Shown here: piece by piece, positions 1 through 32,000 of the stretch
How the letters are laid out: the number at the start of each line of letters is the position of its first letter
Numbering within the stretch: position 1 is the first letter of the stretch
Source of the DNA: Phycisphaera mikurensis NBRC 102666
GTDB lineage: Bacteria > Planctomycetota > Phycisphaerae > Phycisphaerales > Phycisphaeraceae
Reading direction: 5' to 3'
Length of the DNA: 32,000 nt
Assembly: GCF_000284115.1 (NCBI RefSeq)
Contig: NC_017080.1
Span: 2,010,001-2,042,000 of the forward strand
The notes under the pieces: generated by a model
Told to the model about the DNA's origin: nothing
The model's database searches: none
The model's input: the letters and a program-made list of their open reading frames with translations, nothing else
Translations under genes and position numbers: made by a program

Positions 1-429
1 CGCGACGCGGGGGTGCGGTCCGCGTTTCATCGGGGGAAGGCGATCTACCTCGCCCCGACCGGCGGCGACGCGGTCTTGCTCCACGGCGATTTCTACCCCG
101 GCTCGTGGCTGCGCACCGTCGCGGGGGTGAGGGTCATCGACCCGGAGTTCTGCTTCCACGGCGTGCCGGAGGTGGACGCCGGCATCGCGGTCGGCCACCT
201 CGCGCTCGCCGGCCGCTCCGTCGCCGAGGCGGAAGCCTTCCTCGGCGCGTACGGCCACCCGCTGAACGCCGAGACGCTGCGCGACCTCGCCGGCGTCGAG
301 GTCGTCCGCCGCCTGATCGGCGTCGCTCAGCTCCCGCTGGGCGGTTCGACGCCGCGGGTCGAGATGCTCGGGCGGGCGCAGGCCACGCTGGCCGCCTCCG
401 CCGATTGGCGCGGCCTGTTCGCGAGGTGA
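1..429 (+). CDS. Phosphotransferase (APH / methylthioribose-kinase-like), C-terminal part; 5' end lies outside the window
   Basis: The frame is open from nt 1, with no stop before the track ORF at 13. LLHGDFYPGSW resembles the catalytic-loop region of APH-type kinases. The tail AGVEVVRRLIGVAQLPL resembles MtnK-type C-termini. TGA at 427-429. Confidence 0.5.
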   Translation, partial: RDAGVRSAFHRGKAIYLAPTGGDAVLLHGDFYPGSWLRTVAGVRVIDPEFCFHGVPEVDAGIAVGHLALAGRSVAEAEAFLGAYGHPLNAETLRDLAGVEVVRRLIGVAQLPLGGSTPRVEMLGRAQATLAASADWRGLFAR

Positions 430-459
430 GAGGTTGCACGCGCGTACCTTCTTTCGCCC

Positions 460-2226
460 ATGATCCGCACCCTCCTCCTCGCGCTGCTCTTGGCTCTCGC
501 GGCTCCGCGGGTCCACGCCGCGCCCGCCGACGTCTGGCTCGACGTCGACACCGCCAACGGCGTCTACGACCCCGACGACGGGATCATGATGATCCAGGTC
601 TTCCACCGGCCCGACGTGTTCCGCGTCCGCGGCGTCAGCACGCTCTTCGGCAACGCCACGCTGGAGGAGGCCCAGCCCATCGCCGAGCACATCGTGCGGC
701 GGTACGGCCCCGAGGTGGGGGTCCACCGCGGCGCCGCCTCCGCCGAGGACTTCGGCCGCGAGACCGACGCCACCCGCGCCATGGCCGCCGCCCTCCGCGA
801 GAAGCCGATGCACGTGCTGGCCGTCGGCCCGGCGACCAACCTGGGCACGGTGCTCTCGCTGCACCCCGAGCTGGCCGACCGCGTGATCTCGGCGGTCATG
901 GTCGCCGGCCGCCGGCCGGGGCAGCGGTTCCAGTTCTCCGACGACCAGCCCGCCCCCTTCCGCGACGCCAACTTCGAGAAGGACGTGCCCGCGATGCGGG
1001 CGGTGCTCGACAGCGGCGTGAACCTCGTGCTCGCCCCCTGGGAGGTCACCCGCACCACCTGGCTCGACCCCGAGGGCCTGGCCGTGCTCCGCGAGAGCGG
1101 CGGGGCGGGCGCCTGGATCGAGGCGACCACGCGGTACTGGCTGCTCGGCTGGGCGGCGAACCTGGGCACCGAAGGCTTCACCCCCTTCGACACCCTCGCC
1201 GCCGGCTGGTTCACCGACCCCGGGCTCTACGCCGGGGTGCCGGTGAGCGTCGCGATCGTGGAGGGCCCCGACGACGGTGCCCGGCCCGTCGAGCCCCGCG
1301 TCGCGGGCGACCCCAAGCCGTTCCTCGAGGCGCGCGAGGTGCCCGAGGAGGCAGCCAACGGCTTCTACCTCGCCACCGTCGCCGACGCCTTCACCGGCCG
1401 CCTGCTCGAGGACCTCGCCGGCCGCACCGGCGAGCCCGGCCCGCCCTCGGACACGATCTGGCACCCCTCCCCGGGCACCGGGGGCCTCGACCCGTCCGCG
1501 TGGGACGCCGTGGCCTCCCGCTTCGTCACCGCCTCGGGCCGCTTCGACTACGCCGGCCTCGCCGCCGACCCCGACGGCCTCGCGCAGCTCGACGCGTACA
1601 TTGCCGCCGTCGCGGACGCCGACGTGCCCCGCCTCACCCGCGATGCGCACCTCGCCACCGCCATCAACGCGTACAACGCCTGGACGGTGAGGCTGATCCT
1701 CGACCACTTCGCCGAGGGCCGGCCGCCCGCCTCGATCATGGAGATCCCCGAGGACGAGCGCTGGAAGGCTGTCCGCTGGCGCTTCGGGGGGCAGCCGCTC
1801 AGCCTGGACATGCTCGAGCACCTGCTGATCCGCCCGTGGTTCGCGGAGCCGCGGATCCACTTCGCGCTCGTCTGCGCCGCCGCGAGCTGCCCGCCGCTGC
1901 GGGCCGGGGCGTACACGGCGGAGGGGCTTGACGCCCAGCTGGAGGAGCAGATGCGGCGGACGCACGGGCAGGCACCTTGGGTCGGCTTCGAAGCGGGCGA
2001 CGAGCAGGTGCGGCTGACGGCGCTCTACAAGTGGTACGGGCAGGACTTCGTCCCGGCGCTGACGCAGCCGGTGGAGCCGGACGAGCAGGCGTCGCTGCTG
2101 CCGGTGGTGGCCGGGTGGAACCCGACGCTCGCCGCCGCGCTGGACGCCGGAGCAACGCCGGCGATCGCCTGGTTGCCCTACAGCTGGGCGATCAACACGC
2201 CCGCGCTCGGGGAAGACGCCAAGTGA
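460..2226 (+). CDS. Secreted two-domain protein: IU-nucleoside-hydrolase-like N-domain fused to a DUF547 C-domain
   Basis: ATG at 460. Signal-like N-terminus MIRTLLLALLLALAAPRVHA. Asp cluster DVDTANGVYDPDDG is typical of the nucleoside hydrolase fold. The C-half carries DUF547 hallmarks: INAYNAWTV, RIHFALVCAAASCPPLR and LYKWYGQDF. Confidence 0.7.
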   Translation: MIRTLLLALLLALAAPRVHAAPADVWLDVDTANGVYDPDDGIMMIQVFHRPDVFRVRGVSTLFGNATLEEAQPIAEHIVRRYGPEVGVHRGAASAEDFGRETDATRAMAAALREKPMHVLAVGPATNLGTVLSLHPELADRVISAVMVAGRRPGQRFQFSDDQPAPFRDANFEKDVPAMRAVLDSGVNLVLAPWEVTRTTWLDPEGLAVLRESGGAGAWIEATTRYWLLGWAANLGTEGFTPFDTLAAGWFTDPGLYAGVPVSVAIVEGPDDGARPVEPRVAGDPKPFLEAREVPEEAANGFYLATVADAFTGRLLEDLAGRTGEPGPPSDTIWHPSPGTGGLDPSAWDAVASRFVTASGRFDYAGLAADPDGLAQLDAYIAAVADADVPRLTRDAHLATAINAYNAWTVRLILDHFAEGRPPASIMEIPEDERWKAVRWRFGGQPLSLDMLEHLLIRPWFAEPRIHFALVCAAASCPPLRAGAYTAEGLDAQLEEQMRRTHGQAPWVGFEAGDEQVRLTALYKWYGQDFVPALTQPVEPDEQASLLPVVAGWNPTLAAALDAGATPAIAWLPYSWAINTPALGEDAK

Positions 2227-2285
2227 GATTTGCTCACCATGAACCCGAGGAGCTGGAGGTCGGGCACGAGCGGTGGAGCCCGCGG

Positions 2286-2378
2286 ATGGGTCGGGTCGGC
2301 AAGATCTTTGCCTGGGCGATCCTCGCGATGATCGGGCTCGGCGTGCTCGCGATGATCTGGATGATCCTCGCGGGCTGA
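2286..2378 (+). CDS. Candidate 30-aa hydrophobic small membrane peptide
   Basis: Peptide MGRVGKIFAWAILAMIGLGVLAMIWMILAG. GGAG lies 7 nt upstream of the ATG. 28 of 30 codons end in G or C, as in genuine genes of this window. It lies 60 nt downstream of the DUF547 gene. No homology support. Confidence 0.35.
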   Translation: MGRVGKIFAWAILAMIGLGVLAMIWMILAG

Positions 2379-2382
2379 GGGT

Positions 2383-2805
2383 TCACCGCGACGCCGCGTC
2401 GAGCTCGACCAGATCGCGTGCGAGCAGCAGGCGGAGGAAGGCCGAGACGCTCTCCTGCGCTTCAGCGAAGGGCAGCTTGTGGGCCTCGGCGAAGGCCTCG
2501 ATCACCTCCTCCACGCGACGGCCGCGGCCGAGCAGCTCGTACACCTCCCGCCCGAGCGGGTCGAGGTCGACCGTGCGCGTCTGCGGCACCGGCACCACCC
2601 ACGAGATCGGCGGGAAGGCCCACCAGGGGCGGGCGGCCGGCCGCGTCACGCGGAGGCCGTCGCCCCGCGGCCGGGCCGTCGCCGCGGCGGCCGGGCGGGC
2701 GGTCGCGGCGAGCAGCCGCTGGGGCGTGTGGAGCGCCGCTTGGGCTTCGCGGCGCCGGGCCTGCTGGCGGGCGGCTTGCTGGCTCACGGGGCGGCGGTGC
2801 TTCAT
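2383..2805 (-). CDS. PqqD-family (RiPP-recognition-element-like) protein with a basic N-terminal extension
   Basis: The C-terminal ~85 aa, VDLDPLGREVYELLGRGRRVEEVIEAFAEAHKLPFAEAQESVSAFLRLLLARDLVEL, match the PqqD/RRE winged-helix pattern (xxGxxIWELxDGxRTVEEIxxxLxxxYxVxxxxAxxDVxxFLxxL). I chose the ATG at 2805 (MKHRRP...). The upstream part of the track ORF is Pro/Arg junk. Confidence 0.6.
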   Translation of the reverse strand: MKHRRPVSQQAARQQARRREAQAALHTPQRLLAATARPAAAATARPRGDGLRVTRPAARPWWAFPPISWVVPVPQTRTVDLDPLGREVYELLGRGRRVEEVIEAFAEAHKLPFAEAQESVSAFLRLLLARDLVELDAASR

Positions 2806-2864
2806 GCGGGCAGCGTCGCCGGCCGCGCCCGGCGGCGTCAAGCCGCACGCCGGCGGGCGTGGCG

Positions 2865-3761
2865 TCAGGCGGGCGGGAGCAGGCCGGCCGGGTCGGGCAG
2901 CTCCGCCCGCCGGGGGCCGCGGACGGTGACGCCGAGCACGGCCTGCTGGGCGGCGTCGTGCCAGAGGAGGTCGCGGCGGAGGCGGGCTCTGCCCGCGAGC
3001 CGGGCCCAAGGGCGGCACGGCTCGGGCCCCGCGGCGGCCACCGCGCCGGCCGGAGCCCCCGCCGCCGCGGGCACCGGCACCAGCCCCGGGGGCGTGCTCT
3101 CACCCAGCAGCGCCGCCGCATCGCCGCCGAACCAGGCGCTGGCCATGCCGCGCCGCCAGAAGCGGGCGGTCAGGCCGCCGGGGCCCGTGAACGCCAGGAC
3201 GGACGCGGCGGGGGTGTGGCGGACCGAAGCCGCCGCCCAGCCCGGCGGGGCGGCGGCGTCGAGGCCGAAGGCGGTCCACCGCGTGGCGTTGCCGGGGAGG
3301 GTCGCCGGCGCGGCGGAGGCCAGCAGCCGCAGCGTCTGCTCCGAGGGCACCCGGCCCCGGGCCCGGGGATCCAGCAGCACCGCGTCGACGAGCAGCCCGC
3401 CCACCGCGGCCACCGCATCGGTGCGGGTGCCGCCGGCGGGGGCGTCGCCGATCCAGCCGGACCAGCGGACCGGCGCCCGCCCCGGGTCCGCGGCCGGGCG
3501 ATCCGCGGGCAGCACCGCCTCCAGCGACCGCAGCTCGGGCGGCGGCTCCAGCGGGCCGCGTTCGCCGGCCGCGGCCTCCACCCGCTTCCGCCAGTCGCGG
3601 GCCAGGGCCGCGGCGTCGGGCGTCGGGCCGGCGGGCAACGCCGACCAGGTGAGCTGCAGCCGCTGCCGCCGGCGGTCGACCATCACCAGCCGCCCGGCCC
3701 GCCGGTTGAGGTCGTTCCGCACCGCCGCGAAGTCCACCGGCGCCTCGAAGGCCAGCCCCAT
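2865..3761 (-). CDS. Hypothetical protein (298 aa), unknown function
   Basis: Long ORF with a mixed amino-acid composition from MGLAFEAPVDFAAVRNDL onward. It ends 59 nt upstream of the PqqD-like gene on the same strand. Start chosen at the internal ATG at 3761. I recognise no motif. Confidence 0.45.
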   Translation of the reverse strand: MGLAFEAPVDFAAVRNDLNRRAGRLVMVDRRRQRLQLTWSALPAGPTPDAAALARDWRKRVEAAAGERGPLEPPPELRSLEAVLPADRPAADPGRAPVRWSGWIGDAPAGGTRTDAVAAVGGLLVDAVLLDPRARGRVPSEQTLRLLASAAPATLPGNATRWTAFGLDAAAPPGWAAASVRHTPAASVLAFTGPGGLTARFWRRGMASAWFGGDAAALLGESTPPGLVPVPAAAGAPAGAVAAAGPEPCRPWARLAGRARLRRDLLWHDAAQQAVLGVTVRGPRRAELPDPAGLLPPA

Positions 3762-3880
3762 CCACGCCCAGCGGCACCACGCGGCGGCTCGTGTTGGTTC
3801 GGGTGCCGGCAACCGGCGAGGGTACGGCCGGGCTTCTACCCTTCCCCCGGCCCGAACCCGTTCCCGTTCCCGGAGACAAC

Positions 3881-4432
3881 ATGCCGCTTCCCCGCACCCC
3901 GCTGCCGCTCCCGCTCGCCCTGCTCGCGGTCGCTCTGCCCGCACTCCACACGCAGGAGGCGCGGGGGAGCGAGGGCGACCCGCCGGCGAGGTTCAGCCCC
4001 GCGGCGCTCGCCGAGCGGAACACCGAGGTCGCCGGCCGCAGCGCCATCCCGCAGCCGGGCGAAGGCTTCCCCGCGCCGCTCGCTTTCGAGACGCGGGCGC
4101 CGGTGAAGATCCCCTTCGTGGCCGAGGGGCAGGTCGTGCCTTGGGAGGAGGCCGCCGGCTACGTCGGCGGCGACAGGATCGTGGTGCAGGGGACGATCGT
4201 CGACACGTACCAGGTCAACAACGGCCCCTGCCTGCTCAAGTTCGACGCGAAGGACCGCGACGCCTTCCTGATCGCGGCGTTCCTGGAGGGCGCACCGGGC
4301 CTGGCGGCGCCGCCGGCGGAGCTCTACCGCGGGAAGGTCGTCCGGGTGAGCGGGCCGGTGACGCCGTACAAGGGCAACCCGCAGATCGTCGTCAGCGACC
4401 CCTCGCAGATCGAGATCGTCGGGGTGCGCTGA
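3881..4432 (+). CDS. Secreted protein with C-terminal OB-fold-like domain
   Basis: ATG at 3881 gives the signal-like MPLPRTPLPLPLALLAVALPALHT. The C-terminus (VVQGTIVDTYQVNNGPCLLKF...YRGKVVRVSGPVTPYKGNPQIVVSDPSQIEIV) follows the pattern of small bacterial OB-fold domains. Confidence 0.55.
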   Translation: MPLPRTPLPLPLALLAVALPALHTQEARGSEGDPPARFSPAALAERNTEVAGRSAIPQPGEGFPAPLAFETRAPVKIPFVAEGQVVPWEEAAGYVGGDRIVVQGTIVDTYQVNNGPCLLKFDAKDRDAFLIAAFLEGAPGLAAPPAELYRGKVVRVSGPVTPYKGNPQIVVSDPSQIEIVGVR

Positions 4433-4603
4433 GCGCCGCCGCTTTGTCGCCGATTTCGGCGAGCGGGGCGGAGGGCGGATGCGTGCGAGGTCCGCGTGCC
4501 ATGGAGGCGCTTCGCGCCCGTCGCTCTGCCCCGGGCCGCGGGCAGCCGCCGCCCGGGCCGCGGGGGGCAAGGCTCCGGGAACCGCTGCGACGTCCGGGGC
4601 GCG

Positions 4604-4742
4604 GATGAGCGAGAAGCGGGGAGCCCGCGTGGTCGCGGCTTCGATTTGCTTCGGTTGCAATGAGCTTCTACATCGACGGAGTCGATGAGCCACCTGGGCG
4701 GGTGGCTCATTCACTCCGTGGATGTGGCGGCTGAGGCGAGCG
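4604..4742 (+). repeat. Repeat unit 1 (A-type)
   Basis: Contains GCGGG-GAG-CCCGC, then ttgcttcggttgcaatgagcttc, then the long hairpin centred on 4685-4710. An 84-nt micro-ORF at 4605-4688 encodes MSEKRGARVVAASICFGCNELLHRRSR. Confidence 0.85.
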
Positions 4743-4882
4743 GATGAGCTGGAAGCGGGGAACCACGCTTGATCGCGGCTTCGGGCCGTCTCGGTTGCAT
4801 TCGGCTTCTACATCGACGGAGTCGATGAGCCACCTGGGCGGGTGGCTCATCCACTCCGTGGATGTGGCGGCTTGGGGGCACG
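4743..4882 (+). repeat. Repeat unit 2 (B-type, 140 bp)
   Basis: Contains AAGCG...CGCTT, then gggccgtctcggttgcattcggcttc, then the hairpin at 4825-4850. One extra G in the G-run relative to unit 4 shifts the micro-ORF frame. Confidence 0.85.
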
Positions 4883-5021
4883 GATGAGCGGGAAGCGGGA
4901 AGCCCGCTTGGTCGCGGCTTCGGGTTGCTTCGGTTGCAATGAGCTTCTACATCGACGGAGTCGATGAGCCACCTGGGCGGGTGGCTCATCCACTCCGTGG
5001 ATGTGGCGGCTTGGGCGGACG
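4883..5021 (+). repeat. Repeat unit 3 (A-type)
   Basis: Contains AAGCGGG-AAG-CCCGCTT and the hairpin at 4964-4989. The micro-ORF at 4884-4967 encodes MSGKREARLVAASGCFGCNELLHRRSR. Confidence 0.85.
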
Positions 5022-5160
5022 GATGAGCTGGAAGCGGGAACCCCGCCCGGTCGCGGCTTCGGGCCGTCTCGATTGCATTCGGCTTCTACATCGACGGAGT
5101 CGATGAGCCACCTGGGCGGGTGGCTCATTCACTCCGTGGATGTGGCGGCGTAGGGGCGCA
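5022..5160 (+). repeat. Repeat unit 4 (B-type)
   Basis: Contains GCGGG-AAC-CCCGC and the hairpin at 5103-5128. The micro-ORF at 5023-5106 encodes MSWKREPRPVAASGRLDCIRLLHRRSR. Confidence 0.85.
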
Positions 5161-5262
5161 GATGAGCGGGAAGCGGGAAGCCCGCCCGGCTGCGGCTTCG
5201 GTCCGTTTCGGTTGCAGTCGGCTGCTAGATCGACGGAGCCGATGAGCCACCTGTGGGCGGAG
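5161..5262 (+). repeat. Repeat unit 5 (degenerate terminal copy)
   Basis: The 5' half is conserved. The 3' arm of the long hairpin is lost (gatgagccacctgtgggcggagaagcc). The micro-ORF at 5162-5245 is still open and encodes MSGKREARPAAASVRFGCSRLLDRRSR. Confidence 0.7.
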
Positions 5263-5327
5263 AAGCCGCGTGGTCGTGCTAGCCTCGGGCGTGGCCGTTC
5301 GGCCGATCCGTCGCCTCTTGATCGCCC

Positions 5328-6122
5328 ATGCCGAAGGACCCGCGCAATGCCCTGCTCGTCTCGCGTCTGGACGTCCACGCCGGCCTCTCGGTCTTCGGGG
5401 TGAAGCTCAAGGAGGGCCCGCCCCCGGCTTTCCTCCCCGGGCAGTACGCGACGCTGGGCATCGAGAACGCGGCGGGCAAGCTGGTCCGGCGCGCGTACTC
5501 CGTCGCGTCGGCCCCGGGCGCGGCGTACGACGCCGACGGCGTGCTGCACTTCTACGTGGTCAAGGTCGACGGCGGCGCGCTCACCCCGTCGCTCTTCGAC
5601 CTCCGCGTCGGCGACGAGCTCTTCCTCTCGCCGCGGCTGGGCGGCCACTTCGTGCTGGGGCCCGGCGACCCGGACCGGGACCTGGTGATGGTCGCCACCG
5701 GCACCGGCACCGCGCCCTTCCGCAGCATGCTGCGGGCCGAGGCGGCGCTGCCGCCGGCCGAACGCACCGGCCGCCGGCGCGTGCTCATCGAGGGCTGCCG
5801 CGTCGCCGAAGACCTCGGCTTCTTCGACGAGCTCAACGCGCTCGCCGCCGCGGATCCCGCGTTCGTCTACCTGCCGACGGTCACCCGCGAGCCCGATTCC
5901 TCCGCTTGGTCCGGCCGGCGCGGCCGCGTGAACGCGCTGCTGAAGCCCGACGCCTTTCTGGCCGCCGCCGGCTTCCCCCTCGATCCGGCAAGCACGGCCG
6001 TCTTCCTCTGCGGCAACCCGCAGATGATCGACCAGGCCGAGGAGGAGCTGACCGACCGCGGGTTCCGGGTCCGGGACCGGAAGAACCCGGACGGGAACGT
6101 GGTCTTCGAGCGGTACTGGTGA
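5328..6122 (+). CDS. fpr: Ferredoxin-NADP+ reductase (bacterial Fpr type)
   Basis: RAYSVAS matches the RxYS FAD-binding motif. MVATGTGTAPFRSM matches the GTGxAP NADP-binding motif. The C-terminus VVFERYW is typical of the family. ATG at 5328. Confidence 0.85.
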   Translation: MPKDPRNALLVSRLDVHAGLSVFGVKLKEGPPPAFLPGQYATLGIENAAGKLVRRAYSVASAPGAAYDADGVLHFYVVKVDGGALTPSLFDLRVGDELFLSPRLGGHFVLGPGDPDRDLVMVATGTGTAPFRSMLRAEAALPPAERTGRRRVLIEGCRVAEDLGFFDELNALAAADPAFVYLPTVTREPDSSAWSGRRGRVNALLKPDAFLAAAGFPLDPASTAVFLCGNPQMIDQAEEELTDRGFRVRDRKNPDGNVVFERYW

Positions 6123-6162
6123 GCGCGGGCGGGCTCCCGGGGGTGGGGTTGCGCGGATGGGG

Positions 6163-7008
6163 TCACGCGCCGGCCCGGCCGGCGGAGTGGGCCGGCGCCA
6201 CCCGGGGCTCCCGGTCCCGAGGCTCCTCGCTCGCTCCCCATCCGGCGGCGTTCTCAAACCGCACGCACTCGCCCGGCCGGGCCTGGGCGGCCCGGTCCAC
6301 CGACGCCTCGTCCAGGCAGCCGATCCGCGGGTAGCCGCCCAGCGTCGGGCGGCCGCGGAGGAAGATCACCGGGCCTGCCGGCGTGAGCTGCACGCAGCCG
6401 TCGGCGAGCGGGGCGGAGACGATCTCGCGCGGGGAGCAGCGCGGCGCCGGCAGCGAGCCGGCGGCTTCGAGGCGGAGGCCGGCGTCGGAGAGGTCCGGCG
6501 TGACCCGCCAGGGCCGGACGAACAAGCGGGAAGGGCGGTCGATCGTCGCCCACTCCGGGCCGGCGATCAGGCGGAGCACCCCCGGCGACGCGCGGGGCCG
6601 GCGGGCGGAGAGCGGGGGGAGCGGGGGCCACGCCCCGGCCATGTCCGCCGTCATCGCGAGGTAGGTCCGGAAGCCGCCCCCCGGTCGCGTGCCGCCAAGC
6701 CGCAGGATCTCGCCCGCCGCGGCCCGCTGGACCTGTGCGTGCGGGACCGGGCGCCCGGCCAGCCCCGCGTCCGGCCGCGGGGCGCCGGTGAGGACGAAGC
6801 GGGCGTCGCCCGCGAAGCGCAGCGGCGGGGCGGCCACGATCTCCAGCAACGCGGCGTCGGGCCCGAGCCCGAGCGCGGCGCGGGCCGCCCCGGCCGCGGC
6901 TCGGTCTTGCGCCCCGCCGGGCGCGTGGCCGAGGTCCTGGCGTCCCCACGCCGCCGCCGAGACCGTGCGCAGCACCCCGCTTCCCTCGGAGCTGAGACCG
7001 GCGATCAC
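6163..7008 (-). CDS. pxpC: 5-oxoprolinase subunit C (allophanate hydrolase subunit 2 / KipA family)
   Basis: Supporting segments: LEIVAAPPLRFAGDARFVLTGAP...ILRLGGTRPGGGFRTYLAM...LRLIAGPEW...PVIFLRGRPTLGGYPRIG. The GTG start at 7008 overlaps the pxpA stop as GTGA. The rest of the 584-aa track ORF is upstream junk. Confidence 0.75.
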   Translation of the reverse strand: MIAGLSSEGSGVLRTVSAAAWGRQDLGHAPGGAQDRAAAGAARAALGLGPDAALLEIVAAPPLRFAGDARFVLTGAPRPDAGLAGRPVPHAQVQRAAAGEILRLGGTRPGGGFRTYLAMTADMAGAWPPLPPLSARRPRASPGVLRLIAGPEWATIDRPSRLFVRPWRVTPDLSDAGLRLEAAGSLPAPRCSPREIVSAPLADGCVQLTPAGPVIFLRGRPTLGGYPRIGCLDEASVDRAAQARPGECVRFENAAGWGASEEPRDREPRVAPAHSAGRAGA

Positions 7009-7724
7009 GCCGAGCTCTCCCGCAGGACGCCCGCCACCGCGGACGCCACCGCGAGCGCCTCGGGCCCGTCCCCGTGAACGCAGAGCGTCTCCGCGGCCAC
7101 CGCCGCCTCGCCGCCTTCGCGGAGCGTGACGACGCCGCGGACCGCGAGGCCGCGTGCCTGTTCGGCGGCCCGGTCCGCGGCGAGCACCGCGCCGGCGTGC
7201 CGGCGGCTCAGGAGCACCGGCCGGCCCGTCGCCGACTCCCGCGTGTAGCACCGGTCGGCGAAGGCTTCCGGCACCACCGCGAGGCCGGCGTCCGCGGCCG
7301 CGGCCGCCAGCGCCCCCGAGGCCGGTGTCAGCACGCGAGCGACGCCCGCGCCCGCCAGCCAGGCCGCCAGTCGGGGGGCGAGGCCGGCGTCGGTGTCCGC
7401 CGCTTGGTAGAGGGCGCCGTGGAGCTTCACCGCCGCCGTCTCCGGCAGCCGCGCGAGCTGCCAAGCCAGCGAGCGAGCCAGGCGGTCGAACGGGATCGCC
7501 ATCGCCCGCCGCCCGAAGCCCGACCGATCCGGATACGAGAGGTGCGCCGTGACGGCCACCCCGCGGACCGCGGCCTCCCGGCTCCAGAACGCGGCTTCGT
7601 CCGCGGAGCCCGCGTGGCCGCCACAGGCGACGTTGGCGAGGTCCGCGTGGCCGAGCAACGCGAGGTCCAGCGGGTGGCCGACGCCGCGCTCCCCGAGGTC
7701 GATGTTCAGGAGGAGGCGCTTCAG
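7005..7724 (-). CDS. pxpA: 5-oxoprolinase subunit A (LamB/YcsF family); start codon uncertain (candidate CTG)
   Basis: LNIDLGERG...ANVACGGHAGS...VKLHGALY are LamB/YcsF hallmarks. Homologs start about 3-6 aa before the IDLxxDxGE motif. The only start-like codon there is the CTG at 7724, which overlaps the pxpB stop as CTGA. Confidence 0.7.
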   Translation of the reverse strand: MKRLLLNIDLGERGVGHPLDLALLGHADLANVACGGHAGSADEAAFWSREAAVRGVAVTAHLSYPDRSGFGRRAMAIPFDRLARSLAWQLARLPETAAVKLHGALYQAADTDAGLAPRLAAWLAGAGVARVLTPASGALAAAAADAGLAVVPEAFADRCYTRESATGRPVLLSRRHAGAVLAADRAAEQARGLAVRGVVTLREGGEAAVAAETLCVHGDGPEALAVASAVAGVLRESSA

Positions 7725-8353
7725 GCTCGCACCTCGAAGCGCACGGCGTCGCCGGGGCGGATCGCCTCCAGCAGGGCCGGGTCCGTCGTCCCCACCAGGT
7801 TCCAGCCGCCCGGGCTCGGGGCGGGGTAGACGCCCGCTTGGTCGTTGCCGATCGCGACCGCGCCCGCGGGCACCCGGGTCCGCGGGCTCGCGCGTCGCGG
7901 CGTGGCGAGCCGCGCATCCAGGCCCAGGAGGTACGGGAAGTGCGGGAGGAAGCCGACCGCGGCGACGCCGTAGCGGGGCGTCACGAAGGCCCGGATTGCC
8001 GCCGCTTCCCCCAGGCCCGCCCCGGCCGCCACCGCCGCGAGGTCGGCTCCGTCGAAGCGCGTGGGGAGGACGTGCGTCGCCGACGCCGGCGGCGGCTCCA
8101 CGGCCGCGGCTTCCGCGAGCACGGCCTCGACCGCCACGCGGACCGCCTCGGCGTCCTGCCGCGGATCGAAGTGCACCCCCAGCTCGCCGAGGCCGGGCAC
8201 GGCATCGAGCACGCCGAGGCGCCCGCCGTCCCGCGCCCCCGCCACCGCCCGGTGCGCCGCGAGGATCCGCCGGCTGGTCGCCCGCGAGGGGCCGCCGGGG
8301 AACGGGAACACCCAGCACCCCTCGCCCAGCCGCGCGGGAGCGGCCGCGCTCAT
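7721..8353 (-). CDS. pxpB: 5-oxoprolinase subunit B (allophanate hydrolase subunit 1 / KipI family)
   Basis: Supporting segments: VPGLGELGVHFDP...VLPTRFDGADL...YGVAAVGFLPHFPYLLGLDARLATPRRASPRTRVPAGAVAIGNDQAGVYPAPSPGGWNLVG. The ATG at 8353 overlaps the Nudix stop as ATGA. Confidence 0.8.
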   Translation of the reverse strand: MSAAAPARLGEGCWVFPFPGGPSRATSRRILAAHRAVAGARDGGRLGVLDAVPGLGELGVHFDPRQDAEAVRVAVEAVLAEAAAVEPPPASATHVLPTRFDGADLAAVAAGAGLGEAAAIRAFVTPRYGVAAVGFLPHFPYLLGLDARLATPRRASPRTRVPAGAVAIGNDQAGVYPAPSPGGWNLVGTTDPALLEAIRPGDAVRFEVRA

Positions 8354-8913
8354 CGCGGCAGCTTCGCGACCGCCCGCACCACGCTCGCGTCGGTGAGCTC
8401 CGCGTCCACGTCGGCGAACCGGACCCACTTCACCTCGCCGGCGTCCGAGCCCGCGACGGCCTCGTGGCTGCTCGCCTCGAAGAGGAAGCGGACGTCGTGG
8501 TGCCGGTGGGCCGGCTCGCCCCGCTTCGGGTTCGCCGGGATCGGGTGGACGTCAACGTCGAGCAGCCGCACGCACCGCGCACCGGTGACGCCGGTTTCCT
8601 CGCGCAGCTCCCGCGTCGCGGCGGCCTGGAGGTCCTCGTCCTCGGGGTCGACGTGGCCGCCGGGCTGCAGCCAGCGGAGCAGCTTCCGGTGCCAGATCAG
8701 CAGCAGGTGCCCGTCGTGGACGACGAAGGCGCTGGCGGTGAAGTGCCCGTCCCGGACGCTGTCGCGGGCGAAGGGATCGTCGGGCCCGAGGAGCAGCGAG
8801 AGCATCTTCTGGCGGTGCCCCTCTTCCGCCGGCTCCCCGGCGCGGAAGCCCGAAAGCAGCTCGCGCGCGTCGTCACGCCGCCGCGTCGCCTCCCTCGCGG
8901 CGGCGTCGGGCAT
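8350..8913 (-). CDS. NUDIX hydrolase
   Basis: Nudix box GGHVDPEDEDLQAAATRELREETGV (Gx5Ex7REUxEExGU). The ATG at 8913 overlaps the upstream gene's TGA by 1 nt (TGATG). An alternative in-frame start lies at 8934. Confidence 0.8.
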   Translation of the reverse strand: MPDAAAREATRRRDDARELLSGFRAGEPAEEGHRQKMLSLLLGPDDPFARDSVRDGHFTASAFVVHDGHLLLIWHRKLLRWLQPGGHVDPEDEDLQAAATRELREETGVTGARCVRLLDVDVHPIPANPKRGEPAHRHHDVRFLFEASSHEAVAGSDAGEVKWVRFADVDAELTDASVVRAVAKLPR

Positions 8914-9338
8914 CAGCGGAGGAAGAGGATCCACAGGACGATCAGCACGACCGGCACGACGGCGGCGGCGATGATCAGCTTCTTCTGCTTCGCCGCGGCC
9001 TCCCGGGCCTCCTCCGCCGCCCGCTCCCGCCGCTGCTCCTCCCGGCGGAGCCGGGCGATCTCGGGGTTCACGTACTCGGGGTCGTCGCCGCTGAAGTGCG
9101 ACGCCGCGCCCTTGCCGCCCGCGCCCTGGCTGCCCCGGGGAGGCCGCGTCGCCCCGGAGGCCTCGGCCTCCCCGGGCGCTTCCGCTTCCGGCGCGCCCTC
9201 GGGTGGCTCCTCGCCGCGGCCCTCGGCGCCGGCACCGCCCAGCCGCGGGTCCGGGCCGGCCGGAGCCGACGGCTTCCGCGGCTCGTCGGGGTCTTCCGCC
9301 AGCTCGTACAGATCGTCGTTTTCGTCGTCGTCAGCCAT
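8913..9338 (-). CDS. Acidic low-complexity protein with a single C-terminal transmembrane helix
   Basis: The protein reads MADDDENDDLYELAEDPDEP..., then a Gly/Ala/Glu/Pro-rich region, then a charged RREEQRRERAAEEAREAAAKQKK segment, then IIAAAVVPVVLIVLWILFL. ATG at 9338, with an alternative GTG at 9347. Confidence 0.55.
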   Translation of the reverse strand: MADDDENDDLYELAEDPDEPRKPSAPAGPDPRLGGAGAEGRGEEPPEGAPEAEAPGEAEASGATRPPRGSQGAGGKGAASHFSGDDPEYVNPEIARLRREEQRRERAAEEAREAAAKQKKLIIAAAVVPVVLIVLWILFLR

Positions 9339-9395
9339 GGGGTGCACCGGAGCCGGAGCGTAGGGTCCCGCCGCGGCGTCGCGCGGCCGGCGGCG

Positions 9396-10076
9396 TCAGA
9401 CCTCCGGGTACAGGTTGCGGCGCCGGGCGTATTCCGCGACCTCCGCCGCCAGCGACGGCGGCCGCTCCCCCCGCCGCAGGGCCGCCCGGATCGCGGTGCT
9501 CGAGGCGTCGACCTCCGGGACGTCCACCAGCGTGGCCGCGTCCCGCAGCCAGCGGGGCGCCTCGTGGTCGAGCCACGCGGCGGCGGCCGCCCGGCCGGCC
9601 GGGGGACGGACCATCACCGCCGGGGGCGCCAGCGCCGCCAGTGCCTCCGCCGCGTGCCACTGCGGGAAGACGAAGAGCTGGTCGGTGCCGATCAGCAGCG
9701 CGAAGCGCTCGTCCGGCCGCTCGGCGGCGAGCCGCCGGAGCGTCTGGACGGTGTAGCTCGGCCGGTCGTCGCCCGCTTCGGCCTCGGTGGCGTCGACCTC
9801 CACCGCCTCGAGGCCCCGCACCGCCAGGCGGAGCATCGCGAGCCGGTCCGCCGGGGGGCTCTGCTCGTGATCGAGTTTGAAGGGCGAGCGGCCGGCGGGC
9901 ACGTACAGCAGGCGCGTCGCCCCCAACGCCGCGGCGACCCGCGGCGGCAGCGTCGTGTGCCCGCGGTGGGGCGGGTCGAAGGTGCCGCCGAAGACCAGGG
10001 TCAGCGGCCGGCGGTCCTGCCCGCGGACCGCCGGGTTATGGGCGCCTCGCGGGCCGCGGTCCGCGGCTCGGCTCAA
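9396..10076 (-). CDS. nadD: Nicotinate-nucleotide adenylyltransferase
   Basis: GGTFDPPHRGH is the (H/T)xGH nucleotidyltransferase motif. SSTAIR sits near the C-terminus. This is the 3' end of the artefactual 1342-aa track ORF. The TTG start at 10076 overlaps the mannosidase stop as TTGA. Confidence 0.75.
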   Translation of the reverse strand: MSRAADRGPRGAHNPAVRGQDRRPLTLVFGGTFDPPHRGHTTLPPRVAAALGATRLLYVPAGRSPFKLDHEQSPPADRLAMLRLAVRGLEAVEVDATEAEAGDDRPSYTVQTLRRLAAERPDERFALLIGTDQLFVFPQWHAAEALAALAPPAVMVRPPAGRAAAAAWLDHEAPRWLRDAATLVDVPEVDASSTAIRAALRRGERPPSLAAEVAEYARRRNLYPEV

Positions 10077-12796
10077 GACGCCGGCCCCAGCGTGATCTCG
10101 TCGGGCGTCCAGCCCGCCGCACGCCCGGCCAGCTCGCTGCTGGTCCGCAGCACCGGAGCCGAGGACAGCGCGGCCGCGTCGAGATCGACCGGGGTCGCGA
10201 TCCCGAAGACGTGGCGCTCGCCGGGCAGCAGCGTCACCACGCCGTCGTCGACCACCGCGTCGGGGTGCAGCCGCTCGGGGTAGAGCGTCAGGTCGCGGAG
10301 GAGCGTCTCCGCGTGCACGGCCACCCGGCGGCCGCCGTCGGCCACCTCCACCCGCATCTTCGGGCTCGGCAGGCCCGCCGCTTTGTCGGGCGCCGACCAC
10401 CAGAAGCTGCGGACGCCGCCGGGCAGCTCGGCGACCAGGAAGCGGCCGGGGGCGGCGTCGCGATCGAGCGCCCGGAGGCGGACGTCGACCCCCGCGGCCG
10501 ACCTCGGGGCGAGGTCGACGCCGTCGGTCTGCTCCTCCACGAGAGTCCCGTCGGCCTCCATCAGCCGCACCCGCAGGTCGCCCGCCCACCGCTGGTCGCT
10601 GTCGTTGTGCAGGTAGGCACGCAGCGGGCCGGTGTCGTCGCCCCAGGCGCCCAACTCCACCGGCTCGGCGGGGCCGAGGTTCACGACGCGCGGAGCGAAG
10701 AAGCGCCGGGTCGCGAAGTACAGCGGCTTGCGGACCCCGTCGGTGTCGACGCTCGACCAGCTCGCCCCGGGCCAGCAGTCGTTGATCTGCCAGTACAGGG
10801 CGCCGGAGTTCCAGGGGAACAGGCTGCGGAACCAGCCCACACCGGCGGTGACCGCCCGCGCCTGGTTGATGCTCGCGAGGTGGTGCCAATCGTCGAGCTC
10901 CCGGCCCGCGGGAACCGGGAAGTCGTCGTGGATGCGGGCCGAGGTCTTGTTCTGGCCGTCCCCGAGCACTTTGTCGTGGCCGTTCTTGTTGTGCTCGCGC
11001 ATCACCGGACCGGTCCAGTCCCGCTGGTCCTCGGGGGTGCTGCGCTCCAGCGAGGGCCACGCGTTGGGGGCGTGGAATCCGAACTCCGAGCAGAACCGCG
11101 GGCAGTGCTCGTAGTAGTGGAGGTAGTGGCCCGGGCCGTGCCACACGTTCCACACGTGGCGGTTGCCGCGGCTGTTCATGTTCGCCTCCAGAGCCGTGTC
11201 TTCGAACTCGGCGCGGGTGGTCCCGCTCGAGGGGCTGCCGGGCCAGTACGGCGTCGTGGGCGCCAGGTCGTTCACGATTCCGGGCAGCGTCTCGAAGTAG
11301 TACCGGAGGCCCCAGGGCAGCTCCCCGATCACCTCCGGCCACGGCTTGCCCTTGACGTTCCACTCCTGGTAGCCCCAGAGGTTCTCGTTGCAGCCGTTCC
11401 AGAGCACGAGGCTGGCGTGGCGCGCGAGCCGCGAGACGTTGTCGCGCACCTCTTGCTCGACGAGCGAGACCGTGTCGTCGTCCTCGGGGTACGCGGCGCA
11501 GGCGAAGAGGAAGTCCTGCCAGATCATCACGCCGGCCTCGTCGCAGGCCTCGTAGAGGTCGGCGTGCTCGTAGAGGCCGCCGCCCCAGATCCGCAGCATG
11601 TTCATGTTCATGTCGACGGCCTGAGCAACCCGCTCGCGGTAGGTCTCCCGGGTGACGCGGTGGGGGAAGAGGTCTTCGGGGATCCAGTTCGCCCCTTTGC
11701 AGTAGATGTCCTTGCCGTTGACCCGCAGCGTCATCCGGCGTCCCGTCACGCCCTCGCGGCCCGCGAGGCCGTCGACCGGGAACGCCGCGTCGGCGGGGTC
11801 CTCGTCGAGGATCAGCTCCGTGGTGCGGAGACCGATGCGCGAGGAGGCGGTGCCACGGGTCGCGCCGCCGGCGTCGAGCAGCTCGATCTGGAGCGTGTAG
11901 AGCGGCTGAGCGCCGTGGCCGACCGGCCACCAACGCTGCGCACCCGCCACCGACACGGCGGCCTCGGCGGTGCCGCCGGCGGCTTCGGCTTCGGCGGTGG
12001 CGGCGACGGCGCCGTCGGGGTCCAGCAGCCGGAAGCGGACGCGGCCGGGCCCTTCCACGTCGGCGACCAGCACGAGCTCCGCGGTGTCGCCGGAGATCTT
12101 GGTGGTGCGCGGGCGGACGTCGCCGAGCCGGCAGGCGTCCCAGGCCTCCACGCGGCAGGGCTTCCAGACGCCCGAGGTCGTCACCGTGGGCCCCCAGTCC
12201 CAGCCGGAGTTGCACGACATCTTCCGCAAGAAGTTGTGCGGCATCTTCGGGTTCCCGCCGGCTCCCTCGGAGGGCAGAAAGCCGTATGCCTCGCGTGCGG
12301 CCAGCGCGGCGGGAAGCGGCGCGGCGAAGCGAACGACCAGCTCGTTCTCGCCCGCGCGCGCCGAGGTCGCGTCGAAGCGCTGGCGGGTGTGCATGTCGGC
12401 GCTGCGGCCGATGACGGTGCCGTTGAGGCTCACCTCCGCGAGCGTGTCGAGCCCGTCGAAGCAAAGCTGAAGATGCTCCCGCTCCAGCGCCTCGCCGGGG
12501 AGATCGAAGGTGCGGCGGAAGCTGAACGCCGAGCGACCGATCCAGAGGATCTCCGCCTCGTGCAGCGCCACCTCCGGGTCGGGGATCAGCCCGGCGGCGA
12601 GGAGGTCGGTGTGGGCGCAGCCCGGGACGGTGGCGGGCACGTCGCGGCCGATGAGCCCGGCCGGCGGACCCTCCACGTCGCGCGGGTCGCCGCCGGTCGC
12701 AGCGCTCACGCTCTCCAGCCGCAGGGTCCAGACACCGGGGGTCCCGCTGCCGAGGTCGAGTTGGAGAGGCCTGGAGTCGGAGGTGATCGGAGTCAT
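10073..12796 (-). CDS. Beta-mannosidase (glycoside hydrolase family 2)
   Basis: ATG at 12796 (MTPITSDSRPLQLDL). Supporting motifs: FLRKMSCNSGWDWGP, LRIWGGGLYE, MIWQDFLFACAAYP, VLWNGCNEN and the CSEFGFHAPN region. Length of 907 aa fits the family. Confidence 0.8.
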   Translation of the reverse strand: MTPITSDSRPLQLDLGSGTPGVWTLRLESVSAATGGDPRDVEGPPAGLIGRDVPATVPGCAHTDLLAAGLIPDPEVALHEAEILWIGRSAFSFRRTFDLPGEALEREHLQLCFDGLDTLAEVSLNGTVIGRSADMHTRQRFDATSARAGENELVVRFAAPLPAALAAREAYGFLPSEGAGGNPKMPHNFLRKMSCNSGWDWGPTVTTSGVWKPCRVEAWDACRLGDVRPRTTKISGDTAELVLVADVEGPGRVRFRLLDPDGAVAATAEAEAAGGTAEAAVSVAGAQRWWPVGHGAQPLYTLQIELLDAGGATRGTASSRIGLRTTELILDEDPADAAFPVDGLAGREGVTGRRMTLRVNGKDIYCKGANWIPEDLFPHRVTRETYRERVAQAVDMNMNMLRIWGGGLYEHADLYEACDEAGVMIWQDFLFACAAYPEDDDTVSLVEQEVRDNVSRLARHASLVLWNGCNENLWGYQEWNVKGKPWPEVIGELPWGLRYYFETLPGIVNDLAPTTPYWPGSPSSGTTRAEFEDTALEANMNSRGNRHVWNVWHGPGHYLHYYEHCPRFCSEFGFHAPNAWPSLERSTPEDQRDWTGPVMREHNKNGHDKVLGDGQNKTSARIHDDFPVPAGRELDDWHHLASINQARAVTAGVGWFRSLFPWNSGALYWQINDCWPGASWSSVDTDGVRKPLYFATRRFFAPRVVNLGPAEPVELGAWGDDTGPLRAYLHNDSDQRWAGDLRVRLMEADGTLVEEQTDGVDLAPRSAAGVDVRLRALDRDAAPGRFLVAELPGGVRSFWWSAPDKAAGLPSPKMRVEVADGGRRVAVHAETLLRDLTLYPERLHPDAVVDDGVVTLLPGERHVFGIATPVDLDAAALSSAPVLRTSSELAGRAAGWTPDEITLGPAS

Positions 12797-12921
12797 CGGG
12801 AACGTTGTAGGGCAAACGTCGGAAGCTTTCGCGGCTGGCGGCGAGGGGATCCGCTCGCGTATGCCCGCCGCCGGCGAGCGCGACCCCGCGACGCCTCCGC
12901 GGACGCGGGTACGCTCGACGC

Positions 12922-13524
12922 ATGGCGCACCGCCTCGACGGCTCGGCACTGGACACCCCGGCGGGGACCCTCGGCGAGCTGCTCGATGCGGCGCGCCGGC
13001 GGCTCGGCGGCGAGCGGCTGGTGGTCGAGGTCCGCTGCGACGGGCGGGTGCTCGACGCCGAGGAGATCGAGGTGCGGATGCTCCGGCCGCTGGAGGCGGA
13101 CGAGATCCAGCTGCAGTCGGCACGCCCCGCGGAGCTGGCCGTGTCGGCGCTGGACGGCGCGCTCGACCGCCTCGCGCAGCTCGGCGAGCAGCAGCGGGAA
13201 GCCGCCGAGCGCCTGCAGGCCGACGAGGCCGGCGCGGCATACTCGCTGCTCGGCGACGCCCTCGCCGGCTGGACCGAGGTCTCCTCGGCCGTGAGCCAGT
13301 CCTGCGAGCTCACCGGCGTGCCGCTCGGCTCGCTCACGACCGGGGGGGGCAGCGGCGCCGACGTCGCGGCCGGGCTTGCGGCAAGCCTGCGGGAGGTGCG
13401 GACGCAGATCGAGGCGCAAGACACGATCGGCCTGGCGGACTCGCTCGCCTACGTCTGGCCCGACGTGGTGGAGCGGTGGGAAGCACTGATCGGGAGCCTG
13501 CAGGAGCGGCTCGGTCGCGCCTGA
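12922..13524 (+). CDS. Hypothetical protein (200 aa)
   Basis: ATG at 12922. Balanced Asp/Glu/Leu-rich composition, unlike the junk frames. Divergent from the mannosidase gene. I recognise no motif. Confidence 0.5.
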   Translation: MAHRLDGSALDTPAGTLGELLDAARRRLGGERLVVEVRCDGRVLDAEEIEVRMLRPLEADEIQLQSARPAELAVSALDGALDRLAQLGEQQREAAERLQADEAGAAYSLLGDALAGWTEVSSAVSQSCELTGVPLGSLTTGGGSGADVAAGLAASLREVRTQIEAQDTIGLADSLAYVWPDVVERWEALIGSLQERLGRA

Positions 13525-13614
13525 GAGCGCCCGGGTTCAGGCGACGCTCGGAGGGCCCCAGACGCCGCCCGCGCCCGCCGCGGGTCCGCCTCCCGCCGCT
13601 ACGCTCGGCGACTC

Positions 13615-14166
13615 ATGAAGATCGACCACCCGGACCTCCCGCGCGTCAGAGCCGCCTTCCCCGACGCCCCGCTCTTCGCGACGGAGTTCCGCGGCGAGAC
13701 GACGCTGGTGGTCCGGCCCACCGAGCTGCACGCGGTGCTCACCCTGCTCAGAGACGACCCGGCGACCGGCTACGACTTCCTGGCCGACGTCGTCGGCGTG
13801 GACTACCTCGGCTACCCCAAGGCGAGAGAGGGCGGCCCCAGCGGGCGCTTCGCCGTCGTCTACAACCTCCAGAGCACGGCCACCGGCCGGCGTCTGTTCG
13901 TGAAGGCGTTGCTGGACCCCAGCGTCGACACCGACGGCACCGCCGACGACCCGGCGCTGCACCTGGACAGCTGCGTGGACCTCTGGCCCGGGGCGGAGTG
14001 GATGGAGCGTGAGGTGTACGACATGCTCGGCATCCGCTTCGACCGGCACCCCGACCTCCGCCGGATCCTGCTCTGGGAGGCCTACCCGACGCACCCGCTC
14101 CGCAAGGATTACCCGGTCCGCGGGCAGGGCGAGCGGGAGGACTACCGGATCGTGCAGCGGAGCTGA
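13615..14166 (+). CDS. nuoC: NADH-quinone oxidoreductase subunit C (30-kDa subunit family), stand-alone
   Basis: Supporting segments: DVVGVDYLGYP...RFAVVYNLQS...LWPGAEWMEREVYDMLGIRFDRHPDLRRILLWEAYPTHPLRKDYP. Confidence 0.8.
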   Translation: MKIDHPDLPRVRAAFPDAPLFATEFRGETTLVVRPTELHAVLTLLRDDPATGYDFLADVVGVDYLGYPKAREGGPSGRFAVVYNLQSTATGRRLFVKALLDPSVDTDGTADDPALHLDSCVDLWPGAEWMEREVYDMLGIRFDRHPDLRRILLWEAYPTHPLRKDYPVRGQGEREDYRIVQRS

Positions 14167-14306
14167 ACCCCGCTGGATGGGGTGGGTCCCCGCGGCGACG
14201 CAGCCGCGCCTGCGGGCAGGACGGGCAGGGCGGGCAGGGCGCGTTGGGGGACGCCGGCGCCGTGGGAAGCCTCCGTTGGGCCGGCGTGGACGCGGAAGGG
14301 TGCGGC

Positions 14307-16007
14307 TCAGCCCGCCGGGGGCGGGAGCTGCGGGGCGCCGGTGTCGCCGGGGTCGGGCGCTTCGCCGAGCTGGATGGGCAGCCGGATGGTGAAGCAGGTG
14401 CCCGCCCCGGGCGCGGACTCCACGCTGATGACGCCGCCGTGCTCGTTGACGATCTTCTGGGTCACGACCAGGCCCAGGCCGGTGCCGCGGAGCCCCTTGG
14501 TGGAGTGGAAGGGCTCGAAGAGGCGGTCGCGGGTGGCGGCGGACATGCCGGCGCCGTTGTCGCGGACGGAGACGACCACCTCGTCGCGGTCGTCGTCGAA
14601 GGACGACGTGATCGTGACCACGCCCTCCTCGGATTCGCAGGCGTCCAGCGCGTTGGACAGCAGGTTCAGCATCGCCTGGTGCAAGCCGCCGCCGTCGAGC
14701 GGCAGCGGGGCGAGGTCCGCCGCGAAGTCGGTGACCAGCGCCACCTTGGCGGCCTCGAACTGCGGGGTCAGCAGCGCCACCGCCTCCTCCAGCAGCGGGT
14801 TGAGGTTCGTCATCTCGAACTCGGGCCGCCGCTGCTTGCTGAAGGCGAGCATGTTCATCGTCAGCTCGTAGATCCGCTCGAGGTTGCGGCTCACGATCTT
14901 CCAGCCCGAGACCACCACCGGCGTGTTGTTCTTCTTGAGGCCCAGGTCGACCACGTCGGCGCCGCCGCGGAGGCCTTGCAAGATGTTCTTGATGGAGTGG
15001 CTCAGCGACGCCACCGTCTGGCCGACGGCCGCGAGCCGCTCGGCGCGGACGCGAGCCTCCACCAGCCGCAGGTTCGCCAGCGCGAGGCCGGTCTGGGTGC
15101 CGATCGCGGTGAGCAGCGCGAGCTGGTCTTCGGTGTAGGTGTAGTTGGCGACCTGGCTGTCCAGGTGGATCACGCCGTAGAAGCGGTGCTTGTAGCGGAT
15201 CGGCACACACATCGCGGAGTGGATGTGGAAGCCCTGCACGCTGTCGCCGCTGGCGAAGCGGCGGTCGTTCATCGCGTTGCTGGTGAGCACGCCGACGTTC
15301 TTGCGCGTCACGTACTCGACGATCGTCTTGGAGTACGCGATCGGGGTCGCGGGCGTGCCGGGGGGGGCGGTCTCCGGTGCGGCGGCGCGTTGCCGGACGA
15401 CCACCGGGAGCAGCTCGCTGCCCACTTCCTCGCCGACGAGGATGAAGCCGCGGTCCGCGTCGAAGTGGTCGAAGACCGTGTCCATCACCCGCGTGAACAG
15501 CTGGGGCTTCTCCTTGAGCGACCCCACCAGCGAGACCAGCTCGTAGAGCACGTTCAGCTGGAACTGGGCCGACTGCCGCGGCTCGGGCGAGCTCATGATG
15601 ACCGAGTCGTCGCTGCTCTGGACCTGGTGCTCGAGGTGGATGTCCATCTCGCCGCGTTCCACCGGGCGGAGCCGCGTGCCGGGCTCACGCCGGCTCCGCG
15701 CGAAGGCCAACGCCCCGTCCCCGAAGCTCAGCAGCGTGGATCCGGCCCGGATCTGATCGCCGACCTTGAGCGTCCGCGATCCGGTGACCCGCACGCCGTT
15801 GACGTAGGTGCCGTTGCTGGACTCCAGGTCGCGCAGCACCCAGACGCCGTGCTCGGGATCGGGCGTGAGCTCCACGTGCCGCCGCGAGATCGTCCGGTCC
15901 GTCAGCGGCAACGCCTCGCTGGACCGCCCGATCTGCTGCGGCTCGTGGTCGGGGAGCTCGAACCGGCGCCCGCGGTCGGGGCCTGCGATGACGGTGAGAA
16001 CAAGCAT
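14307..16007 (-). CDS. FHA-GAF-histidine kinase sensor protein
   Basis: N-terminal FHA domain ([22 protein letters not shown]...SSNGTYVNG). GAF-like middle region. HisKA segment [19 protein letters not shown]. HATPase_c segment DNGAGM...[24 protein letters not shown]. Confidence 0.85.
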
Positions 16008-16122
16008 GGGTGGATTCGCCTGAGGCTGATGGAGGGCCGACGAGAGAGGGTTCGGGTTCCGGTGCCTCGCTCCCGGGCGAGCGGCCGCCCCCGGCGAGCC
16101 GTCCGCACCTCCCGCGACGCGC

Positions 16123-17538
<1,416 letters not shown>

Positions 17539-17730
17539 GGGGCGGAGAGGGTAGAGGGGGGGAGAAGAGACGAAGGGACGAAGAGGCGGCGGCGCTGTCT
17601 CTCCACTCCGCTTCGCCCCAGCCGCCACGGCGAACCTCGCGGAGCGTGCGGCCTTGCTGCACGACGACCTCCCGCGGCGTCGCTTCGCTTCGTTGGTCCG
17701 CGGAGCGGACGCCCGCCCGTAGCCTTGCCC

Positions 17731-18594
17731 ATGATCGTCTACGCCGACGGTGGCTTCCGCGAGAAGGACGAGGCCTTCTATCCGCTGGAGGAGCGGGGCG
17801 TGCTCTTCGCCGACGGCGTGTACGAGGTGGTGCGGTACGACCGGGGGCGGCCCTTCGAGATGGACGCCCACGTGCGACGGCTGCGAGCGTCCCTGGCGGG
17901 GATCGGGCTGCCGTGGCCGGGCGTGGAGGCGGCGGCGTCGCTGTCCGACGAGCTGGTGCGACGCAACGGGCTTCCGGATGCGCGGGTGTACTGGCAGGTG
18001 ACGCGGTCGGCGGCGGGCGGGCCGGGGAAGCGGAGCTTCGTGCATCCCGAGAAGCCCGAGCCCGCGATCACGATGATCGCGTACCCGGCGGAGCCGCTGG
18101 ACCCCGCGGCCCCCGTGGAGGCCGGCGAGGCCGTCATCGTCGAGGACGTGCGGTGGCACCGCTGCGGCATCAAGTCGCTGATGCTGCTGCCGGCGTCGAT
18201 GGCGAAGACCGAGGCGAAGCGGCGGGGCGCCGTGGAGGCGCTCTTCGAGCGGGCGAAGCCGGGGGCGGCCGGGACGCACATCACGGAGGGCTCGTCGACG
18301 AACGCCTTCGCCGTGATCGGCGGCGTGCTCCGGACCCACCCCGCAGACGGCTGGGTGCTCGCGGGCGTGACGCGGGCGGTCCTGCTGGAGGCGGCGCGGT
18401 CCGCGGCGCTCGCGGTGGAGGAGCGGGCGTTCACGCGGGCGGAGCTGCTGGCGGCTTCGGAGGCCTTCGCGTGCTCGACGACGCAGGTGACGGCGCTCAC
18501 GTCGGTGGAGGGGACGCCGATCGGCGGCGGGAAGGCCGGGGAGGTGACGCGGCGCCTCGCCGCGGCGTACGTGCGCCGCGTGCTGGGCGCGTGA
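17731..18594 (+). CDS. Class IV aminotransferase (D-amino-acid / branched-chain type)
   Basis: ATG at 17731. FADGVYEVVRY and RHLxRL-like HVRRLRASL are present. IKSLMLLP contains the candidate PLP lysine. TEGSSTNAF is also present. Confidence 0.75.
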   Translation: MIVYADGGFREKDEAFYPLEERGVLFADGVYEVVRYDRGRPFEMDAHVRRLRASLAGIGLPWPGVEAAASLSDELVRRNGLPDARVYWQVTRSAAGGPGKRSFVHPEKPEPAITMIAYPAEPLDPAAPVEAGEAVIVEDVRWHRCGIKSLMLLPASMAKTEAKRRGAVEALFERAKPGAAGTHITEGSSTNAFAVIGGVLRTHPADGWVLAGVTRAVLLEAARSAALAVEERAFTRAELLAASEAFACSTTQVTALTSVEGTPIGGGKAGEVTRRLAAAYVRRVLGA

Positions 18595-18620
18595 AAAACC
18601 CCGCTTTCGCGGGGTTTCTC
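18594..18620. terminator. Bidirectional intrinsic terminator hairpin between the aminotransferase gene and tRNA-Ser
   Basis: The sequence is AAAAACCCCGC-TTTC-GCGGGGTTTCTC. Read on the minus strand, the stem is followed by TTTTT directly after the tRNA 3' end. On the plus strand it follows the TGA at 18592-18594. Confidence 0.55.
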
Positions 18621-18623
18621 AAG

Positions 18624-18710
18624 CGGAGAGACAGGGATTCGAACCCTGGGTGCACTTGCATGCACACACGAATTCCAGTCGTGCGCCTTAAACCACTCAG
18701 CCATCTCTCC
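18624..18710 (-). tRNA. tRNA-Ser (anticodon GGA)
   Basis: Minus-strand read GGAGAGA-TG-GCTGAGTGGTTTAAGGCG-CACGA-CTGGAAT-TCGTG-(long variable arm GTGCATGCAAGTGCAC)-CAGGGTTCGAATCCCTG-TCTCTCC-G. The 7-bp acceptor stem, the TTCGAAT T-loop and the long variable arm fit a class II Ser tRNA. CCA is not encoded. Confidence 0.9.
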
Positions 18711-18901
18711 TGAGCGTGGGGCGGAAGGATAGGAAGTTCCGCCGGCCGCACCTCGCCTTGCCCCCGCAGCGTGCCGGGCGCATCGCGTGTACCGAAGGCT
18801 TCAGGGTGCCGCGGCAGCTTCCGGGTCAACCGCTCGATCCGCCGAGCGTCTCGGGCACGCTGCTCAGCAGGCGGGCACGCCCCCCCCGCCCATCGGCCGC
18901 A

Positions 18902-20086
18902 TCAAGCCAGCACGCGGGCGCCCTCGCAGGGGCGCGTGATGAAGGCCGTGGCCTCGACGCCGGTGGCGCCGCGGTAGCCGGTGGAGATCTCCTCGGCGAG
19001 CGCCTCCGCCTCCGCGGCCTTCACCAGCGTGACGGTGCAGCCGCCGAAGCCCCCGCCGGTCATCCGCGACCCGTACACGCCGCGGCCCTCGTGGCGGGCG
19101 TGGTCGGCGAGCTCGACGAGGGTGTCCAGCTCGCGGGTGGAGACCTCGTAGTCGTCACGCAGGCTGGCGTGGCTCTCGCCCATCAGCCGGCCGGCCTCGC
19201 CGTAGTCGCGGGCGAGCAGGGCCTCGGCGGCGAGCTGGCAGCGCCGGTTCTCGGTGACGACGTGGCGGGCCCGCCGGTGCGTCTCGCCGGTCAGCTCGCC
19301 CGCGTCCGCGGCGGCCCGCACCGCCTCCGCGTCGGCGTCGCGGAGGGCGCTGACGCCGAGGACCTCCGCCGCGGCCTCGCAGGAGGCGCGGCGCTGGGCG
19401 TAGGCACCGTCGGCGAGGGCGTGGCTCTGGTTCGAGTTGAGGATCAGGACCGCGAGCGCGGGGTCGTCCAGCGGCACCGGCTTGGCGGTCGTGTCGCGGC
19501 AGTCGATGAGCAGCGCGTGCCCTTCGCGGCCGGTGGCGGAGATCAGCTGGTCCATGATCCCGCAGGGCACGCCGGCGAACTCGTGCTCGGCGGCCTGCGC
19601 GGCGCGGGCTTTGTCCGCGGGGTCGAGCGTCCGGCCGGTGAGGCCCTCCAGCAGCGTGATCGTCGCCACCTCGATGGCGGCGCTGGAGGAGAGGCCGCCG
19701 CCGGCGGGCACGCTGCAGTCGATGATCGCGTCGAAGCCGCGAGCGGGCAGGCCGGCGTCCAGCGCGGCGGCGAGGGCGCCGCGGAGGTAGTTGGACCAGG
19801 CCGGCTCGCCGCGCGTGGGGCGGGAGCCGAGGTCGAAGGCGGCCGTCCCCGGGAAGGCGGTGGAGCGGAAGCGGACGGTGAGGTCGTCGCGGCCGACGCC
19901 GTGGACGAGGGCCTGCCGGTCGATCGCCAGCGGCATGACGAAGCCGTCGTTGTAGTCGGTGTGCTCGCCGATCAGGTTGACGCGGCCGGGGGCCACGGCG
20001 ACGACCGCCGGGCCGCCGGCTCCGGGGAAGGCGGCGCGGAAGGCGGTGGCCACGCGGGCCCGCTGCTGGGGGATCGTCTCCGTCAT
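18902..20086 (-). CDS. galK: Galactokinase
   Basis: GRVNLIGEHTDYNDGFV is the galactokinase signature. PAGGGLSSSAA is the GHMP kinase motif. GGGFGGC lies near the C-terminus. ATG at 20086. Confidence 0.9.
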   Translation of the reverse strand: MTETIPQQRARVATAFRAAFPGAGGPAVVAVAPGRVNLIGEHTDYNDGFVMPLAIDRQALVHGVGRDDLTVRFRSTAFPGTAAFDLGSRPTRGEPAWSNYLRGALAAALDAGLPARGFDAIIDCSVPAGGGLSSSAAIEVATITLLEGLTGRTLDPADKARAAQAAEHEFAGVPCGIMDQLISATGREGHALLIDCRDTTAKPVPLDDPALAVLILNSNQSHALADGAYAQRRASCEAAAEVLGVSALRDADAEAVRAAADAGELTGETHRRARHVVTENRRCQLAAEALLARDYGEAGRLMGESHASLRDDYEVSTRELDTLVELADHARHEGRGVYGSRMTGGGFGGCTVTLVKAAEAEALAEEISTGYRGATGVEATAFITRPCEGARVLA

Positions 20087-20188
20087 GCGGAAGGACCTTA
20101 AGAAGGTGCGGACGCTCCGCCGCGGACCGCGACGCGCAAACGGCGGATCCGGCCGCGGTCCGCGGGCCCGGGCCGGCGGCCGCGGGGA

Positions 20189-21094
20189 TCAAGCCGCCGG
20201 CGTCACCTTCAGCGAGCGGTCGATCCGCCGCATCAAGCCGCCGAGCACCCGGCCGGGCGGAAGCTCGAGGAAGTCGCGGTGACCGTCCGCGGCGGCGCGC
20301 TGCATCGACTGCGTCCAGCGGACCGGCGCGGTCAGCTGCTCGACGAGCCGGGCCTTGATCGACTCGGCGTCGGCTTCGTGCGGGGCGGCGGTGACGTTGG
20401 CGTACACGGGCACGGTGAGCGGCGACCAGCCGACGCCGTCGAGCGCGGCCCGGAGCCGCTCGGCCGCGGGGGCCATCAGCGGCGAGTGGAAGGCGCCGGC
20501 AACGCTCAGCTCCGTCGCGCGGTAGCCCGCCTCGCCGGCGGCTTCGGCGAGGCGGGCGCAGGCGTCGACCGAGCCGGAGGCGACGACCTGCATCGGCGAG
20601 TTGAAGTTCGCCGGGACGAGCACACCGTCGCCGCGGCACGCGTCGCAGAGCCTGACGATCGCCTCCTCCTCCACCTCGCCGGTGAGCGCGACCATCGTGC
20701 CGCCGCTCGCCTCGGCGGCCTCCTGCATCGCCTCGCCGCGCAGCTTCACGAGGCGGAGGCCGTCGGCGAAGGAGAAGGCCCCGGCCAGGTGCAGCGCGGT
20801 GAACTCGCCGAGCGAGAGGCCCGCCGCGGCGGTGACCTCCGGCAGCGTCCCGGTCGACGCGCGGCCGCGGTACGCGGCGACGGAGTCGGTGTAGATCGCC
20901 ACCTGCGCCATGTCGGTGCGGTTGAGCATCTCGGCCGGCCCGTCGCTGCAGAGGCCCGAGAGGCTGAAGCCGAGCAGATCGTCGGCCTCCTCGAAGACGG
21001 CGTGCGCCGCCGGCGGTGCGTCGCGGCCGGCGGCGCCCATGCCGACGGACTGGGCGCCCTGGCCGGGGCAGAGGAGGAAGGTGGATTCAGGCAT
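20189..21094 (-). CDS. fabD: Malonyl-CoA:ACP transacylase
   Basis: FLLCPGQGAQSVGMG is present. GLSLGEFTALHLAG contains the active-site GxSxG. AFHSPLM is present. I prefer the ATG at 21094 (MPESTF...) over the TTG at 21121. Confidence 0.85.
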   Translation of the reverse strand: MPESTFLLCPGQGAQSVGMGAAGRDAPPAAHAVFEEADDLLGFSLSGLCSDGPAEMLNRTDMAQVAIYTDSVAAYRGRASTGTLPEVTAAAGLSLGEFTALHLAGAFSFADGLRLVKLRGEAMQEAAEASGGTMVALTGEVEEEAIVRLCDACRGDGVLVPANFNSPMQVVASGSVDACARLAEAAGEAGYRATELSVAGAFHSPLMAPAAERLRAALDGVGWSPLTVPVYANVTAAPHEADAESIKARLVEQLTAPVRWTQSMQRAAADGHRDFLELPPGRVLGGLMRRIDRSLKVTPAA

Positions 21095-21244
21095 GCGGGC
21101 GAACCTACCGCACAACCCCAAGCCGCGGACGGCGTTGCCGCGGCGTCGGCACCGCCCACCCTCCGCGGGACCCCGATCGCCGCCGCCCGGCGCTGCGGCC
21201 GGGCGGTGCCGACGCCTCCCGGCTCCTCGCGCTTGGAGAGCGGC

Positions 21245-22240
21245 CTACAGCCTCCAGAGGCTCGTTGCCCAGGTCATCCCGCCGCCGATCGCCAGGAAGA
21301 GCACGAGGTCGCCCTCGTCCACGCGGCCGCTTCTGCGGACCTCTTCCAGGCACAGCGGCACGCTCGCCGCCGAGGTGTTGCCGTGCCGGTCGATGTTGAT
21401 GTACATCTTCTCGGGCGGGAGCCCGAAGCGGTCGGCCGCGGTGGCCATGATCCGCTGGTTGCTCTGGTGGGGGATCACCAGCTTGAGGTCGGCGGGCCGG
21501 AGCCCGGTCGCGGCGAGCGATTGCTCGATCATGTCGCAGGTCTTGATGACCGCGAACTTGAACACCTCCTGGCCCTGCATCTGCAGCGTGTCGTAGGCGC
21601 CGTTCCAGCCCGGCTGGCCGGTGTCGGAAGCGTCGATGCCCTCGGGCAGGTCGCTCTCCCGCCGCGGCATGTAGAGCGAGCCCCACTTGCCCCCGTCCGA
21701 GCCCATGCTCTGGTGCAGCACGCCGCGGTGATCGGCTTGGTCGGCCGAGAGGATGGCGGCGCCGGCGCCGTCGCCGAAGAGGATGCACGTGCGGCGGTCG
21801 TCGGGGTTCACGTGCCGGCTGAGGACCTCGGCACCGACGACCGCGACGTGGCGGTACATGCCGGTCTGCAGCGAGGCCGCGGCGAGGTTCATCCCGTAGA
21901 CGAAGCCCGAGCAGGCAGCCGCGAGGTCGAAAGCGCCCGCAGGCGTCGCTCCCACCGCGTCGGCCAGGCGGGCGGCGGTGGAGGGGCAGGCCATCGCCGG
22001 CGTGATGGTCGCGACGATCACGAGGTCGAGGTCGGCGCCGCGGAGACCGGCGTCGTCGAGCGCGTTGCGGAGCGCCGTCAGGCTCAAGGAGTGCAGCGAC
22101 TGGTCGTCCGCGGCGTACCGCCGCTGGTGGATGCCGGTGCGCTGTCGGATCCACGGGTCGGTGGTGTCGACGCGGGCGGCGAGGTCCTCGTTGGTCACCA
22201 CGCGGCCGGCGAGGCCGACGCCGGTGCCGGCGATCCGCAC
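21245..22240 (-). CDS. fabH: 3-oxoacyl-ACP synthase III
   Basis: AAACSGFVYG carries the Cys, IPHQSNQRI the His and GNTSAASVP the Asn. The GTG at 22240 gives VRIAGTGVGL..., a typical FabH N-terminus, and a 331-aa product. An alternative GTG lies at 22342. Confidence 0.8.
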   Translation of the reverse strand: MRIAGTGVGLAGRVVTNEDLAARVDTTDPWIRQRTGIHQRRYAADDQSLHSLSLTALRNALDDAGLRGADLDLVIVATITPAMACPSTAARLADAVGATPAGAFDLAAACSGFVYGMNLAAASLQTGMYRHVAVVGAEVLSRHVNPDDRRTCILFGDGAGAAILSADQADHRGVLHQSMGSDGGKWGSLYMPRRESDLPEGIDASDTGQPGWNGAYDTLQMQGQEVFKFAVIKTCDMIEQSLAATGLRPADLKLVIPHQSNQRIMATAADRFGLPPEKMYINIDRHGNTSAASVPLCLEEVRRSGRVDEGDLVLFLAIGGGMTWATSLWRL

Positions 22241-22458
22241 GCCGCGGTGCCCCTCCAGCGCCGTCGCCGCGGTGCCGGGCAAGGTGGCGCCGGCCGGCGC
22301 GATCCGCCCGGGCGTCGCGCCTGGCACCTCGCGGTCGGACACCCGGTCTGCACCGGCGGGGCCCGGCTCCGCAAGCGCCTCGCCCGGCCGCGGCGCGCCC
22401 GGGCTGCCTTGATCGCTGAGCCCGCCCCCGAGACCGCCCGTGGCGTTGCTCTGCTGGT

Positions 22459-23541
22459 TCACCTTCCGGCCCCGCGTGCGTGGTCGCTGCAGCCGAGCCG
22501 CTCGACGATCGCCTCGTTGATGCCCGACTTCTGGTACGCGATGGCGTTGCGGATCGTGTTGCGGATCGTCCGCGGCTCGCTGCTGCCGTGGCAGATCATG
22601 CAGATGCCGTTGGCCCCCAGGAGGGGCGCCCCGCCGTACTCGTGGTAGTCGTGCTTGGCGTAGATCTTCTTGACGACCGGCTCGAACTTCATCGCCAGCT
22701 CGGGATCGGTCTCGAAGATCTCGTGCGCGATCAGCTTGAAGATGCCGGCCGACAGGCCCTCGGCCAGCTTCAGCACCACGTTGCCGGTGAAGCCCTCGGT
22801 GACCACGACGTTCGCCTTGCCCTCGAACAGCTCCCGCCCCTCGACGTAGCCGACGTAGTTCAGGCCCTCGTCGCCGCGGCACAGCGCGTTGGTCTCGCGG
22901 ACGAGCGGCGTGCCCTTCTCCTCCTCGCCGCCGATGTTCATCACCGAGACCTTCGGGTCCTCCACGCCGATGATCCGCTCCGCGTAAACCGAAGCCATGT
23001 GCGCGTACTGGTGGAGGTGCTGGGCCCGTGGCTCGGGGTTGGCCCCCACGTCGCACACCACCACCGGGCCGTGGAAGGTCGGGAGCACGACGGCAATGCC
23101 GGGGCGGTGCACGCCGGGCAGGCGGCGCAGCTGCATCTGGGCGGCGGCGACGCAGGCGCCGGTGTTGCCGGCGGAGATGATGGCGTCACAGGCCTTGTCC
23201 GCGGAGACGGTGCCGGCGCCGCCGCGGGCGCTGCCGCGGCCGAGCTCGGCCATGCGGACGATCGAGCTGTCGCTCTTGCCCCGCAGCGCCTTGGTGGGCG
23301 ACTCGGCCATGCCGATCACCTCCGTCGTCGCCTCGATCTCGTACCGCGGGTCGCCGGCGAGCCCGCCTTCCTCGAGCCCCTCCTCGATGATGCCGCGGTC
23401 GCCGATGAGCACGACGGTGTGCGCGTCGTCGGCGGCCGCGTCAGCCCCGGCGGGCCCGAGCAGGTCCGCCGCGGCGAGGGCACCGGAGAGGATGGCGTCG
23501 GGGGCGTTGTCGCCACCCATCACGTCGAGAGCGATGCGCAA
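22459..23541 (-). CDS. plsX: Phosphate acyltransferase PlsX
   Basis: The TTG at 23541 gives (M)RIALDVMGGDNAP, the canonical PlsX N-terminus. SAGNTGA and LLGANGICMICHGSS are present. The remainder of the 933-aa track ORF is junk. Confidence 0.85.
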   Translation of the reverse strand: MRIALDVMGGDNAPDAILSGALAAADLLGPAGADAAADDAHTVVLIGDRGIIEEGLEEGGLAGDPRYEIEATTEVIGMAESPTKALRGKSDSSIVRMAELGRGSARGGAGTVSADKACDAIISAGNTGACVAAAQMQLRRLPGVHRPGIAVVLPTFHGPVVVCDVGANPEPRAQHLHQYAHMASVYAERIIGVEDPKVSVMNIGGEEEKGTPLVRETNALCRGDEGLNYVGYVEGRELFEGKANVVVTEGFTGNVVLKLAEGLSAGIFKLIAHEIFETDPELAMKFEPVVKKIYAKHDYHEYGGAPLLGANGICMICHGSSEPRTIRNTIRNAIAYQKSGINEAIVERLGCSDHARGAGR

Positions 23542-23678
23542 AGCGGGGGGGCTCCGAAAGGGCTCGTTGGAGGAGACGCGGACCGACGGGCTCGGCTCGC
23601 GCACGGGACACACGACGGCGTGGCCGCCGCGGAAAGACGTCGCGCCGGGCGGAACGGCGGGCTTCTCCGCCCCGGGGG

Positions 23679-23873
23679 TCAGTCCTTGGCCGCGGCGACG
23701 CCGTGGGCACGCACCGACAGGCCGGGGCGCACGTAGCCGCAGTTGCGGCAGGCGCGGTGGGGGAGCTTGGTGTCGCCGCAGTTCGGGCACGCGGCCGACT
23801 GGATGGCGGTGAGGCCGTGATGGGATCGGCCGTGGCGGGTCTGGCTGTGGGTCTTGCGCTGAACGGGAAGCAT
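23679..23873 (-). CDS. rpmF: 50S ribosomal protein L32
   Basis: MLPVQRKTHSQTRHGRSHH... with a CPNCG...CRNCG zinc ribbon. Product is 64 aa. It sits immediately upstream of plsX, as in the conserved rpmF-plsX-fabH-fabD cluster. Confidence 0.85.
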   Translation of the reverse strand: MLPVQRKTHSQTRHGRSHHGLTAIQSAACPNCGDTKLPHRACRNCGYVRPGLSVRAHGVAAAKD

Positions 23874-23979
23874 CGGGTGCTCTTGGGGCTGAGGCGGAGG
23901 CTGAGGCCGGGGGACCGGAGCCGCATCCTCGCGACGCCGGGCGGAGAGGGTAGCAACCGCGGTCCCGTAGGATCGGGGC

Positions 23980-25134
23980 TTGGCCGGCCCGTCGCCCACG
24001 CTCGTCCACTGCACCAACGGCTACCCCCTGGCGGGGGAGCGGTGGGAGGACGTGCTGGCGTCGCTCGGCGAGCACGCCGCGGCGGTCGCGGCGTTGCAAG
24101 CCGGCGGGGAACCGCTCCCGCTGGGCCTGTACCTGCCCGCGGCGGCGGCGGAGCGGCTGATCCGGGACGAGCGGATCGACACCTTCCGCGGCGGCATGCG
24201 GGCCGCGGGGCTGAGCGTCCGGACCCTCAACGGCTTCCCCTTCGCCCGCTTCCACACCCCCGGTGATCCCCTCCGCGTGTACCGGCCGGCGTGGGACGAC
24301 CGCCGCCGGGTGGAGCAGTCGCTGCACCTCGCCGCGGTGCTGGTGGAGCTGCTGCCCGCGGGCACGCAGCACGCGTCGATCTCGACGCTGCCGATCGGCT
24401 GGGGGAGCGACCGGCTCGACCTCACGGCCGCCGCCGCGAACCTCCGCGAGGTGGCGGTCCGCCTCGCCCGGCTTCTCGACCGGACCGGCGTCCGGATCAC
24501 GATCGACCTCGAGCCCGAGCCGGGCTGCCTGCTCGGGGACGCGGCCGCCGCGTGCCGCTTCTTCGACGAGCACCTCGGCGGTGCGACCCAGAGAAGGCAC
24601 CTGGGCGTGTGCCACGACGTGTGCCACGCCGCCGTGCTCTTCGCGGACCAGGCCCAGACGCTCGCCGCGTACCGGCACGCCGGGATCGGGGTGCACAAGG
24701 TGCAGCTGACCAGCGCTCCGGACGTGGTCTTCGACGGCTTGGACGAGCCGATGGCCGACGAGGCCGTCGCGCTGCTCCGCACGCTGCCCGGGGAGCGCAG
24801 CCTGCGCCAGACCTCCCTCGGCGGAGAGGCGTCGGGCTTCTTCGAGGACCTCGGCGAGGCGCTGTCGGCCCACCCCCGGCCCGGCGGCCGGTGGCGGGTG
24901 CACCACCACCTGCCGCTGACGCTGGCGGGGCTCGGCCCCCTGCGGACGACGCGCAACGCCGTGGCGGAGGCGCTCGAGGACCTGGCGGCGCACGGCGAGC
25001 GACCCCTCCTCGAGACGGAGACCTACACCTGGGAAGCGCTGCCGCCGGCGCTGCGGGCGGGCTCCCTCGCGGAGGGGCTCGCCGGCGAGCTCGCCTGGGC
25101 GCGGGCGCGGATCGATCGGGCGTGGAGCCGGTGA
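23980..25134 (+). CDS. Xylose-isomerase-like TIM-barrel protein, EboE-like
   Basis: The TTG at 23980 is the only start after the in-frame TAG at 23968. The pattern HCTNGYP...LGLYLP...RTLNGFPFARFH...RVYRPAW...ASISTLPIGW...ITIDLEPEPGC matches my recollection of the EboE family (xCTNxHPG, TxNGFPYGxFH, VYxPDW, GSISTxP). Confidence 0.55.
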   Translation: MAGPSPTLVHCTNGYPLAGERWEDVLASLGEHAAAVAALQAGGEPLPLGLYLPAAAAERLIRDERIDTFRGGMRAAGLSVRTLNGFPFARFHTPGDPLRVYRPAWDDRRRVEQSLHLAAVLVELLPAGTQHASISTLPIGWGSDRLDLTAAAANLREVAVRLARLLDRTGVRITIDLEPEPGCLLGDAAAACRFFDEHLGGATQRRHLGVCHDVCHAAVLFADQAQTLAAYRHAGIGVHKVQLTSAPDVVFDGLDEPMADEAVALLRTLPGERSLRQTSLGGEASGFFEDLGEALSAHPRPGGRWRVHHHLPLTLAGLGPLRTTRNAVAEALEDLAAHGERPLLETETYTWEALPPALRAGSLAEGLAGELAWARARIDRAWSR

Positions 25135-25874
25135 GTGTTTTCGCGGCCTGGGCCCGCCTGCTGCGCGTCGCGAACGCGCCCTCCGCGTGGAGCAACGCGG
25201 TCCTGGGCCTCGCCGTCGGGGCCGCGGCGGCGACCACGCCCCGCGGCGTCGGCCCGGCACCGCTCCCGACGCTCCTGAACGAGGGCTTCCTCCTGCTCGT
25301 CTCCGCGACCCTGTTCTACGCCGGCGCGATGGCGATGAACGACGCCGCCGACGCCGCGACCGACCTGCGGGAACGCCCCGGCCGACCGGTGCCGTCCGGG
25401 GCGGTCAGCCAGCGGGCCGCCCACCGGGCCGGCAAGCTGGGCGTCATCGGCGGGCTCGCGGCCCTGGTCGCGTACCCGCAGCCGGAGGTCGTCGGCCTCG
25501 GCACGCTGCTCGCGCTGTCGATCGTGCTCTACAACGCGCTGCACCTCCGGCACGCGTGGACCGTGGCGCTGCCGGCGCTCTGCCGCGGGCTGCTCGTCGC
25601 GATCGCGGTGCTCGTGGTGCCCGCCGCCGGGCCGACCGACGCGGTCGTCCCCGCCCTGGTCGTCGCCGCCGCGGTGCTCGCCGTCTCGGCCTACGCCCGC
25701 AGAGAGGCCGAGCACCCCGGGCGGCCCGCCCGCGTCGGCCGGCTGCTCGGGTCGCTGCCGGCGCTCGACGCGGTGCTGGTCCTCCTGCTCGCCGGCAACC
25801 CCGAGGCCGCGGTCTTCTGCATCGGCTGCGGCGTCCTCGGCTTCATCGGGCAGCGTTTCGCGGCCGCGAGCTGA
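25131..25874 (+). CDS. UbiA-family prenyltransferase (EboC-like)
   Basis: The GTG at 25131 overlaps the upstream stop as GTGA. NDAADAATDLRERPGRPVPSG matches the UbiA NDxxDxxxD...RPxPSG motif. The protein is multi-pass hydrophobic throughout. Confidence 0.7.
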   Translation: MSVFAAWARLLRVANAPSAWSNAVLGLAVGAAAATTPRGVGPAPLPTLLNEGFLLLVSATLFYAGAMAMNDAADAATDLRERPGRPVPSGAVSQRAAHRAGKLGVIGGLAALVAYPQPEVVGLGTLLALSIVLYNALHLRHAWTVALPALCRGLLVAIAVLVVPAAGPTDAVVPALVVAAAVLAVSAYARREAEHPGRPARVGRLLGSLPALDAVLVLLLAGNPEAAVFCIGCGVLGFIGQRFAAAS

Positions 25875-25895
25875 GCGGCGCCGTACGGTCGGGGC

Positions 25896-26333
25896 ATGCC
25901 TCCGATCCCGCTGCTCGCCCTCGCCAAGCCGCACTGGTTCGTGGCCGGAGCCGAGGCCTGCGCCACCGCGATCGAGGGCATCGGCATCCTGATCATCCTC
26001 TTCGGCGGCCTCTTCTGCCTCGGTCGGTACGCCCTTGGGCGGCTTCGCGGCGACGGCGAGGACGCCGGGTACGCACGGCTCCGCGAGCGGCTGGGCCGCG
26101 CGATCCTGCTCGGCCTGGAGTTCCTCGTCGCCGCCGACATCGTCGCGACGGTGCTCATCGATCCGACGCTCGAGAGTGCCGCGGCGCTGGGCCTGATCGT
26201 CGTCATCCGCACCTTCCTCAGCTGGTCGCTGGAGGTGGAGCTCGAGGGCCGGTGGCCCTGGCAGGGCAGAGCCCACGCGGCCGACCCGGCAGGGCGATCG
26301 GATCCTTCTACCGTCCGGGATGCACAGGAATGA
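25896..26333 (+). CDS. DUF1622 membrane protein
   Basis: LGRAILLGLEFLVAADIVATV...LGLIVVIRTFLSWSLEVE matches the DUF1622 core. Confidence 0.65.
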   Translation: MPPIPLLALAKPHWFVAGAEACATAIEGIGILIILFGGLFCLGRYALGRLRGDGEDAGYARLRERLGRAILLGLEFLVAADIVATVLIDPTLESAAALGLIVVIRTFLSWSLEVELEGRWPWQGRAHAADPAGRSDPSTVRDAQE

Positions 26334-26928
26334 GAGGCGAAGCGAGGACAGCCGCGACCTCGAGGACGTGCTCGACACGCTCAAGGAGGAGGCGGACGGG
26401 CAGGAAGACGGCCGCCTCACCCTTGGCGAGGTCATCGACGCGTTCCGCCACCGGCCCGCCGGCACGCTGCTGCTCGTGCCCGCCGTCGTGATGGTGTCGC
26501 CGCTGGGCGCCATCCCCTCCGTGCCCACCGTCACCGCCGCGCTCGTGGCTCTCATCGCCGCGCAGATGCTCTTCGCCCGCAGCACCCCCTGGGTGCCGGG
26601 CTTCCTCCGACACCGCGGCCTCGCTCCGGAGAGAGTGATCTCCGCCGTCGACAAGAGCCGCCCGGTCGCCCGCTTCCTCGATCGCTTCATCCGCCCCCGA
26701 CTCCAGCCCCTCACCGGCGAGATCGGCCGCCGCGTCATCGCCATCGTCTGCGTCCTGCTCTCCGTGCTCACCCCGCCCCTGGAGCTGGTCCCCTTCGCCG
26801 TCTACCTCCCCGGCACCGCCATCCTGCTCCTCTCCCTCGCCCTCGTCGGCCGCGACGGCCTGCTGGCCGCCGTGGGGCTCGCCCTCGCCGCGGCGGGGCT
26901 CGCCACCGCGGCGTGGACGCTCCTCTAA
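26320..26928 (+). CDS. ExoD-like exopolysaccharide synthesis membrane protein
   Basis: LGEVIDAFRHRPAGTLLLVPAVVMVSPLGAIPSVPT...PWVPGFLRHR followed by C-terminal TM helices fits the ExoD family layout. The ATG at 26320 overlaps the DUF1622 gene by 14 nt. Confidence 0.65.
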   Translation: MHRNERRSEDSRDLEDVLDTLKEEADGQEDGRLTLGEVIDAFRHRPAGTLLLVPAVVMVSPLGAIPSVPTVTAALVALIAAQMLFARSTPWVPGFLRHRGLAPERVISAVDKSRPVARFLDRFIRPRLQPLTGEIGRRVIAIVCVLLSVLTPPLELVPFAVYLPGTAILLLSLALVGRDGLLAAVGLALAAAGLATAAWTLL

Positions 26929-27067
26929 AACGACGATCTCGCGGGCCCGTGCCGATCGATCGCAACCATCGCGATCGGGTTTCCACCGGCCTGAACGGGT
27001 TCCGGACGACGCCCATGACCGGAGGCGAGCAGCGCGGGTACCACCGGCCCGGGCAGGTCGTCTTCGA

Positions 27068-27475
27068 TCAACTCCGGTCGCTCTTCTGCAGCAGCACGGG
27101 CACCTCCAGGCTGTCGCCCTCGATCATGAGGTCCTCCGTGGTGTCCCAGCCGACCGACTCCTCCTCGGCGGGCCGCAGGGTGCCGGCCGAGGGCGTGAGG
27201 GCCAGCCGCCGGGCCGCCTCCTTGCCGTGCCAGTGCAGGCCGAAGCGGGGAGGCTCCTTCCCCTCGTCGACGGGCGTCTCGCCGACGAGGGCCTTGAGCG
27301 CCTCCACGTCCACCGCCGGCCCGGTCTTGCCCTCGGTCACCACCCCCGGGAACAGCGCCGCCAGCTTCAGAAGATTCTCTCGCGCGACGTCGGCGGACTG
27401 CGGAAGCGCGCCGCCACGGGGACGGCGGTGGGGGAGGGAGCGTCGGCCATGCGGCCGTTGTACCTCGCCACGCCG
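27068..27475 (-). pseudogene. Remnant of the N-terminus of an N6-adenine DNA methyltransferase (type III Mod / type IIG-like); catalytic domain missing
   Basis: One frame reads ...DVARENLLKLAALFPGVVTEGKTGPAVDVEALKALVGETPVDEGKEPPRFGLHWHGKEAARRLALTPSAGTLRPAEEESVGWDTTEDLMIEGDSLEVPVLLQKS then stops. This follows the conserved Mod-type N-terminal pattern (LxxLFPExFTEGKIDxxxLKxLLGE, YGLxWxGK, GTLxP, NLxIEGDNLEVLKLLQKSY). The nearest ATG (27450) is in another frame. The DPPY catalytic region is absent; only a weak shifted trace, LIEDDLPGP, remains. Confidence 0.6.
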
Positions 27476-27497
27476 TCACAGAACCGGGTGTGGCGGC

Positions 27498-30071
27498 TCA
27501 GGCGGGAACGCGGGCGCCTTGGACGAGCCCAGCGAGGCGGTCCCGCAGCTCGCTGAAGATGGGTGTCTCGTAGGGGTCTGCGGCTTCGACGGTGACGGCG
27601 AGCCCGAAGGGGACGTCCTCCGTCAGGCCGCCGGCGGTTTCGCGGCAGTTGACCTTGAGGTCGAGGTGGTCGTCGTCCCCGACGGCCACGACGGCGTCGG
27701 TCTCGAAGACGAGGTGCTGGACGGACCCGCGGCGGGAGAGGGTTTCGTCGGCGTCCCGGGGGGTACCGAGGAGCTCGGCGACGGTTTCTTCGTGGGTGAG
27801 GAAGAGGCCGGCCCGGGTGTGGCCGCGGTGCCGCGGGTTGAGCGGGCTTAGCCAGGCGAGCGTGAGCACGACCCGCCTCCGCAGCTTCTTGCCGCCCAGT
27901 GCGGAGGGGATGGGCACGCGGAAGGTGGCGGCCTCGCCGTCGTTCAGCCGGCCCGTGCCGAGGAGGAGCACGCGTTGGTCCGTGGAGACGCGGCTCCGCT
28001 CGGGGTCGACGGCGCCGAAGCCCAATGCGGCGGCTTTGTTCTGACGGAAGGCACGCCAACACTTCTGATCGTTGGGGCCGCAGTGGGCGTCGAGTTCGTC
28101 GGCATCGGTGCCCCAGGACGCGCCGTGGACGAGCAGGGCCTTGGTGAGGACGGCGAGCCGGTCGTCGGCGAGGGCGGGCGCGTCGGTTTCCTCGCGGAGG
28201 GCGAGGAGGTTTTCGAAGATCCGGGAGGCGAGGCGCGTGGCGTTGGCGGCGGCGTTGCTGGTGCCACGCGTGTGGACGCGGTGGCCGAGGACGCCGGGGG
28301 TGGTCGACGGGGCGGCGACGAGCTGGCCGGGGAGCTGCGGGGCGTGGTTGATGCGGAAGCTCACGCCGCCGGTGTTCATCCGCGTGCCGTAGTACTGCCG
28401 GCCGCCGGGGAGGAGGATCTCGGGCTTCACGGAGCGCTTCCACCCGGCTCCGATCGGATTGATGGGGCTGGGCAGCGGGCGGCCGTCGAGCAGGTCGCGG
28501 TACGCGATGCCGCCGGGCCGTGCCGGCTCGTCGGCCCCGTCGGCGTGCAGCGAGCCGACGGTGAGGGCGTTGACGGCTTCGGCGGGGGAGAGCAGGCGGC
28601 GGGACCCGCGGTCGGCCTGCAGACCGCCGAGCACGGCGGCCCGTCGATCTTCTGGAGTGAGCCGATCGAACTCGATCTGAGTGAGGTCGATCTGCACGTC
28701 GTCGTCGACGTTGCCGGCGCTCACGAGGAAGAGAAGATTGTGCTCCCAGGCGAGGAAGTCGATCAAGCGGGCGAGCGGGCTGAGCTCGCGGAGGAAGCGT
28801 TGGTGGGCGTTGCCGAGCGAGACGTTCACGATCCGCACCGAAGGCGCGGTGGCGGACTCGGCTCCATCGCCGCAAACGATGCCGCGGACGGCGCGGTGGA
28901 ACAGGTCGACGAAGAGGCGGTCCGCGGGCCAGGTTTCGGCCGCATCGGCGGAGCCGCCGGGGTGCATGACGGGGCGAGCGTGGATCGGGCGGCCGAGCGG
29001 GGCCTCGCCGAGGGCGAGATCGCCGTGAACGATCTGCGAGGCCATGGCGGTGCCGTGGCGGCGGGACCCGGCGGGGTAGCGGGCCGCGAAATCGTCGGGG
29101 TCGACGATCTGGACACGATCGACGAGGTCGGTGTGGTTGCCGAGCGGGAGCCCGTCGAGCAGGGCGACGATCGGACTCCCGCTGGGCAGCGGGCGGTCGA
29201 GGGCGGGGGCGGGCGGGGCGGTTTGCGTCTCGGGCGGGACGGCGACCGCACTCTGGCCGCCGCCGCGGAAGAACATGACCTCGTCGCACCGCAGCATCCG
29301 GACGTATTCATCTTCCTTAAGCGCCGCCAGCGCAGCCTCGACGCCGGCCCGCGGGCAGGCCACGCAGGCGGCGTGGTAGCGGATGCCGGGGATGCGGCTC
29401 TCGTCGACGATGGAGGCGCCGCTCTCCTTCAGGGCGCGTTCGAGAGACGCACGAGCCTGGTCGGCGCGGCGAGGGCGGTCGGAGTACCAGAACTCGGCTT
29501 GGAAGAAGATCGGGTCGTCGCCGGTTTCGAGGCGTTGCTCCCACCAGGACTCAAGCCCGGTGTCGAGCACGCGGTCGGCCTCGCTCCAGAGGCGGACGTC
29601 GGTGAGGTGCTTGAAGACGTCGAAGATCGGAGCGGCCCCGGTGGGGGCGTCCTCCGCGTCTTGATACCTCCTCCACAGGACGAGGAGGCGGCTCATCGCG
29701 TCGCGGTTGGTGAAGAGCGCGTAGAGGCGTCGATCGACCGGCTCCCCCGCGTTGAAGCCATCGACGGTGGCGGGTTCGAGATCGAGCTCCAGCAGCCATT
29801 CGAGGTCCTGCACGCGATCGGCGGCCTCGGCGAACGCACGCAGGCCGGCGGCTCCGCCGACCGCGACCTCCAGCACGACGACCCGCTCGACATCGCCTGC
29901 CCCGAGGGCGTCGGTCGGTTCCGCGAGCGAATCGCGGATCCTCTGAAGATCCGCGAAGTAGCGATTTTGATGCTCCCGGGACGGGCTTCGGGGCGGAGTG
30001 CCGCCACCGCGAAGGGGGTCTCGCTCCGCAATCGCCGGCTGGCCGAGCAGGAGGATGGGCTGGTCGGCCAT
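27498..30071 (-). CDS. S8 (subtilisin-like) serine peptidase with a ~300-aa N-terminal domain of unknown function; IetS-like
   Basis: ATG at 30071 with GAGG immediately upstream. The catalytic set is in subtilase order: D306 (VALLDGLP), H339 (RRHGTAMAS), N453 (LVSAGN) and S604 (TRGTSNAAAN). Product is 857 aa. It starts 9 nt downstream of the AAA+ ATPase gene. Confidence 0.85.
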   Translation of the reverse strand: MADQPILLLGQPAIAERDPLRGGGTPPRSPSREHQNRYFADLQRIRDSLAEPTDALGAGDVERVVVLEVAVGGAAGLRAFAEAADRVQDLEWLLELDLEPATVDGFNAGEPVDRRLYALFTNRDAMSRLLVLWRRYQDAEDAPTGAAPIFDVFKHLTDVRLWSEADRVLDTGLESWWEQRLETGDDPIFFQAEFWYSDRPRRADQARASLERALKESGASIVDESRIPGIRYHAACVACPRAGVEAALAALKEDEYVRMLRCDEVMFFRGGGQSAVAVPPETQTAPPAPALDRPLPSGSPIVALLDGLPLGNHTDLVDRVQIVDPDDFAARYPAGSRRHGTAMASQIVHGDLALGEAPLGRPIHARPVMHPGGSADAAETWPADRLFVDLFHRAVRGIVCGDGAESATAPSVRIVNVSLGNAHQRFLRELSPLARLIDFLAWEHNLLFLVSAGNVDDDVQIDLTQIEFDRLTPEDRRAAVLGGLQADRGSRRLLSPAEAVNALTVGSLHADGADEPARPGGIAYRDLLDGRPLPSPINPIGAGWKRSVKPEILLPGGRQYYGTRMNTGGVSFRINHAPQLPGQLVAAPSTTPGVLGHRVHTRGTSNAAANATRLASRIFENLLALREETDAPALADDRLAVLTKALLVHGASWGTDADELDAHCGPNDQKCWRAFRQNKAAALGFGAVDPERSRVSTDQRVLLLGTGRLNDGEAATFRVPIPSALGGKKLRRRVVLTLAWLSPLNPRHRGHTRAGLFLTHEETVAELLGTPRDADETLSRRGSVQHLVFETDAVVAVGDDDHLDLKVNCRETAGGLTEDVPFGLAVTVEAADPYETPIFSELRDRLAGLVQGARVPA

Positions 30072-30080
30072 CCTCGGACG

Positions 30081-31088
30081 CTACCGGGCGTCGCCCGCGT
30101 TCGCCTGCGTCACGCGGGACTTCCACTGCCGTAGGCGGGCGTCGGCGATGGAGCGGGCGGGTGCGCCGCCGCCGGCGAGGACCTGCCGGCGGGCGAGATC
30201 GAGCAGGAACTCCTCGGCCTCGGCGAAGCTGGTGGGCCCGAGCTTGTCGGCGAGCGTTCGGGCGGCGTAGCCGAAGGGGCGGCCGAGACGATCCTGCCAC
30301 GCCTCGACGAATTGCGTGAGCTGGCCGCGGCCGGGTGGAGGAATCTGGAGGCGGAGCTGGAACCGCCGCCACACGGCCCGGTCCAGCAGCTCGGCGTGGT
30401 TGGTGGCGGTGACGACGACGACGTACGACGGCAGGTCGTCCATCTGCAACAGCAGGGAACTGACGATCCGTTTGATCTCTCCGGAGTCCTGCGCGTCGCC
30501 CCGCTCCTTGCCGAGCGTGTCGAACTCGTCGAAGAAGAGGACGCAGGCGCGGGTGGAAGCCCGCTCGAAGAGCTTCCGCAGACGGGTGGCGGTCTCGCCG
30601 AGGTAGCTGCCGATGAGGGCGTCATACCGCACGGTGAGCAGCGGGACCATCAGCTCGTAGGCGAGGCCCTCGGCGATGGATGTTTTTCCGTTGCCGGGTG
30701 GACCGGAGAGCAGCACGCGGTGGCGGGGCTCGAGGTTGTGGCTCCGTAGGACGTCAGCCCGCTGCTGTTCTTCCACCAGCTCTCGAAGAGCTGCCGCGGC
30801 GGCCTCGGGGAGCAGCAGCTGGTCGAGGCCGCGGGCGGCGGTCGCCTCGTGCACAAGCGTGGTGGCGGCGACGTGCTCGACCTGGCCGCGGTTGAAGAGG
30901 GCGGGGACGCCGTTGCGGGCATCCGCATCGGGTGTCCGCCGCAGTTCGGTGTCGAGACGCTCGGCGAGGACCACATGCCGCTTCGCACGCTCGTCGGCGA
31001 TCAGCGCCTCCACCGCCCGGGCGAACGCGGGGCGGTTGCCGGTGGTGCCGGCTTTCACCAAGCTGAGGAGGAGGTCGGAGCGGGCCAC
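30081..31088 (-). CDS. Classic-clade AAA+ ATPase; IetA-like
   Basis: Walker A LLSGPPGNGKTS. Walker B VLFFDEFD. Sensor-1 and Arg-finger region VVVTATNHAELLDRAVWRRF. GTG start at 31088. Product is 335 aa. Confidence 0.85.
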   Translation of the reverse strand: MARSDLLLSLVKAGTTGNRPAFARAVEALIADERAKRHVVLAERLDTELRRTPDADARNGVPALFNRGQVEHVAATTLVHEATAARGLDQLLLPEAAAAALRELVEEQQRADVLRSHNLEPRHRVLLSGPPGNGKTSIAEGLAYELMVPLLTVRYDALIGSYLGETATRLRKLFERASTRACVLFFDEFDTLGKERGDAQDSGEIKRIVSSLLLQMDDLPSYVVVVTATNHAELLDRAVWRRFQLRLQIPPPGRGQLTQFVEAWQDRLGRPFGYAARTLADKLGPTSFAEAEEFLLDLARRQVLAGGGAPARSIADARLRQWKSRVTQANAGDAR

Positions 31089-31231
31089 GGCGAGTTGAGC
31101 GTAAGCCGCCCCCGGAGAGGGGCGAGGAAGGGGTCAGGCCGTGGGATCGGTCAGCGGATGCCGCTTCGGAGACTTTCACGCCGCCGACGGGCCTCACGCA
31201 GGGCCGCATTGAGCTCCGCCCGCGGGCCGGG

Positions 31232-31561
31232 TTATTTCTCGCGGCGGGCTTTGTCCTGGAAGCCGCGGATGGTGGCGTCGAGGGCGCGTAGCTCGGCGGC
31301 GTCCACGGCGAGGGCGGCGGGGTCGCGGCTGGGGTCCCAGCGGAAGCCGCCGACGAGGGGGGCGGCGTCAGCGGTGGCGAGGGCGAGGGACCAGCGGCGG
31401 AGGACGGCGGCGAGGCTCGCATCGTTGGGAGCCGGGGCGAGGGCGGCGAGCAGCTCGGCGGGGTGCGCGGTGGGGAGATCGCAGCGGAACCCGCGGACGG
31501 TGAAGCAGATCAGCCGTTCTCCGCTGCCGTCCGCGGATTCGGCATGCTCCAGAAGGAGCAT
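31232..31561 (-). CDS. Hypothetical 109-aa protein upstream of the ATPase/protease pair
   Basis: ATG at 31561 and TAA at 31232. Third codon positions are almost all G or C, as in real genes here. The sequence MLLLEHAESADGSGERLICFTVRGF... has no motif I recognise. Confidence 0.45.
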   Translation of the reverse strand: MLLLEHAESADGSGERLICFTVRGFRCDLPTAHPAELLAALAPAPNDASLAAVLRRWSLALATADAAPLVGGFRWDPSRDPAALAVDAAELRALDATIRGFQDKARREK

Positions 31562-31859
31562 GGGGGACGTGATGAGGCGGTGGAGGAGCCTCGGGAGGGC
31601 GGGAATCAGCTTGGACGTGATGGCGAGGGCGACGATGAGCGTGAACGGTCCTGACTCGTCGGGGGCGGTGCCGGCCCCGGCGGGGAGGGCGGAGGCGAGA
31701 GGGTTTCAGACGAGCGTGGAAGACGAAGCGCCTCAGGCGCTCGCGGACGAGGCGGAGCCCGATGGCGCGACGATGGCGGTGACCCCGTGCCCTCTCGCAT
31801 CAGCAAGATGCATTTGCCGCAGTCCACCGCCTGCTGGACCGACGCGGCATACTGGCACG

Positions 31860-32000
31860 ATGGCGAAGAAGCGGACGTGGCCGGAGGCGATCGAGCAGGT
31901 GTTGCGCGACGAGGGCGGACCGCTCCACTACGTGGAGATCACGGAGCGGATTGTCGCAGGCGGGCTCAAAGAAACCTCAGGCGCAACGCCAGCCGCGACT
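31860..32000 (+). CDS. HARE-HTH / winged-helix N-terminal domain protein; 3' end outside the window
   Basis: ATG at 31860, and the frame stays open to the window end. MAKKRTWPEAIEQVLRDEGGPLHYVEITERIVAGGLKETSGATPAAT follows the HARE-HTH pattern (xAAxxVLxxxGxPLHxxEIxxxIxxxGLxxTSGKTPxxT). That pattern is seen at the N-termini of restriction and defence proteins and of RpoE-delta. Confidence 0.55.
   Translation, partial: MAKKRTWPEAIEQVLRDEGGPLHYVEITERIVAGGLKETSGATPAAT

What the first reader, a model, noticed from the sequence alone, without database searches (positions are those of the whole stretch)
4604..5262. Tandem array of ~139-bp two-hairpin units, each also carrying an 84-nt micro-ORF
**Array layout (seen in the sequence).**
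- Five head-to-tail units fill the gap between the OB-fold gene and fpr.
- Units alternate between two subtypes (A: 1, 3, 5; B: 2, 4). This points to expansion by duplication of a ~278-bp dimer.

**Structure of each unit.**
- A small 5' hairpin keeps its GCGGG/CCCGC stem while the loop and flanks vary. Forms seen are AAGCGGG-AAG-CCCGCTT, GCGGG-GAG-CCCGC, GCGGG-AAC-CCCGC and AAGCG...CGCTT.
- A ~75-nt imperfect hairpin is nearly identical in units 1-4: CTACATCGACGGAGTCG-ATGAGCCACC-TGGGCG-GGTGGCTCAT-YC-ACTCCGTGGATGTGG.
- One arm position of the long hairpin is T opposite G. That is a wobble pair only if the plus strand is the RNA.

**Micro-ORFs.**
- The ATG of the first GATGAGC motif and the TGA of the second bound an open 27-codon frame in units 1, 3, 4 and 5.
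- The peptides are basic and Cys-containing, with a conserved LL(H/D)RRSR tail.
- Unit 2 is frameshifted by one extra G.
- All differences between A-type copies are non-synonymous. The most conserved part is the hairpin rather than the ORF, so I favour a structured RNA or REP/BIME-like element over coding.

**Assessment.** I know of no described family with this unit. Tandem micro-ORFs (a small-protein or precursor-peptide array) remain a live alternative. A PqqD-like RRE gene lies 1.8 kb upstream.
Basis: partly seen in the sequence, partly recalled or inferred. Interest (0 to 1): 0.7.

Follow-up and report, generated by a model that had tools for sequence, protein, structure and literature searches.

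The report
Orphan tandem array of nested palindromes
Between two ordinary genes of the marine bacterium Phycisphaera mikurensis lies a real, non-coding array of five 139-bp repeats, each built around a strong hairpin, that was found in no relative or public collection searched, so it is a species-specific curiosity of unknown use and not a peptide or known RNA family.

Summary
Window 4596-5262 carries 4.7 head-to-tail copies of a 139-bp unit with a weaker 278-bp (A/B dimer) periodicity. Units 1-4 each end in a nearly invariant 70-nt hairpin (-52.8 kcal/mol, z -8.7). An independent draft assembly of the same species matches base for base.

The source is Phycisphaera mikurensis. The array lies in an 895-bp spacer between a secreted OB-fold protein gene and fpr. 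Two relatives that keep this gene pair have spacers of 116 and 164 bp and no array.

The unit was found nowhere else:
- not in the rest of the window;
- not in the eight related loci held;
- not by seed scans of 185,579 reference genomes, JGI metagenomes or viral contigs;
- not by BLAST of plasmids and phages;
- not in Rfam;
- not in 5.8 billion proteins searched with a six-frame translation.

The micro-ORFs exist but do not look coding. ORF-a has GC3 0.58 against 0.87-0.97 in genes. There is no codon periodicity, variable sites fall 8/8/5 by codon position, and unit 2 is frameshifted. The PqqD gene cluster is conserved in a relative that lacks the array.

New here: each hairpin arm is itself a perfect 7-3-7 palindrome. 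The hairpin half also changes far less than the 5' half.

Verdict: a lineage-specific non-coding minisatellite of nested palindromes. Its function is unproven. Interest is modest.

The parts
4596..5285 (+). Whole tandem array: 4 full units plus a degenerate fifth. The strand is assigned from G.U pairs and G+T skew only.
   Evidence: TRF period 139, 4.7 copies, and period 278, 2.4 copies. Covariance model R1 scores u1-u4 at 154-161 bits and u5 at 58 bits. GC is 0.64-0.69 against 0.73-0.84 in the flanks, and GC skew is +0.12 to +0.24.
4596..4734 (+). Unit 1 (A type)
   Evidence: Alignment A1. It differs from u3 at 8 positions and from u2 and u4 at 18-21.
4735..4873 (+). Unit 2 (B type). It has a 1-nt insertion in the 5' hairpin.
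4874..5012 (+). Unit 3 (A type), used as the reference unit
5013..5151 (+). Unit 4 (B type)
5152..5285 (+). Unit 5. It is a degenerate edge copy, a mosaic of A and B states, and its right hairpin arm is lost.
   Evidence: z -1.0; 57.8 bits.
4942..5011 (+). Long hairpin of unit 3. It has 30 pairs, two 1x1 mismatches (G.G and C.C) and a 4-6 nt loop. The equivalents are 4663-4732, 4803-4872 and 5081-5150.
   Evidence: Energy -52.8 kcal/mol, z -8.74. Arms are listed.
4950..4966 (.). Left local palindrome CATCGAC-GGA-GTCGATG (7-3-7), inside the left arm of the long hairpin
   Evidence: Folds alone at -8.3 kcal/mol. Present 4 times exactly in the window and only in the array.
4966..4987 (.). Central palindrome GAGCCACC-TGGGCG-GGTGGCTC
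   Evidence: Folds alone at -17.3 kcal/mol. The 27-mer occurs 4 times exactly and only in the array.
4987..5003 (.). Right local palindrome CATCCAC-TCC-GTGGATG (7-3-7). In u1 and u4 it reads CATTCAC.
   Evidence: Folds alone at -9.3 kcal/mol. Occurrences are listed.
4893..4909 (+). Small 5' hairpin AAGCGGG-AAG-CCCGCTT of unit 3. The GCGGG/CCCGC core is kept in u1, u3, u4 and u5 and disturbed in u2.
   Evidence: Sequence. Pairs 22-35 to 26-30.
4884..4967 (+). Micro-ORF a of unit 3, 27 codons. The others are 4605-4688, 5023-5106 and 5162-5245. In u2 the ORF 4744-4887 is frameshifted to 47 codons.
   Evidence: GC3 is 0.58. Judged non-coding.
4964..5026 (+). Micro-ORF b of unit 3, 20 codons, chained to ORF a by ATGA overlaps. 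The others are 4685-4747, 4825-4887 and 5103-5153 (16 codons, ends early at TAG).
3881..4432 (+). Upstream gene: a 183-aa secreted protein with a weak OB-fold match
   Evidence: P0078 is 100% identical, named hypothetical protein of Phycisphaera mikurensis. Pfam tRNA_anti-codon E 0.011, below cut-off. The L050 orthologue is 62% identical.
5328..6122 (+). Downstream gene fpr (ferredoxin-NADP reductase)
   Evidence: Pfam NAD_binding_1 and FAD_binding_6. P0001 is 100% identical, P. mikurensis.
4434..4477 (+). Hairpin directly after the OB-gene stop codon, a possible terminator. It is not part of the repeat.
   Evidence: Fold. Not better than shuffles (z -0.7), so tentative.

Best explanation
The array is a lineage-specific, non-coding minisatellite in the OB-gene/fpr spacer of Phycisphaera mikurensis.

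**Origin (inferred).** A ~139-bp segment carrying three abutting palindromes, which together form a 30-bp hairpin, was amplified head to tail. It first diverged into two subtypes (A and B). It then expanded as a 278-bp dimer by unequal recombination or replication slippage. The copy at the fpr edge has since decayed.

**What is shown.**
- It encodes no peptide.
- It belongs to no described RNA or repeat family.

**Likely mechanism (inferred, not shown).** If it has any effect, that effect most likely comes when the spacer is transcribed on the + strand, the strand shared with both flanking genes. Each unit would then fold into a very stable hairpin. A row of four such hairpins would behave like REP/BIME-type elements in other bacteria. 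They would block 3'-to-5' exonucleases and so stabilise the upstream OB-gene message. They would also impede read-through into fpr.
For: **The array is real and is not in relatives.**
- Array and hairpin statistics.
- Identical sequence in an independent assembly.
- Relatives that keep the OB-gene/fpr pair have spacers of 116 bp (L050) and 164 bp (L052, L053) without the unit. Relatives with other neighbours of fpr also lack it.

**The unit was found nowhere else.**
- No copy in the rest of the window.
- The seed scans gave only ~20-nt chance matches in 185,579 reference genomes, in JGI metagenomes and in viral contigs.
- BLAST of a 278-bp A+B dimer gave no match in plasmids or phages.
- Six-frame translation against 5.8 billion proteins gave no hit.
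- Rfam has no family for it.

**It is non-coding.**
- GC by codon position in ORF a is 0.65/0.58/0.58, while genes of the window have GC3 0.87-0.97.
- No phase-specific GC3 across 4600-5250.
- Variable sites fall 8/8/5 by codon position.
- u2 is frameshifted.
- 139 and 278 are not multiples of 3.
- No gene is called in the array in the draft assembly loci.

**Dimer history and edge decay.**
- 9 diagnostic A/B columns; u5 is a mosaic and has lost its right arm.

**+ strand.**
- Four hairpin pairs are G.U on + and would be A.C on -.
- Unit energies are -77 to -85 kcal/mol on + against -60 to -65 on -.
- GC skew is positive.
- Both flanking genes are on +.
Against: - No transcription data exist.
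- No sigma-70-like promoter is found, and there is no U-tract after the hairpins.
- The hairpin half is far more uniform than a neutral repeat should be. Variable columns are 21 of 69 in the 5' half against 1 of 60 in the hairpin core (p 7.5e-6). After the dimer duplication the differences are 17 of 138 against 3 of 140 (p 9e-4).
- The two mismatches of the long hairpin are compensated within each arm, so both local 7-3-7 palindromes are perfect.
- These two features suggest sequence-level constraint. That would fit a dedicated RNA or a protein-binding site better than passive DNA. Local gene conversion, or slippage-prone short TTCGG repeats in the 5' half, could also produce the pattern.
- REP-like function is an analogy only.
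Confidence: 0.5

Rival explanations
1. It is an array of sibling small RNAs, or one modular structured RNA. Each ~139-nt unit would be transcribed or processed from the + strand. The conserved hairpin would be the functional core, possibly switching between a 30-bp rod and a three-hairpin form.
For: - The hairpin core is nearly invariant while the 5' half varies.
- G.U pairs occur only on the + strand.
- The A/B difference CC/UU in the GCGGC-UUCGG-GYYGY stem keeps pairing as G-C or G.U. This is read from the alignment; RNAalifold chose a different pairing for these columns.
- Local palindromes are perfect through a two-sided change.
- GC is lower than in the flanks, as expected for RNA genes in a high-GC genome.
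Against: - No promoter-like site and no U-tract terminator in any unit.
- RNAalifold finds 0 pairs with a two-sided compensatory change among the units.
- No homologue in any collection searched, so there is no covariation support.
- No Rfam family.
- Absent from the closest relatives.
Confidence: 0.2
2. It is a DNA-level array of protein-binding sites. The three abutting dyad-symmetric sites per unit (CATCSAC-N3-GTSGATG twice, GAGCCACC-N6-GGTGGCTC once) would be operators for a dimeric DNA-binding protein. The array would resemble the tandem repeats with 7-bp inverted repeats of plasmid centromeres such as sopC, or a titration site.
For: - Sequence invariance without compensatory drift.
- The 7-3-7 geometry is typical of operators. 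The paired G-to-C and C-to-G difference between the left and right sites keeps each site's own dyad symmetry.
- The GATGAGC motif recurs two or three times in direct orientation and once inverted per unit.
Against: - No partition, regulator or mobile-element gene lies next to it. The window holds housekeeping genes.
- The 17-bp site occurs nowhere else in the window or in relatives' loci.
- The strand-asymmetric G.T positions have no meaning for duplex binding.
Confidence: 0.15
3. It is a member of a dispersed REP/BIME, ERIC or MITE family that happens to be clustered here.
For: It is an imperfect palindrome in an intergenic region. A different element with 61-nt terminal inverted repeats sits upstream of fpr in the relative L024, so this spacer accepts insertions.
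Against: - There is no other copy in 32 kb.
- There is no match to the 19-nt seed in any reference genome, including, if the genome is held there, the rest of this one.
- No terminal inverted repeats or target-site duplication bracket the unit.
- The apparent footprint in L050 is not better than chance (46 of 300 shuffles).
Confidence: 0.06
4. It is a chain of translated micro-ORFs (27 and 20 aa, coupled by ATGA overlaps). They would be small proteins or RiPP precursors served by the PqqD-like gene.
For: - Open frames occur in four of five units, with ATGA start/stop overlaps.
- A PqqD-like gene lies 1.8 kb upstream.
- ORF b has GC3 of 0.79-0.87.
Against: - ORF a has GC3 0.58, there is no codon periodicity, and variable sites fall 8/8/5 by codon position.
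- u2 is frameshifted and ORF b of u4 stops early.
- An open frame of 20-27 codons is expected by chance at this GC content (my estimate, about 0.55-0.65 per frame).
- The right frame relation of the two ATGA motifs has a chance of about 1 in 9.
- PqqD, gene X and the OB gene are conserved together in L051 without any array.
- PqqD is on the other strand and two genes away.
- No similar protein is on record.
Confidence: 0.04

Closest known systems
REP/BIME elements of enterobacteria and pseudomonads
   Same: Both are intergenic imperfect palindromes that occur in clusters. The role proposed here, RNA hairpins that stabilise upstream mRNA and hinder read-through, is borrowed from them (my knowledge of the family).
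   Different: REPs are 20-40 nt, have a 5' GTAG head, occur in hundreds of dispersed copies, alternate in orientation within BIMEs and go with a RAYT transposase. Here the hairpin is 70 nt, the units are direct repeats at one locus, the + strand starts with CTAC rather than GTAG, and no RAYT-like gene is in the window.
MIRU minisatellites of Mycobacterium
   Same: Both are tandem intergenic repeats between co-directional genes in a high-GC genome. Both carry small ORFs with overlapping stop and start codons (my knowledge of the family).
   Different: MIRUs are 46-101 bp, occur at about 40 loci per genome, and their ORFs overlap the flanking genes' codons. Here there is one locus, the units are 139 bp, the ATGA chain does not connect to the OB gene or to fpr, and a long hairpin dominates the unit.
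Tandem sibling sRNA genes (for example LhrC1-4 of Listeria, PrrF1/2 of Pseudomonas)
   Same: Both are head-to-tail copies of a ~100-140-nt structured unit in one intergenic region.
   Different: Each of those genes has its own promoter and U-tract terminator and is conserved across a genus. Here no such signals are found, and the array is missing from the closest relatives.
sopC-type plasmid centromeres
   Same: Both are direct tandem repeats that each contain 7-bp inverted repeats.
   Different: sopC units are 43 bp and lie next to sopAB on a plasmid. Here the units are 139 bp and chromosomal, and no partition genes are nearby.

Membership tests
Any Rfam 15 RNA family | Match at or above the family's gathering score | tested here: not met
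   The only gathering-level hit in the window is a tRNA at 18624-18710. In 4400-5400 the best hits are miRNA-precursor models at 37 and 30 bits against cut-offs of 196 and 100.
REP/BIME | Many dispersed copies per genome | tested here: not met
   No copy outside the array in the 32-kb window. The 19-nt seed gave only chance hits in the reference genomes. Whether the rest of this genome was in that collection could not be verified.
REP/BIME | 20-40-nt palindrome preceded by a conserved GTAG head | tested here: not met
   The hairpin is 70 nt. The + strand begins CTAC and ends GTGG, so GTAG is at the 3' end of the - strand only.
REP/BIME | Associated RAYT (TnpA-REP) gene | not testable with these tools
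   None among the ORFs scanned in the window. The rest of the genome could not be read.
MITE | Terminal inverted repeats flanked by a target-site duplication, and multiple copies | tested here: not met
   The inverted repeat is internal to each unit, and the units are direct repeats. The empty-site comparison with L050 is not significant. There is a single locus.
MIRU-like minisatellite | Tandem intergenic repeat of fixed period between co-directional genes | tested here: met
   Period 139, 4.7 copies, between the OB gene (+) and fpr (+).
MIRU-like minisatellite | Repeat ORFs overlap the stop and start codons of the flanking genes; many loci per genome | tested here: not met
   The first micro-ORF starts 172 nt after the OB-gene stop. 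The last frame runs out of frame past the fpr ATG to 5403. There is a single locus.
Sibling sRNA gene array | Own promoter and terminator in each unit | tested here: inconclusive
   There are 0 sigma-70-like sites. Two terminator-like sites is no more than chance. Planctomycete promoter types are not covered by the scan.
Sibling sRNA gene array | Structure supported by covariation in homologues | tested here: inconclusive
   No homologues were found. Among the units there are 0 two-sided compensatory pairs in the consensus fold. One compensated change keeps the local palindromes perfect.
RiPP precursor peptides served by a PqqD-like RRE | Translated ORF with the coding signature of the genome | tested here: not met
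   GC3 is 0.58 against 0.87-0.97 in genes. Variable sites fall 8/8/5 by codon position. One copy is frameshifted.
RiPP precursor peptides served by a PqqD-like RRE | Precursor co-occurs with the RRE and modifying genes in relatives | tested here: not met
   L051 keeps PqqD, gene X and the OB gene but has no array.
CRISPR array | Short repeats separated by unique spacers | tested here: not met
   The units abut without spacers.

The most novel reading that the evidence does not exclude
The four intact units are modules of a species-specific structured RNA, or sibling sRNAs, or equally a protein-binding platform. The 60-nt core would be under purifying selection. Its nested-palindrome design would let it switch between a 30-bp rod and three short hairpins, one of which presents a GGA triloop. 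That would make it a new regulatory element born within the P. mikurensis lineage.
Probability: 0.2. Interest if true: 0.55.

Novelty: new member of a known kind. Interest (0 to 1): 0.3.

Why it matters
If the array is only a young minisatellite, it matters little. It would be a useful strain-typing (VNTR) marker. It also explains why short-read assemblies of this species break at this point.

It would matter more if the near-invariance of the hairpin core reflects selection. That would be a case of a structured regulatory element arising de novo in one planctomycete lineage. The empty ancestral spacer is still visible in relatives, so the birth of such an element could be studied directly.

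Tried and rejected
- **Known RNA family.** Rfam at gathering and at E up to 10 gave nothing. ARAGORN found no tRNA or tmRNA.
- **Dispersed family.**
  - The seed GACGGAGNCGATGAGCCACC was scanned in reference genomes (20 hits) and JGI metagenomes (22 hits). All hits were single ~20-28-nt chance matches.
  - An apical-stem pattern in viral contigs gave two unrelated coding hits.
  - BLAST of the dimer against plasmids and phages gave no match.
Diverged homologues would have been missed.
- **Proxy search.** A six-frame translation of the A+B dimer was searched against 5.8 billion proteins. Nothing scored. Only 8000 candidates were scored, and gene callers may skip such regions.
- **Orthologous loci.** Eight related loci were fetched through fpr and the OB protein. 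None has the unit, by BLAST or by covariance model R1.
- **Insertion footprint.** In L050 the sequence CGACCGGGGCGCGG-TA-GCGTGGCGGCTGCCT seemed to join the two edges of the array. The score is reached by 46 of 300 shuffles, so I dropped it.
- **Internal duplication of the unit.** The 5' half compared with the hairpin half is not significant.
- **Self-cleaving ribozymes, retron, attC, CsrA sponge, sigma-54 promoter, DnaA boxes.**
  - Ribozyme families gave no Rfam hit, and retron and attC were dropped on inspection.
  - A CsrA sponge was considered because GGA motifs are frequent, but most lie in stems of the long hairpin.
  - A sigma-54 promoter was considered, but the GG-to-GC spacing is one nt short.
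  - DnaA boxes were considered, but the best match is 7 of 9.
  - All were set aside as unsupported.
- **Literature.** Three searches found nothing on this repeat or on sRNAs of this organism.
Full report

Yes. Tandem Repeats Finder reports one array at 4596-5253. It has period 139, 4.7 copies, 86% matches and score 957. It also has a 278-bp periodicity: 2.4 copies, 90% matches, score 1078.

Aligning five 139-bp slices gives 87% mean column identity. Units 1-4 each end in a 70-nt hairpin that is identical between them except for one T/C position. For unit 3 the hairpin (4942-5011) folds at -52.8 kcal/mol, against -24.2 ± 3.3 for shuffles (z -8.7). Whole units have z of -5.3 to -7.6, and no shuffle of 200 does as well. 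Unit 5 has lost the right arm (z -1.0).

The 27-mer at the hairpin tip and the 26-mer at the unit start occur only in the array, with zero expected by chance.

The sequence is not an assembly artefact. Two contigs of an independent draft assembly (GCA_014207395.1) end inside the array. One ends at window 5024 and the other starts at 4945. Both match the window with 0 mismatches.

**2. Where is it?**

The fpr product is 100% identical to the ferredoxin-NADP reductase of Phycisphaera mikurensis, on a 3.8-Mb contig. The upstream 183-aa protein is likewise a P. mikurensis hypothetical protein.

Frame-specific GC3 and the draft's gene calls give this map:

| Feature | Coordinates | Strand |
|---|---|---|
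| PqqD-like gene | 2383-2805 | - |
| Unknown gene X | 2865-3812 | - |
| Secreted OB-fold-like gene | 3881-4432 | + |
| Spacer holding the array | 4433-5327 (895 bp) | |
| fpr | 5328-6122 | + |
| 5-oxoprolinase subunits, NUDIX and other housekeeping genes | downstream of fpr | |

No transposase, integrase, reverse transcriptase or partition gene was found in the window.

**3. Is it found anywhere else?**

Nothing was found.

- A BLAST and a covariance model built from units 1-4 (R1) find only the array in the window.
- A 19-nt seed from the left arm gave 20 single hits in 185,579 reference genomes and 22 in JGI metagenomes. All extend only ~20-28 nt, so they are chance matches.
- A tip-of-hairpin pattern in viral contigs hit two unrelated coding sequences.
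- BLAST of a 278-bp A+B dimer against plasmids and phages gave no match.
- As a proxy for a wider DNA search, I translated the A+B dimer in all six frames and searched 5.8 billion predicted proteins. Nothing scored.

Two caveats apply. The large scans used one exact seed. I also could not verify that the rest of the P. mikurensis chromosome was in the genome collection, because the window's own copies were not returned and are presumably masked.

**4. What do relatives have at this place?**

Eight loci were fetched through fpr (74-87% identity) and the OB protein (61-67% identity).

| Locus | Arrangement next to fpr or the OB gene | Array |
|---|---|---|
| L050 | OB gene, 116-bp spacer, fpr; OB 62% identical, E 6e-68 | none |
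| L052, L053 | gene X, OB gene, 164-bp spacer, fpr | none |
| L051 | PqqD, gene X, OB gene, without fpr | none |
| L024 | RadC upstream of fpr | none |
| L025, L026 | divergent AsnC-type gene upstream of fpr | none |
| L049 | a sequence that reads by eye as a tRNA gene upstream of fpr | none |

None contains the unit by BLAST or by model R1.

The 895-bp spacer of P. mikurensis is therefore derived, and the array arose in its lineage. A tempting footprint in L050, where the two array edges appear adjacent, is not better than chance (46 of 300 shuffles). I do not rely on it.

**5. Are the micro-ORFs coding?**

Each unit has a 27-codon ORF a, running from GGATGAGC to the TGA in CGATGAGCC. It also has a 20-codon ORF b, running from that ATG to the TGA in the next GGATGAGC. 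The array is therefore a chain of ATGA overlaps.

The evidence is against translation:

- ORF a has GC of 0.65/0.58/0.58 by codon position. Genes of this window have GC3 of 0.87-0.97.
- No phase stands out anywhere in 4600-5250, while the flanking genes reach 0.95-1.00.
- Variable sites fall 8, 8 and 5 on codon positions 1, 2 and 3. Unit 1 and unit 3 differ by 0 synonymous and 4 non-synonymous codons.
- Unit 2 is frameshifted and ORF b of unit 4 stops early.
- The chain connects neither to the OB-gene stop nor to the fpr start.
- Gene callers placed no gene there.
- At this GC content an open frame of 20-27 codons is more likely than not. The frame relation of the two ATGA motifs has a chance of about 1 in 9 (my estimate).
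- The PqqD-like gene is real, but it lies on the other strand and two genes away. It stays with gene X and the OB gene in a relative that has no array.

The RiPP idea is therefore rejected.

**6. Anatomy not noted before.**

(a) *Each arm of the long hairpin is itself a perfect 7-3-7 palindrome.* In unit 3 the hairpin is three abutting palindromes:

- CATCGAC-GGA-GTCGATG (4950-4966)
- GAGCCACC-TGGGCG-GGTGGCTC (4966-4987)
- CATCCAC-TCC-GTGGATG (4987-5003)

Alone they fold at -8.3, -17.3 and -9.3 kcal/mol.

The two conserved 1x1 mismatches of the long hairpin (G.G and C.C) are exactly each other's partners in the local palindromes. They form G-C in the left one and C-G in the right one. The left and right sites thus differ by a two-sided change that keeps each one's own symmetry. 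By my rough count this has a chance of the order of 1 in 1000 for two random mismatches. It suggests that the local dyads have been maintained, whether as RNA stems or as protein sites.

(b) *Variation is very uneven.* Among units 1-4, 21 of 69 columns vary in the 5' half against 1 of 60 in the hairpin core (Fisher p 7.5e-6). Counting only differences that arose after the dimer duplication (u1 against u3, u2 against u4) gives 17 of 138 against 3 of 140 (p 9e-4).

(c) *Units 1-4 alternate A, B, A, B* at 9 diagnostic columns. Unit 5 is a mosaic of both.

(d) *The + strand is favoured for folding.* Four pairs of the hairpin are G.U on the + strand and would be A.C on the - strand. The + strand is G+T-rich. 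Units fold 15-20 kcal/mol better on + than on -.

**7. What is it?**

Shown:

- It is a non-coding repeat at what appears to be a single locus.
- It is specific to this lineage.
- It does not belong to any described family.

Inferred:

- It arose by tandem amplification of a palindrome-bearing segment. It split into two subtypes and then grew in 278-bp steps. The degenerate edge copy is typical of arrays evolving by unequal exchange.
- The most economical mechanism for any effect is the REP/BIME-like one. On a + strand transcript shared with the flanking genes, four very stable hairpins would block exonucleases and hinder read-through. I give this package 0.5.

The uneven conservation and the compensated local palindromes are the main facts it does not explain well. 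They keep two rivals alive: a sibling-sRNA or modular RNA array (0.2) and an array of dyad-symmetric protein-binding sites (0.15). Against the RNA-gene rival, no promoter-like or U-tract terminator signal is found and no covariation is available. Against the DNA-site rival, there is no cognate gene nearby and no other copy of the site. A dispersed REP/MITE identity (0.06) and translated peptides (0.04) are unlikely.

**8. Comparison with known kinds.**

It works most like REP/BIME elements, but it fails their defining features: size, GTAG head, dispersal and alternating orientation. It shares with MIRU minisatellites the tandem intergenic layout and the small ORFs with overlapping stop and start codons. 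It does not share their multi-locus distribution or their coupling to flanking genes. It resembles tandem sibling sRNA genes only in layout. I file it as a new member of the broad, known kind "bacterial intergenic palindromic tandem repeat" and not as a member of any named family.

**9. Verdict.**

The 0.7 interest is too high for what the evidence supports. This is an orphan repeat at what appears to be one locus in one species, with no sign of a dedicated function beyond an oddly well-kept hairpin. Interest 0.3. The more interesting reading, a newly born regulatory element under selection, has a probability of about 0.2 and would merit about 0.55.

Noticed in passing
L024:5625-5898: In the relative with the closest fpr (87%), the spacer upstream of fpr holds a different ~274-bp element. 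It has 61-nt terminal inverted repeats (79% complementary, 152 nt apart). Its ends read CTTATCCACAGAG and CTCTGTGAATAAG, so they contain DnaA-box-like TTATCCACA and TTATTCACA. It looks like a MITE.
   Followed up: partly
window 2383-4432; L051:2037-4032; L052:27-1620: The PqqD-like gene, an unknown ~300-aa gene X (both on the - strand) and the divergently transcribed secreted OB-fold-like gene form a block. The block is conserved in relatives regardless of what follows it. Gene X and the OB protein have no Pfam family above threshold.
   Followed up: partly
upstream of fpr in L024, L025, L049, L050, L052: The position just upstream of fpr is a synteny breakpoint among close relatives. The upstream neighbours are RadC, an AsnC-type regulator, a sequence that reads by eye as a tRNA gene (L049 ~2760-2835, not checked with ARAGORN), or the OB gene. 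The genes downstream of fpr keep their order.
   Followed up: partly
window 18624-18710 (- strand): An 87-nt tRNA with a long variable arm (Rfam tRNA, 56.6 bits). It is the only Rfam gathering-level hit in the window.
   Followed up: no
window 4530-4565: A short direct repeat CCGGGCCGCGGG occurs twice in the non-repeat part of the spacer, left of the array. A hairpin at 4434-4477 follows directly after the OB-gene stop codon and may be its terminator, although it folds no better than shuffles.
   Followed up: partly
window 16123-18618 (- strand): In this 831-codon open frame, the argininosuccinate-lyase domains occupy only residues 379-803. Either the frame is over-extended upstream or the protein has a long N-terminal extension.
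   Followed up: no
window 4945-5024: Short-read assemblies of this species break at the array. Two draft contigs overlap only by the unit-3 hairpin, and two Logan contigs end at 4675 and at about 5127. The copy number therefore rests on the finished genome alone.
   Followed up: yes

What the first reader, a model, noticed from the sequence alone, without database searches (positions are those of the whole stretch)
27498..31088. AAA+ ATPase plus S8 subtilase two-gene module (IetAS-like) in a defence-island-like context
A 335-aa classic AAA+ ATPase has intact Walker A and B motifs and an Arg finger. Nine nt downstream, with a GAGG directly before its ATG, starts an 857-aa S8 peptidase with an intact D/H/N/S catalytic set.

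As far as I recall, an ATPase plus S8 protease gene pair is the architecture described as the IetAS anti-phage system. I am not aware that its mechanism has been resolved.

The context supports a defence role:
- a decayed DNA methyltransferase gene lies immediately downstream;
- an unknown small ORF lies upstream;
- a HARE-HTH protein gene lies beyond that.

By eye, the segment also contains more AT-containing stretches than the flanking housekeeping genes. I did not compute this.
Basis: partly seen in the sequence, partly recalled or inferred. Interest (0 to 1): 0.7.

Follow-up and report, generated by a model that had tools for sequence, protein, structure and literature searches.

The report
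IetAS-type ATPase–protease defence gene pair
This is an intact copy of a known two-gene bacterial anti-virus module, IetAS (an ATP-driven protein remodeller plus a toxic protease), in the chromosome of Phycisphaera mikurensis; it is a routine database-detectable member of a family whose mechanism is still unsolved.

Summary
On the minus strand, a 335-aa AAA+ ATPase (30081-31088) is followed after 9 nt, with GAGG before the ATG, by an 857-aa S8 peptidase (27498-30071). All catalytic motifs are intact.

PADLOC profiles match both proteins end to end: IetA PDLC04232 at 7e-141 and IetS PDLC04233 at 5e-262. The pair is therefore an IetAS-family module. It belongs to a clade distinct from the one NCBIfam's IteA/IteS models describe (both scores far below cut-off), and it is only 23-26% identical in the protease core to the Agrobacterium and Klebsiella plasmid versions.

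The ATPase-protease pairing held wherever it could be checked: in 5 of 5 genomic loci and in 77 of 80 metagenomic loci (the other 3 sit at a contig edge). These loci come from many phyla and often lie next to TA, restriction-modification, Thoeris or mobile-element genes. None of 80 related Planctomycetota plsX loci carries the pair.

The 109-aa ORF and the HARE-HTH gene are not conserved partners. The methyltransferase is a truncated type III Mod remnant. Base composition is not diagnostic.

The most likely mechanism is toxin-antitoxin-like abortive infection. This is a new member of a known kind, of low to moderate interest.

The parts
30081..31088 (-). ietA: 335-aa classic-clade AAA+ ATPase, the antitoxin/regulator component. 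Walker A is at 30681-30704 (K135 codon 30684-30686), pore-loop-1 YLG at 30597-30605, Walker B D187-E188 at 30525-30530, and R241-R242 at 30363-30368.
   Evidence: PADLOC IetA PDLC04232 7e-141, full length. Pfam AAA 4.2e-31. The best matches among solved structures are the D2 rings of VCP/p97/Cdc48, 1e-42 to 1e-39. Motif positions come and codons were checked.
30072..30080 (-). 9-nt intergenic spacer cgtccGAGG, which places a Shine-Dalgarno-like GAGG directly before the ietS ATG. This is an operon junction.
   Evidence: Read directly from the sequence. In homologous loci the distance from the end of the IetA alignment to the inferred IetS start is 6-83 nt in 74 loci; in 3 more the 248-nt figure is unreliable because IetS aligns only from residue 111.
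27498..30071 (-). ietS: 857-aa intracellular S8 (subtilisin-like) serine protease, the toxin/effector. Residues 1-30 form a conserved tail carrying the R-GGG...P..R..Q motif. Residues ~60-270 form two tandem ferredoxin-like domains. Residues ~300-690 form the S8 catalytic domain (codons: D306 29154-29156, H339 29055-29057, N454 28710-28712, S605 28257-28259). Residues ~700-830 form a beta-sandwich, followed by a terminal helix.
   Evidence: PADLOC IetS PDLC04233 5e-262 over residues 1-850. Pfam Peptidase_S8. Invariant residues in the 97-sequence alignment. AlphaFold model with pLDDT 89.6 and pTM 0.93. Foldseek hits to PCSK9, pro-Tk-subtilisin, furin and Kex2.
27068..27343 (-). Context only, not part of the system: a truncated N-terminal remnant of a type III restriction-modification Mod methyltransferase.
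   Evidence: PADLOC MTase_III PDLC03634 2.7e-26, profile positions 27-112 of 621. No further Mod sequence lies before the convergent ExoD gene, which ends at 26928.
31232..31561 (-). Context only: a 109-aa ORF of unknown function upstream of ietA. It is not a conserved partner of the pair.
   Evidence: No Pfam, PADLOC or NCBIfam hit. It is called as a gene in two assemblies. No homologue lies next to the pair in 80 metagenomic loci, and none is listed among the called genes of 5 genomic loci.
31860..32000 (+). Context only: the start of a 256-aa HARE-HTH protein gene, transcribed divergently and running off the window.
   Evidence: Translation. The full gene is in L001 at 7442-8212, with Pfam HARE-HTH 3e-13. 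It is absent from the 80 homologous loci.

Best explanation
The two genes form an intact IetAS-family module of the clade modelled by PADLOC PDLC04232/PDLC04233. It is carried in a non-conserved stretch of the Phycisphaera mikurensis chromosome.

Shown here:
- family membership;
- operon arrangement;
- intact active sites;
- strict pairing of the two genes across phyla;
- a variable neighbourhood rich in defence genes and mobile elements.

Inferred mechanism:
1. IetA assembles into a hexameric, Cdc48/FtsH/Vps4-like protein unfoldase. It has a canonical aromatic-hydrophobic-Gly pore loop.
2. Using ATP, IetA keeps the cytoplasmic protease IetS harmless. It probably does so by engaging the conserved N-terminal tail or the tandem ferredoxin-like pro-region of IetS.
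3. On infection, a phage protein disturbs this restraint, directly or indirectly.
4. Free IetS then cleaves cellular (and perhaps phage) proteins. This stops growth and aborts the infection.

The same toxin-antitoxin logic would also stabilise the DNA segment that carries the pair.
For: Family:
- Full-length PADLOC IetA and IetS matches.
- The Paracoccus plasmid pair of the same clade scores likewise.

Pairing:
- An IetA homologue (47-63% identity) lies directly upstream on the same strand in 77 of 80 metagenomic loci. The other 3 have IetS at or within about 530 nt of the contig end, leaving no room for an upstream ATPase gene.
- The same holds in 5 of 5 genomic loci.

Unfoldase character of IetA:
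- Best matches among solved structures are VCP/p97/Cdc48 D2 and FtsH.
- The YLG pore loop, Walker A and B motifs and the RR box are intact.

Protease:
- The catalytic residues are invariant or at least 90% conserved in 97 sequences.
- I saw no hydrophobic, signal-like N-terminus by eye in the sequence; no predictor was run.
- The fold resembles proprotein convertases and pro-subtilisin, which carry an inhibitory pro-domain.
- Residues 1-30 are confidently modelled only in the full-length protein: pLDDT 91-94 against about 60 in the isolated N-terminal model.

Literature:
- IetS is the toxin and IetA the antitoxin. An ietA mutant could not be built, and protease activity is required for defence (PMC13069673).
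- The AAA/S8 pair is a toxin-antitoxin system in mycoplasmas (PMC8562856).
- B. cereus IetAS acts by abortive infection and is triggered by phage SPbeta YosG.

Context:
- Thoeris, HipA, PIN, ParE, AbiEi, MazE, ArdA, a transposase and an MmeI system lie next to homologues.
- 90 plasmids carry IetS relatives.
Against: - No experiment exists for this clade or this organism. The validated systems belong to other clades.
- NCBIfam IteA scores 215 bits against a cut-off of 510, and IteS scores 48.5 against 900.
- Identity to the Agrobacterium and Klebsiella plasmid proteases is 23-26%, in the catalytic region only.
- How IetA restrains IetS is pure inference. No complex could be modelled and model coordinates could not be inspected.
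- The N-terminal domains have only weak, generic fold matches (E about 1e-3, TM 0.2-0.38).
- In this genome no complete second defence system was identified beside the pair.
- Composition does not mark it as foreign.
Confidence: 0.6

Rival explanations
1. The pair is a pure addiction (toxin-antitoxin) module. It stabilises a chromosomal island or a former plasmid segment by post-segregational killing and has no anti-phage role in this organism.
For: The founding ietAS was described as a plasmid-stability TA system of pTiC58 (cited). The AAA/S8 pair behaves as a TA system in mycoplasmas. Relatives are common on rhizobial and other plasmids: 90 records, more than half conjugative or mobilizable. 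The Paracoccus homologue sits between mobilization and type IV secretion genes.
Against: TA and defence roles are not exclusive. Homologues from other clades protect against phage. Homologues of this clade sit next to Thoeris, restriction-modification and Abi genes on chromosomes. No integrase, transposase or boundary repeats were found around this copy.
Confidence: 0.2
2. The pair is a two-component ATP-dependent protease. IetA recognises and unfolds specific phage (or host) proteins and hands them to IetS for degradation, giving direct, non-suicidal immunity in the manner of ClpXP or FtsH.
For: IetA belongs to the unfoldase branch of AAA+ and has an intact substrate-threading pore loop. The two genes are strictly coupled. 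Protease activity is required for defence.
Against: IetS is toxic without IetA, and IetA behaves as an antitoxin. The B. cereus system shows abortive-infection behaviour. The model of IetS is a monomeric multidomain subtilase resembling convertases, not a self-compartmentalised chamber that would need an unfoldase.
Confidence: 0.12
3. The pair is a housekeeping protein-quality-control or maturation protease pair of Phycisphaera, unrelated to conflict systems.
For: The left flank is housekeeping: ExoD, UbiA, rpmF-plsX-fabHD. Composition is not foreign.
Against: The pair is absent from all 80 related plsX loci. Its closest relatives are scattered across unrelated phyla at 35-44% identity. Both proteins give specific full-length matches to defence-system profiles.
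Confidence: 0.03

Closest known systems
IetAS anti-phage system (Gao et al. 2020, from my own knowledge; PADLOC 'ietAS'; NCBIfam IteA NF042959 / IteS NF042956)
   Same: Both are two co-oriented genes, an AAA+ ATPase followed by an S8 protease, with intact ATPase and protease motifs. Both proteins match PADLOC IetA/IetS profiles over their full length.
   Different: This pair belongs to another clade. It scores far below the NCBIfam equivalog cut-offs (215 against 510, and 48.5 against 900). Only residues 408-654 of the protease align to the IteS profile. The N-terminal ~290 residues are specific to this clade: 824 clusters, essentially all in ~850-880-aa proteins.
ietA/ietS plasmid-stability toxin-antitoxin system of Agrobacterium pTiC58 (Yamamoto et al. 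2009, as cited) and Agrobacterium/Klebsiella plasmid homologues
   Same: The gene order, toxin-antitoxin logic and AAA+/S8 chemistry are the same. The IetA N-terminal helix and the IetS N-terminal R-GGG...P..R..Q motif are shared with the Agrobacterium pAt12D1 and Klebsiella plasmid pairs, but the motif is not seen in the annotated N-terminus of the Agrobacterium pAt15-1187 protease.
   Different: Protease identity is only 26% (Agrobacterium pAt15-1187, 742 aa) and 23% over 211 residues (Klebsiella plasmid, 836 aa). Those proteins fall under other PADLOC models, best PDLC02198. The pTiC58 sequence itself was not retrieved.
ietHAS (Liu-DS4), the IetAS variant with an SNF2 helicase IetH (PMC13069673)
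   Same: An SNF2-family helicase gene (1281 aa, with a SWIM zinc finger) lies 1.8 kb upstream of ietA on the same strand. SNF2-type helicases also lie near IetS in 8 of 80 metagenomic loci and in L003.
   Different: Here the helicase is separated from ietA by a divergently transcribed HARE-HTH gene and the 109-aa ORF, so it is not in the operon. Its profile hits (DpdE, ZorD, DrmD) reflect the shared SNF2 helicase core and do not assign it to one system. No functional link was shown.
Mycoplasma AAA-ATPase / subtilisin-like protease TA132/133 (PMC8562856)
   Same: It is a chromosomal AAA+ antitoxin plus S8 toxin pair organised as an operon, with signs of horizontal transfer.
   Different: The proteins differ in size (353 and 757 aa). 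No sequence comparison was made here, and no phage role has been reported for it.
Proprotein convertases and pro-subtilisins (PCSK9, furin/Kex2, pro-Tk-subtilisin)
   Same: These are the best structural matches to the IetS model. They share an S8 catalytic core plus flanking N-terminal alpha/beta and C-terminal beta-sandwich domains.
   Different: Identity is 12-15%. They are secreted or secretory-pathway enzymes with no AAA+ partner. Whether the IetS N-terminal region acts as an inhibitory pro-domain is untested.

Membership tests
IetAS defence system (PADLOC definition) | Protein matching an IetA profile | tested here: met
   PDLC04232 7e-141, residues 1-330 against profile positions 1-324 of 330. 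It also matches PDLC02196 at 1.7e-74.
IetAS defence system (PADLOC definition) | Protein matching an IetS profile | tested here: met
   PDLC04233 5e-262, residues 1-850 against profile positions 1-848 of 855.
IetAS defence system (PADLOC definition) | The two genes are adjacent and co-oriented, ATPase first | tested here: met
   A 9-nt spacer on the same strand. The same order is found in 77 of 80 metagenomic loci and 5 of 5 genomic loci.
IetAS defence system | Intact ATPase (Walker A and B, Arg residues) and protease (Asp/His/Ser) active sites | tested here: met
   K135, D187/E188 and R241/R242 in IetA. D306, H339, N454 and S605 in IetS are invariant or at least 90% conserved in 97 sequences.
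IetAS, validated clade (NCBIfam equivalogs IteA NF042959 / IteS NF042956) | Score at or above the curated equivalog cut-off | tested here: not met
   IteA scores 215.2 bits against 510. IteS scores 48.5 against 900. The Agrobacterium, Paracoccus and Klebsiella plasmid pairs also fail these cut-offs, so the models are narrow.
IetAS defence system | Toxin (IetS) neutralised by antitoxin (IetA); phage protection on expression | not testable with these tools
   This needs cloning, toxicity assays and plaque assays. The only support comes from the literature on other clades.
ietHAS (three-gene variant with SNF2 helicase) | SNF2 helicase encoded in the same operon as ietA and ietS | tested here: not met
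   The SNF2 gene (L001 3347-7192) is separated from ietA by a divergent HARE-HTH gene and the 109-aa ORF.
Type III restriction-modification system | Full-length Mod methyltransferase plus Res helicase-nuclease | tested here: not met
   Only a 91-aa N-terminal Mod remnant is present, covering profile positions 27-112 of 621. No Res gene was seen among the called genes or ORFs of the surrounding 22 kb.

The most novel reading that the evidence does not exclude
The PDLC04233 clade comprises about 824 sequence clusters at 50% identity across many phyla, and I found no report of any member being tested. It could be a mechanistically distinct IetAS subtype. In that reading, the clade-specific tandem ferredoxin-like N-terminal region is a sensor or inhibitory pro-domain. 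The N-terminal R-GGG...P..R..Q tail, shared with the pAt12D1 and Klebsiella proteases that are otherwise at most ~26% identical, is the handle that the IetA unfoldase pulls on, or an autoprocessing site, to switch the protease on or off. That would be a general activation principle for AAA+/subtilase immune modules.
Probability: 0.2. Interest if true: 0.55.

Novelty: new member of a known kind. Interest (0 to 1): 0.27.

Why it matters
IetAS is a widespread defence and toxin-antitoxin module. Its anti-phage mechanism was still called unknown in a 2026 paper.

This copy adds a planctomycete example and shows three things. First, the PADLOC-modelled clade is large. Second, it is strictly two-gene. 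Third, it is built from a Cdc48-like unfoldase and a convertase-like protease with an extra N-terminal region.

The N-terminal motif shared across clades, and the predicted docking of the tail onto the protease body, give concrete mutagenesis targets. However, the same experiments can be done more easily with the E. coli or Bacillus homologues. The locus itself therefore opens no new question.

Tried and rejected
- Genome scan with IetS alone. A genome-contig scan returned no relative. Probably the exact-peptide patterns were too strict, or the source region is masked. I replaced it with a plsX scan and an alignment-based metagenome scan.
- Solved structures. A sequence search of the PDB with IetS gave no hit.
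- Island boundaries. I found no integrase. The only nearby tRNA (tRNA-Ala, off-window) faces away from the pair. All direct and inverted repeats are GC-rich chance matches.
- Promoters and terminators. The scan found no promoter and only one terminator-like site, at chance level.
- Composition. GC and GC3 lie within the native range, so they are not evidence of foreign origin.
- The 109-aa ORF or the HARE-HTH protein as a third component. Rejected, because they occur in 0 of 80 homologous loci.
- The SWIM-SNF2 helicase as IetH. Not supported by gene arrangement.
- A functional type III restriction-modification partner. Rejected, because only a Mod remnant survives.
Full report
**Observation**

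The window comes from the chromosome of Phycisphaera mikurensis. An exact-sequence look-up of the protease finds it in GCA_014207395.1, and the identical database protein is named 'S8 family peptidase [Phycisphaera mikurensis]'.

The junction reads TAG cgtccgagg ATG, so the 9-nt spacer and the GAGG directly before the ATG are real. Third-position GC is 0.89 in the called frame of both genes. The many long ORFs overlapping them in other frames and on the opposite strand are artefacts of a 73% GC genome.

Motifs of the ATPase:
- Walker A GPPGNGKT at residues 129-136, with K135
- Walker B D187-E188
- a canonical pore-loop-1 Y162-L163-G164
- sensor-1 N230
- R241-R242 within LDRAVWRRF

The protease has D306, H339, N454 and S605. 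D306, H339 and S605 are invariant and N454 is at least 90% conserved in a 97-sequence alignment.

**What it is**

- PADLOC profiles match both proteins end to end: IetA PDLC04232 at 7e-141 and IetS PDLC04233 at 5e-262.
- Pfam sees only the generic AAA and Peptidase_S8 domains.
- NCBIfam's narrow equivalogs, built around the validated system, are missed by a wide margin. IteA scores 215 bits against a cut-off of 510, and IteS scores 48.5 against 900.
- IetS-like proteins form several very distant clades. An Agrobacterium pAt protease (742 aa) is 26% identical to this one, from about residue 337 onward, with no alignment of the N-terminal third. A Klebsiella plasmid protease (836 aa) is 23% identical over 211 residues. 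Both fall under other PADLOC models.
- A Paracoccus plasmid pair belongs to the same clade as this one.

The pair is therefore a clear member of the IetAS family as PADLOC defines it. It lies in a clade different from the one the NCBIfam models describe.

**Pairing and distribution**

A protein search found 905 relatives. The best are full-length proteins of about 860 aa at 35-44% identity, from Pirellulales, KSB1, Acidobacteriota, Desulfofundulus, Gammaproteobacteria and Nitrospiraceae. Only one cluster is closer, at 69%.

In five genomic loci the AAA+ gene sits directly upstream of the protease. The neighbours vary:
- ArdA, a transposase, PIN and an SNF2/DUF1156/DUF499 cluster
- MazE
- ParE and AbiEi
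- an MmeI-type enzyme
- a complete-looking Thoeris system with HipA and PIN_4

In 80 metagenomic loci, an IetA homologue (47-63% identity) lies immediately upstream on the same strand in 77. The other three have IetS at or within about 530 nt of the contig end. Ninety plasmids carry IetS relatives, mainly in rhizobia.

By contrast, 80 Planctomycetota loci centred on plsX keep rpmF-plsX-fabH-fabD. None has IetS, a credible IetA, or even the ExoD/DUF1622/UbiA/AP-endonuclease genes that separate the pair from rpmF here. The pair is therefore not in a conserved housekeeping context.

**Context in this genome**

- Left flank: housekeeping and metabolic genes.
- Immediately downstream of ietS: a 91-aa ORF matching only positions 27-112 of a 621-position type III Mod profile. 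The convergent ExoD gene ends 140 nt further on. This is a truncated remnant, not a frameshift-decayed gene.
- A published analysis reports non-random co-localisation of type III restriction-modification and ietAS in E. coli (bioRxiv 10.1101/2022.08.21.504612). In my 80 loci, a similar Mod N-terminus is within 8 kb in only 3.
- Upstream: the 109-aa ORF has no family hit. It has no homologue near any of the 80 metagenomic loci by tblastn, and the called genes next to the 5 genomic homologues show no counterpart.
- The HARE-HTH gene is divergent, runs off the window, and is likewise absent from the 80 homologous loci.
- Beyond the window lie a 1281-aa SWIM+SNF2 helicase, an Rce1-like protease, tRNA-Ala and a 911-aa protein with a weak LmuB hit.
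- Composition gives no clear signal. GC dips to 0.67-0.71 from the helicase 3' half to ietS, but similar values occur elsewhere in the window. GC3 of 0.89 is matched by other native genes.
- I found no integrase and no boundary repeats.

**Anatomy and likely mechanism**

IetA is most similar to the D2 rings of VCP/p97/Cdc48 and to FtsH. It has an intact aromatic-hydrophobic-glycine pore loop. From established knowledge of classic-clade AAA+ proteins, this marks a hexameric protein unfoldase or translocase.

The IetS model is confident (pLDDT 89.6, pTM 0.93). It contains:
- an N-terminal tail, residues 1-30
- two tandem beta-alpha-beta-type domains, residues ~60-270
- a poorly modelled linker
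- the S8 core, residues ~300-690
- a C-terminal beta-sandwich and a terminal helix

Its best structural matches are PCSK9, pro-Tk-subtilisin, furin and Kex2. These are subtilases with regulatory pro-domains and P-domains.

The N-terminal region alone matches only generic tandem ferredoxin-like folds, weakly: ACT regulatory domains, cage proteins and Cas6. It occurs almost exclusively at the start of ~850-880-aa proteins (824 clusters).

Residues 1-30 are confidently placed only in the full-length model, which suggests that they dock on the protease body. They carry an R-GGG...P..R..Q motif, shared with the Agrobacterium pAt12D1 and Klebsiella proteases, that the Paracoccus protease of this clade also carries.

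The literature adds the following:
- IetS is a toxin and IetA its antitoxin. An ietA mutant could not be constructed, and protease activity is needed for defence (PMC13069673).
- The AAA/S8 pair is a toxin-antitoxin system in mycoplasmas (PMC8562856).
- A B. cereus IetAS acts by abortive infection and is triggered by the SPbeta protein YosG.

The best-supported model is that IetA uses ATP to hold IetS inactive. A phage cue breaks this restraint, and the freed protease arrests the cell. The steps that involve the tail or pro-region are inference.

**Rivals**

- A pure addiction module is compatible with the plasmid distribution, but it does not exclude defence.
- A ClpXP-like degradation machine fits the unfoldase, but not the toxicity of IetS alone or the abortive phenotype.
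- A housekeeping role is contradicted by the distribution.

**Verdict**

This is a new member of a known kind that standard defence-annotation tools would flag automatically. Interest is low to moderate. It rests mainly on the unresolved mechanism of the family, and on the clade-specific N-terminal region and shared tail motif as targets for experiments.

Noticed in passing
window 29982-30071 (IetS residues 1-30); also L007, L170, L171: An N-terminal motif, [RH]-GGG-x4-5-P-x-R-[DE]-[RH]-Q, is shared with the Agrobacterium pAt12D1 and Klebsiella plasmid IetS proteins, which are otherwise at most ~26% identical, and with the same-clade Paracoccus protein. It is not seen in the annotated N-terminus of the pAt15-1187 protein. 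In the full-length model the tail has pLDDT 91-94, but only about 60 when the N-terminal region is modelled alone, which suggests that it docks on the protease body.
   Followed up: partly
L001 3347-7192 (off-window, beyond window position 32000): A 1281-aa SWIM zinc-finger + SNF2 helicase lies 1.8 kb upstream of ietA on the same strand, with strong matches to SNF2-helicase profiles of several systems (DpdE, ZorD, DrmD). SNF2-type helicases also lie 1.3-6 kb downstream of IetS in 8 of 80 metagenomic loci, and directly downstream in L003. This recalls the validated ietHAS variant.
   Followed up: partly
window 27068-27343 (-): A truncated N-terminal remnant of a type III Mod methyltransferase (about 90 of about 620 profile positions) sits directly after ietS. 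Co-localisation of type III restriction-modification with ietAS has been reported in E. coli, but a similar Mod N-terminus is near only 3 of 80 homologous loci.
   Followed up: partly
window 31860-32000 (+), continuing in L001 7442-8212: A 256-aa HARE-HTH protein gene is transcribed divergently from the 109-aa ORF. It sits at the lowest-GC point of the region (0.67). Its C-terminal part has only weak PADLOC PDC-S14 hits.
   Followed up: partly
L001 1-2109 (off-window): tRNA-Ala(cgc) lies beside a 911-aa alanine-rich protein that contains GC-rich tandem-like repeats and has a weak LmuB-like (SMC ATPase) hit. This may be another accessory segment.
   Followed up: no
window 27975-30134 (+) and 27367-29289 (-): Very long ORFs (719 and 640 aa) overlap ietS on the opposite strand and in another frame. 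The codon-position GC pattern shows they are non-coding artefacts of the high-GC genome.
   Followed up: yes
window 14307-16007 (-) and 18623-18710 (-): An FHA-GAF-histidine-kinase protein gene and a tRNA-Ser(gga) lie among housekeeping genes in the left part of the window. They are unrelated to the finding.
   Followed up: no
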